Source: Archaeoglobaceae archaeon
GTDB taxonomy: Archaea; Halobacteriota; Archaeoglobi; Archaeoglobales; Archaeoglobaceae
Direction: 5' to 3'
NCBI GenBank assembly: GCA_038893835.1
Contig: JAWAQR010000001.1
Location: forward strand, 63,382-127,381
Length of the DNA: 64,000 nucleotides
Below the pieces are notes generated by a model. The model was not told the DNA's origin, did no database searches, and saw only the letters and a program-made list of their open reading frames with translations. A program made the translations under genes and the position numbers. This document shows, piece after piece, positions 1 to 64,000 of the stretch (positions are counted from its first letter, which is position 1; every line of letters starts with the position of its first letter).

Positions 1-1447
1 GACCAGTCATGCCGGTTGTTGAGTTATCCAGAATTACTAAGACGAATTTAGCTCCATTGTAAACAGCATTTATCAAAGCCGGTATTCCGGCGTGAAGAAA
101 AGTAGAATCTCCGATAGTGGCTATTATTTTATCCTTTAAAAGATGGGCCAATCCATTGGAAACGCCCACACTAGCACCCATGCAAATGGTTATATCCACA
201 GCTTCCATCGGTTTGTTAATTCCAAGAGTGTAACAGCCTATGTCGCTTGGAAGACAGGCATTTCCGAGTTCGTTCACAACTTTCCTTATAGCATAAAAAG
301 TGGCTGTATGTGGGCAACCTGCACAAAGAACTGGAGGACGAGGAGGGGCGAGAGACTTCAATTCGTCATTCTTTGTTATCGAAACCCTGTCAAAGCTAGT
401 TTCCAAGCCAAGAACTTTTGCAATTCCACCTTCCACTATATTTATGTTATACTCATAGTCCATTGGAAAGTAGCCATTCAATTTGCCGAAAGTTTTTATC
501 CCCATAGCCTTTATATGAAGCTCCAAAAAAGGATCGACCTCCTCAACCACGATTACAGCGTCGAGATTTGATGTAAACTTCTCAACAAGTTTCTCAGGCA
601 CAGGGTGTGCTGAAGACAACTTCAGCAACGGTAGATTTAGCTTCAAATTTTCCATAGCTTCCTTCACATAACTGTAACTTAGCCCACAAGCAACCACACC
701 AATCTTCCCCTTCCCATCCTCGATCCAGTTCATGCTCCAGTTGTTGAAAAATCTCTCAACCTCTTCGAGTTTTTTATCTAGAATTAGCTTCAACTTCCTC
801 GCATGAGCTGGTAAAACTACGTCGGTTTCTGGACTTCTCTTCCAATTTACTTTCTCAAGCTTTTTCCTCGGCAACTCTCCAAGAACCACAACTCCGCTTG
901 CATGACTTAACCTAGTATAGCTGCGTAACATGACTGGTAATGAAAATCTTTCAGAAATTTCAAAGCATTGTTTCGTCATTTCCTTAAGTTCTCCAACACT
1001 TGAAGCCTCCACTACAGGCAACTTTGCCATCTTTCCATACCATCTGTTATCCTGCTCATTCTGACTGCTGTGCATCATGGGATCGTCTGCTGAAACCAGC
1101 ACCAATCCACCCCTAGCGCCTACGTAAGCGAAGCTAAGCAGGGCATCCGCTGCAACGTTGACGCCAACGTGTTTCATACAAGCCATACCCCTTTTACCTG
1201 CAAGCGAGGCACCAATTGCGACTTCTAGTGCAACCTTTTCATTTGTAGAGTATTCCACATGATATTCAAGTCTATCCTTCAAAATTGAACATGCACTGCT
1301 CAAAGTATCTAGGATTTCTGAAGAAGGCGTTCCTGGATATGCTGCACAAACATCTATTCCAGCCTCAAGCGCTCCTCGTGCTATTGCCTCGTTTCCAAGT
1401 AGAAATACTCTTTCCCCAACGCTGTCCTTGATGACGTCTTTTAGCAT
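1..1447 (-). CDS. iorA: Indolepyruvate:ferredoxin oxidoreductase subunit alpha (3' end runs off the window)
   Basis: Absent from the ORF track; manual translation from ATG 1447 gives MLKDVIKDSVGERVFLLGNEAIARGALEAG..AAYPGTPSSEI..NEKVALEVA..MKHVGVNVAAD..SSQNEQD..RPPVLCAGCPH..DIGCYTLG..IGDSTFLHAG..ILDNSTTGMTG (TPP motif). Confidence 0.93.
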   Translation of the reverse strand, partial: MLKDVIKDSVGERVFLLGNEAIARGALEAGIDVCAAYPGTPSSEILDTLSSACSILKDRLEYHVEYSTNEKVALEVAIGASLAGKRGMACMKHVGVNVAADALLSFAYVGARGGLVLVSADDPMMHSSQNEQDNRWYGKMAKLPVVEASSVGELKEMTKQCFEISERFSLPVMLRSYTRLSHASGVVVLGELPRKKLEKVNWKRSPETDVVLPAHARKLKLILDKKLEEVERFFNNWSMNWIEDGKGKIGVVACGLSYSYVKEAMENLKLNLPLLKLSSAHPVPEKLVEKFTSNLDAVIVVEEVDPFLELHIKAMGIKTFGKLNGYFPMDYEYNINIVEGGIAKVLGLETSFDRVSITKNDELKSLAPPRPPVLCAGCPHTATFYAIRKVVNELGNACLPSDIGCYTLGINKPMEAVDITICMGASVGVSNGLAHLLKDKIIATIGDSTFLHAGIPALINAVYNGAKFVLVILDNSTTGMTG

Positions 1448-1524
1448 GAACACAAAATCGATTTGCGATTAAAATCCTTTTCATATTTTCATAAGAAACT
1501 TAATATCTATCATCAACTCTTTAT

Positions 1525-2772
1525 ATGTTTGATTTAGTCGTGGAAGGGGGAATTTGTCTCATCAATGGAAAATTCCTCGAATGTAATATCGGGATAGAAG
1601 GGAACAAAATTGCATTTGTTGGGAAAGAAAAGGTTATTGGAGAAGAAAAAATAAATGCCAAAGGTTGTCTGATCCTTCCCGGTTTTTTCAATGCCCATAC
1701 ACATTCGGCTATGACTATTCTAAGGGGATATGTAGAGGGGATTCCACTGAAAGATTGGCTCAATAAAGTCTGGAAGATTGAAGCGAGGTTCGATGAAAAC
1801 ATCGTTTACTGGGGAGCCATGCTTGCCTGCGTTGAAATGCTCAAAAATGGGATTACATGTTTTGCCGACATGTACATCCACATGGACAGCGTTGCGAGGG
1901 CTGTGAAGGAGAGTGGAATAAGAGCGGTATTGGGATACGGAATGGCAGACAGAGGAATTGAAGAAAAGGGGAAAGAAGAATTAAAAATAGCCCTTAAGTT
2001 CTTGGAAAAATGGAATCAAGAATCAAGGATAAAGTGCATACTTGCGCCACATGCAATATACACTTGTTCCCCAGAATTCCTTTCAAAGGTTAATGAAGTT
2101 GCGAAAGAAAAAGGTCTTTTGAAGCACATCCATGTTTCCGAAACTCTCTGGGAAGTGAAAGAATCGAAGAAAAAGTTTGGGAAGAGTCCTGTAGAATTAC
2201 TGGATTCCATAGGTTTTCTGGATAATAAAACAGTTCTGGCGCATTGTGTGTGGGTTAAAGATAGAGAAATAGATTTGATTGCTAAAAGAGGAAGTAGCGT
2301 AGCACATTGTCCTTCTAGTAACCTGAAGCTGTCTTCTGGGATAGCAAAAATAGTTGAAATGGTTGAGAAAGGAATTAATGTTGCAATAGGCACAGATGGA
2401 GCTGCGAGTAACAATCTTTTGAACCCATTTATTGAAATGAGAACTGCAATCTTGCTACAGCAGCTTAGAAGAAAGTTTCTAAGTCCAATGAAATACGTTG
2501 AGATGGCAACCAGAAACGGTTATATCGCATATGGAATCGATGGAGGGGAAATAGAGGTAGGTAGACTTGCAGACATCATCGTTTTTGAGCCAAAGTTACA
2601 AAATTTTCCATTATACGATTACGCAAATTCGCTCATCTTTTCTTCAAATGGATGTGAAGTCAGGGATGTAATTGTAGATGGTAAAGTAGTTGTTGAGGAC
2701 AGGCAACTCATATATGTGGATGAGGAAAAGGTAATTGAAAAAGTTGTCGATGCTACAGCATTACTTTTTTAG
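1525..2772 (+). CDS. mtaD: Amidohydrolase, 5'-methylthioadenosine/SAH (5'-deoxyadenosine) deaminase family
   Basis: PGFFNAHTH, APHAIYTC, HIHVSET, HCPSSNLKL, GTDGAASNN motifs. Confidence 0.85.
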   Translation: MFDLVVEGGICLINGKFLECNIGIEGNKIAFVGKEKVIGEEKINAKGCLILPGFFNAHTHSAMTILRGYVEGIPLKDWLNKVWKIEARFDENIVYWGAMLACVEMLKNGITCFADMYIHMDSVARAVKESGIRAVLGYGMADRGIEEKGKEELKIALKFLEKWNQESRIKCILAPHAIYTCSPEFLSKVNEVAKEKGLLKHIHVSETLWEVKESKKKFGKSPVELLDSIGFLDNKTVLAHCVWVKDREIDLIAKRGSSVAHCPSSNLKLSSGIAKIVEMVEKGINVAIGTDGAASNNLLNPFIEMRTAILLQQLRRKFLSPMKYVEMATRNGYIAYGIDGGEIEVGRLADIIVFEPKLQNFPLYDYANSLIFSSNGCEVRDVIVDGKVVVEDRQLIYVDEEKVIEKVVDATALLF

Positions 2773-2780
2773 TAATTATC

Positions 2781-3069
2781 AATGATGAGGTTTCGATCAA
2801 ACTTCTCAAGAAGAAGTCTTCTGAATTAGATGAAACTGAAAAACTTGAAAAATTTGAGGAAGAGGCAATAGAGGTATAGTTTACGTAATAGCTTCGACAT
2901 TCCTTTCAACACTCGTCGAAGCTGCGATGAGGTGCAAAAAGCCGGTGTTTTGCAGAATTCTTGAGTGATAGGAGAAGATAGCGTTTCAGCGGGAATAAAG
3001 CATTCGCTAGTCATGGTTTTAATAGCTTACATCGGCTTCAGCGTGATGTTTAGATTTGGAGTAATCTGA
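2781..3069 (+). pseudogene. Decayed gene remnants, ending in a C-terminal fragment resembling a type IV pilus/T2SS-F (TadC/FlaJ-like) membrane protein
   Basis: 2965-3069 reads VIGEDSVSAGIKHSLVMVLIAYIGFSVMFRFGVI* after an in-frame TGA; 2781-2879 reads NDEVSIKLLKKKSSELDETEKLEKFEEEAIEV* with no start. Confidence 0.45.
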
Positions 3070-4050
3070 TCACCAGGGAAATTTCACTGCTTTTATTTTT
3101 TTCCCCTGAAATTCTATTTCTTCGAAAAGACTTTCTCCAAGTATTTCTTCAAGCTTTTCAATTTCATTAGCTTTGTAAACTTCGAAAACTGGCACATCTG
3201 CCAGTCTCAACTTCTCAACAGCTTCTCTTGTAGTTAGATTTTCCATTTTTCTTTCAATCTCTTCCCTTATCCTTTCATAGTTGTTTATTCCATCCGCGAG
3301 ACTGATCTTTGGCATTCCAAGAACTTCGCAAAGTTTTTTCCAAAAATGCTCCTCCGCAACTATGCCTATGGTTATGTATCCGTCTTTTGTCTTGTATATA
3401 CCATATCCAGGATTCCTCGTCAGCGCTTTTACAAAGCTAAGACCGTTTAGGATTGAAGTGAAGTGAATTGGGACACCGAAAATTGCAGATTTCAGCATGC
3501 TAACATCTATCCTTTTTCCAACTCCAGTTCTTTCTCTCTCAATCAACGCCGAAAGTATCGCTATTACAGCCACCATTGAGGAAGAAAAGTCTGCAAACTG
3601 TAGATTTGGATCAAAAGGTTCCCCCTTTCCGCACAAGTCAAGTATGCCTGCCAATCCAAGGATGTTCACATCGTGAGCTGGAAACCTCGAGAACTTTGTT
3701 TTTTGTCCAAAAGCGGAAATTGAGCAATATATTATTCCAGGATTTATTTTCGAAATAGTCTCATAATCTATTCCAAGTCTTCTCGCAGTTCCAGGTCTGA
3801 GACCTTCAACTATGACATCGGATTTTTCAGCCATCTTTAGAAATTTTTCTCTTCCATCTTCTGTTTTGAGATCAAGCTGAATTATTTTCTTACCAAAGTT
3901 TAATACCGCATAAATTTCTCCAAGCGCTCTTGCCGGATCTCCGTAAGGTGGTTCGATCTTTATAACTTCTGCTCCCAAGGATGCTAAAATACGAGTGGCA
4001 AAAGGGGCAGGATAATAAAATGCAACTTCCAGAACTTTCACTTCCAGCAT
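3070..4050 (-). CDS. CaiB/BaiF family III CoA-transferase (methylacyl-CoA racemase-like)
   Basis: LGAEVIKIEPP, NFGKK..LDLK..GR, EGLRPG, IYCSISAFGQ, AHDVN, QFADF. Confidence 0.9.
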   Translation of the reverse strand: MLEVKVLEVAFYYPAPFATRILASLGAEVIKIEPPYGDPARALGEIYAVLNFGKKIIQLDLKTEDGREKFLKMAEKSDVIVEGLRPGTARRLGIDYETISKINPGIIYCSISAFGQKTKFSRFPAHDVNILGLAGILDLCGKGEPFDPNLQFADFSSSMVAVIAILSALIERERTGVGKRIDVSMLKSAIFGVPIHFTSILNGLSFVKALTRNPGYGIYKTKDGYITIGIVAEEHFWKKLCEVLGMPKISLADGINNYERIREEIERKMENLTTREAVEKLRLADVPVFEVYKANEIEKLEEILGESLFEEIEFQGKKIKAVKFPW

Positions 4051-4087
4051 GATTTCAATTAGTCTAAGAAAATATAAAGTTGTCTGA

Positions 4088-4483
4088 CTATTTTAAAATT
4101 ATGCCCTCAATCTTTTCTCTGTCTAAATTCTCTACCAACTGAATAAATTCGGCCAAGTCCTTCATCCAGACCTGGACAGCTTCAACTATTTTCTTCTTAA
4201 ATTCCTCAAAATTTATAGGCTTGTATAGATATTTATACCCTCCAGATCGGAGTATTCTGTAATCTCTTTCGACAAGCCCCTTTTCTAGCAGTTTTTGTAG
4301 GGACTTGTAAACTGTGCTTTTATCCTTATTTAAAGCATCCGCAAGATCATCGACAGTTGTAGGGTTCTTTTTTAAAAGATTAACATAGACTTCCATGTCA
4401 AAGCATGAGATGTCGAAGGAACACTTTAATATGCATTTGACATGTTCCGAACATTTCAGCTCCATAATATTGTTACTCATCAT
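4088..4483 (-). CDS. Winged-HTH transcriptional regulator (TrmB-like), start possibly at 4465 (MELKC)
   Basis: TVDDLADALNKDKSTVYKSLQKLLEKGLVER..GGYKYLY. Confidence 0.85.
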   Translation of the reverse strand: MMSNNIMELKCSEHVKCILKCSFDISCFDMEVYVNLLKKNPTTVDDLADALNKDKSTVYKSLQKLLEKGLVERDYRILRSGGYKYLYKPINFEEFKKKIVEAVQVWMKDLAEFIQLVENLDREKIEGIILK

Positions 4484-4543
4484 TTACTTTTTAAACTTTT
4501 GACTTTATAGCTATCATTTAAATGCCGATGCTGAAAATTTGAT

Positions 4544-5494
4544 TTGGGGTTAAAGATGATCATAGCCTTTGTAGGCTATCCGCTTTCTGGAAAAAGCACC
4601 GCAGCAGAGGTTGCAAAGGAGCTAGGAATTCCGGTTGTTACAATGGGGGACTTTGTAAGAGAAGAAGCGATGAAGCGTGGTTTGGAACCGAATGCAGAAA
4701 ATCTAGGTAAAATTGCAGAAGAGATTAGGAAAAAGGAGGGAATGGATGCAATAGCGAAGAGATGCATTCCTAAAATAAAATCTCTCGCTCCAATCGTTGT
4801 TGTTGATGGGATAAGAGGTATTGATGAAATTAGAGCTTTAAAGAGAGAATTTGGGAGCGTTGTTATAATTGCGATCGAAGCACCATTACAGCTTAGATTT
4901 CAGAGAGCGAAGCAGAGGGGGAGGAGTGATGATGTTTTGAGAATCGAAGATTTGATCGAAAGAGATCGAAGAGAAGAATCATGGGGGCTAAGAGAGGCTA
5001 TGGAAATCGCAGATTTCACGATAGAGAATACAGGAAACTTAAAGGACTTCAAGGAGAAGATCAAAGCATTGTTAAAAAAGCTTCTGAGCGTGGAAGTGGA
5101 AATAGAAACTTTCATACACCCAACTGAAGAGGAGGAAAAAGTTGTAAAGGCTGTTAAGAACCTCTTTCCAGATGCAAAGGTTGAAATAAGGGATGGAAAG
5201 TTATTTGCTACAGCCAGAGATTTGAAACAGTTCAAAGAATTGTTAAAGAGGCAAAAAATTCTCGACACAGCTCGAAGTGAGCTTATAAGATGCAAAAGAG
5301 GGAATGAGATAGTGATATATCTAAACAAACAAACGGCAACAGTTTCAAGGATAAATTTCTGCGATGAAGATGCAGTTTTATCTCCATTGAAAGTGACCTT
5401 TAGACTTCTGGGAGTCTCTTTTCAAAGATTCCTAGACTATTTAGCACCAATGACAAAAAATGGCAAACCTGTGAATGAAGTGGAAGAGTTATGA
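4544..5494 (+). CDS. UPF0200 P-loop kinase (CoaE/adenylate kinase-like) fused to UPF0201 RNA-binding domain
   Basis: GYPLSGKS P-loop and VVDGIR; C-terminal IHPTEEEEKVVKAVKNLF..LKRQKILDTAR..LNKQ (UPF0201). Confidence 0.8.
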   Translation: MGLKMIIAFVGYPLSGKSTAAEVAKELGIPVVTMGDFVREEAMKRGLEPNAENLGKIAEEIRKKEGMDAIAKRCIPKIKSLAPIVVVDGIRGIDEIRALKREFGSVVIIAIEAPLQLRFQRAKQRGRSDDVLRIEDLIERDRREESWGLREAMEIADFTIENTGNLKDFKEKIKALLKKLLSVEVEIETFIHPTEEEEKVVKAVKNLFPDAKVEIRDGKLFATARDLKQFKELLKRQKILDTARSELIRCKRGNEIVIYLNKQTATVSRINFCDEDAVLSPLKVTFRLLGVSFQRFLDYLAPMTKNGKPVNEVEEL

Positions 5495-5988
5495 ACCTGA
5501 ATCCAATTCATCGAATTCTTCTAACAACAGATGGCTCTGTAACAGCGATAATCGAGGCTTACACACAGAAGGCTGTGGTTGTGGAGACAGTTGAGCAGAG
5601 AATCATCAAAGCTGATGAGGAGATAGCGAAAAGATTGGGGATAAAAGAGGGAGATGAAGTGAACTATCGAATAGTTTATCTAAAAGCTGGTGGAGAAATA
5701 TATGCGAAGGCAATATCTTATACACCGCTGAAAAGACTTCAAAATGGTTTCAGAGATGACTTAATGCGTGCAGACATACCAATAGGGAAGATAATGAAAA
5801 AGCATAGGATAGAGGCTAGAAGGGAAATAAGATGGGGGGGAGTTTTGGAAAGCAAAGAGCTGGCTGTGGAGATGGGTGTTAGAAAACCATTTTTTATAGT
5901 CAGAAATTACAGCATAATTCATAGAAATGAAGTTCTCATGGATATAACGGAATTTTTTCCAATGGAAAAATTCGAGCAAAAGTTTTAA
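5491..5988 (+). CDS. Chorismate pyruvate-lyase-like protein (DUF98)
   Basis: RILLTTDGSVT, ADIPIGKIM, ITEFFP. Confidence 0.8.
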   Translation: MNLNPIHRILLTTDGSVTAIIEAYTQKAVVVETVEQRIIKADEEIAKRLGIKEGDEVNYRIVYLKAGGEIYAKAISYTPLKRLQNGFRDDLMRADIPIGKIMKKHRIEARREIRWGGVLESKELAVEMGVRKPFFIVRNYSIIHRNEVLMDITEFFPMEKFEQKF

Positions 5989-6027
5989 ATATCTTCTGAT
6001 CGAAGTTTAGAAAATTAAAAATATGAG

Positions 6028-6243
6028 GTGTTGAAATTGAAGGAATTCGGATTTAGCAGACCGCCTGTAAAAGTTGGGGATGTAAGGGAAGTGAAAATAG
6101 AAGCTTTGGGTAGCGAGGGAGATGGTATTGCAAAGATAAATGGCTTTGTGATCTTTGTGCCCGGAGCGAAACTGAACGATAACGTAAAAATAAGGATAAC
6201 AAAAGTTCTCAAAAAATATGGATTTGCGGAAATAGTTGATTAG
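6028..6243 (+). CDS. Single-TRAM-domain RNA chaperone
   Basis: PPVKVGD..IEALGSEGDGIAKINGFVIFVPGA..VKIRITKV..GFAEIV. Confidence 0.9.
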   Translation: MLKLKEFGFSRPPVKVGDVREVKIEALGSEGDGIAKINGFVIFVPGAKLNDNVKIRITKVLKKYGFAEIVD

Positions 6244-6539
6244 AGACTTTTGACCATTTCTTCAATTTTGGATATTAGTTCTTTTATTTTTTCAATCTCA
6301 CTTTTTAGATTTTCAATCTTCGAATAACCCTCATCTTTTATCATTGCTCCATATTGTGTTGGCACTATTATCCCTGACTGTTCCAGAACCCTTAGAGAAT
6401 ATCGAACTCTATGTTTTGGCATGTTTAGGAGGTCTGAGAGTTTGAAGATTCCTATGGGCTGCTTTTCCATTACAGCTTTTAGAACCTCGAGATGTCTTAT
6501 CACTATTTCCGCCTCAGATTGCAGTTTGCTGAATACCAT
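6240..6539 (-). CDS. Conserved archaeal HTH protein (COG3388-like)
   Basis: RHLEVLKAV..QPIGIFKLS..HRVRYSLRVLEQSGIIVPT. Confidence 0.75.
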   Translation of the reverse strand: MVFSKLQSEAEIVIRHLEVLKAVMEKQPIGIFKLSDLLNMPKHRVRYSLRVLEQSGIIVPTQYGAMIKDEGYSKIENLKSEIEKIKELISKIEEMVKSL

Positions 6540-6625
6540 AACTATAATAAGTATTTTGAGTATATAAAAGTTATGATAACTAGTCTCATTATTTTGATCT
6601 CATTGTCAAATCAAATTTATTATTA

Positions 6626-6967
6626 TTATTTTATTTCACTCACCTCTATCACTTCTAATGCAATGTTCGGCATCCTCTTCCCTATCTCTCTCTTCGCAAT
6701 TCTTTCAGCATGTTCTTTATTTTGAGCATTGAAAACCTTCATTTCCAAAATTAGTCCAACTAAAGCTGTTTTTGAAACCAGAAAAGCTGATTTAAATGCT
6801 GATCCACATTTTGGGCACTCAACTGTGCCCACGTTTATTCTAACAAAACTGAGATCTGGTGATAGCTTTTTTCCAGCTTCAGCGATCGCGATGTTTATGG
6901 CATCTTCAACTGTATCAACCCTTTTCACTATCCACCCTACCTGAACTACGACGAGATAATTTGGCAT
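6626..6967 (-). CDS. UPF0212 (DUF555) protein
   Basis: DAINIAIAEAGKKL, CPKC, ALVGLILEMKVFNA..EHAERIAK. Confidence 0.85.
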   Translation of the reverse strand: MPNYLVVVQVGWIVKRVDTVEDAINIAIAEAGKKLSPDLSFVRINVGTVECPKCGSAFKSAFLVSKTALVGLILEMKVFNAQNKEHAERIAKREIGKRMPNIALEVIEVSEIK

Positions 6968-7009
6968 AGCTTATCGCGTTTTTATGCTTAATAGCTGTTG
7001 CTAGACTCG

Positions 7010-7597
7010 CTATATCTTATAATACTTTTCGAACAGTTTTTTCCAATCAGTCTTGATAACAATTACTGTGAAAAAAATAGTCAGAATAAAGAGAAGGATA
7101 AAGCTGAATAAGTAATCACCCATGAATTCTCTCATGAATTCTCCTAAAAATTTCCCCGTTAAAAGGACAGAAGATGTCACGATGATTTTTCCAAAGAACA
7201 CGGCTGTAAAATAGTGAAGGAGTTTATACCTTGCTATTCCAAGTGGAATGTACAGCACGTCATCTGGCAAAGGACTTGCCGCGAAGAGAAAAATTGCAAA
7301 GAAACCCCATTTTTCAAAAATTTTCTGAAAAAACTGCAAATTTTCTTTTGTTTTTTCAGATAGTGCCAATCTCATTCCTGCTCCGATTGAGTAAATTATG
7401 ATTTTACCCATAGTTGCTCCTAGAGCGGAGATTATGGCGAGAATTGTCATTTCCTCAAAGCTCATAAGTGGGGAGAGGATGAAGAGAAAATTTAAATAAG
7501 GTATACTAACAAAAGGGATTGAATTGGAAATTAGAGAGATCAAAAAGATTCCGGGATATCGAAATCCTAGAAGACTATTTAGCAAATCTTCCAGCAT
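7010..7597 (-). CDS. DedA/VTT (SNARE-associated) membrane protein
   Basis: Hydrophobic; GATMGKIIIY, FAASPLPDD..IPLG. Confidence 0.8.
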   Translation of the reverse strand: MLEDLLNSLLGFRYPGIFLISLISNSIPFVSIPYLNFLFILSPLMSFEEMTILAIISALGATMGKIIIYSIGAGMRLALSEKTKENLQFFQKIFEKWGFFAIFLFAASPLPDDVLYIPLGIARYKLLHYFTAVFFGKIIVTSSVLLTGKFLGEFMREFMGDYLFSFILLFILTIFFTVIVIKTDWKKLFEKYYKI

Positions 7598-9226
7598 CTA
7601 CATCCTCTCCAAAGCCTTTATTCCGAGCAAATCCAAGCCAAGGCAAAGAACCTTTCTCACAGCTTTAACTATGGCTAGTCTGTGTTTTCTTATTTCATCC
7701 TCTGCCTTTAAAACCGGATAATCTCGATAGAAATCGTTGAACTTCGATGCCACGCTTAGCAAGTATTCTGCAAAGAGATTTGGTTTCAACTCTTCCACAA
7801 CCTTCTTTACATAATAGGGCATTTTTGAAAGAAGAACGACCAAATCGCGTTCAACCTTATTGCACAGCTCGGATTTGAATTCTTCTTTTTCATCCGCTTT
7901 CTTCAATATGCTGCAGGCTCTGGAATGCGTGTACTGGATATAGCTGGCAGTTTGCCTTTCAAAGTCTACTGCCTTCCTCATGTCAAAGATCATTGGTTTT
8001 TCTGGTGCAACTTTTATAAAATCAAATCTTATTGCTCCAACAGCTACGGCTTTGGCAATTTCCTCCCTTTCCTCCTCGCTGAATTCCCTGTTTGCAATCA
8101 ATCTTTTAACTTCTTCCTTAACTTTTTCTATCAGCTCATCAGCAGAGATAAATCTTCCCTTTCTCGTGCTCATTCTTCCTTCTGGAAGCGATACGAATTC
8201 AAAGAAAACGATTTCAGGTTTCTTTATTCCAAGAATGTCCAGAATTCTGCATAATTGCTGACCATAGAGCTTGTGATCTGCACCCCAAATATTTATCGAC
8301 CTTTCATAATTCTCGCTTTTCCATAGATGATATGCCAAGTCCCTAGTTATGTAAAGAGTCGTTTTATTTTCCCTTTTCAGAACGACTTCCTTCAAATCCT
8401 CGAACTCAATTATCCAAGCTCCCTCCTTCTTTATCAATCCTCTTTCATCGAGCAATCTTAAAACTTTTTCAACGTAACCGTTCCTGATAAAGTCGCTTTC
8501 CCATAAAAATTCATCGTGAAAGACGTTAAGCTTTTCTAGGGTTTCTTTTATTCCTTTCATTGCAAATTCGATCAGTTCTCTGAATTTTTTCACAGTCTCT
8601 GCGTCACCTTCCTCGTATTTTATCATGAGCTTTTCGACCTCTTTTTCCAACTCCTTTTTTTCCTCTAAAAGCCTATTCGCTGAAATATATGCATCGGCAA
8701 CAGCATGATCTGGCTTTTTACTGCTCAGACCAAGTTTCTCCACTCCTAGCAACGTTATCGCCATTTGTCTACCCATGTCGTTTATGTAATAATGCGTAGT
8801 AACATCAAATCCAGCCTTTTTGAAAAATCTTGCAAGAGTGTCTCCTATGACTGCATTTCTTACATGTCCAACATGTAAGGGCCCATCTGGATTTGCGGAG
8901 GTGTGCTCAATCAGAATCTTTCCTTTCATGTTCAAAGATCCATATTTTGGATCAGAGAGGATCAACTTGATCGTATCGCTGAGAAATTCTTGGTTGACAA
9001 AGAAATTTATGTAACCACCAACGATTTCAACTTTTCCAACATAACCAACGGGATTAATCGTCTCTACTATCGAACAAGCCACATCTTCAGGTCTGGAATT
9101 CCTTTCTTTTGCAATTTTGAAAGCTATTGTAGTTGATAGATCTGCATGCTCACTTTCTCTTATGTATCTCTGATCCGCAAAGTTTCCCAAGGTTCTAATC
9201 ACGTCATCGACGAACAGCAGAAACAT
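7598..9226 (-). CDS. argS: Arginine--tRNA ligase
   Basis: EHTSANPDGPLHVGHVRN, YITRDLAYH, MSTRKG, YIQYTHSRACSI. Confidence 0.97.
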   Translation of the reverse strand: MFLLFVDDVIRTLGNFADQRYIRESEHADLSTTIAFKIAKERNSRPEDVACSIVETINPVGYVGKVEIVGGYINFFVNQEFLSDTIKLILSDPKYGSLNMKGKILIEHTSANPDGPLHVGHVRNAVIGDTLARFFKKAGFDVTTHYYINDMGRQMAITLLGVEKLGLSSKKPDHAVADAYISANRLLEEKKELEKEVEKLMIKYEEGDAETVKKFRELIEFAMKGIKETLEKLNVFHDEFLWESDFIRNGYVEKVLRLLDERGLIKKEGAWIIEFEDLKEVVLKRENKTTLYITRDLAYHLWKSENYERSINIWGADHKLYGQQLCRILDILGIKKPEIVFFEFVSLPEGRMSTRKGRFISADELIEKVKEEVKRLIANREFSEEEREEIAKAVAVGAIRFDFIKVAPEKPMIFDMRKAVDFERQTASYIQYTHSRACSILKKADEKEEFKSELCNKVERDLVVLLSKMPYYVKKVVEELKPNLFAEYLLSVASKFNDFYRDYPVLKAEDEIRKHRLAIVKAVRKVLCLGLDLLGIKALERM

Positions 9227-9268
9227 GCCTATCCCTCTGCCCTTCTAAACTCTCGGAATAAAAATCTA

Positions 9269-10309
9269 TCAAACTATCCCAGTAACCTGCAAAATCTGCT
9301 CAAAATCATCTCTAGTTGGATTTAGAGCTTCTAGAATTGTAAACCTTTTTCTCCTTATCTTTTTCGCATAAAGTAAAGCTTCAATAGCTTGTTCTTTGCT
9401 TATCCCTATTTCCTGAACCCTCACCGGAGCACCAGCTTTCTTTAACGCGTTTTTTACAGCTATCCAATTTCCATCACCATAGTTTTTTTCATACATGTAT
9501 TCGAAGATTATGGTCCCAATCCCAACTTGCTCTCCATGCGTACCATTTCCATAGCCCAAATAATCGATTGCGTGACTGAACTTGTGCTCAGCTCCACTTG
9601 CTGGCCTAGAGCTTCCAACCATCGCGATTGCAACTCCACTCATTATCAATCCTCTCAGTAACAACTCTATCTCATTTTTTAAAACAAAATCTCCATTTGC
9701 TTTGTTCAGCATCAGATAGGCAGGGATTGTTGCAATTGAAGCCGCAACTTCGTTGTAACTCTCTCCATTGATGTCTCTCGAGAGTTTCCAGTCTTTAACA
9801 GCCGTTATGTTAGAAATCAGATCACCAAAGCCAGAATGTATTAATCTTGGAGGACAATTCTCTATTATCTCAACATCAGCTATCACTGCTATTGGTGATT
9901 TGGCCGTTATCGAAACAGGCTTTCCACCTTCTTTAAAGCTCGCCATCGGTGAAGCTATTCCATCATGGGAGGCAGTTGTTGGAACGCTTATGAATGGAAC
10001 ATTTAACTCAGTTGCAACAACTTTAGAAACATCCAGAACTTTTCCTCCACCAATACCAACAATCGCATCAACATCGCTATAGCTGAGCATCAAAACGATT
10101 CTCCTAACTTCCAAAATGCTTGCATCGTTTATCAAAATCTCTTTCAACCCTAGTTCCGAGATTTTACTTTTCAAAATTTCTGAAACAACTGGATCCGTGA
10201 TTATTATAGCATTCTGTGAGTTTATTTTATCCAGAACACTTTTTATCTTCGAGAACGCTCCTCTCTGAATGTAGACAAAAGATGGTATCTTAACCTCCAT
10301 CCTGCTCAC
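9269..10309 (-). CDS. egsA: sn-glycerol-1-phosphate dehydrogenase
   Basis: GGGKVLDVSK, PTTASHDGIASP, GSSRPASGAEHKFSHA, HGEQVG. Confidence 0.95.
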   Translation of the reverse strand: MSRMEVKIPSFVYIQRGAFSKIKSVLDKINSQNAIIITDPVVSEILKSKISELGLKEILINDASILEVRRIVLMLSYSDVDAIVGIGGGKVLDVSKVVATELNVPFISVPTTASHDGIASPMASFKEGGKPVSITAKSPIAVIADVEIIENCPPRLIHSGFGDLISNITAVKDWKLSRDINGESYNEVAASIATIPAYLMLNKANGDFVLKNEIELLLRGLIMSGVAIAMVGSSRPASGAEHKFSHAIDYLGYGNGTHGEQVGIGTIIFEYMYEKNYGDGNWIAVKNALKKAGAPVRVQEIGISKEQAIEALLYAKKIRRKRFTILEALNPTRDDFEQILQVTGIV

Positions 10310-10683
10310 CTTCTCAAGATTTCGATCAATTTTTCCACAGAATTAACATAGAAGCAGGAAAGATTTCCTTCATAGCCTATACAGAACTTTGGAACACTTT
10401 CAACGAAGATTGGTGATGCCGATGGATTCGGTATGTAGACCAGTATGTATCTCGATGCCATTTCATCATAAAATTCCTTATTTTTTCTGAAGAAATCTTT
10501 GAATTCTCTACATTTTGGACAATATGGAGCGCTTATGAAAATGAGCATTTCCTTTCCTGTTTTTTTCGACTCCTCAACCCCTTTTTCATAGCTTACCCAG
10601 CCAAAAAGCTCATTTTCACTTGTGAAAAAGATCATAATTGCTGCAAATGAGAAAACGAGAAGTAATATGTAAAGATAGCGCAT
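10306..10683 (-). CDS. Membrane-anchored thioredoxin-like protein
   Basis: N-terminal TM helix, then WVSYEKG..APYCPKC. Confidence 0.7.
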   Translation of the reverse strand: MRYLYILLLVFSFAAIMIFFTSENELFGWVSYEKGVEESKKTGKEMLIFISAPYCPKCREFKDFFRKNKEFYDEMASRYILVYIPNPSASPIFVESVPKFCIGYEGNLSCFYVNSVEKLIEILRR

Positions 10684-10760
10684 GAGGTCAATAGCTCTTT
10701 AGGATATTAAATTTTCTGTCGAATAGACAAAGTTTTTATCCTAGAGATTCCATTGTTACT

Positions 10761-11231
10761 GTGCGCGTATACATCCTCGACTCAGGAGCGATTTTTAGGA
10801 GAAAGATAGTATATGAGAACATGGTAACAGTTCCCGAAGTCGTTTCCGAAGTTCTCGATGAGGATTCCTCTCTTTATCTCAGCGTTAAGAACTTAAAAGT
10901 TGAGTGTGCAAGTGAGGAGAGTTTGAAAATTGTCAAAAGAATATCGAAGGAAACTGGAGATATATATAGATTGTCCGAGACGGATTTAAAAATACTGGCA
11001 AAAGCTTTGGATGAGAAGACTCAAGGTAATGAGCCCATTATAGTTACGGATGATTATTCAATTCAAAACGTTGCAATGGCACTTGGGATAGGAATAGAAG
11101 GTGTTGTTAGAGATAGAATATCGAAAGGTTTTAAGTGGGTAAAAGTGTGTAGAGGTTGTGGTAGGAGAGTGAATACAGATCTCTGTCCAACTTGTGGTAG
11201 TGAAACCGTGTTAAGGAGGGTGAAGAAATGA
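10761..11231 (+). CDS. nob1: Nob1 PIN-domain 16S rRNA-processing endonuclease
   Basis: ILDSGA, LSETD, TDDYSIQNVA, C-terminal CRGC..CPTCG ribbon. Confidence 0.9.
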   Translation: MRVYILDSGAIFRRKIVYENMVTVPEVVSEVLDEDSSLYLSVKNLKVECASEESLKIVKRISKETGDIYRLSETDLKILAKALDEKTQGNEPIIVTDDYSIQNVAMALGIGIEGVVRDRISKGFKWVKVCRGCGRRVNTDLCPTCGSETVLRRVKK

Positions 11232-11794
11232 AAATCGAAAGTTTGGTTGAAAAAGCTAGAAAGCTTAGGGAAAAGGGCCTAACAACTGAGGAGATAGCAG
11301 ATGAATTAAACGTTTCCTTCGAAACAGCAATGTGGCTTTTGACTAGAGCAACCGAGACGCCGCCTTCGGATATATATGTTGAGTGGAAGAATCTTTCAAA
11401 GCCTTCGAGACTGAGATTGATTGCAATGGCTCTCGCAGATATGATCTTAGAAAAGTGCAGCAACATCGATGTGATCGTTGGAATTGCCACAAGTGGAATA
11501 CCCTTGGCTTCAATGGTTGCCGAGGAACTTTCGGCTGATCTGGCGATTTATTACCCAAAGAAAATTCGTGGGCAAGAAATAAAGGGTGGTCTCCTAAGCG
11601 AGAACTTTGCTGGAGTTGATGGAAAGAATTGCGCTATAGTGGATGATGTAATATCCACGGGGAGGACGATATCGGAGGCAATTGAAGTCATTTCTATGAA
11701 CAACGGTAAAGTCCTCTGCGTTGCAGTCATCGCGAACAAGGGAGGAAAAGTGGACGTTCCCGTGCTGAGCCTTTTAAGAATAACCAGGATATGA
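11228..11794 (+). CDS. HTH + PRTase protein (PyrE-like / GfcR family regulator)
   Basis: EIADELNVSFETAMWL HTH; VDDVISTGRT PRPP motif. Confidence 0.85.
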   Translation: MKIESLVEKARKLREKGLTTEEIADELNVSFETAMWLLTRATETPPSDIYVEWKNLSKPSRLRLIAMALADMILEKCSNIDVIVGIATSGIPLASMVAEELSADLAIYYPKKIRGQEIKGGLLSENFAGVDGKNCAIVDDVISTGRTISEAIEVISMNNGKVLCVAVIANKGGKVDVPVLSLLRITRI

Positions 11795-12684
11795 ATGTGA
11801 CAGTCGTAATTCCAACGCTGAACGAGGAAAAAGGGATAGGAGGTGTTGTTGAAAGCTTTAAAAAGATGGGGTTTGAAGTTCTTGTAATCGATGGGAGGAG
11901 TAAGGATAGAACTAGAGAAATAGCTGCTGAAAAGGGGGCAAAAGTCCTATTGCAGACTGGAAAAGGGAAAGGAAATGCAATTGCAGAAGCTTTTAAGATC
12001 GTTGACAGTGAAATTTTAGTTCTAGTGGATGGAGATGGTAGTTATCCAGCAGAGGAAGTTTGGAAGCTGATCGAACCTATTGAAAAAGGTTTTGCCGATC
12101 ACGTGGTTGGAAACAGATTTGCAAAGTATGAAAGAGGGGCTTTCAGCAGATTAAACCTTTTAGGAAATAAACTTCTGAACGCATTTTTCAGATTCGCCTA
12201 CGGAGTAAACCTGAACGACATCCTTTCTGGATATAGAGCTTTGAAAAAGGATGTTTATAAGAGCATTGAAATAAGAAAGACGGGATTTGAAGTTGAAGCT
12301 GAAATGACAGTAGAAACTCTTGCAAAGGGTTTCAGAATTCTGGAAGTACCAATAAATTACAAAAAGAGGGAGGGAAAGACAAAACTTCGTCCTTTAAGGG
12401 ATGGAATAAGGATTGGAAAAGCGATTTACGAACTCATTGGAAGATACAGCCCAGCAAGATATCTTTATATCTTTGGTTTAATTTTTTTAGCTCTTGGAAT
12501 CCTGACAGGTATCTATGTCGTCTATGCATGGTTTAATGCAGTCTCGCATTATATGCTAGCCCTTCTTACAGTCCTTTTCATAATCACCGGCGTTCAGTTT
12601 GTGATCTTTGGTCTGATAGCTGATTTGATTTTCAGAACGACAGTTGAGTTCAAAAGAGAAATAAAACAGCTGATGAGAAAGTAG
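11791..12684 (+). CDS. GT2 dolichol-phosphate glycosyltransferase (AglJ-like)
   Basis: VIPTLNEE, DGRSKD, GKGNA, DGDGSY, two C-terminal TM helices. Confidence 0.85.
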   Translation: MNVTVVIPTLNEEKGIGGVVESFKKMGFEVLVIDGRSKDRTREIAAEKGAKVLLQTGKGKGNAIAEAFKIVDSEILVLVDGDGSYPAEEVWKLIEPIEKGFADHVVGNRFAKYERGAFSRLNLLGNKLLNAFFRFAYGVNLNDILSGYRALKKDVYKSIEIRKTGFEVEAEMTVETLAKGFRILEVPINYKKREGKTKLRPLRDGIRIGKAIYELIGRYSPARYLYIFGLIFLALGILTGIYVVYAWFNAVSHYMLALLTVLFIITGVQFVIFGLIADLIFRTTVEFKREIKQLMRK

Positions 12685-12687
12685 CAT

Positions 12688-13440
12688 ATGATTATAACGC
12701 TGCTTACAGATTTTGGAGATTTTTATCCTGGCGTTATGAAAGGAATCATTCATAGCATAGCTCCCGGGGCTACAATAGTAGATATAACTCACTCCGTAGA
12801 ACCGCAAAATGTTTTTCAGGGTGCTTTTTTGCTCTATCATTCATATAAGTATTTCAGAAATGCCATACACATTGCAGTAGTCGATCCAGGAGTTGGAGGG
12901 AAAAGGAGGGCTATAGTAGTTCAGACCAAGAACCACTTCTTTGTAGCCCCAGATAATGGGCTCGTATATCCTTCAGCAGCTGAAGATGGAATTTTGAAAA
13001 TTTTCGAAATAGACTACAGAATTTCTGAACTTGTCGGTGAACTTTCTAACACTTTTCACGGCAGAGATATCTTCGCTCCCTGTGCTGCCTTAATTCTGAG
13101 GGGTGACTTTAGCTATTTAAAAGAGACAAAAAATTTGGAAAAACTAGAAATATTTGACTTCAAAAAGGTTGGAAATAAGATAATTGGTAAAATCGCTTTT
13201 GTCGATAGATTTGGAAACATAATAACGAACATACCTGCAAGTGCAGTTAGAGGGGTAAAATTTTTTAAAGTTTCAGACGTAGTATTCCCGATGGTAAGAA
13301 CTTATGAAGATGTAGCTCTATACGAACCCCTAGCTCTGATAGGCAGTTTTGGCACCCTAGAATTCAGCGTAAGAGAAGGAAACGCCTCCGATCTTTTAAA
13401 AATGCGTAGAGGAATTATTGAAGTGGAGGTGTTTGAATGA
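12688..13440 (+). CDS. SAM hydroxide adenosyltransferase (DUF62)
   Basis: ITLLTDFG, VVDPGVG, APDNG, TFHGRDIFAP, DRFGNIITN. Confidence 0.92.
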   Translation: MIITLLTDFGDFYPGVMKGIIHSIAPGATIVDITHSVEPQNVFQGAFLLYHSYKYFRNAIHIAVVDPGVGGKRRAIVVQTKNHFFVAPDNGLVYPSAAEDGILKIFEIDYRISELVGELSNTFHGRDIFAPCAALILRGDFSYLKETKNLEKLEIFDFKKVGNKIIGKIAFVDRFGNIITNIPASAVRGVKFFKVSDVVFPMVRTYEDVALYEPLALIGSFGTLEFSVREGNASDLLKMRRGIIEVEVFE

Positions 13441-13838
13441 ATGAAAAAATACTGGCAAAGATGATAGAAGCGGTAAACAGACATATGCCAGCAGTGACAA
13501 AAAGCCTTGAAGAAATGCTCAAAGAAAAAGATCCGAAGATATTGGCAAAAGATGGGAATGAATACTACATCGAACCAAAAGAGCTTGAGTTTATCGCAAG
13601 TTTTGTTGAAGAAGAGGATAGAAAAAAGTTCAGAATCCCAATTATTCTGGAGATGTGCGACATAGGAGGTGAAAGAGTTATTTTTGTCAGAGATAAGCTG
13701 CACATAGAGTTCATAAGGAAGGCATTTGGATTCGATCGAATCGTGAACAACAATCTAATGCTTTACTTTTACGAACTCCCAGCAATAAGGAGAAGATTAA
13801 GAACAGCTTCTCAAGTTATGTTCAGGGTGGAGTTATGA
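13437..13838 (+). CDS. UPF0216 (DUF61) protein
   Basis: NRHMPAVTKSLEEML..KDG..ELEFI..RIPIILE, RRRLRTASQ; operonic overlap. Confidence 0.7.
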   Translation: MNEKILAKMIEAVNRHMPAVTKSLEEMLKEKDPKILAKDGNEYYIEPKELEFIASFVEEEDRKKFRIPIILEMCDIGGERVIFVRDKLHIEFIRKAFGFDRIVNNNLMLYFYELPAIRRRLRTASQVMFRVEL

Positions 13839-15148
13839 GCTTGTTCGGAACTAACGGTGTTAGAGGAATTGCAAATGAAGAACTTACAGCAGAGATGGCA
13901 CTGGATCTTGGAAGAGTTATAGCTACATTAAAGCCAGGAAAAATTGCGGTTGCATGCGATACTAGGATATCGAGTTTCATGCTCAAGAGTGCAGTTTTGG
14001 CTGGTATAATGTCAGCTGGAAGCGATGCAATCGATCTTGGCATCGCTCCTACTCCAGCGTTGCAGTATTATGCAAAGATAAATAGAATTCCCGGAGTCGT
14101 TGTGACTGCGAGTCATAATCCAAGAGAATACAATGGAATAAAGTTCATTCAAGAGAACGGAGCTGAATTCTTTAGAGAAATGGATGAGGAGAGTGAAAGA
14201 ATTTATATCAGCAAAAAGTTCAGAATCGTGAAATGGAATGAAATCGGTTCCCTAATCATCGACAGCTGTGTTGATCTATACGTTAATGCAATCGTCAACA
14301 GCGTCAGCTTGGATAAGAAATACAGAGTTGTCGTCGACTGTGGAAATGGTGCAACTTTTTTAACAAGTCCAGAAATTCTAAGAAGGCTGAAATGTGATGT
14401 CCACAGCATAAATTGTCATCCAGATGGTAGATTTACTGCAAGAAATCCAGAACCAGTTGAGAAAGAGCTAGATTTACTCAAGAAATCTGTTGTTAACTTC
14501 AAAGCAGACTTCGGAGTTGCACATGATGGTGATGGAGATAGGGCAGTGTTCGTTGATGAAAGGGGAGAGTTTGTTCCCGAAGATGTAATGCTAGCTTTGA
14601 TTGCAAAATACTACGTTGAGAAAAATGGAGGAGGAATAGTTGTTACACCAGTATCCTCTTCACGCTGTGTAGAGGATGCTGTGATTGAAGCTGGTGGAAA
14701 AGTTGTCTACACAGCCGTTGGCTCGCCAGTAGTTGCGAAGGTTATGATGGAAACTGGAGCGATCTTTGGTGGGGAAGGAAATGGAGGTTTTATATTTCCA
14801 GAACATTTACTTGCAAGAGATGGTGGGATGAGCATTGCGAAGGTTTTACAGTTGATGGATGAGACAGGAAAAAAGCTCAGCGAACTCACTGCAGAAATAC
14901 CTAGGTACTACATGATAAAGGGAAAAATTGAATGTAGAAAAAAGGAAAAAGTTCTTTCAGAGCTAAGAAGAATTTATCCAGAAGCAAACCACATCGATGG
15001 GGTTAGAGTTGACTTCGAAGATGGCTGGATCCTTATACGCCCTTCAGGAACAGAGCCAATAGTTAGGATTTATGCGGAGGGAAAAACAAGAGAAAGAGCT
15101 GAAGAACTTTACAACGAAGGTTTAAGGGTTTTAGGGAAAATTCTTTAG
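13835..15148 (+). CDS. glmM: Alpha-phosphohexomutase (phosphoglucosamine mutase / PMM-PGM)
   Basis: FGTNGVRG, TASHNP, DGDGDR, GEGNGG, IRPSGTEP. Confidence 0.85.
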   Translation: MSLFGTNGVRGIANEELTAEMALDLGRVIATLKPGKIAVACDTRISSFMLKSAVLAGIMSAGSDAIDLGIAPTPALQYYAKINRIPGVVVTASHNPREYNGIKFIQENGAEFFREMDEESERIYISKKFRIVKWNEIGSLIIDSCVDLYVNAIVNSVSLDKKYRVVVDCGNGATFLTSPEILRRLKCDVHSINCHPDGRFTARNPEPVEKELDLLKKSVVNFKADFGVAHDGDGDRAVFVDERGEFVPEDVMLALIAKYYVEKNGGGIVVTPVSSSRCVEDAVIEAGGKVVYTAVGSPVVAKVMMETGAIFGGEGNGGFIFPEHLLARDGGMSIAKVLQLMDETGKKLSELTAEIPRYYMIKGKIECRKKEKVLSELRRIYPEANHIDGVRVDFEDGWILIRPSGTEPIVRIYAEGKTRERAEELYNEGLRVLGKIL

Positions 15149-15161
15149 TGGAGGCTTCCGG

Positions 15162-16355
15162 TTAGACAAACATAACCCCTTTTAAATCTGGAATTGGCGA
15201 AGCCCTTCTTAAGACTTTTTCCACCGCTCTTGTGAAATCAAGCATCGTTACTTTTACCCTCTCTTCCCTTATCGCAAACATTCCCGCTTCAGTGCATATC
15301 GCCTTTATATCAGCCCCACTGGCACCTTCAGTAATTCTTGCTAGTTCTTTAAAGTCAACGTCATCGGCAAGTTTCATTCTCTTCGAATGAATCTTAAATA
15401 TCTGTATTCTTCCCTCAAAATTCGGTAAAGGTACTTCAATTATTCTATCAAACCTCCCTGGACGGAGAATTGCTGGATCCAAAATGTCTATGCGGTTCGT
15501 TGCACCTATGACTTTTACATCACCTCTTGGATCGAAGCCATCTAGTTCTGAAAGTAATTGCATCATCGTTCTCTGCACTTCTCTATCTCCACTTGTGTCG
15601 CTGCTAATTCTTCTAGCGGCAATTGCATCGAGTTCATCGATAAATATTATACTCGGTGCCTTCTCTCTGGCAAGCTGAAAAACTTCCCTTACAAGCCTAG
15701 CTCCTTCGCCTATGAACTTCTGAACAAACTCACTTCCAACAACTCTTATAAAGGTCGCCTTTGTCTGATTAGCTACAGCTTTTGCCAGCAAAGTCTTCCC
15801 CGTCCCAGGAGGGCCATAAAGAAGAACTCCTTTCGGCGGCTCTATGCCCACTTCTTTGAAAAGATCTGGCTTCAATAATGGTAGCTCAATCGCTTCCCTT
15901 ATCTCCTCTATCTGCTGACTCAGCCCGCCAATGTCCTCGTAAGTAACGTTTGGTCTTTCTTCAACTTCAAAACCATATACCATTGGATCCTTTGACGATG
16001 GCAATATGTTGACGACTGCCAAAGTTTGCTGGTTTAGAGCGACTCTGGTTCCAGGTTTTAAATCTTCAGGATTTATGTATTGTGAAGCATAGACTACGAA
16101 TTTTGGTCCAGTAGAACTTCTAACAATAACCCTTCCATCTTCCAGAACATCCGAAATCGTGCCGACGAGGAGAGGGGGTGATCTTAATCTTTCTATTTCG
16201 CTCTTCAATCTTCTAACTTCTCTTTCATACCTGAGCCTTTCGCTTTCTATAAATCTTTTCTCATCTTCAAGTCTTCTATAAAGTTCTCTAAGCTTGTAAT
16301 ATTCCTCTTCAAGTTTTTTCAACTTTTCTAGTAGGTAATTCAGATCTTCCGACAT
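15162..16355 (-). CDS. pan: Proteasome-activating nucleotidase (start re-placed at MSEDL)
   Basis: Coiled coil + OB domain, [35 protein letters not shown]; GAGGAG SD before ATG 16355. Confidence 0.96.
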
Positions 16356-16425
16356 TGGCTCCTCCCCGGAAGCCTCCAAATAAATATATATCCTTTTACT
16401 ATATGAACTTATTGCTGGTGGGAAA

Positions 16426-16887
16426 ATGAACTGTGAAATATGTGGGAAAGAAATAAGACCGCCTGGATATAGGATAATTGTCGAAGGGACAGAACTCAGA
16501 GTTTGCGCATCCTGCAGAAAATATGGGACTGAAAGTGTTCCAACCGTAAAGCCTGATTTTAGGAAAATCGTTTTGAGGAAAAGAAAACCGCAAAAAAAGG
16601 TTGAGTTAGAAGAAGAACTTGTAGAAAACTTCAACGTCATAATAAGAGTTGAAAGAGAAAAAAGGGGATGGAGTCAGGAGCAGTTGGCTAAGAAGATTCA
16701 GGAAAAGGAGTCTGTTATAAAGAAGATAGAAAATGCTGAAATAACTCCTGAGCCAAAAATAATCGAAAAACTTGAAAAGCTTTTCGGTATAAAGCTCAGA
16801 GAAAGTCCGGAAAGTATTAGAGTAACGAAGCCCTCTCAGTTTGTCCCAACCTTTGGCGATATCGTGGTTGTTAGGAGGAAGGAATGA
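16426..16887 (+). CDS. mbf1: Archaeal multiprotein bridging factor aMBF1
   Basis: CEICG..VCASC Zn ribbon + [19 protein letters not shown] tail; adjacent to pan. Confidence 0.92.
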
Positions 16888-17198
16888 ATATGTACACGTT
16901 CATTTACATAACCACCAGTTCGAAAGAAGAGGCTGAAAAAATCGCCAGAGCTGTGTTGGAAAAGAAACTGGCAGCATGTGTTAACATTTTCCCAATAAAA
17001 TCTTTCTTCTGGTGGAATGAAAAGATAGAGGTTGCTGAAGAATATGCTATGATCGTTAAGACGAAGACAGAGAAGTTTTCGGAGCTTAGAGATTTCGTAA
17101 AAAGCATCCATAGCTATTCAGTTCCATGCATTTGCTCAATTCCAGTGGAAAGAGGACTGAGAGATTTTTTGGACTGGATAGATAGAACGGTGGAATGA
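16884..17198 (+). CDS. cutA: CutA divalent-cation tolerance protein
   Basis: LAACVNI, FWWNEKIE, HSYSVPCI. Confidence 0.93.
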   Translation: MNMYTFIYITTSSKEEAEKIARAVLEKKLAACVNIFPIKSFFWWNEKIEVAEEYAMIVKTKTEKFSELRDFVKSIHSYSVPCICSIPVERGLRDFLDWIDRTVE

Positions 17199-17872
17199 AG
17201 GAAATAGAAGTTCGTTATGACGGAGAGAAGTGGAAAATCCTGAATTTAAAGAGAGAGAAAGCAAAGAATTTGATGAGAAAACTTGCTGAGAATAACATAA
17301 ACAGTATTCTTTATGGAAGTGTTGCCCGTGGAGATGTGAATGCCAAGAGTGACATCGACATCTTCATTCCACAGTTAATACCTTCATTTAGAATAGAGCT
17401 AGCACTTGAAGATTTTAATATATTGGAAAAGAGAATCGTACAGGCAACGCCAAACTATGCTATAAAGGGCGAGCTTGTGATAGATGAAGAGACAACTGTC
17501 AGCTTTCCCCTTGTTAAGATGAGAGAAAGGGAACTGGATTTTTACAGATTCGGTGGATGCATAAGTTATGAGGAACTTCTGAAGAACAAAAGAGTTCCCG
17601 GAGTTGATAAAAGACTCATGCTGATAATTCCCATTGAAAACGGGCATAAAGAAATATCTATTCACGATCTCCATCCAAGCATGGTTGCAAAAATTCTCAA
17701 CGTTTCGCTTGAGATAGTCATTGAAAGAATGAGGGTGCTTGGAAGGAGGAGAGAAGTAGGAAGAACTGGGATTTATCTACGAGAAAGTATACCACTAAAC
17801 GAGAGCTTCGAGTCCGCTCTTATGGAAATTGCTCTAAAGGATCCCGCGGTTAGGAGAAGGATAAATGATTGA
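17195..17872 (+). CDS. Pol beta-superfamily nucleotidyltransferase (COG2413-like)
   Basis: YGSVARGD..SDIDI, FYRFGG, RVPGVDKRL. Confidence 0.85.
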   Translation: MKEIEVRYDGEKWKILNLKREKAKNLMRKLAENNINSILYGSVARGDVNAKSDIDIFIPQLIPSFRIELALEDFNILEKRIVQATPNYAIKGELVIDEETTVSFPLVKMRERELDFYRFGGCISYEELLKNKRVPGVDKRLMLIIPIENGHKEISIHDLHPSMVAKILNVSLEIVIERMRVLGRRREVGRTGIYLRESIPLNESFESALMEIALKDPAVRRRIND

Positions 17873-19009
17873 CTAAACGTTTTCTCTAATCCCAAAGTAT
17901 TCTTTGGCACATTCTTTCACTTCTTCAACGAACTCCTTTTTTGTATAAACTCCAAGTTTCCAGTTCTCCATCCAAAAAGCTCTTAGAGCTTTAACCAGTG
18001 GCGAAACTTCCTCTATTTTCCTTATCTTGCCATTAACCTCAACTCTTACCGAGAATTCCTTCGCCTCTTCCAGTTTCGGAATGTCCACTATTACATATCT
18101 TTCATCAATTCCAGCCATTTCAGCGATGCTTTTTTCAGCTTCTCTCTCTTTTACCTTCTTTATCTCATTCAAATCTATACAGTCTTTACCGATGTAAATA
18201 GCTCTTTTGAAAAGCCTCCGATTTCTTATCATGGAATAGAATTCAGGTTCATGAACTTTTAGAAGCATCATGGCATCACAATCATCGAGGGAAAATAGAT
18301 CTTCAGCCTTCAATTCCTTATCCACGATTCTCTCCATTGCCTTTTCAAACATTTTTGCCGCTATTCTGCAGACGTGATGATAATAGACTGCAGGATACAT
18401 TAAGAAGCGTGAAATCAGCATGGACTCAACAGCCCTTATGCCCCCTTCCTCAATAATAACACCATCTTCAAACTTTATCTTGTCAATCAGCCTCGGAACG
18501 TCAAATATTCCATAAGCCACACCAGTGTAATGCGCATCCCTTACCAAGTAATCCATCCTGTCCACATCCACATCCCCGCATACTATTGACTTTACTTCTC
18601 CACTTATCATTTTCTTAATTTCTCCAACGCTGTATCCCAGTCTGTTCAGTTCTTCTTTCAGCTCCCCCTTTATCGCGATTTCAACATTTTCGTGACTTAG
18701 CATATAATTTTTTAGCAAACTATCACAGCTGTGCGAAAATGGAGGATGGGCTATATCATGAAGCAAAGCTGCTATTACAACTTCTTCTCCCAACTTGAGT
18801 CTTTCATCAAGAATTCTTGCCAAATGCATAGTTCCAAGACTGTGTTCAAATCTCGTATGATTTGCCCCAGGGTAAACCAGATATGCAAAGCCCAATTGCT
18901 TTATACCCCTCAAACGCTGAAACTGTGGAGTATCGATCAATTTCAATATATCCTCATCAAGTCTAATCAAACCATGTATTGGGTCTTGAATCGCTTTGTA
19001 CACAAACAA
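17873..19009 (-). CDS. HD-domain phosphohydrolase (COG1078, dNTPase-like)
   Basis: DPIHG, FQRLRGIKQLG, HTRFEHSLG, LLHDIAH, DVDRMDYL. Confidence 0.9.
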   Translation of the reverse strand: MFVYKAIQDPIHGLIRLDEDILKLIDTPQFQRLRGIKQLGFAYLVYPGANHTRFEHSLGTMHLARILDERLKLGEEVVIAALLHDIAHPPFSHSCDSLLKNYMLSHENVEIAIKGELKEELNRLGYSVGEIKKMISGEVKSIVCGDVDVDRMDYLVRDAHYTGVAYGIFDVPRLIDKIKFEDGVIIEEGGIRAVESMLISRFLMYPAVYYHHVCRIAAKMFEKAMERIVDKELKAEDLFSLDDCDAMMLLKVHEPEFYSMIRNRRLFKRAIYIGKDCIDLNEIKKVKEREAEKSIAEMAGIDERYVIVDIPKLEEAKEFSVRVEVNGKIRKIEEVSPLVKALRAFWMENWKLGVYTKKEFVEEVKECAKEYFGIRENV

Positions 19010-19049
19010 AATGAAGAGAAGACTATAAAAATGCTTTCCACATTAGTCT

Positions 19050-20282
19050 GTGGACATTGGAATAAGGGGATTTTTGACAAAAACTCCTCCAATGGGAGGA
19101 GAGATAAAGAGGAGAGCTGAGGATTTCTACGTTGAAGAGTTAATGGACATAGAGCTTGGAGAAGGGGATTACTGTATAGTTAAAGTCAGGAAAAAAAATT
19201 GGGACACTTTAAGGTTCGTAAAACAGCTATCAAAAGTTCTTGGGATAAGCCAAAAAAGGATATCCTTCGCTGGAACAAAGGATAAAAAAGCCATAACAGT
19301 CCAATATTTTTCGATAAAAGGTGTAAAGGCTGAAGAAATTTCTAGGATTTCCATAAAGGATGCTGAAATAGAGTTTGTTGGTTATTCAAGAAAAGAAATC
19401 GCACTTGGCGATCTTATAGGGAATTCGTTCAGGATAAAGGTTCACGGTTGCAGAAATGGGGAGATCTTTTTGAAAACAAAAGAAGAATTAGAAAAAAAAG
19501 GTATACCAAACTTCTTTGGTGAGCAGAGATTTGGAATTCGAATGATAACACACGAGGTTGGAAAGCTAATTCTTCAGGGAAAATATGAAGATGCTTTTTG
19601 GACCTATGTTGCTAAACCGAGTGAGTTTGAAAAGGAAGAGGTTGCTGAGGTTAGAAAAATTTTATGGGATTGCAGGGACCCTGTTTTTGGGCTTAAAGAG
19701 TTGCCAAAGCATTTAACCTATGAAAGAACTTTGCTCCAGAAGTTAAGGGAAGGAATGGATGAAAAAAGGGCATTGCTATCGTTGCCCAAGAACTTAAAGC
19801 TGATGTTCGTTCACGCTTATCAGTCTTATATTTTCAACAGACTTTTATCGAAGAGAATAGAGGACTTTGGAAATCTAAAGGAGATAACAGATGAAGATTG
19901 GGCATGCTATCTTACTTTTAAAACAAAAAAACCAACCTTTAAAGACTTTAGCAAGATCGGAGCAAACAAATCAAGGGTTAAATTTTTAATTGAAAAAAAC
20001 TACGCAACACTTGCATTGCCACTGGTTGGCTATGATACAAAGCTTGAAGGTTGGAACAGAGTTGCAGAGGAATTTCTTGCAGAAGATGACCTGACAATTT
20101 CCAGCTTTAAAACAGAGTTCAAGGAGTTCTCATCTAGCGGATCTTTCAGAAGCGCCGATATACCTTTAAATATAACCGAGCTTGAGTTCGACGGGGAAAA
20201 CTTTCAATTTTATCTACCGGCAGGCTGTTATGGGACGATTTTCCTTAGAGAATTTATAAAGAAAGAGTTTATATCTGATTAA
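19050..20282 (+). CDS. truD: tRNA pseudouridine(13) synthase
   Basis: [47 protein letters not shown]. Confidence 0.96.
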
Positions 20283-20662
20283 AATATGCGGAACGCCGAA
20301 TTTATTATTGCAAGCGTTACCAAATAATCTTCACCTATTGGCTCGCAGATTATAACTCTTTTTCCCTCAAATATCCCCTCCTTTTTCCCCTTACCTTTCG
20401 GAAATCCCAGCATTTCTGGTAGTTCTTCAGTAACATGTAATCCATAGGATATGAAGAGTGGAACTACGAAAATCGTATCGCTTTTCATACTTCTTATAGC
20501 CTCATCCGGCGAAGGTTTTCTTTTCCTGGCAGCAAATGCTATCCTTACTTCATCAAATATCCCAGCCTTTTCTATCCTTTCTTTATGCTTTTCCATCACT
20601 TCTCTATAATGCTCGAGTTGACTTCCATGCCCAACTATCACCAGACCACGCAATTCAATCAC
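20279..20662 (-). CDS. cbiX: Short sirohydrochlorin chelatase CbiX(S)
   Basis: [25 protein letters not shown]; lies within cbi operon. Confidence 0.9.
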
Positions 20663-21197
20663 CCACGTAAATTATGACGTTGTTGGACTCTATCCTCATT
20701 TCTCTAGCATCTCCGACTTTAATCCTTTCTCCGGAGCATAAGTCTTCGAGTAGAGTGATTCTTTTCCCTCCAAAAGTTGAAAGATCGAAATTTTTATCCG
20801 CCAGTATCAGCATACCTCTTTTACCAATTTCGAATTTTCTCCCATGTGCGTTTACAACAAGGACTTCACAAAGGTCCAATTTTAGTTTAGCTAATGCGAG
20901 CTGAACGCTGGAAATCCCTGGCTCTATTTCGGCTTCCTTAAAAAACTTTCCAAGTCCAGCAACCATTGGATCTCCAGTTGATAGAACCGCAACCTCTCTC
21001 TTTTTCCCCTCCCTTTCTATTTCAGCATAAACCTCGCTGTTGAACTTTCTCATCACAACCTTTTCTCCCTTTATACATTCCTCTGCAAGCCTTATGGCCT
21101 TTTCACTACCATAAACGATCTCAGAACTCTTTATCAAGGCCTTTGCCCTATCTGTCAAATGCCCCTCACATATTCCAACTCCAATAATCCTCAGCAA
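20655..21197 (-). CDS. cbiE: Cobalt-precorrin-7 C5-methyltransferase
   Basis: [25 protein letters not shown]. Confidence 0.85.
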
Positions 21198-22032
21198 TTA
21201 AATCCACCTCCACTCCAAAAGATTTTGCCTTTTCAAACAAATCTTTCCCTCCAGCCCATTTCTTCAACAATCCAGGAAATCCTACTATTATCTTTTCTCC
21301 ATCGTGCTCTGAAAGTATTTCATCGATATGAACTCCGAACACGAAGGGCTGGAAGTCCGGATATTTTCTCCTCGCATACTCCCAAGCTCTTCTGCCAGTT
21401 GTTATCGCAATCTTTCTATACTTCTTCGCAATCTCGACTTTCACCCTTACCAACTCCTTACACCAAGGCTCGACAAAGCCTGTAGTACCGAGGATTGAAA
21501 TTCCACCCTTTATTCCTAGCTCCTCATTTTTCGTATCTTTCGCAATTCTTTTGCCTTCAGGTATTTCAACCAAAACTCCTCCTTTGTAACCAAATCTTTT
21601 GCAAACTTCTTCAAAGTTTTCTAGTATTTGCTTCATCGCACTTCTACTTACAGATTTTCTACCATTAATTTCCCCAATTCCTTCACCAAATTCGATGCCA
21701 AAACTCCTCGTTTTCGCAACGATCTCCACTCCACTAGTTGCATCAAATTCATGATCACCAGAAAATTTCCTCGCAATTGCCGTTCCCTTTTTCGCTTCCA
21801 CCTCCACCAAAACCCTTATTCCTACTGGAGTGGAAATTGAAACAAAGTCGAATTCTGAGTAAAGAGAGGCAACAGCTGCGACTATTGCTGCTGAAGCTGT
21901 TGAAGCTGTAGTTATTCCCCTTCTCAGAAAACCATCCTTTTTCAATATGAAAAGCCCGCTTTTGACGAGCGAAGATTTTCCCTCACACCACTCTTCTGGA
22001 TATTCGTAGAGTTCAATTGGATCTCTCAGCAT
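21166..22032 (-). CDS. cbiD: Cobalt-precorrin-5B C1-methyltransferase
   Basis: LRRGITTASTA, GDHEFDAT, GGISILGTTGFVEPW. Confidence 0.93.
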   Translation of the reverse strand: MLRDPIELYEYPEEWCEGKSSLVKSGLFILKKDGFLRRGITTASTASAAIVAAVASLYSEFDFVSISTPVGIRVLVEVEAKKGTAIARKFSGDHEFDATSGVEIVAKTRSFGIEFGEGIGEINGRKSVSRSAMKQILENFEEVCKRFGYKGGVLVEIPEGKRIAKDTKNEELGIKGGISILGTTGFVEPWCKELVRVKVEIAKKYRKIAITTGRRAWEYARRKYPDFQPFVFGVHIDEILSEHDGEKIIVGFPGLLKKWAGGKDLFEKAKSFGVEVDLIAEDYWSWNM

Positions 22033-23338
22033 ACTCTATTAGACAGTTTAAAATTGCAACACAGATGTTGCTCCCTCCTCTAGTTCCAACGGTCGTTATC
22101 GATGGCACATCCAAGCCGGCTATCATCTCCTTAGCTTCTCTGGCATTCACGAATCCAACAGGTGTTGCCACTATGAACCTTGGCTTATATCTCTTTGCTA
22201 TTTCATAAACAGCCATCGCAGCTGATGGCGAATTTCCTATTCCTATAACACTACCCTCGACAAGCTTTTCCATGCTCTTAAAACCAGATGAGACACGCGT
22301 ATCCTCGTTGCCTGCAAAGTCCATTGCACAAATTGAATTCATCCTAAGTCCAACCTTTACCATTTTTACATCAACTATGATCCTACTTCCTTTCCTTATT
22401 GCATCCACACCTTCTTCAGGATCTCCTTTGAATCTTATGAACTCCTTTATATTTGGATCACCAGTAGTAGCTATACATCTCCTCAGAATTTCATCTTTCA
22501 AAGTATCCCCTGGAACTATTCTTTTCAAAATTTCAGAACTCGTTTCGACGATTTCAACAGCTCTCTTCGTCATTCCCCCCATCTTTATAGCTCTGAACTT
22601 TCTTGGTGTGAACATCTTTCCTTTTTCGACTATCGTTTCAGAATTTGGGATTATTAGAATTGTGTTCATGTCCACGATATCCAAATTTTTTAGCAAATTG
22701 CTTAATCTAACGATTTGAACACTTTGATCATCTCTAAACGCATTTCTCACAACTCCAATTTGCACATCTCCTCTTTCAGCACTTATCAAATTGAGTGCTT
22801 TTACAAGGTTTTCTCTTCTTGCAGAACTCGAGGGATTGTAAATAGCGATCACAAAATCCCCACGTAAAGCGTAAGTGAGTCTAGTTTCTATCACACTCCA
22901 TGGAATCAATAGATCGCTGAGACTTATAACTACGTGATCCCCGCTTATCGGACATCCGAGCAATGCAGTAGCAGCATTGCTTGCGGAAACACCTGGAATT
23001 ACCTCGACATCTAATTCTATATCATTCTTTATTAAAAACTCATATAAAAATGGAAGAATTCCATAAATCGCCGGATCTCCTCCACTGACAAGAGAAACTA
23101 CACTCTCTTTTGCAAGTTCAACTGCTATCTCAACCCTCCTCATTTCCTCCCTCATTCCAGTTGTTATAACTTTTTTCCCCTTCAGAAATTCCGAGATCTC
23201 TTTGACATACTTTTCATATCCAACCACGTATTCTGACTCTTCGAGCGCTTTCAAAGCCTTTATCGTTATCAGTTCCTTTCCAGCTCCAATGCCAACGACA
23301 TAAAGTTTACCTCGCGATCGCAATTGTGACACCTCCAA
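22013..23338 (-). CDS. cbiHC: CbiH (C17 methyltransferase) - CbiC (precorrin-8 methylmutase) fusion
   Basis: SGGDPAIYG, ISLSDLLIPW, IYNP; C-terminal IGNSPSA, PVGFVNAREAK, RGGSNICVA. Confidence 0.9.
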   Translation of the reverse strand: MEVSQLRSRGKLYVVGIGAGKELITIKALKALEESEYVVGYEKYVKEISEFLKGKKVITTGMREEMRRVEIAVELAKESVVSLVSGGDPAIYGILPFLYEFLIKNDIELDVEVIPGVSASNAATALLGCPISGDHVVISLSDLLIPWSVIETRLTYALRGDFVIAIYNPSSSARRENLVKALNLISAERGDVQIGVVRNAFRDDQSVQIVRLSNLLKNLDIVDMNTILIIPNSETIVEKGKMFTPRKFRAIKMGGMTKRAVEIVETSSEILKRIVPGDTLKDEILRRCIATTGDPNIKEFIRFKGDPEEGVDAIRKGSRIIVDVKMVKVGLRMNSICAMDFAGNEDTRVSSGFKSMEKLVEGSVIGIGNSPSAAMAVYEIAKRYKPRFIVATPVGFVNAREAKEMIAGLDVPSITTVGTRGGSNICVAILNCLIEYAERSN

Positions 23339-24023
23339 AAATTCTTTTTGGCAATATAAGTTCCTTTTTCTTTGAAAATTTTAGGGCACAACCTTCAGCA
23401 ACGTTTTTCACACCAATGATTTTAGCTTTTGTTTCTTGAAGATTCATCTGATTCAACTCCTCTTTTTTAACGAAGAAGAGAGGCTTTTTCAGAATATCTG
23501 CAACTTTGACTATAGCGCTATTTTCTTTCCCCTCTACAGTTGCGATAACTCTAATGTCATTAAAACAAAGCCCAAGTTCATCTAGAGCACTTCTAATCGC
23601 TTCCACTATCTCTTTTTCCCCAACATTTTTTCTGAAGCCTACCCCAACGCTGACCCCATCTGAGAACTCCATCGAAGTCGTTATCACAGGCTCAATGCCC
23701 AGCTCAGCCAGAAATTCCGCGACTTCATTGCCTCCATGATGTCCGCCTAGGATGACAACCGCATGTCTCAACGGTTTATCAAGAACTATTATCGCTGGAT
23801 CTAGCCATTTGCTTTTTAAAAATTTTGATATTCCCCTCACCACGATTCCCGAGGCCATATATGCTACTATGCAATCAAAACGCATTACATCTTCCCAGAT
23901 ATTCTTCCTGTAAAACAGCAGTTCGACATCGTATTTCTTTTCAAGATGCTCAACGATCCCTTTTATTTTTTCCGCATCTTTTTCAAAGCACAGAACCGCT
24001 ATAGAGGTGCGATCTACCTTCAT
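23307..24023 (-). CDS. cbiG: Cobalt-precorrin-5A hydrolase
   Basis: MASGIVVR, DPAIIV, GGHHGGN, PVITT, VAEGCAL, VTIAIA. Confidence 0.92.
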   Translation of the reverse strand: MKVDRTSIAVLCFEKDAEKIKGIVEHLEKKYDVELLFYRKNIWEDVMRFDCIVAYMASGIVVRGISKFLKSKWLDPAIIVLDKPLRHAVVILGGHHGGNEVAEFLAELGIEPVITTSMEFSDGVSVGVGFRKNVGEKEIVEAIRSALDELGLCFNDIRVIATVEGKENSAIVKVADILKKPLFFVKKEELNQMNLQETKAKIIGVKNVAEGCALKFSKKKELILPKRIFGGVTIAIAR

Positions 24024-24699
24024 ATCCTAGCACCGCTTTTCCAATTATTATGACTGCCATCCTTCTAATCCCTTCCTTCTCCATCATTTGCTTTAAATCT
24101 GATAGTTTACAAAAGAACTTCTTTTCGTCCTCTCTGGAGGCTTTATAAACAACCGCACATGGCTCATCCAGTCCACGGACTTTTCCGACTTTTTCAACTA
24201 TGTGATCAACTTTATCCGCGCCTAGAAGTATTACAAGGGTGAGAGGTAACTTTGCGATTTCCTCCAAATGATCCTCTTCTAGCGTTCTACCTTTTGGTCT
24301 AACTATCGCAACTCCTACAAGCTCAGGAGATGTGAGCTCTATTCCAAGTGATGCAGAAGCTGCAAAAATGCTGCTAACACCTGGAACTATTTCTGCTTCA
24401 ATTCCTCTCTTTTTTAATTCTCTAATTTGCTCCCAAATCGCCCCAAATATACTCGGATCTCCGCTCTGCAATCTTACAACAATCTTTCCAGCTCTAACAG
24501 CTTTCTCCATCAAATCAACAATTTCCTCAAGTCTCATTCCATGACTGTTGACTTTCTCTGCCTTGAAATCCTCTAACATTCTCTCTTCAATTATCGATCC
24601 CGGATAAATTATCAGATCCGCCTTTTCCAGTAACTTCAGCCCCCTTACTGTTAATAGTTCCTTGTCACCTGGCCCAAAGCCAACAAAATAAACCTTCAT
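23983..24699 (-). CDS. cbiF: Cobalt-precorrin-4 C11-methyltransferase
   Basis: GPGDKELLTVRG, RLQSGDPSIFGA, PGVSS, VYKAS, RSHLY. Confidence 0.92.
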   Translation of the reverse strand: MKVYFVGFGPGDKELLTVRGLKLLEKADLIIYPGSIIEERMLEDFKAEKVNSHGMRLEEIVDLMEKAVRAGKIVVRLQSGDPSIFGAIWEQIRELKKRGIEAEIVPGVSSIFAASASLGIELTSPELVGVAIVRPKGRTLEEDHLEEIAKLPLTLVILLGADKVDHIVEKVGKVRGLDEPCAVVYKASREDEKKFFCKLSDLKQMMEKEGIRRMAVIIIGKAVLGYEGRSHLYSGSVL

Positions 24700-25283
24700 A
24701 GCTTTGCAACAACTATACTAAAGTAATCGGCTCTTTCGGGCAATTCTCTACTCATTTTTTCTCCATTCATGAACATTCTCTCAAGAAACCAGAAGTTTTT
24801 GAACCCCATATTTCTAAGCCTATTTTCAATCTCCTTCGGCTTTTTTGCTTTCATAACAACCAAAACATCCGGTTTCTCGAATTCTGGAGTCGTGATCATT
24901 ATCCCCTTCTCCACAAAAACTCTCGTTTTTGCCAATGCACTTGAGAAACTCGAAATTCCTGGCACTATCTCTACTTCAAATTCAGGGTTTAACTCAACAA
25001 TCTCACGGTAAAGAGTGTGAAATGTTGAGTAAAGCATAGGATCGCCAAGGCAACAAAAAGCAATATCGTGCTTTTTTTCAACCAATTCCCTCGCAAGTTC
25101 TCTTGCAACCCTCTCCCCCTCACCCATCGGAAACTCTACGATTCTAGCATTGCAAAAGTCTTTAATGAGATCGTATGCAATTTTTCCTGGAACTATTACT
25201 TCTTCAACCCTTTCAATCACTTCTAAAGCCTTTAAACTCAGCAACTTCTTATCTCCTGGTCCTAAACCAACGGCATAAAGCAT
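24696..25283 (-). CDS. cbiL: Cobalt-factor II C20-methyltransferase
   Basis: GLGPGDKKLLS, FPM, LGDPMLYSTF, PGISS. Confidence 0.9.
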   Translation of the reverse strand: MLYAVGLGPGDKKLLSLKALEVIERVEEVIVPGKIAYDLIKDFCNARIVEFPMGEGERVARELARELVEKKHDIAFCCLGDPMLYSTFHTLYREIVELNPEFEVEIVPGISSFSSALAKTRVFVEKGIMITTPEFEKPDVLVVMKAKKPKEIENRLRNMGFKNFWFLERMFMNGEKMSRELPERADYFSIVVAKL

Positions 25284-25373
25284 GGAACAACTTCGCTTTT
25301 AGACATAAATTTTTTTTGAATTAAACTTCGAAAAACTTAAATAAACTAATCTTGAACTAGTCAAGGTGATTTA

Positions 25374-26018
25374 ATGCACATAACCGAAGGATTTCTACAG
25401 CCGGAGTGGTGCATTTTCTGGTATGCATTCTCCCTACCATTTCTAATCTATGGATCCCTGAAAATAAGGGCTCTCATTAAAAATAGAGTGAATAAAATTT
25501 TGCTAGCAGTATCAATAGGCTTCATCTTTGTCCTTTCAGCTATGAAAATACCTTCCGTAACTGGAAGCTGTTCACATCCAACGGGAACCGGACTAGCAGT
25601 AGTCCTTTTTGGTCCAGCGGTTACTTCTGTTTTATCTGCAATAGCCCTTTTTTATCAAGCTTTACTTTTAGCACATGGTGGAATAACGACTTTAGGAGCA
25701 AACGTTGCCTCCATGGGAATCATAGGACCATTCTTTGGGTGGATTTTGTATAAAATTTTGAATAAAAATAGGAAATTGGCTGTCTTCACAGCTACAGCTG
25801 TTGCGGATATAATTACTTATTTAGTCACTTCAATTCAACTTGCACTCGCTTTTCCAGCATATCCTGGAATTTCGGGAGTTTTAGATTCGGCCATTAGATT
25901 TATGGCAATCTTTGCAATAACACAAGTGCCAATAGCGTTTGTTGAAGCCATAATCGCGGTTGTAATCTTTGAACAGGTCGTGAATAGGGTCAGTTTGGTG
26001 GAGGTGAGCGAGACTTGA
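25374..26018 (+). CDS. cbiM: Cobalt ECF transporter S component
   Basis: MHITEG N-terminus, GSCSHPTG, HGGITTLGAN. Confidence 0.95.
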   Translation: MHITEGFLQPEWCIFWYAFSLPFLIYGSLKIRALIKNRVNKILLAVSIGFIFVLSAMKIPSVTGSCSHPTGTGLAVVLFGPAVTSVLSAIALFYQALLLAHGGITTLGANVASMGIIGPFFGWILYKILNKNRKLAVFTATAVADIITYLVTSIQLALAFPAYPGISGVLDSAIRFMAIFAITQVPIAFVEAIIAVVIFEQVVNRVSLVEVSET

Positions 26019-26221
26019 TCTTACTTTCTTTACTCAGCTGGCTAGGTGCTGATGAGATTGCGAAGGACTTGATAATGGAAATTAATCCCGAGTTTGAACC
26101 TTGGCTTAATCCAATCTTTGAGCCGAGTGGTGAGCTTGAAACTTTTTTATTCAGCCTTCAAGCTGCAATTGGGGCGATAATAATAGGTTACATTTTAGGC
26201 TACCTGCATGGAAGATCTTGA
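26015..26221 (+). CDS. cbiN: Cobalt transport protein CbiN (short form)
   Basis: WLGAD, PWLNPIFEPSGELETFLFSLQAAIGA. Confidence 0.9.
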   Translation: MILLSLLSWLGADEIAKDLIMEINPEFEPWLNPIFEPSGELETFLFSLQAAIGAIIIGYILGYLHGRS

Positions 26222-26918
26222 AAGAATACAGGTAAATGCAAGAAGGTTAATTACTGGAGATGTCAACATTTATTTTTCCTTCATCGCTTTAATCATCACA
26301 CTACTTTCTGAAAAAGCCCAACTCGTCAGTATCCCCATTTTTATGACATTATCACTTTATGCAGCTGGAAAGAATTACTTTAAGTTGCTCGAAATACCTT
26401 TCTTCTTCTTGATTTCAAGTTTTGCGATAATCCTGTTCACAATACATGGCAATATTGTCTTCGAGTTCTGGTTTCTTAGAATTTCAGACAGAGCACTAGA
26501 AGTGGCAGTTTCAACTTTTTTTAGAGTTCTTGCAATGCTCAACATCCTATTTTACCTCATGATCACTACATCGCTTCCCGAGCTAATTTCAACATTAAAA
26601 AGGATTAAATTGCCACAATTCATAGTAGAAATGATGTTTTTGAGTTACAGAACAATTCAGGTTCTTTATGGAGAAGCGAAGAAATTAGAAACCTCCGCAA
26701 GGGTAAGATTGGGTTATTCCAGCTTTAAAAATTCTGTTTACACTCTTTCTTTAATCGCTGAATCCCTATTTTTGAGAGCGATAGATAGAGTTGAAAAAAC
26801 GGTTATAGCAATGGAGTTGAGAGGTGAGGAAATTCCGGAGTTGGAGAAGCAAAGCAAGGGAATTTGGCTCTCCATATCCATTCTTTCCCTAATGGTGATC
26901 GTCTCATGCTTGAGGTGA
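26208..26918 (+). CDS. cbiQ: Cobalt ECF transporter T component
   Basis: TM protein with ARVRLG and MELRG motifs; operon context. Confidence 0.88.
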   Translation: MEDLERIQVNARRLITGDVNIYFSFIALIITLLSEKAQLVSIPIFMTLSLYAAGKNYFKLLEIPFFFLISSFAIILFTIHGNIVFEFWFLRISDRALEVAVSTFFRVLAMLNILFYLMITTSLPELISTLKRIKLPQFIVEMMFLSYRTIQVLYGEAKKLETSARVRLGYSSFKNSVYTLSLIAESLFLRAIDRVEKTVIAMELRGEEIPELEKQSKGIWLSISILSLMVIVSCLR

Positions 26919-28102
26919 AGGATCTCTGGTTTAGATATGGGAAAGAATACGTACTCAAGGGTGTTAGTTTCAAGGCTGAGAAAGGAGTTACGATAATAAT
27001 GGGAAGAAATGGATCTGGGAAAACAACCCTTCTTTTGAACATAATCGGGATTTTGAAGCCTGAAAGGGGAGAAATAATCGTTGAAGGTGAGAAAGTAAAG
27101 TTCGATAAAAAGAGTCTGGATGAATTGAGAAAAAAGGTTACACTTGTATTTCAAAATCCTGATGATCAAATCATAGCTCCGACTGTATGGCAAGAAGTAG
27201 CTTTTGGGGCTAAGAATGCTGGAAAAGATTTTAAAAAGCTGACAAAAAAAGCCTTGGAGCTTTGTGATCTGAGTGAATTCGAAAGAGCTCCATGTTCTAT
27301 ACTGAGCGGGGGAATGAAAAAACTTTTAACGATAGCCTCTGCAATTGCGATGGATCCGAAGATAATCTTGCTCGACGAGCCGACAGCCGGTCTTGATGGG
27401 ATCTCTTTTAAAAAATTAGTAAATATTATAGAAAATCTTAAAGATAGTGGAAAAGTGCTGATAATTGCAACCCATGACTACGACTTAGCCAGGGCAGTTG
27501 GGGATAAGTTCGTTTTCTTAAACGAGGGCAGGGTTATTTATGAGGGGAGGGAAATCAGAAAAGATATTGCGAGAAAAATAGGGGTTAGATTAGGTGAGGC
27601 AATGGAAGGAAAGAGGACAAAGGATGAAGTGATAGGGATAATCTTTTCAAAATTAAGTCCAGAAGGGGATGAAATATTCGCGGACATCGGCTGTGGAACA
27701 GGTTCTGTTTCAGCTTTTTTCGCAAGATTTGTGAAAAAAGTTTATGCAATTGAGGAAAGCACTGAAGCTTTTGAAATCGCAAAAGAAAGGCTGAAGGATT
27801 TTAAAAATGTTGAGGTTTTGAGGATGAATGGTCTTGAATTCCTAACTACCCATGATTGCGATCTCGCATTCTTTGGTGGAACAAAAAATATAGAAAGAAT
27901 GCTCGAAGTCTGTAAGGCTAGAAGAATTGTGGTAAATGCAGCAAGGATAGAAGTTGCGATGAACGTAATGAACAAGATGAAAGAACTCGGAATTTTTAAA
28001 GAAATGATGATTGTAAACATTTCTAAAAGCTACGAGCTCGCAAATGCTACTGCATTTAGAAGTGAGAATCCCGTTTTCATAATTTTTGGATCAAGAGAAT
28101 GA
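26906..28102 (+). CDS. cbiO: CbiO ECF ATPase fused in frame to CbiT-like SAM methyltransferase (internal ATG 27602)
   Basis: GRNGSGKT, FQNPDDQ, LSGG, LLDEPT; then MEGKRTKDEV..DIGCGTG..FFGG..VNAAR..ENPVFI with no stop between. Confidence 0.85.
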   Translation: MLEVKDLWFRYGKEYVLKGVSFKAEKGVTIIMGRNGSGKTTLLLNIIGILKPERGEIIVEGEKVKFDKKSLDELRKKVTLVFQNPDDQIIAPTVWQEVAFGAKNAGKDFKKLTKKALELCDLSEFERAPCSILSGGMKKLLTIASAIAMDPKIILLDEPTAGLDGISFKKLVNIIENLKDSGKVLIIATHDYDLARAVGDKFVFLNEGRVIYEGREIRKDIARKIGVRLGEAMEGKRTKDEVIGIIFSKLSPEGDEIFADIGCGTGSVSAFFARFVKKVYAIEESTEAFEIAKERLKDFKNVEVLRMNGLEFLTTHDCDLAFFGGTKNIERMLEVCKARRIVVNAARIEVAMNVMNKMKELGIFKEMMIVNISKSYELANATAFRSENPVFIIFGSRE

Positions 28103-29074
28103 AACCGTAACGCCACTGTCGAATGAAAACTTTGGGAACATCTTTCTCTTCACACCTATTAAGCCATGTGCCAGTATTGGCAGCGCTATGGTTGCATCGA
28201 CAAAAACCTGAACTTTCTTGCCCTTGCAACTGATCTTTCCCCAGCTTATTCCCTCTTCAAGAGTGCAGCCACTCAGTCCGCCAAAATGGGGGGAATCTGT
28301 TGTTATTTGTATCGCATAATCATGACCAGAAACGTTGTAGTTCTTTAGCCTACCAACTATTTCTGTTTGCTGTATGAAGTTCTTTGGAACCCCCCCGCCT
28401 ATATAGATTACCCCGGTTTTTTCCGACTTCGCGACTATTTCCGTTAACTCTTCTATATCTTTTATCGTGTCAACAATGCACCTTTTTCTCGCAAGAGAGG
28501 CGCCAATGCCTATGGAGCTATCTGCAATTGCCGGGCAGAAAATTGGAACTCCCTCCTCATAAGCTGAAATTAGGATTGAATCCTCCTTCGCAATCTTTCT
28601 TATCTTCTCCGCAATTCTTTCTATTATTTCCCTTGAAGAGAGAACTCCTTCTGTTTCCTCAAAAATCTGGGATATCATGAAGTCCAGCAAATTGAACTCC
28701 CTTTCTTTGGCAAATACGTCGTAAATTCTATCTATACCCTGTCTGAATAGCTCCTCATCGCTCACAAAATCGCTTCCCAAGTAATGCTTGAAACCCAGAG
28801 CTTCATGGATGTCGTGGAATAAGTTTGCTCCAGTTGAAACCAACACGTCGATGAACCTGTTCCTTATAAGCCATGTGAGAACTTTTCTCATTCCTGCTGG
28901 AACCATTGCTCCAGCAAGTCCCATTAGAATTGTTATTCTTTCTTCATTTATCATTTCCAGCCATATCTCAAACGCTTCCCCTAATCTCCTTCCCTGAAAT
29001 CCTGTGTTGCTCATCGATTTTAAGAGGTCAAAAAAATTTCTATCCCTAACATCTATCGGAACTGTTGGTCTCAT
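28091..29074 (-). CDS. dys: Deoxyhypusine synthase family protein
   Basis: GFQG, STGANLFHD, DRIYD, PAIADSSIG, GGGVPKNF, GGLSGCTLEEGISWGK. Confidence 0.92.
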   Translation of the reverse strand: MRPTVPIDVRDRNFFDLLKSMSNTGFQGRRLGEAFEIWLEMINEERITILMGLAGAMVPAGMRKVLTWLIRNRFIDVLVSTGANLFHDIHEALGFKHYLGSDFVSDEELFRQGIDRIYDVFAKEREFNLLDFMISQIFEETEGVLSSREIIERIAEKIRKIAKEDSILISAYEEGVPIFCPAIADSSIGIGASLARKRCIVDTIKDIEELTEIVAKSEKTGVIYIGGGVPKNFIQQTEIVGRLKNYNVSGHDYAIQITTDSPHFGGLSGCTLEEGISWGKISCKGKKVQVFVDATIALPILAHGLIGVKRKMFPKFSFDSGVTVSFS

Positions 29075-29634
29075 ATCACGAATACTGCTGCAGCTAAAAC
29101 AGTTGTATATTCATTCTCCCCAACTTCGGCAATGGCGGTGATGTTGAAAGTTTTTGCAGGTTCTATGTCAAAGGCAGTCCTTAGCATATAAGCTGCCATT
29201 TCTTCAGCATGTCTTCCTTCTTCTCCATTACAGTAGCCATGGTATTCAGTGAGATAACCATTGAGGTTCGGATTCTCAGGAATTGCGACGCCTATGCTTG
29301 CAAATATTTTCTTTCCAGCCTCACAACTCGTCATGCGTGACATAACGCAAAAAACTATTTGTCCTGGATAGAGATCTTTAAGCCCCTCTTCTTTTGTCAC
29401 TATCTCACAGCCGGGAGGAAAAATGCTGCTAACGGTCACTAAATTGAACTTCTCAATTCCAGCATCCCTTAACGCTAGTTCAAAGCTTACTAGCTGGTCA
29501 GGGTGTTTTCCAACACCTAAAGTAAAAAAGACTTTTCTTGGCAATAATCTGCTTTCAGAGGCAAATCCAAAGCCAATTACTTTGCTTCTGTTCTGTTTAT
29601 ATCCCATCAATCCCGACTCAGACGTTTCCAACAT
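29071..29634 (-). CDS. pdaD: Pyruvoyl-dependent arginine decarboxylase
   Basis: SFELALRDAGIEKFNLVTVSSIFPP (Ser-Ser cleavage site), GYLTEYH, AAAVF. Confidence 0.93.
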   Translation of the reverse strand: MLETSESGLMGYKQNRSKVIGFGFASESRLLPRKVFFTLGVGKHPDQLVSFELALRDAGIEKFNLVTVSSIFPPGCEIVTKEEGLKDLYPGQIVFCVMSRMTSCEAGKKIFASIGVAIPENPNLNGYLTEYHGYCNGEEGRHAEEMAAYMLRTAFDIEPAKTFNITAIAEVGENEYTTVLAAAVFVI

Positions 29635-29667
29635 GTCCTTTCACTGGGATAATTGCTATTAGATAAG

Positions 29668-29682
29668 TATTTAAACTTTTCT
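29668..29682 (-). promoter_or_regulatory. BRE/TATA promoter of pdaD-dys
   Basis: Minus strand AGAAAAG-TTTAAATA about 33 nt upstream of ATG 29634. Confidence 0.6.
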
Positions 29683-30070
29683 ATTGTTTTGAACCTGTAA
29701 ACTTGGAAAAGTTGCGTAATAGTCATTTAAATCAAAAACAGAGCCGTTTTAACTAAATTACGACATATTATTAAATAAATAAATAGAAATTTGATGTCTC
29801 GATTAAACGAGTTCTACCCGCAAAAGCTTTCTTTAAAATAAAGGAAATAGAAAATGGTCAGAATTAGATTAATTTTTTTACAGCAAATCTTATAAAAATA
29901 ATTTAAAAAGCAATAATCCTGAAATCATCCACCCTTCCACGTTCTTTTCAATTTAAAAGTTTTTTAAGTCCAAGGGGGCAAATGAGTTCACCCAGAAGAG
30001 CTCTTCCAATTTTCCTCCTTTCAATCATAAAACAAAAAGGATATATTCTTCGGGTTTCAAAAGAGTTCCG

Positions 30071-30952
30071 GTGATTGAGAACTGGGAAGAATACATTGTT
30101 TTTGAGAGAGAACTTGAAAAATTCGTTGAGGTAGTTGAGGCTAATCCAAAAATCAAAAAAGCTTTGAAATACGTGATTTTTTCAGGAGGAAAGCGTGTAA
30201 GACCCCTTATCGTGCTTTTAAGCGGTAAGATGTTAGGTGGAAGTTATGATATGCTGATGAATCTTGCAATCGCCGTTGAATTAATACATACGGCGAGTCT
30301 CGTTCATGACGATATAATCGACAGAGCAATGGTTAGAAGAAGTAGAAAGCCTCTTCACGTAGAATACGATTTGGCTTTAGCTTTAATTTTTGGCGATTGG
30401 CTGATTTCAAAATCCGTAGAGTTGACAGCCGTTTATGGCAAAGAAGTGATAGAGGAATCTGCAAGAGTTGGAGCTATGATGAGCGAGGGAGAGATATTGG
30501 ATTACTACAGCGTAAAAGAACCTTTTACAGAAAAAGACTACTTCGAATGTATCGAGAAGAAAACAGCTGCTCTTTTTGCTTATTCTGCAAAAACTGCCTG
30601 TAAAATAGTTTCCAATGATGAGGAGGCTGTTAGAAAATTGTATGATTATGGTTACAATCTTGGCATGGCGTATCAACTTGTTGACGATCTACTCGAGTAT
30701 CTAAGGACGCTTAATGACAAAAGTTCGGAATTCGAATCTCGTACACTTCCTCAGATATATGAGGAAAAGTTTGGCAGAGAAATTGCGGTAGAAAGGATCC
30801 TTTCAATGATTAGGGATCTATCGAAAAAGAGTATTTCCAGCCTAAACGGATTTCCTGAAAGGGAAGAAAAGGAAAAATTAAAGATGATAGTTCGTTATAT
30901 GACGGAAGACATCCTGAATAGAAACGGTTTACCTTTTAAGCTTTTTGAATAG
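30071..30952 (+). CDS. trans-Polyprenyl diphosphate synthase
   Basis: GGKRVRP, ELIHTASLVHDDIID..RR, KTA, QLVDDLLE. Confidence 0.9.
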   Translation: MIENWEEYIVFERELEKFVEVVEANPKIKKALKYVIFSGGKRVRPLIVLLSGKMLGGSYDMLMNLAIAVELIHTASLVHDDIIDRAMVRRSRKPLHVEYDLALALIFGDWLISKSVELTAVYGKEVIEESARVGAMMSEGEILDYYSVKEPFTEKDYFECIEKKTAALFAYSAKTACKIVSNDEEAVRKLYDYGYNLGMAYQLVDDLLEYLRTLNDKSSEFESRTLPQIYEEKFGREIAVERILSMIRDLSKKSISSLNGFPEREEKEKLKMIVRYMTEDILNRNGLPFKLFE

Positions 30953-31564
30953 CCTTTCATTGTTCTTGAAAACATTTTCCCAATCCTTTACTCCAGCACC
31001 TTTAAGAATTTTTTCTGCCATTTTATCGTCGATGATGTCAAAGGGGGAATGAGCATCGGTGTTTAAGACAAGGTTAAATGAGTAAATTTCAGCCATCCTC
31101 GCAACATGACCATTTGTCAAACAATGTCCTTCTCTGCTTGTGATCTCGAGGTAAATTCCATTTTCCCTCGCCTTCTCTGCTTCTTCCTCATTCAATATCC
31201 CAGGATGAGCCAGAATGTTTATTTCCTCATCCAATGCTGAAGAATTTGTTCCTGGAAGAACTGGTTCTACAATCGTTTCTCCATGAACCAATACTATTTC
31301 AGCCCCTTCTTTCCATGCTAGCTCTACAGCTCTTCCAATTAGCTTTGGTGGGACGTGGGTTATTTCCACACCTATCAAAAAATCTATTTCGAACTCAAAC
31401 TCTCTTAGCTTTTGCAGATTTCCGAGAATAAGGGGTATGGTTGAAAAGTCTGCATGATCCGTTATCGCAATTCCCTTGTTTCCCTTTGAAGCTGCCCTAC
31501 GTATCAGCTCCGAGGGAATCAACTCTCCATCACTGAAAATTGAATGGGTATGCAAATCGAACAT
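30929..31564 (-). CDS. PHP-domain protein (histidinol phosphatase-like); start re-placed at MFDLH
   Basis: DLHTHS, ITDH, VHGET, LAHPG, NTDAH. Confidence 0.88.
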   Translation of the reverse strand: MFDLHTHSIFSDGELIPSELIRRAASKGNKGIAITDHADFSTIPLILGNLQKLREFEFEIDFLIGVEITHVPPKLIGRAVELAWKEGAEIVLVHGETIVEPVLPGTNSSALDEEINILAHPGILNEEEAEKARENGIYLEITSREGHCLTNGHVARMAEIYSFNLVLNTDAHSPFDIIDDKMAEKILKGAGVKDWENVFKNNERLFKKLKR

Positions 31565-31600
31565 ACAAAAAATTAATAACAGCGATAAATATCTTTTCCC

Positions 31601-31888
31601 ATGGGTAACATTAGAAGGCTTGTCCTCGATGTCCTCAAACCCCATACTCCTTCAGTGGTCTTCTTCGCCTCAAAGTTAAGTGAGCTTGAAAACGTAGAAG
31701 GTGTGAACATCACTCTCTCAGAGCTGGATGTGGAAACCGAGTCGATAAAGATCACGATAGTCGGAACAAACCTCGATTTTGAAGAGATAAAAAACCTGAT
31801 AGAAAGCCTTGGTGGAGTTGTACATAGCGTTGATGAAGTTGTTGCGGGTAAAAGAATAGTTGAGGCTGTTAGAACTGAACAGGATTAA
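31601..31888 (+). CDS. DUF211 protein
   Basis: IRRLVLDVLKPH..GVNI..GGVVHSVDEVVAG. Confidence 0.9.
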   Translation: MGNIRRLVLDVLKPHTPSVVFFASKLSELENVEGVNITLSELDVETESIKITIVGTNLDFEEIKNLIESLGGVVHSVDEVVAGKRIVEAVRTEQD

Positions 31889-31956
31889 CTTTCTCATCTA
31901 CATTTCATAATTAAAAAGCGGACAAATTTTTTATTTCCCGCTATCAACTTCATTCA

Positions 31957-33225
31957 ATGACTTTGATCGAAGAGGCGAGGAAAGGAATAGCGGATGAATT
32001 CGTTAAAGAATGTGCGAGAATTGAGGGGATTGAAGTCGATAAACTTTTGAAGCTCATCGCAAAGGGTTATGTTGTAATACCCAAGAACGTCGTTCGGGAA
32101 TTGGAACCAAGAGCCATAGGCTTGATGGTGTCAACAAAGGTAAATGCGAACGTTGGAACTTCTGAGGAATACATAAACATAGAAGAAGAAGTTGAGAAGG
32201 CAATAGTGGCGCAAAGATATGGAGCGGATGCTGTGATGGATCTTTCCACAGGTGGAGATTTGAGGGAGATAAGGAGGAGAATAATGGAAGTTGTAAAAGT
32301 TCCATTTGGGACTGTTCCAGTTTATGAAGCTGCTAGGGATTGCAGGAAGATCGCTGACATCAGCGAGGACGATTTCATCAAAGTAGTTGAAGAGCAGGCT
32401 AAAGAAGGAGTAGATTTTATGACGATTCATGCTGGGGTCAATTGGATTAGCGTTGAAAGGCTGAAGAGATCGAGAAGACTTTTGGGGATTGTAAGCAGAG
32501 GAGGAGCGATAATAGTTGGATGGATGCTGCAGAATGAGAAGGAGAACCCATATTATCAGAATTTCGATTACATACTCGATATTCTTAAGGAATACGATGT
32601 TACAATAAGCCTTGGCGATGCTTTTCGTCCGGGTTGTATCCATGATGCCGGAGATAGGGCAAAGTATACAGAATTTATAATACTTGGAGAGCTGGTGGAG
32701 AAGTGCAGAGAAAAGGGGGTTCAATGCATAGTCGAAGGCCCAGGACATGTGCCCTTAGATGGCATAGAGCCTACAGTTAAGGCGATGAAGAGCATAACGA
32801 AAAATGCACCTCTTTACCTTTTAGGCCCTCTTGTCACAGATGTGGCAGCTGGCTATGATCATATTGCAGCAGCCATTGGAGCTGCTATAGCCGGAATGGC
32901 GGGAGCAGATTTTATATGCTACGTTACTCCTTCGGAGCATTTAGGTCTGCCTACTGTTGAGGACGTGAAAGAAGGTGTTATAGCTGCAAAGATAGCAGCG
33001 CATGCGATAGATCTCGTTAAAGAGGGACAAAGAGAGAGGGCAAGATTGAGAGATTATGAGATGTCAGTTGCCAGAAAGAATTTTGATTGGGAGAAGCAGT
33101 TCAAACTTTCTTTTGATCAAGAAAAAGCTAGGAAAATATGGGAAAGGAGGAAGGCTAAGGGAGACTATTGCAGCATGTGTGGTGATCTTTGTGCAATAAA
33201 ACTTGTAGAGGAGTTCTTCAAGTGA
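31957..33225 (+). CDS. thiC: Phosphomethylpyrimidine synthase ThiC family radical-SAM enzyme
   Basis: TKVNANVGTS, MDLSTGG, SRGG, EGPGHVP, GYDHI, CYVTPSEHL, CSMCGDLC. Confidence 0.88.
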   Translation: MTLIEEARKGIADEFVKECARIEGIEVDKLLKLIAKGYVVIPKNVVRELEPRAIGLMVSTKVNANVGTSEEYINIEEEVEKAIVAQRYGADAVMDLSTGGDLREIRRRIMEVVKVPFGTVPVYEAARDCRKIADISEDDFIKVVEEQAKEGVDFMTIHAGVNWISVERLKRSRRLLGIVSRGGAIIVGWMLQNEKENPYYQNFDYILDILKEYDVTISLGDAFRPGCIHDAGDRAKYTEFIILGELVEKCREKGVQCIVEGPGHVPLDGIEPTVKAMKSITKNAPLYLLGPLVTDVAAGYDHIAAAIGAAIAGMAGADFICYVTPSEHLGLPTVEDVKEGVIAAKIAAHAIDLVKEGQRERARLRDYEMSVARKNFDWEKQFKLSFDQEKARKIWERRKAKGDYCSMCGDLCAIKLVEEFFK

Positions 33226-33236
33226 TCAAATTTAAA

Positions 33237-33308
33237 CGGGCTCGCCGGGAGTCGAACCCGGATCTGGGGTTCCGGAGACCCCAAGGATATCCGCTACCCC
33301 ACGAGCCC
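33237..33308 (-). tRNA. tRNA-Arg(CCG), no intron, CCA not encoded
   Basis: Reverse complement GGGCTCG..GGGGT-CTCCGGA-ACCCC..CCGGG-TTCGACT-CCCGG-CGAGCCC-G forms a cloverleaf with anticodon CCG. Confidence 0.95.
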
Positions 33309-33365
33309 TTCGTTTGGTTGTTTGCACTGCAAAAATGTTTTATCCTTTTGTAGAAATTCATTTGG

Positions 33366-35945
33366 ATGGATGAAAGATTGAAAAGAGTATTGGAATCTGT
33401 TGGTATTCAAGAATTGACAGACCTGCAAAGGGAATCCTTCGATTTAATTTACTCTGGAAAGAACACGCTAATAGTTGCCCCCACTGGTAGTGGAAAGACG
33501 GAGGCTGCAATGATTCCAATATTTCAAAGAATGCTTGAAAGGCGGGGACCAGGTATTTGCACTCTCTACATAACTCCTTTAAGAGCGCTGAATAGAGACA
33601 TGTTAAGGAGGCTGAGAAGGGTAGCTGAGGCACTTGGAATCAGCATAGATGTCCGTCATGGAGATACAAAGGAAACAGAAAGAGTAAAACAAAGTAAAAA
33701 GCCTCCAGAAATACTTATTACAACTCCCGAAACTTTTCAGATTCTTTTTCTTGGTAAAAAACTAAGAAATGCTCTTAAAAACGTTAGATTTGTTGTTATA
33801 GATGAAATCCATGAGCTTATAGATAACGAGCGTGGAGTCCAGCTGTTTGTCGGCATAGAAAGGTTGAAAGAAATTGCAAGCTTTCAGATCGTCGCTCTAT
33901 CTGCAACGATCAGCGAACCACAAAAAATTGCTGAGATTGTTGGATGCTCGGAAATAGTCAGCGGAGGAGTTGAAAAAGAATACGACTTCAAGGTCTTGAG
34001 GGCTGAAAATAGTGTGGAGTTGATAAAGAAAATCGTAAATTCGCACAACTCAACTCTGATCTTTGTAAATACAAGACAGGCAGCAGAAGCTTTGGGGTTG
34101 CAGTTGAAAAAAGAAATGGAGGTTGAAGTGCATCATGGAAGTCTTTCAAGAGAAATGAGGGTTTCTGCTGAAGAGAGATTTGCAAAAAGAGAACTAAAAG
34201 CTCTGATTTGTACTTCTTCGATGGAATTGGGAATAGATATAGGTCATGTTGATGCCGTTATTCAGTTCAGCAGTCCGAGGCAGGCAATAAGGTTGATACA
34301 GCGCGTTGGGAGAAGTGGACATGGACTGGGAAGAAAGTCGATTGGATATATAATAGCAAACTCTTTTGACGATGTTCTAGAATCTGTCGCGATAATAAAA
34401 AGAGCAAAGAAGGGTGAACTGGAAAAACCTGAGCTTCACATGAAAAGCCTTGATGTCCTAGCAAATCAGATTTGTGCAATCGCTCTTGAATATGGAAGAA
34501 TTGAGGCAAAGAAGGTTTATGAAATTATCAAAAGATGTTATTTCTTCAGAGATCTAAGCTTCGAAGAGTTCGAAGAAGTTTGCAAATACCTGGCAGAACT
34601 TTGGAGAATATTCTACGATGGAAAAGAAATTTCAGCAAGAATGAGGACCAGAAAATACTTCTACGACAACATATCAATGATTCCGGATGAAAAGAGCTAT
34701 AGAGTTGTTGACGTCACAACTGGCAAAACAATAGGGGTTTTGGACGAGAGCTTTCTTTCAACTTTTAGCGGTGAAATTTTTGCGATGAAAGGAGAACTTT
34801 GGAGAGTTATAAGCGTTGATGAGGAGAAAGTTAAGGTCGAACCTGCAAATGTTGAGGGAGAAATACCATCCTGGACTGGTGAAGAAATACCTGTGCCTTT
34901 TGAAGTTGCCCAAGAAGTTGGAAAGCTCAGGAAAATGGTTGCAGATGGCCTCATTTTACCCTTTTGTGATGAAGGGAGTAGAAGAGAGGTTTTTGAAAAG
35001 ATAATGGAACAGATTAAGGAATTCGCTATACCTACGGATGACCATGTCATCATAGAAGGTTCGGATAAAAACGTTGTCGTGAACGTTTGCTTTGGACACA
35101 AAGCGAATGAGGCAATTGGGAGAATTCTGGCTCTCTTGTTATCTTTGAAAAAGGGTTCGAACGTTTCTGTAGAGATAGATCCTTATAGAATAAAGCTATA
35201 TCCTGCAAGTCCTGAAGAAGTCATGGACATCATTTTCAAAGTTGAAAACGTTGAAAGCCTTGCTGAAAGGGCGATAATGGATACAAAGCTGATGCAGTGG
35301 AAAATAGTAAAGGTTGCAAGAAAATTCGGTTTCTTCGACAAGGATGAAGATCTCAGCAGGATAAATTTGAGAAATTTGATCATAAAACTTCGCGGAACTC
35401 CAATTTATAGGGAGGCGCTTAGAGAAATATTCGTTGAAAACTTGGACATTGAAAAAGCGAAGTTGTTTTTTGACGAGATCGGTAAAAGGATAAGGGTAAC
35501 AGTTTACAACAAATTCACCCCTATCGGCCTTGAATCGAGGGAAAGAGTTCCAGATATTCTTCTTGCAAAACCTTCTGAAGCTATTTTAAGAGCTTTTAAA
35601 GAGAAGCTCATGAATGAAGTATGCAGAATAAAATGCGTGAACTGTGGGGCAAGTTATAAGGAAATTGCAAAGAATTTAACTCTCAGATGTATTAAATGTG
35701 GGAGTAGCATGATTGCAGTTGTGAGTGAAAAGAAGAAGGAGCTGGGAAGAGAGGAATCTTTTAGGGTAGCAAATTTGATTGCCAGCTATGGGATGCGAGG
35801 AGTTTATGCGATGCTAACGTATGGAATTGGCTTTGAAACGGCTAAAAGAATTCTGTCAAAATTCTTTGAAAGTGAAGATGATTTTTTCAAGACACTTCTC
35901 GATGCAGAAAGAAATTATATAAAAACTAGAAAATTCTGGGATTAA
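33366..35945 (+). CDS. lhr: Lhr-family SF2 helicase
   Basis: APTGSGKT, TPLRALN, DEIH, SAT, HHGSL, QRVGRSGH, PSWTGE; C-terminal CVNC/CIKC. Confidence 0.92.
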   Translation: MDERLKRVLESVGIQELTDLQRESFDLIYSGKNTLIVAPTGSGKTEAAMIPIFQRMLERRGPGICTLYITPLRALNRDMLRRLRRVAEALGISIDVRHGDTKETERVKQSKKPPEILITTPETFQILFLGKKLRNALKNVRFVVIDEIHELIDNERGVQLFVGIERLKEIASFQIVALSATISEPQKIAEIVGCSEIVSGGVEKEYDFKVLRAENSVELIKKIVNSHNSTLIFVNTRQAAEALGLQLKKEMEVEVHHGSLSREMRVSAEERFAKRELKALICTSSMELGIDIGHVDAVIQFSSPRQAIRLIQRVGRSGHGLGRKSIGYIIANSFDDVLESVAIIKRAKKGELEKPELHMKSLDVLANQICAIALEYGRIEAKKVYEIIKRCYFFRDLSFEEFEEVCKYLAELWRIFYDGKEISARMRTRKYFYDNISMIPDEKSYRVVDVTTGKTIGVLDESFLSTFSGEIFAMKGELWRVISVDEEKVKVEPANVEGEIPSWTGEEIPVPFEVAQEVGKLRKMVADGLILPFCDEGSRREVFEKIMEQIKEFAIPTDDHVIIEGSDKNVVVNVCFGHKANEAIGRILALLLSLKKGSNVSVEIDPYRIKLYPASPEEVMDIIFKVENVESLAERAIMDTKLMQWKIVKVARKFGFFDKDEDLSRINLRNLIIKLRGTPIYREALREIFVENLDIEKAKLFFDEIGKRIRVTVYNKFTPIGLESRERVPDILLAKPSEAILRAFKEKLMNEVCRIKCVNCGASYKEIAKNLTLRCIKCGSSMIAVVSEKKKELGREESFRVANLIASYGMRGVYAMLTYGIGFETAKRILSKFFESEDDFFKTLLDAERNYIKTRKFWD

Positions 35946-36256
35946 ATTTTCAACTCCTTTTTGAGTTCTTCAATTTCAACCTCCAGCTGTGAAAGTTCTA
36001 CAAATGCAAAGTCTTTCTCACTAACTCCAGCAAGTCTCCAAAATAATCTTGCAATCACCGGCATCAATTTTCCAGCATAACCAGGACTGTGAGGTAAAAG
36101 TTTCGCTGCCAGATCTCCAAGCTTTTCGATTTGATTTTTATCTAGTTTTTCAAGTTTTAAGCTAGCTTCTCCAAGTAAAGTTATGGCCGAGCCGAGCACT
36201 TTTTCCCTTAAAGCATAATATTTTGCAGCCTCACTTGAGATCCTGTGTACACCCAT
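35942..36256 (-). CDS. Hypothetical protein
   Basis: 104-aa ORF with ATG start, typical composition and an upstream AT-rich promoter-like region. Confidence 0.7.
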   Translation of the reverse strand: MGVHRISSEAAKYYALREKVLGSAITLLGEASLKLEKLDKNQIEKLGDLAAKLLPHSPGYAGKLMPVIARLFWRLAGVSEKDFAFVELSQLEVEIEELKKELKI

Positions 36257-36359
36257 GATGAAAATCTTATGAAATTATTTAATTTTTTCTGATTTAAATC
36301 TTTAATCTCTTTGTATTAGTTAGTAGAGCAATGTTTATATATCGAAAAAAGTCGGAATT

Positions 36360-37463
36360 TTGATGTTCCCAGAATTTGTAATTGACAAATATAATAGATC
36401 ATTGGAGTTCGTGGCAGAGCTGTGCTTTGGCTGTGGAACTTGTGAGAGCGTCTGCCCAAAGGAAGCAATAGAAATAAAGAGGAACGGAAAGCGGTTCATG
36501 GCAAATATAAGTGATTCCTGCATAGTCTGTGGTGTTTGCGCAGATCTTTGTCCCTATGGAGCCTTAAGGCATGAAGGTGGTGTTTACAGGGAATTCCTTG
36601 ATGAGATGGGGATTAAAAAGGTGGAAGTGAATGAAAAAGATTGCATCCTCTGCGGCCTTTGCATGCGAGAATGTCCAAGGGGAGCGATAAGAGTTGTGAG
36701 AGATGTGGATAAGAAAAAGCTGAGAAAGGGGACTTTTAGAATTAAGGATGGCTGCATAGATTGTAGACTTTGCGTTGAAGTTTGTCCAACGAAAGCTATA
36801 AGCGTTTACAAGGGAAAGCCAATTATAAACTCAAACGAGTGCATTTTTTGTGAGATGTGTTCGAGAGTTTGTCCGATGGATGTCTTGGAAGTTAGATGTG
36901 ACTCATGCAGAAATTTAGCGGACAAAAAATTTGCTCTGAGTGGTAAAGTTGTTGTAAATGAATTCATCTGTTCAACTTGCGGGATATGTGCTGAGATTTG
37001 TCCAAAGAAAGCGATAAAGGTAAACAGAATCTTAAGTGGGGAAAAAAGATGGTTCAAAGAAAGATGTTTCTTAGATTGCACGGTTTGCAGAGATGTATGC
37101 CCAAACTTCGCGATCGGTTACAGTTATAGACCAGAAAAAGTTGTGGAATTCAACGAGAGATGTAACTTCTGTGGAGCCTGTGAGAGATTCTGTCCAGGAA
37201 ATGCCATTGAGATAAGGAGAGAGTTGCTGGTTGACTTGAACTTCAAGTTTAGGAAGATAAGCAGAGAAGGATTGAAAATGATCAAGGTAGACGGGGGCTG
37301 CATAGGTTGCGGAATATGCGCAAGTATATGTCCTGTGGGTAAAGAAATACTGGAAATCGTGGACGGAAAGATTGTGGAAAAGAAAACTGATAACTGCACA
37401 GCCTGTGGATTATGCGTTGAAAACTGTCCACTTGGAATTTTGAACATTTCCGAAATTCAATAA
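36360..37463 (+). CDS. Polyferredoxin with 10 [4Fe-4S] motifs (FwdF-like)
   Basis: Ten CxxCxxCxxxCP-type motifs counted (one variant, CFLDCTVCRDVCP). Confidence 0.88.
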   Translation: MMFPEFVIDKYNRSLEFVAELCFGCGTCESVCPKEAIEIKRNGKRFMANISDSCIVCGVCADLCPYGALRHEGGVYREFLDEMGIKKVEVNEKDCILCGLCMRECPRGAIRVVRDVDKKKLRKGTFRIKDGCIDCRLCVEVCPTKAISVYKGKPIINSNECIFCEMCSRVCPMDVLEVRCDSCRNLADKKFALSGKVVVNEFICSTCGICAEICPKKAIKVNRILSGEKRWFKERCFLDCTVCRDVCPNFAIGYSYRPEKVVEFNERCNFCGACERFCPGNAIEIRRELLVDLNFKFRKISREGLKMIKVDGGCIGCGICASICPVGKEILEIVDGKIVEKKTDNCTACGLCVENCPLGILNISEIQ

Positions 37464-37492
37464 TTTTTTAATCAGAAGTTTAGATTTTTGTA

Positions 37493-37995
37493 ATGATAAT
37501 CGCAGACATGCATGAGCCTGAAATACTGAAGAGAGTTGCAGATAAAGTCGAGGACTTGGCATTCGATTATTGGATCCTTGGTAAGAGATGCCATTATGTT
37601 TTGGAGAGAAAAACTTTCACAGATCTGATCAACAGTCTGATTGGAAAAAACGAGTGCAAAGTTAAGGATAGGATATTCGAACAACTTGAGAGATTGAAAG
37701 AATTTGAGAGAAGTCTGAGAACACTGTAATTTGCTTGAAAATACTCGATGAAAGGGCTGGTGGGGATGTAACAGATTTACCAAGGGTTTCAATTTCAAAG
37801 TCTCTCAGAAATCTAGAAACCAAATCGATCCACGTTCTAATGGCTATAACTGGAGTTGGTGAGAAGAAAGCTCTAAAGCTTTTGAACAGATTTAGAAGTC
37901 TTAGAAATGTCTTCAATGCCAGTGAAAGTGAGCTGAGAGAGTTGTTGGAGATAAATTGGCAAGACGCATCAAAGATGTTCTGGACTATGATTTGA
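37493..37995 (+). pseudogene. Split, internally deleted ERCC4/XPF nuclease
   Basis: IIADMHE..DY..VLERKT..DL..RIFEQL, stop at 37729; tandem HhH (ITGVGEKKALKLLNRFRSLRNVFNAS) in another frame. Confidence 0.75.
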
Positions 37996-39018
37996 GGAGT
38001 AAAAAGTTGATTTAAAGTCAAGAAGCCCTCTTCTGGTAAGCATTGCAATCATTCCAATGTTCCCAAAGATCATTGGATCCCCCTTTGGCTCTTCAAAGTT
38101 TGAAAGCCACGAATTTGGCCCAGTGGCTACAATTTGCTTTACTTCAATTATCTCTCTTACATAGCAGCCATGACCCATGTCATTCAAAACAAAATCATTG
38201 TCTATTTCCCCCTTAAGGAATTTAGAGAAAAATTCGAGAACGTACTCTTTACCTTTCTTCTTTAAAACATTCGTATGATGCTCCACTATTGCCTTTATTT
38301 CCCAGCAATCATCCACAATAGCTGCAGTCGTGTGGGAGTTTCCAAAGTTTATGAGTAAAGCTGGAAGTTTTGAAACGGAAGCAAGTCCAGCAATTGCTGC
38401 GAAGGACGTATCTGTTACGTAAACTTCTGAATCTACGAAATCCTTTACACTCGCTACAGCATTTGCCATTCTATTGAATTCTCTTGGTAAGTTTTTTTCA
38501 TCGAAAAGCAGGTTTTCAAGAAACTTTTCCCTCTCTATTATCCTTCTGAACATCTTGAATCTGAAAATCCTGTTGCTTTCAAAGGGAGAGAAACCATGAT
38601 CTTGGACTGCTATTGCATAAATTTCCGGCATTTCGATTCCAATGTCATGCATCATCCTCAAAAAGAATTCCATGTCGACGTCTGCTGTTTTAATTTTAAA
38701 AGCATTGGCATCCTCAGCTATTATTATTCCCATCTCCTTAACTTTTTCAAGGTTATCTGCAAAGGTTAAAGCAGCTCTTTCAGTTGAGAAAACCTTGTAA
38801 CCCTTTTTAATGTGTTTTAGTACAGCTCTAGTTATCGCCCCTCCACCCATTGTATAGCCATGCAAAAAGATGTCCTCGTTCCTTTTCTCTATTTTTCTCG
38901 CAATTATCCTCGTTGGTGATGGCAATATGGCTTTTGGGCAATTTCTTAAATTCTGTTCTGTTAGCAAGAATAAATCCTGAGTCGTTGAACCTACATCTAG
39001 CGTGAATACAGTTTCCAT
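37969..39018 (-). CDS. DUF1786 family protein
   Basis: LDVGSTTQD, PSPT, GYTMGGG, AVQDHG..SNRIFRF, NFGNSHT, EHHT, GHG. Confidence 0.85.
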   Translation of the reverse strand: METVFTLDVGSTTQDLFLLTEQNLRNCPKAILPSPTRIIARKIEKRNEDIFLHGYTMGGGAITRAVLKHIKKGYKVFSTERAALTFADNLEKVKEMGIIIAEDANAFKIKTADVDMEFFLRMMHDIGIEMPEIYAIAVQDHGFSPFESNRIFRFKMFRRIIEREKFLENLLFDEKNLPREFNRMANAVASVKDFVDSEVYVTDTSFAAIAGLASVSKLPALLINFGNSHTTAAIVDDCWEIKAIVEHHTNVLKKKGKEYVLEFFSKFLKGEIDNDFVLNDMGHGCYVREIIEVKQIVATGPNSWLSNFEEPKGDPMIFGNIGMIAMLTRRGLLDFKSTFYSSNHSPEHL

Positions 39019-39027
39019 AATCGAAGT

Positions 39028-39447
39028 TCATCTTATAGATATAATGTTTGAAAAGTATGCGAAAGAAAAAAGCCCTAAGAATAGTAGTGAATAATTCACA
39101 GCTAAATTATCTGACCTGAAAAGTCCCAGAGCAAACTTTTTGTTTGACAGAGGATAAAATGGAGCAAATTTCTTCTTTGTAAACAAATCTGCAAGAATGT
39201 GCGAAAAGATTCCAGCAAAGATGAATGCAGATACGAGGATATCGTTGAGGAAAAGGAAAAAGATCAGTGCCATGATTAGAGCAAAGGTTATGTTATGTGT
39301 GTACCTTCGATGTTCTACCTTAAGAATTAAGTCTATGTCCGGCAATAGGGAAAAAATGACTGCAATAGAAATTTCTGTAAAAGAAAAGAGAGATAAAAGT
39401 GGAGAAAAAATCAGAAGAGAGAAACCAAGATGTCCAAATCTATTCAT
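39028..39447 (-). CDS. Membrane metal-dependent hydrolase (YdjM/DUF457-like)
   Basis: GH, LPDID, HRRYTH, SHILAD. Confidence 0.85.
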   Translation of the reverse strand: MNRFGHLGFSLLIFSPLLSLFSFTEISIAVIFSLLPDIDLILKVEHRRYTHNITFALIMALIFFLFLNDILVSAFIFAGIFSHILADLFTKKKFAPFYPLSNKKFALGLFRSDNLAVNYSLLFLGLFSFAYFSNIISIR

Positions 39448-40828
39448 ATCTCCATCTAACACCCCATTTCGTATCAAGCAAAATTAAACCCTTCTCTCTG
39501 AACTTTTCCCTTATCCTGTCCGACTTCTCGAAATCCCTTTCTTTCCTGAAAATTTCCCTCTCCTTCAACAATTCAATCTCTTCTTTATTAAGCGTTCTTA
39601 TCCTTTTCCAGTTTTCAAATATTCCAAGAATTGAAAAGAAAGTCATCAAGGTCTCAAATGCATTTTCTAGAGTCTTTAAATCTAAGCTATACAGTTCTCT
39701 GTTGATCGAATTAGCAAAGTTGTGAATTTCGGCAATTGCCTTACTCGTGTTAAAGTCGTTCTCTAAAGCTTTTATGAACTCCGATTTGAACTTCTCCAAT
39801 TCTATGCTCTTCCCCTTTCTGTCTCCAAAAGTTTTTAAAAACGCTATTTCCATATCCATGTTCAGCAACGTATTCTTTAAATAATTGTAAGCCCTTCTCG
39901 CTTTCTCCAATTCACTCTCACTGTACTCTAGAACTCTTCTATAATGGGAGGTTAATAAAAAGTAACGTAAGACTTCTCCACCATATCTGGAAACAACATC
40001 TCTAATCCTAACAATATTCCCAAGACTTTTACTCATTTTTTCCCCAGAAATTGTGAGAAAATTGTTGTGCATCCATATCTTCACGGGTTCGACTTCAAAA
40101 AGTGAGAACGTTTGAGCCCTCTCGTTCTCATGATGTGGAAAAATGAGATCCATTCCCCCACCATGTATATCAAAAGGGATTCCTAAAAACTTTGCTGAGA
40201 GAACGGAACATTCTATATGCCATCCAGGTCTTCCTGGACCCCATGGAGAATCAAAGTAGGCTTTTGCGATAAAATCTTCCTCTTTTGCGCTCTTCCAAAG
40301 AGCAAAATCCTTCACATCTTTTTTCCTCGGATCCGGTTCTATTCTATGTTTGTTCAAATCTTCCAAGCTCTGTTTTGAAAGTTCCCCATACTTTGGAAAA
40401 GAGGGGACGTGGAAGTAAATGTCCCCATTGATCCTATAAGCATAACCTTTTTCCAGAAGCTTTTCTATAAAGGAAATTATTTCTGGAATGTTTTCTGTAA
40501 CTCTCGGACTATATGTTGGTTTTTTTACATTCAAAGTTTTCAAATCAGCCTCATATTCTGCAATAAATCTCTCCGCTATCTCCTTTTGAGTTCTTCCCTC
40601 TCTAACAGCCCTCGCAACAATTTTATCATCTACATCAGTGTAGTTCTGGACGAAGATAACCTCATGCCCTCTAAACTCTAAATACCTTCTTAGTGTGTCA
40701 AAAATGACAGCATTCCTTGCATGACCAAGATGGGGAAAATCGTATGGAGTTATTCCACAAACGTAAATTCTTACTCTCTTTTCCAAAACTGGAACAAGGG
40801 ATGAAGTTCTAGTGTCAAATAAATGCAT
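39440..40828 (-). CDS. cysS: Cysteine--tRNA ligase (class I)
   Basis: YVCGIT, HLGH, DFALWK, GRPGWHIECS, FPHHENE, KMSKS. Confidence 0.97.
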   Translation of the reverse strand: MHLFDTRTSSLVPVLEKRVRIYVCGITPYDFPHLGHARNAVIFDTLRRYLEFRGHEVIFVQNYTDVDDKIVARAVREGRTQKEIAERFIAEYEADLKTLNVKKPTYSPRVTENIPEIISFIEKLLEKGYAYRINGDIYFHVPSFPKYGELSKQSLEDLNKHRIEPDPRKKDVKDFALWKSAKEEDFIAKAYFDSPWGPGRPGWHIECSVLSAKFLGIPFDIHGGGMDLIFPHHENERAQTFSLFEVEPVKIWMHNNFLTISGEKMSKSLGNIVRIRDVVSRYGGEVLRYFLLTSHYRRVLEYSESELEKARRAYNYLKNTLLNMDMEIAFLKTFGDRKGKSIELEKFKSEFIKALENDFNTSKAIAEIHNFANSINRELYSLDLKTLENAFETLMTFFSILGIFENWKRIRTLNKEEIELLKEREIFRKERDFEKSDRIREKFREKGLILLDTKWGVRWRYE

Positions 40829-40839
40829 AAAAACATAAA

Positions 40840-41364
40840 TTAGATCTTTCCCTTTAGAAGTTCCATCCCCTTTTCAATCTCGATTTTAGTGTCAACCGGT
40901 AATTTCATCGATGCTCTTCTGAAAGCCTCTTTTGCAAAGTCGAAATGCTCTGGTTTAATCCATATCGACATTATCTTCGTTCCTGGCTTAACTTGAGCTG
41001 CTCTACCAATTGGACGCCCATACGCTGCCCTCATCCCCTGTGAAACTCTGTCAGCCCCAGCTCCCACTGCCATTTTGTGCTCTCTAAGGATATGATGGGG
41101 GTAAATCCTGACTTTGAGTCTGTAGTTGTTCGAGCCAACCATTTTCATCAAATATTTATTTGCCATAACTCTTGCAGCTTCAAGAGCATTATCCCTTATC
41201 TGCACAGCATCTTTTGCAACCAGTGTGAGCATGACTGGAAAATCCGCTTTAAGATTGCCCATGTCGAACATCTTTATCCTCGTTCCAGGTGCTCCATCGA
41301 TGTATTCTACCCTAGTATAAGGTCTTTCAAGTCTTCTCCACATTCTTGCCGGCTTTCTTGCCAT
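40840..41364 (-). CDS. rpl10e: 50S ribosomal protein uL16 (L10e)
   Basis: MARKPARMWR, ALEAAR, GAGADR..GMRAAYGRP. Confidence 0.97.
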   Translation of the reverse strand: MARKPARMWRRLERPYTRVEYIDGAPGTRIKMFDMGNLKADFPVMLTLVAKDAVQIRDNALEAARVMANKYLMKMVGSNNYRLKVRIYPHHILREHKMAVGAGADRVSQGMRAAYGRPIGRAAQVKPGTKIMSIWIKPEHFDFAKEAFRRASMKLPVDTKIEIEKGMELLKGKI

Positions 41365-41430
41365 GAAGCAAAATTTGAGGAAGATAAATAAAACTTTCTA
41401 TGCAAAAGTTTTAAAAACGCATGAAATTAA

Positions 41431-42225
41431 ATGATTACAATGAGAGTTAAAACTGGAATTTTTGGACTTGACGAATTACTTGATGGTGGTTTTGTTAAAA
41501 ACACAGTTAATGCTGTCATTGGATCCGCAGGTTGTGGAAAAACGATTTTTTGCCTCAACTTCATATTAGAAGGTCTTGAAAATGGCGATAGATGCGCTTA
41601 TATTTCTTTCGATCTCGAAACTGAGGATTTCATTAGAATTACGAGATCGATGAGATGGGATCTAAAGGATTATTTGGATAGTGAAAAGCTTAGGGTTGAA
41701 CATTTTTATGCAGAAGAGAGTAGCATAATCAATGAAAAGCTCTTCAACATAGTTGAAAAATTTGATCGAGTCGTAATCGACTCTTTTTCCCCGCTTGTCG
41801 TGTCCATGGACTCAAAAGCCAGGAGCGAGATAAACTGGTTCTTCAAGAACATGCGTAAGAGCTCCACATCGCTTATAACTATCGAAGAACCGCTTATGGG
41901 TTTCGATGCTGAATCAAACCTCTTACTCTACCTTGCGGACAGCGTCGTGTCTTTGAAAACAACTGGATATGGTGAACCCTTTGGAAGGACGCTTAGAGTT
42001 ATAAAACACCGTATGTCCTCGCATGCAGAAGGTATTTTCCCCTATTCTATCGTTGAGGGTGTTGGCATTGTTGTAGAGATAAAAAGGTGTGAAGGCTTTG
42101 AAGTCGAAAACCTTGGACTTTCACAGAAGGCAATGGAAAAAGTTCGCAGACTTTGCAAAGAGGGCTATCTTACGAAAGAAGACGTGGAGAAAATAAAAAG
42201 GAGAATAAAATGCTCGAGTTTCTGA
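41431..42225 (+). CDS. Single-domain KaiC-like (RecA-superfamily) ATPase
   Basis: RVKTGIFGLDELLDGG, GSAGCGKT, RVVIDS, YLAD, RTLRVIKHR. Confidence 0.88.
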   Translation: MITMRVKTGIFGLDELLDGGFVKNTVNAVIGSAGCGKTIFCLNFILEGLENGDRCAYISFDLETEDFIRITRSMRWDLKDYLDSEKLRVEHFYAEESSIINEKLFNIVEKFDRVVIDSFSPLVVSMDSKARSEINWFFKNMRKSSTSLITIEEPLMGFDAESNLLLYLADSVVSLKTTGYGEPFGRTLRVIKHRMSSHAEGIFPYSIVEGVGIVVEIKRCEGFEVENLGLSQKAMEKVRRLCKEGYLTKEDVEKIKRRIKCSSF

Positions 42226-42548
42226 AAGATAGTGTTGAAAAATTTCTAGCTGATCCGAGTGTTGTTATTTCTGCAGTGTATAGAATAGATGGTGTACCTA
42301 TAGTTGTGAGGATAAAGGAGAGAAAATACCTTCAATTACTGCAATTTTTTGAAGAACAAACGAGGGCTATTTTCCAACTCATCTTAGACGAAAGCTTGAA
42401 GAGCGCCGAACTCAAAACAAGGGATTACACAATACTTCTATCCCCTCTATCGAGAACGCTTGTGCTTGTACTCGTTTCGACGAGCGAGGCATCGATTTAT
42501 AAGCTAAAGATAGAGTCCGAATCCTTACGGAGCTCTTTAAATGTTTGA
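42210..42548 (+). CDS. Roadblock/LC7-like small protein (start re-placed at MLEFL)
   Basis: ADPSVVISAVYRIDGVPIV..ELKTRDYTILLSPLSRTLVLVLV pattern; GGAG SD; overlaps both neighbours. Confidence 0.6.
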   Translation: MLEFLKDSVEKFLADPSVVISAVYRIDGVPIVVRIKERKYLQLLQFFEEQTRAIFQLILDESLKSAELKTRDYTILLSPLSRTLVLVLVSTSEASIYKLKIESESLRSSLNV

Positions 42549-43746
42549 AATCCATTATACCTCAAAGACAAAAGCCGAAAGTGCGGTTGATGAAATAAAG
42601 AAATCACTAAGCATAGAACCGAATCTGGCGATATTCTTCCTTGCCGGAAATCTGAGTAAAAGTCATGAAAAGGTTAGATTGAATTGCAATTCTATTTGTG
42701 TTCCAGTTGAGGGAATAATAACTCCAAAGGGTATCTGGAGCACTGGAGTCCTTGCTTTAGCAATCGATTCTGAAGCTTGGGTTCAAAGCTTCGAGGGAGA
42801 TGCAAGCAAAGTTTATCAAAAGCTGAGAGAAGCGAAGAAGGGAGAATTTAATCTGCTGATATATCCACTTCTTTTCTTTAAAAATCGTATTCAGCTAATA
42901 AGGATTTTATTAAAGTTAAAAAGAACTTCTGAAATTGAAAAAGCATCGAAGATAGGTGAAGAAATTATATATCCGATGAACGCTATGCTGAGAGCATTCA
43001 GAGATGAGGAAAAAACTGCGGTTGCGATGAATCTGTTTCCATTGGAGTTTGGCGTTGGAATCCCAAAAATTTCTCTGAACGGTAAAGTTCTGGGAAGAAA
43101 AGTTCTATGTGTTTCTTTTAAGGAAAAAATCGACTGCGAGTTCACAGACGCTTTTCCAGAGAGAGGAAAGAGCTTTGAAGAAACTGCAGAAATTCTTGCC
43201 AATGAGCTTACCAACGCTAAGAAAGTTTCCATTGTGAAAAAGGGTATAGCGATAAAGGAGATCGATGGAATGAGCGTTAGAGAATTTTTAAGGAAGCAAG
43301 GTCTCATAATGAGGGAAAATGTTGAAAAAGACTTGAGCACAGAAAAGTTCTTCGGCGCTACACCTTATGTGCTTTGCCTGATAAGCAAAGAGACTTATGG
43401 CTCTTCTGCGCTGGGATTGATGGACTACGATCTGAAGTTCTATCCATCTTTTTTCGACACCGACGTTTTTTACGATAAGGCGTTGTTTGCTGGAGAATTC
43501 ATAAGAGGGGGCATGAAGAGAGTGATCGAAGAAGTTCGCGAAGCTGATTTTGCTATAATCGACCAGAACTTCATGCTGATGTTTGAAGAACGAATCGTGG
43601 AAATCTCAAAAATTCTCAAAGGCTATGGTATCATTTCTTCCTACCCCTCATACACGGGAAAATTAAGCAAGAATTTCATGAGCGAAATCGAGAGAAATGT
43701 TTGCACAAACACAACAGAAACCATGGTATTCCTAAAATTTAAGTGA
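42541..43746 (+). CDS. FIST-like sensory domain protein
   Basis: AVDEIKKSL..PNLAIFF, ICVPVEGII..GVLALAI, IKEIDGMSVREFL resemble FIST_N/FIST_C; no TM helix or output domain. Confidence 0.55.
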   Translation: MFEIHYTSKTKAESAVDEIKKSLSIEPNLAIFFLAGNLSKSHEKVRLNCNSICVPVEGIITPKGIWSTGVLALAIDSEAWVQSFEGDASKVYQKLREAKKGEFNLLIYPLLFFKNRIQLIRILLKLKRTSEIEKASKIGEEIIYPMNAMLRAFRDEEKTAVAMNLFPLEFGVGIPKISLNGKVLGRKVLCVSFKEKIDCEFTDAFPERGKSFEETAEILANELTNAKKVSIVKKGIAIKEIDGMSVREFLRKQGLIMRENVEKDLSTEKFFGATPYVLCLISKETYGSSALGLMDYDLKFYPSFFDTDVFYDKALFAGEFIRGGMKRVIEEVREADFAIIDQNFMLMFEERIVEISKILKGYGIISSYPSYTGKLSKNFMSEIERNVCTNTTETMVFLKFK

Positions 43747-44604
43747 GAGTATCGAGAGCAGAGCAAAGGTAATTGGATAACTCAACGCATATATCCTTAT
43801 CGCGTTGAAAGTTTCAACACTTAATTCCCAGTTGCGCTTTTTTATTGAAAAAATAGAATATAAAACTGGAATCAATATAAAAGCCGTGAATGCTGACCGA
43901 CTTGGGAGAAGAGATAAGAAAGATAAAATTGGAATGAGTAAAATCACCGAAACCAATACTGAAGCAGAAATCTTGAAGAGAGTTCTTGGAGAAAGGACTA
44001 TCGCAAGTGTTTTGTAACCAGCGATTGCGTCCGAGGTTATGTCCTTAAGATCTTTCAGCAGAACACCTGATATGTAGAGGGAAGCAGAGATCAAGGAAAA
44101 GACCAAGGCAGTTGTTGAAAATGGAGCAAAAAAAGTCCAAAGTAACGCTGGAAAACTTGGCGTCACAATTAAATATGTCAAAAGCTCAGTTCTGTAGTCT
44201 TCTTTTAACCTTTTAAACTTTTTGCCAAAGAACTGCTTGTCCGAATAAATCCACGTCAATAGAGCGCAAATAAGGAAAAGCGGGATTGAAATAGAGTCTT
44301 TGGAGAAGATCAGAATTGAAGCAGAAAGAAAATAAAATAGAATCGAAAAAATCGTCGCTTCTTTTCTTCTATTGATCAAAAAAATTGCATGTTCTCTTCC
44401 ATCTCTCGCATCGTCTTCCGCATCGTTTAAATGATTCCAGAGATTTGCAGCGGTAAAGAAAAAGAAACAAAAGATATAAGATAACAGAAATTCAAGAATT
44501 CCAGAGTTTGAAAGAGAAAAGGCTAAAAAAGAGGCTAAAGGCAAAGGATACGCCACGTTCACGGGTTTTGCTCCAAATTTTAAAAATAATTTATATCTTT
44601 TCAG
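43732..44604 (-). CDS. UbiA-family membrane prenyltransferase (start uncertain: CTG 44604, GTG 44562 or GTG 44673)
   Basis: NHLNDAEDD and DLKDITSD..GYKT Asp-rich motifs, WIYS, multiple TM helices. Confidence 0.85.
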   Translation of the reverse strand: MKRYKLFLKFGAKPVNVAYPLPLASFLAFSLSNSGILEFLLSYIFCFFFFTAANLWNHLNDAEDDARDGREHAIFLINRRKEATIFSILFYFLSASILIFSKDSISIPLFLICALLTWIYSDKQFFGKKFKRLKEDYRTELLTYLIVTPSFPALLWTFFAPFSTTALVFSLISASLYISGVLLKDLKDITSDAIAGYKTLAIVLSPRTLFKISASVLVSVILLIPILSFLSLLPSRSAFTAFILIPVLYSIFSIKKRNWELSVETFNAIRIYALSYPITFALLSILSLKF

Positions 44605-44660
44605 CCTGCAAATATCTTTACCTTCTTGAAGACCTCCTCCGCCTTCTTCTTTTCTTCCAT
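44601..44660 (-). CDS. 19-aa small ORF MEEKKKAEEVFKKVKIFAG
   Basis: ATG at 44660, TGA at 44603-44601, GGTGA SD 6 nt upstream, BRE/TATA about 35 nt upstream; GAA/GAG/AAG-rich codons typical of this genome. Confidence 0.6.
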   Translation of the reverse strand: MEEKKKAEEVFKKVKIFAG

Positions 44661-44694
44661 ACCTGTTCACCACTAATTACTATGAACTATCTAG

Positions 44695-44710
44695 TATTTA
44701 AATTTTTTCT
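44695..44710 (-). promoter_or_regulatory. BRE/TATA promoter of the small ORF-ubiA unit
   Basis: Minus strand AGAAAAAA-TTTAAATA. Confidence 0.65.
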
Positions 44711-44797
44711 TTATTATAATAATAATTATTACAATTACTATCAGGCAGAAAAAATCGGGAGAGGTCAAAGTTTAAATATTGCGGAAATACTTTTGAT

Positions 44798-45358
44798 GTG
44801 ATAAAAGAGATGATAAAAGAGATACTAGACCAGAAGGCCGATAGAAATGTTAAGGCTGCAGTTTTGGTCCCAATCTTAAAATGTACGGATTCAAAAATCG
44901 TTATGATAAAAAGAGGTAAGAATCTCACGCGAAGCGCTGGGCATGTGGCATTTCCAGGAGGGATGATCGAGGGAGGAGAGGATGTTGTTGAAACGGCTTT
45001 GAGAGAGTTTGAGGAAGAGTTGGGTGTTAAAAAGGATAAAATAGAGGTTTTAGGGTTTCTGAAATCTAGAGAAGTTCTTGAATATAGGATAAAAATATGT
45101 CCAGTTGTTGGATTCACTCAGGAGAATTACTTCTTCCCAGATTCAAAGGAAGTGAGCAAAGTTCTAATAGATAAACTTGAGAAAGTTCTTCTTTCGAGAA
45201 GAGTTGCGGATTGGGGTGCAAATTTTGAATGCGCTGGTGAACTCGTCTGGGGGGCTTCTAGTAGAGTTCTGGATGACCTATACCTTCGCATCGTCCGAAG
45301 ATATGGTTCGGTTAAAAGCTTTTTCGAAAGGTCGAGGGATTATGCTGGAAGGTGTTAG
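44798..45358 (+). CDS. Nudix hydrolase, CoA pyrophosphatase-like
   Basis: AAVLVP, GHVAFPGG..ETALREFEEELG, VWGAS. Confidence 0.88.
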   Translation: MIKEMIKEILDQKADRNVKAAVLVPILKCTDSKIVMIKRGKNLTRSAGHVAFPGGMIEGGEDVVETALREFEEELGVKKDKIEVLGFLKSREVLEYRIKICPVVGFTQENYFFPDSKEVSKVLIDKLEKVLLSRRVADWGANFECAGELVWGASSRVLDDLYLRIVRRYGSVKSFFERSRDYAGRC

Positions 45359-46541
45359 GAGTAGGATTGACTTTTCTGAGTTTATTGAAAAAGTCAGACC
45401 GATAGTTGAAGATGTCAGAAAAAATGGAGACAAGGCAGTGATAAAGTATGAGGAAATTTTTGATGGTGTAAAGCTCAAAAAGCTGAGAATTAAAAGGAGG
45501 GAAATTGAAGAAGCATACGATGAGGTCGATGATGAACTTATAGATGCGCTGGAAGTTGCGAAGGAAAACATAGAAAGATTTCACATGCTAACGAGTGTGG
45601 AGAAAGAGGTGAAGATAAAATTTGAGGATTGCATGATGGGTAAGATTTACGTGGCATTTGAAAGAGTTGGTGCTTACATTCCAGGTGGGAGAGCGAGTTA
45701 TCCATCTACTGCACTGATGATAGGAGTTCCTGCGAAGATAGCGGGAGTTGAAAAATTGATAGCCTGCACACCTCCAAATTTGAATGGCAAGGTTAATCCC
45801 ATAACTCTTGTTGCATGCGACATAGCTGGATTTGACGAAGTTTACAGCATTGGAGGGGCACAGGCAATTGCTGCAATGGCCTATGGAACAGAGTCTGTTC
45901 CAAAAGTTGAGAAAATAGTCGGTCCAGGAAATGCTTATGTCACAGCTGCGAAGATAATAGTTTCAAACGATGTGGCCATAGACATGCCTGCAGGACCATC
46001 GGAAATCTTAATAATAGCTGATGAAACCGCAAATCCAAATTTCATAGCATATGATTGTCTTGCCCAGCTAGAGCATGATCCGATGGCGGTAGCTGTAGTT
46101 CTCACAACTTCAGAGAAAATTGCAGAAGAAGTTAAGAGAATTGCGGAAAAGGCGGTTGTTCAAATTGTAAATAGCGTGGAGGAAGCTATAAAAATTGCAA
46201 ATGATTTTGCACCAGAGCATTTAGCGATTTTCTGCAAAAATTCTGAAAAATATCTATCCAAGATCAGAAATGCTGGCAGTGTTTTCCTCGGAGAATTTTC
46301 AGCAGTTGCGATGGGAGATTATGTAAGTGGCGCAAACCACGTCCTTCCAACTCTCGGTTATGCCAGAATTTTGAGTGGATTGAGCGTTGAAAGTTTTATG
46401 AAATCTTTCACTTTTCAACAGCTAACCCTTGATACTCTCAAAAGACTGGGAAAGATTGCAATTAAGCTCGCAGAGGCAGAGGGATTTAAATATCATGCAG
46501 AAAGTATAAAAGTAAGATTAAACTATTCGAAAAATTCCTGA
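45342..46541 (+). CDS. hisD: Histidinol dehydrogenase (start re-placed at MLEGV)
   Basis: GAYIPGGRASYPST, GGAQAIAA, GPGNAYV, DMPAGPSE, AQLEHD, APEHL, GANHVLPT. Confidence 0.96.
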   Translation: MLEGVRSRIDFSEFIEKVRPIVEDVRKNGDKAVIKYEEIFDGVKLKKLRIKRREIEEAYDEVDDELIDALEVAKENIERFHMLTSVEKEVKIKFEDCMMGKIYVAFERVGAYIPGGRASYPSTALMIGVPAKIAGVEKLIACTPPNLNGKVNPITLVACDIAGFDEVYSIGGAQAIAAMAYGTESVPKVEKIVGPGNAYVTAAKIIVSNDVAIDMPAGPSEILIIADETANPNFIAYDCLAQLEHDPMAVAVVLTTSEKIAEEVKRIAEKAVVQIVNSVEEAIKIANDFAPEHLAIFCKNSEKYLSKIRNAGSVFLGEFSAVAMGDYVSGANHVLPTLGYARILSGLSVESFMKSFTFQQLTLDTLKRLGKIAIKLAEAEGFKYHAESIKVRLNYSKNS

Positions 46542-47677
46542 GCCATCTTTTCAATTTTTCTTTCCTCCTCCATCTCCTTTTCCTTCTGAACTTCTCTCTC
46601 GAGTTTTTCAAGTGCAACGTGAAGCGCAAATTCCAGCCCCCAGCTCTCTCCTGTTGCCAAGAAAATTCCCTTATCGCTCCATATTTTGACCTTGGCTGTT
46701 ATAAGAGGAAGATTTCTGTAATAAGTCCTGTGCTTTTTGAAGTAAATGTAAACGCTCGTGTTTCCCAGGTAACTGCTGTATTTTTTCAAAAACTTTTCTA
46801 TATCCATCAAAACGTTCTCCCTATCAAATTCATCCAGTTCTATGTTCTGCGTAACGAATTGAACTGCCAATTCCTTTCTTTCCTGAAGTCTTAGGAAGTA
46901 TTCCAAGATGTCCCTCTTCATCACTATTCCTTCTGGAATCCCATCTTTCTCCACAACAACACTGGAGATTCTGTTTTCGGCCATCAGGTCTATAACTTCC
47001 GCTACACTATCTATGGCTTTGACGCAAAATGGAGGAGAACTCATTATACTCTCCACCATTATTGATAGTGTCCTCTCCTTCTCTCCAATAGTTTCTCCCA
47101 TTCTAGCCCTTTTTCTCGGCGAAATAACCCTGTCTATCACATCCTTTCCAGTCAGCACTCCTACAACTTTTCCCTGTTCATCAACCACTATTACTCTATC
47201 CATTCCAGTTTTCTTCATCAAAGAAAGAGCTTTAGCAATTGTATCGAATCTTCTCACTGTTATAAAGTCCTCATTCATAACTTCTTTAACCTTGATCTTT
47301 TCAAAATTTGGCTTAATAAATTTTATGAAGTCATTAATATAAATTACTCCATTCTTTCCATTTAGTTTCACCAAGACAAAAGGAGTCATGTCTTCCAAGA
47401 ACCTCCTAGCAACCTTTTCAGCACTGAGCTCATCCAATGCAATCGCTCCAGTTCGAACTAGTAAGCTTTTTATCTTTGTTTCATGCGGATTTTTTAGAGC
47501 TCTTCCTCTTATCAAATCCTTTTCTCTTACAACTCCCACAATTTTACCATCCTCCTCCACCAGTATTGCCTGCGCTCTGTCTTTCCCCAATTTCTCTATG
47601 AGGGGGAACAACTTTGATATAGTTTCTTCTGCGTTGATCACGAAGTAATCCTCCCTTATCAACTCCTCAAGTTCCAC
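46523..47677 (-). CDS. Tandem-CBS protein with C-terminal HPF/RaiA-like domain (Hib-type ribosome hibernation factor)
   Basis: Four CBS repeats, then VQFVTQNIELDEFDRENVLMDIEKFLKK..AKVKIWSDKGIFLATGESWGLEFALHVALEKLEREV. Confidence 0.75.
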   Translation of the reverse strand: MELEELIREDYFVINAEETISKLFPLIEKLGKDRAQAILVEEDGKIVGVVREKDLIRGRALKNPHETKIKSLLVRTGAIALDELSAEKVARRFLEDMTPFVLVKLNGKNGVIYINDFIKFIKPNFEKIKVKEVMNEDFITVRRFDTIAKALSLMKKTGMDRVIVVDEQGKVVGVLTGKDVIDRVISPRKRARMGETIGEKERTLSIMVESIMSSPPFCVKAIDSVAEVIDLMAENRISSVVVEKDGIPEGIVMKRDILEYFLRLQERKELAVQFVTQNIELDEFDRENVLMDIEKFLKKYSSYLGNTSVYIYFKKHRTYYRNLPLITAKVKIWSDKGIFLATGESWGLEFALHVALEKLEREVQKEKEMEEERKIEKMAQEFFE

Positions 47678-47701
47678 ATGACCACCTCAGAACCTCTCTC
47701 A

Positions 47702-49201
47702 TCACAGATAGATAATCTTTGCGAGAGGGATGAAAAAATTTATTGCGATCAGAAAGAGGAAGAGCCGTATGAATGCATTACTCCTTTCCAAAACTTTTTC
47801 AAGTTTTTTTAGAGTATCTCCAAGAACTCTAACATTGACTCTCGACTCAGAATACCGGAATTCTCTCTTTTCTAGCTTTAAATTCTTGCATTTTTCAATC
47901 AACTCGTCAAGAATTTTATAGTCATCAGCGCAGCTACCCGCTGGTTTGTAAGATTCCTTTAATCTTACACCCGTCTTGGAATGATTGTCTGTGGAACAGA
48001 CTATCGCTTTAAATCCGATTTCTTCGAATCTCTTTTCAACCAACTTTCTAAATTCCAATTCGACGTTGTTGGAGTCGAAGACGACTATTGCAAATTTTTC
48101 TTCGCATTCAATGAGTAATGCAGAAACGTAATTTACTATGCTTTCACTTTCTGCATTTATTTTTACAAAGGCAGATTTTATTTCAACGATTTCCGAATCT
48201 ATTTTTTCAGCGATTTTTACGAGTTCTTCTATTTCTTTCACCTCTTCAAAACTCAAATTTCCGTAAGAATTCGCATTGTGGCAATCAACGATGAAATCGC
48301 TGGAGTTGATTGAGAAGTCATCTATCCTATTTTTTCCACTAACAAATATTAATTTTATTTTATCAAAAGGGAAGCAGAAAATGTTGAAGTTTTTTCCATC
48401 AACTTTGAAAGGTTTTTTTGCCTTTAAGATTTCTCCACCACATTTTAAAGCATTTTTTATCTTCACAACATCTTCTTCGCTAACAGGATCCCTCTCATGG
48501 CTCGTTGGAGAGTGTAGATAAACTGAATCCGGAAAATTCAGCATATTTACGAGCCTAGCTCCTCCAATGTTTCTAAAAGGCCCTGGATGGAAATCTGTAG
48601 AGATAAGCTTTATCTCTCCCACGCTAAGGCATCTAATTCTTCCTTCAAAGCTTTTAGAGTCTTTTTTTAAAGTAGATTCAACGAATCTTGGATTATTTGT
48701 GAGCCAGAACCATATGAAACTTCTTATGTATTCTTTTAACCTGAAGTTCGTGGAGTCCAAATAGCGTGTGTATAAAAAGAAGAGGAGGGAAGAAATTGTC
48801 AAAAATGGTATGGAGTTTGGCTCTAGGATTAAGAATGGAATGGAGGAAATGATTGCAGAACTAATGATTCCCTTTTCAGAGCAGAAGTAGAGAACTGCAA
48901 GAAAAAGGAAAAAGACACCAGAAAAACTTCCTGAAATTAAAAAAGATAGAAATCCAAGTAAGGAAATTAGTGTTGTTAAAAAGAGTGTCCTTTTCAAGTT
49001 GAACTTTAAAGCGATCAGAAATCTGGCTGCGAAAATTGTAAGAATCAGGGAAATTATAAAAATTAGATTTCTAAAATCGAGAATGGATAAAACTATAGTT
49101 GAAATCGCAAATGCTGCCAGAGTTTTTTGGATTCCTGGCAAGACAAAAAGTTTTTTATAAAGATTTTCGGCATTCATAACTGTTTCCTTATCTCTTCCCA
49201 T
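47702..49201 (-). CDS. DUF2070-like membrane protein
   Basis: N-terminal TMs, HPGPFRNIGG, H..SHERD, VDCHN, DSNN, STDNH, C-terminal TM. Confidence 0.75.
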   Translation of the reverse strand: MGRDKETVMNAENLYKKLFVLPGIQKTLAAFAISTIVLSILDFRNLIFIISLILTIFAARFLIALKFNLKRTLFLTTLISLLGFLSFLISGSFSGVFFLFLAVLYFCSEKGIISSAIISSIPFLILEPNSIPFLTISSLLFFLYTRYLDSTNFRLKEYIRSFIWFWLTNNPRFVESTLKKDSKSFEGRIRCLSVGEIKLISTDFHPGPFRNIGGARLVNMLNFPDSVYLHSPTSHERDPVSEEDVVKIKNALKCGGEILKAKKPFKVDGKNFNIFCFPFDKIKLIFVSGKNRIDDFSINSSDFIVDCHNANSYGNLSFEEVKEIEELVKIAEKIDSEIVEIKSAFVKINAESESIVNYVSALLIECEEKFAIVVFDSNNVELEFRKLVEKRFEEIGFKAIVCSTDNHSKTGVRLKESYKPAGSCADDYKILDELIEKCKNLKLEKREFRYSESRVNVRVLGDTLKKLEKVLERSNAFIRLFLFLIAINFFIPLAKIIYL

Positions 49202-50616
49202 AGCCCATTTATCTTAGCCTTTACTTCTTCAGACATTTCAACGACTTCTGGCCATTCTCTTTCATATCCCTCTTCTCTCATCTTCTTCGTCGCATCTATT
49301 CCAAGCTTTCCCGCCAAACATTGTATATAGGCTGAATGATCCAACGCATCTGTTGGGGAGGGAGGAAGAAGCAACGCATCTCTTGCCGGATCAAATCTCG
49401 TGGAAATAGCCCAGAGAACTTCGCCAATGTTGTGAACGTTTATGTCCTCATCCACTACGATTATGATTTTCGTTAGAGAGAGCATTCCAAGACCCCAGAG
49501 AGAGTACATTACCTTCTTTGCCTGTCCAGGATAACGCTTTTTTATCGATACAATCGCAATTCCATGAAATCCTCCCTCTACTGGCAGATTCATGTCCACA
49601 ATCTCGGGATTTAAAAACTTTATCAAAGGTAAAAAAATCCTTTCAGTTGCCTTTCCAAGCCAGGCATCCTCCATAGGCGGTTTACCAACTATTGTTGCAT
49701 GATAAATCGGATTCTCTCTATGCGTTATGTTTTCAATATGGAAAACAGGGTAAGGTTCTGGGGGTGTATAGTAGCCTGTGTGATCTCCAAATGGCCCTTC
49801 AATGCGGAGTTCATCAACTCTAACAAATCCTTCAAGCACGATTTCAGCCGTTGCTGGAACCATTAAATCTACAGTCTCGCATTCCACCATCTCAACCTTT
49901 TCCCCCCTTAAAAATCCAGCAAATGCAAATTCGCTCACGCCCTCCGGAACAGGAGCTGTTGCTGAGTATAGAACAGCTGGATCTACGCCTATTGCGACTG
50001 CTACCTCAATTTTATCCATTCCCATATCCTTAGCTTTCCTCAAATTCTCTGCCCCATGTTTGTGAACTTGCCAGTGCATTCCTGTAGTCTTTTCATCAAA
50101 TACCTGCATTCTATAAACCCCTGCATTCAGCTCACCACTTATTGGATCTTTTGTTATCACTACTGGAAGAGTTATAAATCTACCACCATCCTTAGGCCAG
50201 CACTTTAAAATCGGGAACTTCTCAAGACTTTCAGCCCTCTTTTCTTGGCACGGAGCATTTTTAACTTTTTTTGGAGACATTGAGAGCAAGTCCTTGAAGT
50301 GTTCAATACTCCTGATCGCATCAAAAATCGAGGATGGTCTCTTTTTAAGAATCGAAATAATCCTATTTCCTATTTCATCAAAACTCTTAACTTCTAGAGC
50401 CATCAACATCCTTTTTTCACTACCAAAAACGTTCGTTAAAACGGGAATAGAATAACCCTTAGGTCTTTCGAAAAGAAGAGCTTTACCACCTTTTTTAACA
50501 ACCCTGTTTGTAACTTCCGTTATTTCTAGAATTGGACTCAATTCTGTATTTATTCTGGCAAGTTCATTCTCCTTTTCAAGTCTTTCCATGAACTCTCGAA
50601 GGTCTCGATAGGGCAT
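49174..50616 (-). CDS. ubiD: UbiD-family (prFMN) decarboxylase, menaquinone-pathway type
   Basis: DLREF, WPKDGGRFIT, NAGVYRMQ, EGPFGDHTGYY, GIDATKK. Confidence 0.88.
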   Translation of the reverse strand: MPYRDLREFMERLEKENELARINTELSPILEITEVTNRVVKKGGKALLFERPKGYSIPVLTNVFGSEKRMLMALEVKSFDEIGNRIISILKKRPSSIFDAIRSIEHFKDLLSMSPKKVKNAPCQEKRAESLEKFPILKCWPKDGGRFITLPVVITKDPISGELNAGVYRMQVFDEKTTGMHWQVHKHGAENLRKAKDMGMDKIEVAVAIGVDPAVLYSATAPVPEGVSEFAFAGFLRGEKVEMVECETVDLMVPATAEIVLEGFVRVDELRIEGPFGDHTGYYTPPEPYPVFHIENITHRENPIYHATIVGKPPMEDAWLGKATERIFLPLIKFLNPEIVDMNLPVEGGFHGIAIVSIKKRYPGQAKKVMYSLWGLGMLSLTKIIIVVDEDINVHNIGEVLWAISTRFDPARDALLLPPSPTDALDHSAYIQCLAGKLGIDATKKMREEGYEREWPEVVEMSEEVKAKINGLWEEIRKQL

Positions 50617-50686
50617 AAAGTTAGGATGATTTTAAAAATATAACCCATGCAAAAGCTATTTAACGCATTCGATCCAAATATGCAAA

Positions 50687-51904
50687 ATGAAAGTTGCAAT
50701 TATTGGTGCAGGATTGACTGGGTTAAGATGTGCAAAAGAGCTGTCTGAATTCGTAAAAGTCAAGGTTTTTGAAAAGAACTCTCCTGGTGGTCTTCTTTCA
50801 AGTTTTCGCAAGGAATATTACATTGAGAAGTTTTATCATCATGCATTCAAAACGGATTCGGAGCTATTGAGTGTTATAAAAGAGCTGGGTCTGGCTTCAA
50901 AATTGGTTTGGAAAACTGTAAAAGTTGGTATTGCTAAAGAGGGGAAAATTTACTCACTCAGTACACCAATGGAAATTCTAAAATTCCCTTACATGAGTCT
51001 AATAGAAAAGTTTAAACTTGCGATTTTCACACTGAGAAGTAAGAAAAGAAATTTCAAGGAATTTGACGAAATAGGTGCAATTGAGGCGATAAGAAAAGAG
51101 CTTGGAGAAAATTTACTTAGGAACTTTTTCATTCCAATGTTAAGGGCAAAATTTGGCGAAAATGCAGAAGTTGTTAGTTATGCCTGGCTTCTTGCACGTG
51201 TTGCAATAAGGAGCAACAGAAAGTTGAAGGGGGAAGAAATAGGTTATTTAAGGCACGGATTTTATCAGCTAGTAGAAAAATTGAGCGAAGATATAGAGGT
51301 TTTAAATGAAAGAGCGAAGATCACTTTTAATGGAAAATGGAGCGTAAATGGAGAATATTTTGATGTAATCGTTTTTACAGCTCCATTACCGGAGCTTGGG
51401 GAGTTTAGAGAGAGATTTGGAATTCCTGAAGTGAAATACCAAAGCTCGATTTGCGCTTTGCTTTCTTTAAAGCAAAGCATTTCTGACGTTTACTGGATTA
51501 ACGTTGATGGAGCATCTTTTGGAGCGATAATAGAGCACACGAACTTCATGCCCCTCGAAGATTATGGAGAAGTCCTAGTATATCTTGCCAGCTACTCAAC
51601 GCCAGAAAGCGAGTTATTCAATTCACCAGATTCGGTGATAGAAAAGATATTTTTGAGGGATTTACAAAAATTTGGAATTGGTGAGAAAGATGTAAATTGG
51701 ATCAAGATATTTAAAGCGAAGTTCAGCTCTCCAATATATGAAAAGGGATTCTTAAAGAAAATAACCCCCTATAAAGTTTACGATGGTTTTTATGTTGCAG
51801 GTATGACTTCTAGACCGAACTATCCGGAGAGAAGCATGAATGGAAGTCTGATTGCTGGAAGAGAGGTTGCTGAGGAGATAAAGAAGGATTATGGTTTCAA
51901 ATGA
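50687..51904 (+). CDS. FAD-dependent oxidoreductase (protoporphyrinogen/amine oxidase-like)
   Basis: GAGLTG, GGL, IEKFYHH, IIEHTNF, YPERSMNG. Confidence 0.8.
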   Translation: MKVAIIGAGLTGLRCAKELSEFVKVKVFEKNSPGGLLSSFRKEYYIEKFYHHAFKTDSELLSVIKELGLASKLVWKTVKVGIAKEGKIYSLSTPMEILKFPYMSLIEKFKLAIFTLRSKKRNFKEFDEIGAIEAIRKELGENLLRNFFIPMLRAKFGENAEVVSYAWLLARVAIRSNRKLKGEEIGYLRHGFYQLVEKLSEDIEVLNERAKITFNGKWSVNGEYFDVIVFTAPLPELGEFRERFGIPEVKYQSSICALLSLKQSISDVYWINVDGASFGAIIEHTNFMPLEDYGEVLVYLASYSTPESELFNSPDSVIEKIFLRDLQKFGIGEKDVNWIKIFKAKFSSPIYEKGFLKKITPYKVYDGFYVAGMTSRPNYPERSMNGSLIAGREVAEEIKKDYGFK

Positions 51905-54900
51905 TCATCTTATCTGCTTAATCTCCTCATACAGCTCTTTCAGTGCTTCTAAATAATCTACTTCACCCCTTTCTATTGCATCCATTTTTTCCTCCAAGTT
52001 TCTCGTTCTATTTTCTGAGATGAATTTCTCGTATTTTGAAACAAGGTAATTGTAGACTTCTATTCCATCTTTTGTTGGAATCAGTCTCCCATTTTTCTCA
52101 AATATGTATCTCCTCGTGAATAATTTTTCAAGTATCACGGAATACGTTGAAGGCCTGCCGATTCCTTTTTCCTTCATCAGCTTTATTAGATCTGCTTGGG
52201 TTAAAAGTGGGACAACAGGAACTTTTCGCAATTCAACTTTTGTTCTGTAAACTCCTGGCACTATATCTTTTCTCACCCAGACGGATTTAAAGAGCTCATA
52301 GGCCTTTCCTTCTGCTTTCACTATTCTCTCCTCTTCAAAAGATTTTCCATTTACAGTAATCCGGAACTTTTTAACCACAACATCAAATTCCCTGCACTGT
52401 GAAGCCATGAATCTGCGGAAAATCAGATCATAGAGTGCAAAATGACCCCAGCCAAAACCTTCTACAGTGAGAATACCTTCATATATCAATCTTTCGAGCG
52501 TGTTCCTGTCCACAGCCCTAGTTGGACGAATGCATTCATGAGCGCCTTCAGAGAACCATTCTCTACCATGGTAGTGCTCCTTTAAATATTCCCTAGCTAT
52601 ACTCATCCCGACCTCGCTGACCCTTGTTGAATCCGTTCTGTGATAAGTTATCAAACCGTTCTCAAAAAGTTCCTGAGCTATCTGCATTGTCTGCTTTGCA
52701 GACATTTTAAGTATTCCATTTGCATCAAAAAGCAAAGAGTTAGTTGTATATGGAGGAAGTGGAGTTCTTTTTTCAATTCTCTCTTCCAACAGTTCAACCT
52801 TTACTTCTACTTCTTTTTCCGCTATGTCTAACTCCAGCAAAAGATCTAGTTCCTGTAAAAATGCCAATCTTCTCTTCTTCCTCGACTCTCTATATCTTTC
52901 TATTATCCATCCAAGAGCTGGAGTTTGTGCTCTTCCAGCGGATAAATTCTTCCTACCAAAGAAATTCTGGAGCTTCTGACTCAACTCAAACCCTATCCAT
53001 CGATCCTCAATCCTTCTAACCATCTGTGCCTTTACTAAGTTTAGATTCGGTTGCTTTAGATTGTTTAAAGCTTCTGTAATAGCCCTCTTAGTTACTTCAT
53101 GGAATTCAGCTCTCCTTATTTCTCCACAAAGTAAGCAACGCAAATCCCAGCAGATTTTTTCCCCTTCAGCATCTGGATCTGTGCCTATGATGATCAGATC
53201 AACTTCTTCAGCTATTTTTCTTAGCGTCGAGATTATCCTGTAGGAATCATCATAATCTTCACTCCTGCATTTCGGACAAAAGCTTTCCGTAAACTGATTC
53301 CCACATCTTCTGCATCTCTTTATCGTCGTATAAATTGGAGTAAATCCTTCCACTCCATGAAAGCCCCTGTTTGTAACCAAATCCGTTAGATGCCCCAGTG
53401 TCGATGTTATGAGAAGTAGGTATTTTTCCGTAGGCACTTCATAAATCGGAATAGAGTCGACAAATCTTATTCCTGGTTTGCCAAAGAATCTTGCTATCTG
53501 CTTGGCCTTTGTCGGACTTTCAACTATGAAAAGGGCAGGTTTTATCAGGCTTAGCTCCTTCTTTACTTTTCTACTCTCCTCTATTTCTCTTTTTAGCTTT
53601 TCCAAATCTATTTCCCTGAAACTTTTGAAACTTATGTCAAAAAACTTTGCCCTTTCAACAAAAGCATTCAAAAGTTGCTCATCTTTCTCAAACAAAAAGC
53701 TTGCCCCTTTCGTTAATCCATTAACTGTAAGCCTTGAAGTTCTACCTGAGGCTTGTAGATACGTTCTTACATCTGGAAAGATTATTTCTCCCTTTCTAAC
53801 AACCGTATCCCTTGCCAAAACTTCCCTTTCATTCATCACTTCCTTCAAAGCATTTCTAACTTCGTTTGCAATTTTTTCCACAAATTTCAACTTTGGAATG
53901 AACTTCGCAATCCTTTCATCTTCACTATAAAGATGAGCGAGGACCCTGAGCAGAGAAGGTGAAATTCTATCGATGTCATCAACTCTAACTCTATACGCAG
54001 GACAGCCTGTAAAAATTGCGAATTTTATCTTTTGCGGTAAATCCAGCCCCCTTACAAGGGCTCCATAGTGATGGGCGGTTCCAATGAGATGTTTTAGTTC
54101 CCCTTTAATAAAGAGTTCAAAATCTCTTGAATCCTTCGAAGTTACAATTCCAACTTTAAAATCCTTTAACCTTTCCTTTAGCTCTTCACATTCTTCAACG
54201 CTCCTCGCATATATTATTCCACCCTCACCAAATCGTTCAAGAATCTCCTCTAGGCTTGAACCATTCGCTATTATATCTTCAATATTTCTAAGGAAGAACT
54301 GGGAAGATCCAATGCTGAAGTTCAGATATTTTCTGAACAGCTCAGCTTTTCTCCCAACTTTTGCAGTTGCTGTGGATACTACGAGGACGCCTCTGTTTTC
54401 AATATCCAAGAGCTTCAATATCCTTTCGACGTTTTTTGAAGCTTTTAAAACTGCGTCCACGTCATCTACAAAGATGAAATCGAACTTCATTCCGTTCATT
54501 TTTTCAAAATTTTTTGCAAGAAATTGTGAAGTTGTGATCAGAATATTGTATTGGTTCAGTTTTTCTAAAAAATCCTCTTTTAATACCTCTGAATGGTAAA
54601 AACCAACCGAAATTTCTCCAATTTCATTAAGAGCTAGTTTTATTCCAACTTTACTAGCGTAAGATTTCAGAATTTCTACGGCCTGCTTGACCAAGAGAGA
54701 AGTTGGGAAAATTATGTAACTTCTTTTCCCCATCTTTGCAAGGAAAAGAGATATTGCCAAACCAAAAGAAGTCTTTCCTATACCAGTGGGAGCAACTAAT
54801 GAGAAACTTTCACCGCGAAATATTCTTTTTGCCCACATTCTTTGAATCTCTCTCAGCGGTGCAACGCATTTTTCGAAAAATTTCTCAAATTCGAGTTCAC

Positions 54901-55006
54901 TTTCTTCACAGATTCTTTTCCCCTTTGTTAGGCAGAACCCTTTTTCTATTTCCTCGAATCTCAAATCCCCGTTACATATCGGACATAGATTTTCATATAT
55001 GAGCAC
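51905..55006 (-). CDS. rgy: Reverse gyrase (probable GTG start at 55006; ORF track extends to 55048)
   Basis: N-terminal CPIC Zn finger, APTGIGKT, DDVD, QASGRTSR, IVESPTKA, DPDAEGE, SAGRAQTP, ITYHRTD, GIGRPSTY. Confidence 0.97.
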   Translation of the reverse strand: MLIYENLCPICNGDLRFEEIEKGFCLTKGKRICEESELEFEKFFEKCVAPLREIQRMWAKRIFRGESFSLVAPTGIGKTSFGLAISLFLAKMGKRSYIIFPTSLLVKQAVEILKSYASKVGIKLALNEIGEISVGFYHSEVLKEDFLEKLNQYNILITTSQFLAKNFEKMNGMKFDFIFVDDVDAVLKASKNVERILKLLDIENRGVLVVSTATAKVGRKAELFRKYLNFSIGSSQFFLRNIEDIIANGSSLEEILERFGEGGIIYARSVEECEELKERLKDFKVGIVTSKDSRDFELFIKGELKHLIGTAHHYGALVRGLDLPQKIKFAIFTGCPAYRVRVDDIDRISPSLLRVLAHLYSEDERIAKFIPKLKFVEKIANEVRNALKEVMNEREVLARDTVVRKGEIIFPDVRTYLQASGRTSRLTVNGLTKGASFLFEKDEQLLNAFVERAKFFDISFKSFREIDLEKLKREIEESRKVKKELSLIKPALFIVESPTKAKQIARFFGKPGIRFVDSIPIYEVPTEKYLLLITSTLGHLTDLVTNRGFHGVEGFTPIYTTIKRCRRCGNQFTESFCPKCRSEDYDDSYRIISTLRKIAEEVDLIIIGTDPDAEGEKICWDLRCLLCGEIRRAEFHEVTKRAITEALNNLKQPNLNLVKAQMVRRIEDRWIGFELSQKLQNFFGRKNLSAGRAQTPALGWIIERYRESRKKRRLAFLQELDLLLELDIAEKEVEVKVELLEERIEKRTPLPPYTTNSLLFDANGILKMSAKQTMQIAQELFENGLITYHRTDSTRVSEVGMSIAREYLKEHYHGREWFSEGAHECIRPTRAVDRNTLERLIYEGILTVEGFGWGHFALYDLIFRRFMASQCREFDVVVKKFRITVNGKSFEEERIVKAEGKAYELFKSVWVRKDIVPGVYRTKVELRKVPVVPLLTQADLIKLMKEKGIGRPSTYSVILEKLFTRRYIFEKNGRLIPTKDGIEVYNYLVSKYEKFISENRTRNLEEKMDAIERGEVDYLEALKELYEEIKQIR

Positions 55007-55057
55007 GCTTGCAAGTTGAGGATGGGGAATAAATACCTTTATTTTCAAATTTAATGC

Positions 55058-56149
55058 GTGATTCTAATAGTTGGCGCCGGTCCAGCAGGGTCACTTTCGG
55101 CCATGCTGTTGGGTAAAGAGCGAGATGTTATAATAGCTGAGGAACATCAAACAGCTGGATTTCCCGTTCAATGCGCTGGCCTGATAAGTGACAGGAGTTT
55201 TGAAAGATATAAGAAATACTGCAATGTAAAAAAGGCAGTTGAAAACGAGATAAGGGGTGCTCTATTTTTCTCACCTTCTGGGGACTTTTTTGAAGCTATG
55301 GGAAAAGCATTCGTTGTAGAAAGAAAAATCTTTGATGAAATGCTTCTCATAAAAGCCTCAGAATTCGCGGAGATATTTGTTAAGAGTAAGGTGAAATTCA
55401 GAGGGAAAAAAGCGCTTGTTGGAAACCTTGAACTCGAACCTGAATACATAGTTGGAGCAGATGGTGTAAATTCAGAAGTTGCAAGAACTTTTGGATTTGA
55501 GAGACCATCCTTTTTTTCTGCAGTTCAAATAGAGACGAGATTTGAGGCTATTGATGAAAACTTCGTCGAAATATACCTGGGTAGAAATTACAGTGAATTC
55601 TTTGCTTATGCAATTCCAATTTCAGATACTGCGAGGATCGGAGTTATTGCAAGGAAAAATACCATGGTTTACTTAAAAAATCTCCTTGAGAAACATCCCT
55701 CAGTTTCCAAAAGGTTGAAAGGAGGAATTATAGAACTCAACTCTGGATTAATTCCAGCAAATCTGGTCGATTTCGTAAAGGATAGAGTGGCGTTGATAGG
55801 TGACTCAGCTGGAATGGTAAAGCCTTATTCTGGTGGAGGGCTATATTATTTGCTCATTGCTGCGGAAAAACTGTATGAAAATTTTCCAAATCTTAAAAAC
55901 TACAAAAAAGCATTTTTAAAGGAACTTGGAATAGAAATTGCAATTGGAAAAAGAATTAGGAGACTGTATTGGTTGAGAGATGATGAGCTGGAGAAAATAG
56001 TCAAAGCTCTCAAGGACTTCGATTTTTCGGGATTACACATGGATAAGCCCTCAGATATTCTAAAGCTGGAGAACGTTATTAAAGCTCTCAAACTCATAGC
56101 AAAGCATCCCTTTTTGGTTAAAGTTGGAATAAAGATTTTAAGAAGTTAA
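55058..56149 (+). CDS. Geranylgeranyl reductase-family flavoprotein
   Basis: GAGPAG, PVQCAG, GADG, IGDSAGMVKPYSGGG. Confidence 0.85.
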   Translation: MILIVGAGPAGSLSAMLLGKERDVIIAEEHQTAGFPVQCAGLISDRSFERYKKYCNVKKAVENEIRGALFFSPSGDFFEAMGKAFVVERKIFDEMLLIKASEFAEIFVKSKVKFRGKKALVGNLELEPEYIVGADGVNSEVARTFGFERPSFFSAVQIETRFEAIDENFVEIYLGRNYSEFFAYAIPISDTARIGVIARKNTMVYLKNLLEKHPSVSKRLKGGIIELNSGLIPANLVDFVKDRVALIGDSAGMVKPYSGGGLYYLLIAAEKLYENFPNLKNYKKAFLKELGIEIAIGKRIRRLYWLRDDELEKIVKALKDFDFSGLHMDKPSDILKLENVIKALKLIAKHPFLVKVGIKILRS

Positions 56150-57453
56150 AACTTTAGGGTTCTTGCAGATATTATAATCGGATCCCATATTGGAGTTAAA
56201 GGAGGAGCATAGGCCAAGTCTGAGAAAAATACATCTTTTGTCCTGAAACCAGCTTGAATCATCACTGAAAAAACGTTTATCCTCATTGCGACTTCACTTC
56301 CAACAGCTTGTGCCCCCAAAATTCTGCCCCCTTCCTCTGCTATCACCTTCAAAGTGATGTCCTTTCCACCAGGATAATAGTGGACCCTTGTTTTTGCCTT
56401 TATAACAGTAGATCTGACTTTGAAACCTTCAGCTTTTGCAGCTTTTTCGCTAAGACCAGTAGATCCTATTTCGAGCTCGTAGAATTTTGTCAATTGGGTT
56501 CCGAGAACTCCTGGAAATTCCAGATTTCCACCAGCCATGTTAACTCCGGCAACGTATCCCATTTTATTCGCAGCTGGAGCAAGTGGAATCCAGACTCTTT
56601 TTCCCGTAATCATGTGCTTCGTTTCCGCACAGTCTCCAGCTGAGAAAACGTTTTCAACACTGGTTCTCATCTTTTCATCAACCCATATTGCACCAGTTTC
56701 ACCGATCTTGCAACCAAGCATTTTAGCCAGCTCCACATTCGCTTTAACACCAGTAGCAACTATTACTAGGTCACAATCATAAATTCCCTTATCCGTTACA
56801 ACCCTTTCAACTCTATCTTTACCCTCGAAAGCTTCAACTCTCTCATTAAGCCTTAAATCTACTCTTTTTTCCATTTCTGCCTTTACAATTTCTGCAATTT
56901 CCTTATCCAGATTAGAAAGGGGTTGATCTAGAAATTCAAGCACAACTACCTTTTTTCCCAAAGCTGAAATAGCTTCGGCCATTTCAACGCCAAGATAACC
57001 AGCCCCAACTATTACAACTTTCCTAGCTTCTTCCACCATTTTTCTCAGTTTTTCAGCATGAGCTGGATGTCGAATAGTCACTATTCCGTCGAGTTCTACC
57101 CCTTTTATCTTAGGCAATTTCGGCAACGCACCTGTTGCGATCAAGAGCTTGTCCCATTCATATTTCTTTTCTTCTCCATTTTCTCTAACCCTCAAATAAC
57201 CTTCTCCCGCCTCAACAACCTTCGCATTTATCCTTACATCAATCCCCCTCTCTTTTCTGAAGAACTCTGGTGGATAGTACATCAAATGTTCAGCCTTGCT
57301 AACTCCTTCAACAACGTATGGAATTCCACATGGTGCATGGCTTACAAAGTTTGTTTCTTCGAAAACTATTACTTCCCAGTCAGGTCTCATTGCCTTTATT
57401 CTGGATGCAGCAGTCATTCCAGCTGCTCCACCACCAACGATCAAAACTTTCAT
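56146..57453 (-). CDS. cdr: CoA-disulfide/persulfide reductase (NADH oxidase family)
   Basis: GGGAAG, SHAPCGIPY single catalytic Cys, GAGYLG, AGDC, YYPG, YAPP. Confidence 0.85.
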   Translation of the reverse strand: MKVLIVGGGAAGMTAASRIKAMRPDWEVIVFEETNFVSHAPCGIPYVVEGVSKAEHLMYYPPEFFRKERGIDVRINAKVVEAGEGYLRVRENGEEKKYEWDKLLIATGALPKLPKIKGVELDGIVTIRHPAHAEKLRKMVEEARKVVIVGAGYLGVEMAEAISALGKKVVVLEFLDQPLSNLDKEIAEIVKAEMEKRVDLRLNERVEAFEGKDRVERVVTDKGIYDCDLVIVATGVKANVELAKMLGCKIGETGAIWVDEKMRTSVENVFSAGDCAETKHMITGKRVWIPLAPAANKMGYVAGVNMAGGNLEFPGVLGTQLTKFYELEIGSTGLSEKAAKAEGFKVRSTVIKAKTRVHYYPGGKDITLKVIAEEGGRILGAQAVGSEVAMRINVFSVMIQAGFRTKDVFFSDLAYAPPLTPIWDPIIISARTLKF

Positions 57454-57486
57454 AGTAAAAGTTCGTGGAAGATATTTAACTTTTTG

Positions 57487-57812
57487 TCATATGTAAAATT
57501 TTGCATGCTTATCCGGTACAATGACTGCGGAGTAATCCCCATCGTCTTTTTGGTAAAGATCACAATAGCATCGGCCAAAAGTTTTTATGTCTTACTCAGC
57601 ATAAACGCAGGACGGATTATCAGTCTATCTATTTCCCTTTTCCCAGTTGCAAGTCTGCATGGACAGATTGCTAAGCCAAATTTTTTGTTCTCAATTAAAC
57701 CTCTAGCAAAATCCTTCAAAAGCTCTTTATCTGGGTTCAATTTCCAACCTCTATGTTTTGCTATTTTTCGAATATTTTGATATATTTTTCCATCAGTTTT
57801 GGATTCGGCCAA
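57487..57812 (-). pseudogene. Ferredoxin-thioredoxin reductase catalytic subunit pseudogene
   Basis: KLNPD..GLIENKKFG..CPCR, then IIRP (degenerate CPC), a frameshift, CVYAE*DIKTFGRCYCDLY..VPDKH. Confidence 0.8.
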
Positions 57813-57854
57813 AAATACTCCTAAACTTTTTTAATCTGAAGAAAGATTTAAAAC

Positions 57855-58595
57855 ATGCTCAGAATCGTTAACCTCAGCGTTGAGGTAGATGGGAAAAAAA
57901 TTTTGAAAAACGTGAACCTTTACATTAAGAAGGGCGAAACTTTTGCCCTCTTTGGTCCAAATGGTAGCGGAAAATCGACACTTCTAAATGCAATAATGGG
58001 AAATCCGAACTACAAAATAGTTGGGGGAAGGATAATATTTAAAAAGGTTGATATAACCAACTTACCCCCAAATGAAAGGGTTAAGCTTGGAATAGGAATG
58101 GCCTTTCAAAATCCTCCAAAAATAGGTGGAGTAAAGCTAATAGACTTGTTAAAACACTGTGCAAAGCTTTCTGGCAGAGAGGGAATGATAATGGAATTAG
58201 CGGAAAAACTTAAGATGGTTGAACATCTGAACAGATCCATAAATCTCGGCTTTTCTGGTGGAGAAATGAAGAGGTCTGAAATACTTCAACTAATGCTGAT
58301 GAATCCGGACTTTGTCCTTTTAGATGAGCCCGACAGCGGAGTTGACCTTGAGAACATCGCAATAATTGGACAGGCGATAAGAGAATTGCTGGAAAGGGAT
58401 AGGGAAGACAGGGAGAAGTCTGGGATAATAATAACTCATCAAGGTCATATCTTGGATTACGTAAGCGCGGATTATGGAGTTATCCTTTACAATGGAAAAG
58501 TTGCATGTGTCGGCGATCCAAAGGATATACTAAATCAAATTAGAAAAAATGGATATGCGGGGTGTTTGGCTAAATGTCTGAAGGATATGACATAG
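57855..58595 (+). CDS. sufC: Fe-S assembly ATPase SufC/SmsC
   Basis: GPNGSGKS, FSGGE, LLDEPDSGVD, ITH, C-terminal CLAKC. Confidence 0.92.
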   Translation: MLRIVNLSVEVDGKKILKNVNLYIKKGETFALFGPNGSGKSTLLNAIMGNPNYKIVGGRIIFKKVDITNLPPNERVKLGIGMAFQNPPKIGGVKLIDLLKHCAKLSGREGMIMELAEKLKMVEHLNRSINLGFSGGEMKRSEILQLMLMNPDFVLLDEPDSGVDLENIAIIGQAIRELLERDREDREKSGIIITHQGHILDYVSADYGVILYNGKVACVGDPKDILNQIRKNGYAGCLAKCLKDMT

Positions 58596-59659
58596 ACCTA
58601 GAAAGATTAAAACAGGTTGGAATAGAACTCGACCCATCGAAGCGTTCAGGAACTTTTTTACAAAGAGATCAGGAAGTAAACAAGTTTGCAGCTTTTCATG
58701 AAGGAATAGAGGTCATGAGTATTAGAGAGGCGATGAGGAAATACGAATGGATTAAAGATTACTTCTGGAGGGCGCTTAAGAAAGATCAGGATGAGTTTAC
58801 AAAGGAAGTAGATTCGGAAGATTTTAATGGATATTTCATAAGAGCTTTGCCAAATGCAAAAGTGGAGATTCCCGTTGAGGCATGTTTGTATTTGCATAGG
58901 ATAAAGAAACAAAAAGTTCATAATATAATAATTGCCGAGGAAAATTCCGAGCTTAATATAATAACTGGCTGCACTTCACATCCAACAGCGATCGGTATGC
59001 ACATAGGTGTTTCTGAGTTTTTTATAAAAAAGAATGCAAAGCTCACGTTTACGATGATCCACAGCTGGCACAATCAAATCGAGGTTCGCCCAAGAAGTGC
59101 GGCAATAGTCGAGGAGAATGGAACTTTTGTTAGTAACTATATTTTACTTAGCCCTGTCAAGTTAGTTCAAGCATATCCAACTGCCTATGTTCATAAAAAT
59201 GCTAAAACAATCTTTAGCAGTATAATAGTGGCACTGGAAGGCTCAAATATAGATCTCGGCTCCAGAGCAATTCTTAAGGAACAGGGAGCAAGTGCAGAAA
59301 TCGTTTCGAGAACTATAAGTAAGGGTGGAAAAGTTATTGCAAGAGGTCAAATAATTGGGGAAGCTGAAGGTGTTAAGGGGCATCTGGAATGCAGGGGTCT
59401 GATTTTGTCGGATAAGGGGGAGATAACTGCAATTCCAGAATTAATAGCAAAGCATCCAAACTTAGAACTAAGTCATGAAGCTGCAATTGGAAAAATTGCT
59501 GAAGAAGAAATCTTTTATTTGATGTCTAGGGGGATGAGCAGAGATGAAGCTGTTTCAGCGATTGTACGTGGATTCATGGAAGTTGAAATAAAAGAGCTAC
59601 CGGAGATTTTGAAAAGGACAATAGATAAGGCAATTGAAGACATGAGGGACGCTCTTTGA
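58574..59659 (+). CDS. sufB: Fe-S scaffold SufB/SmsB
   Basis: VHNIIIAEE..ITGC, GHLECRGL, PEL, LSHEAAIGKI..YLMSRG. Confidence 0.92.
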   Translation: MSEGYDIDLERLKQVGIELDPSKRSGTFLQRDQEVNKFAAFHEGIEVMSIREAMRKYEWIKDYFWRALKKDQDEFTKEVDSEDFNGYFIRALPNAKVEIPVEACLYLHRIKKQKVHNIIIAEENSELNIITGCTSHPTAIGMHIGVSEFFIKKNAKLTFTMIHSWHNQIEVRPRSAAIVEENGTFVSNYILLSPVKLVQAYPTAYVHKNAKTIFSSIIVALEGSNIDLGSRAILKEQGASAEIVSRTISKGGKVIARGQIIGEAEGVKGHLECRGLILSDKGEITAIPELIAKHPNLELSHEAAIGKIAEEEIFYLMSRGMSRDEAVSAIVRGFMEVEIKELPEILKRTIDKAIEDMRDAL

Positions 59660-59868
59660 AAGCTCTGATAGAAATTAAATGCAGCGAACACATTTTTAAA
59701 GCTTTAAAACCTGAAGAGATCAGTTCTCTAAGCAGTGCAAAGATTTATCAATCCGGAGATATTTTAAGACTTGAAATAGTTGCGGATTCGCTTTCAGATT
59801 TAAGGGCAGCGTTGAACTCGTGGCTGAGGTTGATAAAGATGTGTCAAGAAATAGAGGTGTTGGTATGA
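59656..59868 (+). CDS. pcc1: KEOPS subunit Pcc1
   Basis: ALKPE..LEIVADSLSDLRAALNSWLRLI; upstream of pfdB. Confidence 0.88.
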   Translation: MKALIEIKCSEHIFKALKPEEISSLSSAKIYQSGDILRLEIVADSLSDLRAALNSWLRLIKMCQEIEVLV

Positions 59869-60215
59869 GTGAATTACCTCCGCAAGTTCAGAATTTGATC
59901 GCACAGCTTCAGCAGGTTCAGCAACAGCTTCAATTGGTTATAACACAAAAAGCTCAACTTGAAGCTTTGCTTGAGGAAACGAAGCAAGCTTTGAGTGAAC
60001 TTGAAAAGGTTGACGAAAACACCCCTATTTACAAAACGGTGGGGAGTATTCTGGTAAAGGAAAGCAAGGAAAAAGTTGTAAAGGAGCTGATGGAGAGATC
60101 CGATAGCTATGACATCAGAATAAAAACACTAACGAGGCAGGAAGAAAGATTAAGGGAGAGATTTGCAGAATTGCAGAAGAAAATACAATCTCTACTCGGA
60201 CAGCAAGCGGGATGA
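59865..60215 (+). CDS. pfdB: Prefoldin beta subunit (start re-placed at MSELPPQ)
   Basis: LPPQVQ..QLQQ, IYKTVGSILV, coiled coils; GAGGTG SD. Confidence 0.95.
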   Translation: MSELPPQVQNLIAQLQQVQQQLQLVITQKAQLEALLEETKQALSELEKVDENTPIYKTVGSILVKESKEKVVKELMERSDSYDIRIKTLTRQEERLRERFAELQKKIQSLLGQQAG

Positions 60216-60764
60216 TCGATCCCTCTTTTTTAACAGGGCCACATAGTGATAAGGTAAATCAGTGATTTTTACAACCTCGTAGTCCCTGCAAAGCGAGAGA
60301 ACGTCTTCAAGAGAGAGTCTATCCTCAATTGGAGGTCCAAATTCCATTTCTATTTTTTTCCACTCAGCTATAAGGACATAGTCAGCTATTTTAGCCCAGC
60401 AAAGATATTCTTCTGGTGAATCCATTTCATGGAGGACGTTTGAAAAGACTACGAGATCTATTTCGAAGTCCACTTGCGGAGGTTTTTTGCTTAAAATTAT
60501 CCCAACATTTAGAATTCCATTTTCCTTAATTTTTTTACTCAAAATTTCTATCATCTTACTGCTAATTTCCACGGCATAAACTTTCTTAAAAATCTTTGCC
60601 AATGGAATTGTTAAATAACCTGTTCCAGCTCCTATGTCAAATGCAACATCCCTTTTGATTCTAACACCTTCCAAAATTCCAAGCACTTTCTCAGGGGGAA
60701 AGAATTTTCTTCTCTGCTCTGAATCTAGCAAATGGGCTTTTTCATACTCAAATCGATGGGGCAT
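60192..60764 (-). CDS. Class I SAM-dependent methyltransferase
   Basis: DIGAGTGY, YAVEIS, NVLHE, EW..GPP. Confidence 0.88.
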   Translation of the reverse strand: MPHRFEYEKAHLLDSEQRRKFFPPEKVLGILEGVRIKRDVAFDIGAGTGYLTIPLAKIFKKVYAVEISSKMIEILSKKIKENGILNVGIILSKKPPQVDFEIDLVVFSNVLHEMDSPEEYLCWAKIADYVLIAEWKKIEMEFGPPIEDRLSLEDVLSLCRDYEVVKITDLPYHYVALLKKRDRSSRLLSE

Positions 60765-61026
60765 GAATAAATTTAAGGAACAAGTTTATAAATTTTTGGT
60801 ATAGAAGTAGGACAATTGTATAGATATGGGAGTGTGAAATTTACCAAATTCTGTTTTTTACATCGTTTTATAAGGATTTAAGTCATAAAGGTGATTGATG
60901 ATAGAAAAAAAGACTCCAAATCAGTTTTTTGGAAATTAGAATTATTAATCAAAATTTAAAAAACAACAAAGCTTAAATATAAGCAGAAGATTTTTTATTG
61001 GCTTTGATTTGCGTTGGGTGGTCAGC

Positions 61027-61356
61027 ATGGAGAGAACAGAAATTCTCAAGCAAATTAAAGAAGCTGAGAGTAAGTTCGAAGAGATGATTAAAAACGCTGA
61101 AGAAAATAAGAAAAAAGCGATAACAAATGCAAAAATGGAGGCTAAAAAGATTTTAAGCGATGCAGAGGCGGAGGCTGCCAGGATAAAAAAAGAAATTTTG
61201 GATAAGATTAGACAGCAAATCGAAAAGGAAAAGATGGAAATTAAATCTAAGAAAACAAAAGAAATAGCAGATTTTGAATTAAAGGGGAAGACGAATATTG
61301 AAAAGGCCGTTGATATGTTATATAAAGAATTCTTAGGGATGATGGGGCATGTTTAA
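61027..61356 (+). CDS. atpH: A1Ao ATP synthase subunit H (peripheral stalk)
   Basis: EILKQIKEAE, charged coiled coil; first gene before atpI. Confidence 0.85.
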   Translation: MERTEILKQIKEAESKFEEMIKNAEENKKKAITNAKMEAKKILSDAEAEAARIKKEILDKIRQQIEKEKMEIKSKKTKEIADFELKGKTNIEKAVDMLYKEFLGMMGHV

Positions 61357-63439
61357 ACCGGAAAAAATGGTTAAAGTTGCGGTTGTTGGAGCAAAGGAAA
61401 AGCTGGCAACCGCTTCCGAAGTTTTATACAGGTTAAACATGCTCCACATAGAAACGCCAAGTGAGGAGGAGTACTTCAGAGTTGGGACACCATTTGAGAA
61501 GGCAGCTCAGATTTCTAAGAATCTCCTACAACTCAGAAGCTATATCTCATACTTAAAGCTAGATCCATCGAAGATTTCGATAAAAAGGAAGTTCAAGAAA
61601 GCAGAAATAGAGGAAAAACTTAGCAAGAAACTTACTGAATATCAGGAGCAGATTGGAGCCAGATTGGATGAAATAAGGAGAATCAACGATACACTAAAGG
61701 CGATCGAAACTGAGATCACAAATCTAGAACCTTTGAAATTGCTTGGAATATCCCCGAGTCTGTTGAAGGGATATAAGTCAATAAGGTGCTTTGTGGGATT
61801 GATCAAAGATGACCCAACTGAGGAATTGAAGAAAATAACAAATGAATTCGACTTGGTCATCAAAGAATACGAGGACATCTTTGTCATCGCAGTCTTCGTC
61901 AAAGTGGAGTATGCTGAAGAATTTTTCAGGATTTTGCAAGGCTTTGGATTCAGAGAGCTCCCAGTACCGGATGTTGAGATAGATGCAAGGATTTCAGAGC
62001 TTGAAAAGAAGAAAGAAGAGTTAAATGCTAAGAAAAATAAGCTCGAAGTGGAAATAGAAGAATTGAAGGTAAAGGAGTCCGAATTGATTCTCGCAATTGA
62101 AGAATATCTTTCCTCTGAAGCTGAGAAAGCTGAACTTCCCTTGAAAGCTTTGACGTCCAAGCATACATTTGTACTCGTAGGTTATGTTCCAGAAAAAGAA
62201 TTCAGGAATTTTAAGGAAGAACTCGAGAACAAGGGATTTGTAGTGGAGCAGTTGAACATGGATAAACACGAGATGCCACCAACGAAACTCGAAAATCCAG
62301 GATTCATAAAGAACTTTGAAATCCTTTCAAAGACATATGCAATACCGAGGTATAAGGAAATAGATCCAACTTTCATAATGGCGATCTTTTTCCCGATCTT
62401 CTTTGGCTTGATGCTCGGAGACATTGGCTATGGATTGCTCATAGTCATAATTTCGCTTTATTTAAAGAGAATTTTCAAAACAGAAGGGTGGCAAAGGCTT
62501 CTCAATATAGGCCTGATTAGCGGTATAGTTTCAATCATCTTTGGCTTCATATACGGCGAATTCTTTGGACCTTTCGTCGTTCCGGGAATTGAAAAACCGA
62601 GCGAAGTTCACTTCATCGGGGATCTCTTATCTTCGCTATACGCTTTCAACCATGGCCACCCGCTGTTCGATCGTGTAGAAGAATTTGGAGTCAAAGCGCT
62701 GCTGTTCATAGTTCTGATGATCGGTATGATAAAAATGCTCTGGGGCTTCATAATGGGCTTCTACAACGTATACGTGGAGCATGGATTGAAGGAGGCAATT
62801 CTTGAAAAGGGCTGCTGGATCTTTGGTGTCCTTGGATTGATCTGTATAATCCTCGGATTCTCCTACAATCTCGGAATCTTCACATCTCCTCCTCATGAGG
62901 GCTTTGGAAGAATTTTACCGGAAAATCTATACGTCTTCGGCAACACAGTTCATGAAGCTAGAGCTGTACCACTGCCAATTCCTGGCTTGGTAAGTGGTTG
63001 GGAGGCGGGGCTTAACTACTTCTATCTCCTAGCTTTACCACTGATACTCATCTGGCTTGTAATATTCCTTAAGGCAGAGATTCCAAAAATGGGAATATTT
63101 GGCACGATAATGGCTGTAGAACTGCTGACTTGGTTTGGTCAGATAATAAGCTACGCCCGATTACTCGCAATTGGTTTATCCTCAGTTTACATAGCCTTCG
63201 TCATCAACTACATCTCGCTCAAGTTGGGCTATGAACCTGGAATAGCCATACTTCCGCTGGCTATAGTGATAATGCTGATAGGCCATGGAGTTAACCTCTT
63301 ACTCGGAATCCTTGATCCAGGATTGCAGTCACTGCGTTTGCATTATGTTGAGTTCTTTACGAAGTTTTTTGAGGGTGGTGGGAGAGAGTATACTCCGTTT
63401 GGTAGGATTAAGAAGTTTATAGAGGAGGGAGGTGAATAA
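61349..63439 (+). CDS. atpI: A1Ao ATP synthase subunit I (a)
   Basis: PEKM, PPTKLENP, YKEIDPT, FFGLMLGDIGYG, SYARLLA, LRLHYVEFF. Confidence 0.96.
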   Translation: MFKPEKMVKVAVVGAKEKLATASEVLYRLNMLHIETPSEEEYFRVGTPFEKAAQISKNLLQLRSYISYLKLDPSKISIKRKFKKAEIEEKLSKKLTEYQEQIGARLDEIRRINDTLKAIETEITNLEPLKLLGISPSLLKGYKSIRCFVGLIKDDPTEELKKITNEFDLVIKEYEDIFVIAVFVKVEYAEEFFRILQGFGFRELPVPDVEIDARISELEKKKEELNAKKNKLEVEIEELKVKESELILAIEEYLSSEAEKAELPLKALTSKHTFVLVGYVPEKEFRNFKEELENKGFVVEQLNMDKHEMPPTKLENPGFIKNFEILSKTYAIPRYKEIDPTFIMAIFFPIFFGLMLGDIGYGLLIVIISLYLKRIFKTEGWQRLLNIGLISGIVSIIFGFIYGEFFGPFVVPGIEKPSEVHFIGDLLSSLYAFNHGHPLFDRVEEFGVKALLFIVLMIGMIKMLWGFIMGFYNVYVEHGLKEAILEKGCWIFGVLGLICIILGFSYNLGIFTSPPHEGFGRILPENLYVFGNTVHEARAVPLPIPGLVSGWEAGLNYFYLLALPLILIWLVIFLKAEIPKMGIFGTIMAVELLTWFGQIISYARLLAIGLSSVYIAFVINYISLKLGYEPGIAILPLAIVIMLIGHGVNLLLGILDPGLQSLRLHYVEFFTKFFEGGGREYTPFGRIKKFIEEGGE

Positions 63440-63440
63440 A

Positions 63441-63689
63441 ATGGTTGAGGCCTTGATTAGTGATGAGGCTTTTATTAAGGGATGTGCAGCAATAGGGGCT
63501 GGCTTAGCTGTAGGACTTGCAGGAATCGGTGCTGGAGCAGGTGAGAGCGGTATTGGAGCTGCAGCTGTTGGGGCAATAGCAGAAGATAGAGGATTCCTTG
63601 GACTAGGTCTTCTGTTCACGGTTATTCCAGAAACCATTGTGATCTTCGGTCTTGTCATCAGCTTCATTCTGATGTTTGCGTACGGATGA
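63441..63689 (+). CDS. atpK: A1Ao ATP synthase proteolipid subunit K (c), copy 1
   Basis: GAGLAVGLAGIGAG..E..IPETIVIFG; GGAGGTGA SD. Confidence 0.95.
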   Translation: MVEALISDEAFIKGCAAIGAGLAVGLAGIGAGAGESGIGAAAVGAIAEDRGFLGLGLLFTVIPETIVIFGLVISFILMFAYG

Positions 63690-63886
63690 TAGGAGAGAAA
63701 TTCGTCCTAAAACTGGCAGAGAAATTGGGAAGTGAAAAGAACATTGAGAGATTTGTAAAATATTACTGGCTAGTCTCCACACTAAGACTTGCACTTGGTG
63801 CGAGCATTGCCATCTTAATTTTACTTTTTGGATTCAAATTTAGCGATACTGTGAAATGGGTCGACATTCTTCTGGGAGGTGAATAA
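63686..63886 (+). CDS. Small membrane protein between the two atpK copies
   Basis: 66 aa, one TM segment, ATGA-coupled to atpK. Confidence 0.7.
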   Translation: MIGEKFVLKLAEKLGSEKNIERFVKYYWLVSTLRLALGASIAILILLFGFKFSDTVKWVDILLGGE

Positions 63887-63887
63887 A

Positions 63888-64000
63888 ATGGTTGAGGCCT
63901 TGATTAGTGATGAGGCTTTTATTAAGGGATGTGCAGCAATAGGGGCTGGCTTAGCTGTAGGACTTGCAGGAATCGGTGCTGGAGCAGGTGAGAGCGGTAT
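63888..64000 (+). CDS. atpK: Subunit K (c), copy 2 (truncated by window end)
   Basis: Nucleotide-identical to copy 1 over the visible 113 nt. Confidence 0.93.
   Translation, partial: MVEALISDEAFIKGCAAIGAGLAVGLAGIGAGAGESG

What the first reader, a model, noticed from the sequence alone, without database searches (positions are those of the whole stretch)
43732..44710. Hidden 19-aa peptide gene heading a UbiA prenyltransferase: candidate prenylated-peptide (RiPP or pheromone-like) system
Seen: the ORF track's odd UbiA N-terminus (..GRKEEGGGG..) is the shadow of another frame encoding MEEKKKAEEVFKKVKIFAG (44660-44601). This ORF has a GGTGA SD and a consensus BRE/TATA. Its TGA overlaps an in-frame CTG of ubiA (CTGA, like ATGA coupling); a GTG at 44562 is the alternative ubiA start. 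The peptide has a charged leader-like part and a hydrophobic KIFAG tail. The UbiA is not in a lipid, quinone or heme operon and converges on a FIST/KaiC module. Knowledge: Bacillus ComQ prenylates the ComX pheromone, though ComQ belongs to a different enzyme family; I know of no characterised archaeal UbiA-peptide system. Inference: the peptide is the UbiA substrate (lipidated signal) or a regulatory leader peptide.
Basis: partly seen in the sequence, partly recalled or inferred. Interest (0 to 1): 0.8.

Follow-up and report, generated by a model that had tools for sequence, protein, structure and literature searches.

The report
Conserved microprotein gene heading archaeal UbiA
A hidden 19-codon gene in front of a membrane prenyltransferase is real and is kept in nearly all related archaea, and its tiny protein most likely binds and controls that enzyme rather than being its substrate.

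Summary
Window 44660-44601 (-) encodes MEEKKKAEEVFKKVKIFAG with a GGTGA Shine-Dalgarno, a TTTAAATA box and a TGA overlapping an in-frame CTG of a UbiA-family gene. It is not a frameshifted N-terminus. An equivalent 19-31 aa ORF with its own stop precedes the orthologous UbiA in 92 of 94 distinct loci from Archaeoglobales and Methanoperedens-like archaea. Variation sits at its third codon positions. Public contigs show no 1-nt indel. A peptide profile hits once per genome, always beside this UbiA. The peptide has no conserved Cys, Trp, Tyr, Ser, Thr or His, which argues against a prenyl-acceptor role. A co-fold of a Methanoperedens pair supports binding: score 0.78, best control 0.00. It places the invariant Glu on the enzyme's second Asp-rich motif. 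Best reading: a co-expressed microprotein partner or regulator of the enzyme. A cis-acting leader peptide is the main rival. In this genome's clade ubiA has no canonical start behind the small ORF, so the small ORF probably lies nested inside the ubiA ORF. A KaiC-Roadblock-FIST operon converging on ubiA is conserved.

The parts
44601..44660 (-). Small ORF, 19 codons plus TGA: MEEKKKAEEVFKKVKIFAG
   Evidence: Translation. Orthologous ORFs in 92 of 94 loci. Third-position variation. Unique profile hit in the genome.
44667..44671 (-). Shine-Dalgarno GGTGA, 6 nt before the small ORF's ATG
   Evidence: Sequence. A GGAGGTGA-type motif sits 5-8 nt before the start in the orthologous loci listed.
44695..44710 (-). 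Promoter: BRE-like A-run (44710-44703) and TATA box TTTAAATA (44702-44695)
   Evidence: Sequence. The same box is seen in orthologues. The distance from the box to the ATG is 31-36 nt in 25 of 42 loci where the pattern was found. The transcription start is inferred, not measured.
44711..44722 (-). Perfect palindrome TTATTATAATAA directly upstream of the BRE; candidate operator
   Evidence: Only 2 sites in the whole genome. Related A/T words occur upstream in 35 of 55 loci. Function unknown.
43732..44673 (-). UbiA-superfamily intramembrane prenyltransferase (AF_0771 family). The long ORF starts at GTG 44673/44670. The conserved core starts at about 44604 (LKRYKLFLKFGAKP...).
   Evidence: Pfam PF01040. 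Model pLDDT 94.4, and nearest folds are DGGGPS, UBIAD1 and AfUbiA. Orthologues with their own ATG start at the equivalent of about 44604. The frame stays open across the small ORF.
42541..43746 (+). FIST-like protein, convergent; its 3' end overlaps ubiA by 15 nt
   Evidence: 34% identical to an orthologue that is Pfam FIST-positive. Co-occurs with the UbiA in relatives.
42210..42548 (+). 112-aa Roadblock/LC7-fold protein
   Evidence: Model pLDDT 87.3. Foldseek matches: MglC 7ct3, Asgard Roadblock 7f8m and 9jue, MglB 1j3w. Conserved between the KaiC and FIST genes.
41431..42225 (+). KaiC-like single-domain ATPase, first gene of the convergent operon
   Evidence: Pfam PF06745, E 8e-40. The same gene is present in the orthologous loci that reach that far.

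Best explanation
The 19 codons are a real, unannotated gene for a Lys/Glu-rich microprotein. It has its own archaeal promoter and a strong Shine-Dalgarno, and it is the first cistron of a two-gene unit with a divergent UbiA-type membrane prenyltransferase.

Shown:
- The peptide sequence is what selection preserves, not the overlapping UbiA frame and not an RNA fold.
- The pair is inherited together as one copy per genome.

Inferred:
- The microprotein acts in trans. It docks on the cytoplasmic face of the enzyme, on the loop that carries the second Asp-rich motif and on the last cytoplasmic loop. There it serves as a small subunit or gate of the active site.
- It may be the handle through which the neighbouring KaiC-Roadblock-FIST module acts.
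- Tight translational linkage keeps the two products co-expressed. The linkage takes three forms: stop-start overlap, a short spacer, or nesting.
- In this genome ubiA has no canonical start behind the small ORF. It most likely starts at GTG 44673/44670 at the 5' end of the mRNA, so the small ORF lies nested in the +1 frame of the ubiA ORF.
For: - Conservation: the ORF with its stop is present in 56 of 57 genome loci and 36 of 37 metagenome loci, down to 28% UbiA identity.
- Coding signature.
- The stop-to-start geometry and the frame relation vary. Frame relations 0/1/2 count 16/12/28; 19 loci overlap or abut, 22 are near, 11 are far, 4 have no start. The peptide is kept in all of these, including loci with 39-86 nt A/T spacers that carry TATA-like words 22-27 nt before the ubiA ATG. 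That fits a trans-acting product better than a purely cis-acting one.
- Strict linkage: the peptide profile hits 16 of 41 relatives, once each. All 16 hits lie beside the UbiA orthologue, and there is no hit in the 22 genomes without a UbiA match, apart from one noise hit at E 0.05. In a phylum sample it hits 52 of 401 genomes, all in two families.
- Co-fold of the Methanoperedens pair: score 0.78 in runs of 0.78, 0.76 and 0.78; best of 3 controls 0.00. That mark was reached by 58 of 80 solved complexes and 2 of 110 mismatched pairs. Partner pLDDT was at least 74 and contact agreement at least 76%. My own alignments were used, so the counts hold only roughly.
- Contacts fall on UbiA 194 and 197-201 (the invariant LKDxKD motif), 216-218 and 273-285. 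They involve peptide residues 14-25, including the invariant Glu and the conserved Phe.
- Nested start: in the 8 loci I grouped as lacking a usable downstream start, the ubiA frame is open across the whole small ORF in 8 of 8 and the other alternative frame in 0 of 8. Loci with their own start give 6 of 32 and 7 of 62.
Against: - Binding is predicted, not measured, and only for one pair from another genus. The 19-aa peptide of this window was too short for the tool.
- The helical hydrophobic moment of the peptide is not above shuffles (z 0.45 here, median 1.27).
- A strong Shine-Dalgarno on the small ORF, none on ubiA, and stop-start overlaps are equally what a regulatory leader would show.
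- The 8 'no start' loci come from only 3 lineages. Three of them (L004, L005, L007) do have a TTG 20 nt after the stop, so the nested-gene inference rests on few independent cases.
- No transcription start, ribosome footprint or peptide mass is available.
Confidence: 0.5

Rival explanations
1. Cis-acting leader peptide. The conserved nascent chain controls translation of ubiA on the same mRNA, for example by pausing at its stop codon and setting how many ribosomes re-initiate on ubiA. The free peptide has no role.
For: - Every locus has a strong Shine-Dalgarno before the small ORF, and no such motif is seen before ubiA.
- The stop overlaps or abuts the ubiA start in 19 of 56 loci and lies within 35 nt in 22 more.
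- One clade has a GGGTC-N6-GACCC hairpin right after the stop that holds the TTG start.
- Conservation is strongest in the 11 residues before the stop, while the N-terminal length varies.
Against: - The peptide is equally conserved where 39-86 nt of A/T-rich spacer separate it from ubiA.
- There is no RNA structure in this window's leader (z 0.21).
- The co-fold places the peptide on the enzyme with controls at 0.00.
- In this clade the small ORF is nested, so ribosomes on it cannot simply hand over to ubiA.
Confidence: 0.25
2. The peptide is the acceptor substrate of the UbiA enzyme: a ribosomal peptide that becomes lipidated, as a signal or a membrane anchor.
For: - Strict genetic linkage.
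- The co-fold puts the invariant Glu next to the diphosphate-binding Asp-rich motif.
- From recalled knowledge, not tested here: one branch of the UbiA superfamily (chlorophyll synthases) esterifies a carboxylate.
Against: - No conserved Cys, Trp, Tyr, Ser, Thr or His.
- The conserved basic positions swap K and R.
- The tail is variable.
- There is no signal sequence, and no recurring protease or transporter gene in the neighbourhoods checked.
- Contacts are with cytoplasmic loops, not reported inside the cavity.
Confidence: 0.1
3. Fusion by programmed ribosomal frameshift. Ribosomes start at the small ORF's ATG and a share slips into the ubiA frame, so in this clade the peptide is also the N-terminus of the enzyme.
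For: - ubiA lacks a canonical start after the stop in L001-L003, L008 and L009.
- Its frame is open over the small ORF.
- The Lys codons (GAA AAG, AAA AAG) resemble known -1 slippery sites; this is recalled, not tested.
Against: - L009 has no A-AAG site and L008 would need a +1 shift.
- No conserved heptamer or downstream structure is present.
- Elsewhere in the family, stops in the ubiA frame and frame relation 0 exclude it.
Confidence: 0.05
4. Artefact: the 19 codons are the true N-terminus of UbiA, split off by an assembly indel or a recent frameshift mutation.
For: One extra base near 44600-44610 would fuse the frames.
Against: - The stop is conserved in 92 of 94 loci, and all three frame relations occur.
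- L006 has stops in the ubiA frame and its own ATG.
- Contigs of three DNA runs from two studies show no 1-nt indel there. They show only TGA>TAA and a 9-nt in-frame deletion.
- None of the 43 homologous proteins carries the peptide as its N-terminus.
Confidence: 0.01

Closest known systems
Microprotein subunits and regulators of membrane enzymes and transporters (bacterial CydX, KdpF, AcrZ, PmrR; the one-helix HliD bound to the UbiA-family chlorophyll synthase). Recalled, no paper read here.
   Same: A very short protein encoded next to, and co-expressed with, a membrane enzyme that it is predicted to bind.
   Different: Those are hydrophobic transmembrane helices. This one is highly charged and cytoplasmic, with no family in Pfam or NCBIfam. 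It is predicted to sit on the catalytic loop. None is described for archaeal UbiA enzymes in my searches.
Regulatory leader and arrest peptides (TnaC, ErmCL, SecM/MifM). Recalled.
   Same: A short ORF with a strong ribosome-binding site directly before the regulated gene. The sequence is conserved near its stop codon, and the stop is close to the next start.
   Different: The peptide is conserved even when it is far from, or nested within, the downstream gene. There is no attenuator-like RNA fold here, and a co-fold supports a trans interaction.
ComQ-ComX and cyanobactin prenylation (prenylated ribosomal peptides).
   Same: A small peptide gene next to a prenyltransferase gene.
   Different: The enzyme families differ: ComQ is polyprenyl-synthase-like and cyanobactin enzymes have the ABBA fold, while this is a membrane UbiA fold. 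There is no conserved acceptor residue, no leader-core layout and no processing genes.
Solved UbiA-fold enzymes: archaeal DGGGP synthase (7bpu, 6m31), UBIAD1 (8djk), AfUbiA (4tq3), ApUbiA (4od4)
   Same: Same fold (TM-score 0.6-0.75) and both Asp-rich motifs.
   Different: Only 14-19% identity and no sequence-level PDB hit. NCBIfam equivalog scores are 18-27 bits against cut-offs of 212-353. The substrate is unknown.

Membership tests
UbiA prenyltransferase superfamily (PF01040) | Profile match above the curated cut-off | tested here: met
   61 bits against a cut-off of 34.2, E 1.4e-16.
UbiA prenyltransferase superfamily (PF01040) | Two Asp-rich motifs in cytoplasmic loops, and the multi-helix membrane fold | tested here: met
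   N..ND...D and KD.KD...D are invariant in the alignments. Model pLDDT is 94.4, and the best folds are DGGGPS, UBIAD1 and AfUbiA. That the loops are cytoplasmic is taken from recalled knowledge of the solved structures.
Named UbiA subfamilies (DGGGP synthase, MenA, chlorophyll synthase) | Equivalog model score above its cut-off | tested here: not met
   The best scores are 18-27 bits against cut-offs of 212-353.
Prenylated ribosomal peptide system (ComX-type or cyanobactin-type) | A conserved acceptor residue in the peptide | tested here: not met
   Cys in 5, Trp in 2, Tyr in 15, Ser/Thr in 24 and His in 0 of 53 peptides. Only a Glu is invariant.
Prenylated ribosomal peptide system (ComX-type or cyanobactin-type) | A ComQ-like or ABBA-fold prenyltransferase, with processing or export genes nearby | tested here: not met
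   The enzyme has the UbiA fold. Neighbours in the 11 loci scanned are KaiC, Roadblock-like and FIST, plus variable housekeeping genes.
Prenylated ribosomal peptide system (ComX-type or cyanobactin-type) | A prenyl adduct on the mature peptide | not testable with these tools
   Needs mass spectrometry.
Regulatory leader (arrest) peptide | Short translated ORF on the same mRNA just before the regulated gene, conserved at the amino-acid level | tested here: met
   Translation itself is inferred.
Regulatory leader (arrest) peptide | Its translation changes expression of the downstream gene in cis | not testable with these tools
   The geometry is compatible in 41 of 56 loci (overlap or within 35 nt) and not obviously so in 11.
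Microprotein partner of a membrane enzyme | Strict co-occurrence and adjacency with the partner gene | tested here: met
   16 of 16 profile hits lie next to the UbiA orthologue, with none elsewhere. All 52 hits in the sample of 401 genomes fall in two families. Many of these genomes also supplied rows of the profile, so sensitivity is not independent; specificity is.
Microprotein partner of a membrane enzyme | Physical binding | tested here: inconclusive
   The co-fold supports binding but does not show it: 0.78 against a best control of 0.00 (58 of 80 solved complexes and 2 of 110 mismatched pairs reached the mark). It was run on one pair from another genus with my own alignments.
Roadblock/LC7 (neighbour gene 42210-42548) | The alpha-beta-beta-alpha-beta-beta-beta-alpha fold | tested here: met
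   Secondary structure. Foldseek probability 1.00 to MglC, MglB and Asgard Roadblock, TM-score 0.66-0.81. No Pfam hit.
FIST (neighbour gene 42541-43746) | Match to the Pfam FIST N domain | tested here: inconclusive
   The window's copy has no hit. Orthologues hit at E 1e-5 to 3e-8 with 24-34 bits against a cut-off of 23.2. The window's copy is 34% identical to one of them.

The most novel reading that the evidence does not exclude
The UbiA enzyme lipidates its own upstream-encoded peptide, for example on the invariant Glu carboxylate or the conserved Lys/Arg. That would make an archaeal prenylated ribosomal peptide whose production is gated by the neighbouring KaiC-Roadblock-FIST sensor module, and it would be the first peptide-modifying member of the UbiA superfamily.
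Probability: 0.08. Interest if true: 0.9.

Novelty: new variant of a known kind. Interest (0 to 1): 0.66.

Why it matters
Very few archaeal microproteins have a known partner. This is a 19-31 aa gene that gene callers miss: 8 of 10 peptides looked up are in no protein collection, and the other 2 are named 'hypothetical' or carry no name. It is nevertheless kept beside one enzyme across the order Archaeoglobales and in Methanoperedens-like archaea.

If it binds the catalytic loop, it would be a new way of controlling a UbiA-type prenyltransferase, an enzyme class that makes lipids, quinones and haem derivatives. It would also give a handle on the unknown function of the AF_0771 family and of its conserved KaiC-Roadblock-FIST neighbours.

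The same gene pair shows three layouts: overlapping, separated and fully nested. That makes it a natural series for studying translational coupling and dual coding in archaea. A cultured organism, Archaeoglobus fulgidus, carries the orthologue, so the question can be tested directly.

Tried and rejected
- Assembly indel or frameshifted N-terminus: rejected.
- CTG 44604 as a conserved start: rejected. The codon is ATA, TTA, TTA, CTG and CTA in close relatives, although L086 has ATG and L088 has TTG at that place.
- GTG 44562 as the start: not conserved, and it would remove the nearly invariant Pro of GAKP.
- Regulon search with the upstream palindrome: only 2 sites in the genome, so no regulon could be read.
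- Other copies of the peptide in the genome: none.
- RNA structure in the leader: z 0.21.
- Amphipathic-helix test: not significant.
- Pfam and NCBIfam on 7 peptides at E up to 1: nothing.
- ESM Atlas with the 30-aa peptide: no usable hit.
- PDB by sequence for the UbiA: nothing at E up to 1.
- Literature: 5 searches found nothing on AF_0771, on UbiA with FIST or KaiC, or on a small ORF with UbiA in Archaeoglobus. Only listings and abstracts were seen. The 2017 mBio paper on KaiC-like ATPases is not held, so whether it lists this neighbourhood is unknown. Supplements were not opened.
- Earlier notes of this scan: nothing.
- RNA run X18: one 357-nt contig of a relative covers 44300-44550 only. 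It shows neither a start nor that the small ORF is transcribed.
- The window's own 19-aa peptide could not be co-folded or looked up because of minimum lengths (the tool text).
Full report
**The observation**

On the minus strand, ATG 44660 to TGA 44601 reads MEEKKKAEEVFKKVKIFAG*. GGTGA lies 6 nt upstream, and TTTAAATA lies at 44702-44695 behind an A-run. The TGA overlaps a CTG in the frame of a 313-codon ORF, 43732-44673. That ORF hits Pfam UbiA at 61 bits against a cut-off of 34.2.

**The organism and the enzyme**

Names attached to homologues place the window in an Archaeoglobaceae genome from hot-spring metagenomes.

The enzyme belongs to the family of the uncharacterised A. fulgidus protein AF_0771. 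It keeps both Asp-rich motifs and folds with pLDDT 94.4. Its fold resembles archaeal DGGGP synthase, UBIAD1 and AfUbiA at 14-19% identity.

It reaches no NCBIfam subfamily cut-off and has no sequence-level PDB relative. Its substrate is unknown.

**Is the small ORF a gene?**

I collected orthologous loci from three sources: related genomes, one genome per species and metagenomes.

- Of 57 distinct genome-derived loci with enough upstream sequence, 56 have an equivalent ORF of 19-30 codons ending in a stop just before or over the start of ubiA. L016, from another class, does not.
- Of the 80 metagenome loci, 24 were too close to a contig end and 19 duplicated earlier ones. Of the 37 new loci, 28 have the ORF by pattern and 8 more by eye. 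L110 does not.
- The consensus is (K/R)(K/E)(E/K)-[AVI]-E-[EK]-[VT]-F-K-x-[IV]-[KR]-[LI]-[FY]-x-x-stop, with one invariant Glu.
- Every locus listed has a GGAGGTGA-type Shine-Dalgarno 5-8 nt before the start, and a TATA box that is typically 31-36 nt upstream.
- Column entropy is about twice as high at third codon positions.
- Among six close relatives, 12 of 18 variable sites are third positions of the small ORF. None is silent in the UbiA frame.

So the small ORF is the selected frame, and the Gly-rich 'N-terminus' of the long UbiA ORF is its shadow.

**Not an artefact**

The frame relation between the small ORF and ubiA takes all three values across the family. L006 has stops in the ubiA frame across the small ORF and its own ATG 20 nt after the stop.

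Contigs of three DNA runs from two studies cover 44594-44614 without a single-base indel. Their variants are TGA>TAA, which keeps the stop, and a 9-nt in-frame deletion at 44589. These probably come from a co-occurring close relative.

**Linkage**

A 22-position profile of the peptides, searched in six frames over whole genomes, hits 16 of 41 relatives at E 3.6e-6 or better. Each genome has one hit, and each hit lies directly beside the UbiA orthologue. The only other hit (E 0.05) lies inside a long ORF.

In 401 genomes sampled across the phylum it hits 52. All are in two families of one order, and 0 of 334 genomes in the other families are hit. Many of these genomes also contributed rows to the profile, so this shows specificity rather than independent sensitivity.

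Methanoperedens records carry 29-31-codon versions.

**Gene layout and the ubiA start**

Orthologues from other genera start with ATG a few residues before the conserved (L/I)K(I/L)G(A/S)xP. That corresponds to about 44604 here.

In the 56 genome loci, the first canonical start in the ubiA frame falls as follows:

| Position relative to the small ORF's stop | Loci |
|---|---|
| Overlaps or abuts (TGATG, TAATG, TAAATG) | 19 |
| 6-35 nt after | 22 |
| More than 35 nt after | 11 |
| None found | 4 |

This window's GTG at +41 is counted as 'far', but it lies behind the conserved Pro.

One clade has a GGGTC-N6-GACCC hairpin holding a TTG start right after the stop. Loci with long spacers carry TATA-like words 22-27 nt before the ubiA ATG. 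That may mean a second promoter, although A/T-rich sequence produces such words easily.

In this window and its nearest relatives (L001-L003), and independently in L008 and L009, there is no canonical start between the stop and the first membrane helix.

- In the eight loci I grouped this way, the ubiA frame is open across the whole small ORF back to a GTG or ATG at the Shine-Dalgarno in 8 of 8. The other alternative frame is open in 0 of 8.
- Loci with their own start give 6 of 32 and 7 of 62.
- The eight loci are only three lineages, and three of them have a TTG at +20, so this is suggestive rather than proven.
- The predicted transcription start, about 22-25 nt after the TATA box, falls on those GTGs (inference).

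My reading is that ubiA here starts at GTG 44673/44670 and the small ORF is nested in its +1 frame. Re-initiation at the CTG, or a -1 slip in the Lys codons, are less likely alternatives.

**What the peptide does**

*Against a substrate role.* No classical acceptor residue is conserved, the conserved basic positions swap K and R, the tail varies, and no processing or export genes recur.

*For a binding role.*
- The peptide is conserved whatever the stop-start geometry.
- A co-fold of the Methanoperedens BLZ2 pair scored 0.78 in three runs (0.78, 0.76, 0.78), against 0.00 for the best of three controls. The pair was chosen because its peptide has 30 residues.
- That mark was reached by 58 of 80 solved complexes and 2 of 110 mismatched pairs. 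Partner pLDDT was at least 74 and contact agreement at least 76%. The model supports binding but does not show it, and the counts hold only roughly because my own alignments were used.
- The contacts are UbiA residues 194 and 197-201 (inside the invariant LKDxKD...D motif), 216-218 and 273-285 (after the invariant Trp). On the peptide side they are residues 14-25 and 27-28, which align with residues 3-14 and 16-17 of this window's peptide.
- By homology with solved UbiA enzymes (recalled), these loops face the cytoplasm and cap the active site.

A cis-acting leader role remains possible and could coexist with binding.

**Surroundings**

A three-gene operon converges on ubiA and overlaps its 3' end by 15 nt:
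- a KaiC-like ATPase, 41431-42225;
- a 112-aa protein, 42210-42548, whose model has the Roadblock/LC7 fold;
- a FIST-like protein, 42541-43746.

The same trio, or as much of it as the locus reaches, converges on ubiA in all loci scanned, including Methanoperedens. The FIST-like gene is found in all 17 relatives with a strong UbiA match, plus one genome where it sits at a contig end. Upstream neighbours vary.

The five genes therefore form a patchily distributed module: in the same-genus sample, 10 of 19 genomes carry the UbiA, and the same fraction carries the small ORF.

**Novelty**

Five full-text searches found nothing on this family, this pairing or this small ORF. The one paper likely to list KaiC neighbourhoods could not be read. 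Only the two Methanoperedens peptides are on record, as a hypothetical protein or without a name.

I rate it a new variant of a known kind: a microprotein partner or leader of a membrane enzyme, with an unusual nested layout in this clade.

Noticed in passing
window 41431-43746 (+): A KaiC-like ATPase, a Roadblock/LC7-fold protein and a FIST-like protein form an operon with overlapping stops and starts. It converges on ubiA with a 15-nt 3' overlap. The synteny is conserved from Archaeoglobales to Methanoperedens. It looks like an uncharacterised signalling module tied to the prenyltransferase.
   Followed up: partly
window 44711-44722; second copy in the genome at contig C5 near 18256: The perfect 12-bp palindrome TTATTATAATAA lies directly upstream of the BRE/TATA of the small ORF, inside a roughly 40-nt stretch that is almost purely A/T. 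There are only two sites in the 1.17-Mb genome. Similar A/T words occur in 35 of 55 orthologous promoters. It is a candidate operator for an unknown regulator.
   Followed up: partly
L007 / L020 (genome G009, contig C26): The UbiA orthologue matches in two frames, with the switch near residue 56-59 at a run of T. This is either an assembly indel or a broken gene. The small ORF upstream is intact.
   Followed up: no
L045:3929-4978 (+): In one clade a geranylgeranyl-reductase-family gene sits between ubiA and the FIST gene, on the ubiA strand. This hints that the enzyme's product is an isoprenoid lipid.
   Followed up: no
window 44589 and 44602-44605: Public hot-spring contigs hold a variant with a 9-nt in-frame deletion just after the small ORF, a TGA>TAA stop and a Gly>Ala last codon. 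It matches the G005-like relative, so two close species seem to co-occur in those samples.
   Followed up: partly
L046, L052, L063, L067, L069 (just after the small ORF's stop): A conserved hairpin, GGGTC-N6-GACCC, encloses the TTG start of ubiA, which in this clade is in the same frame as the small ORF. It is a likely coupling device.
   Followed up: no
window 47702-51904: DUF2070 membrane protein, a UbiD-family decarboxylase and a flavin amine-oxidase-like gene lie 3-7 kb from the UbiA. A link to isoprenoid metabolism is possible but was not examined.
   Followed up: no
window 44698-45117 (-) against 44798-45358 (+): A 139-codon ORF without any family overlaps the NUDIX gene on the opposite strand. 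It is probably a shadow ORF. The listed TTG start of hisD (45177) also overlaps the NUDIX gene and is probably too early.
   Followed up: no
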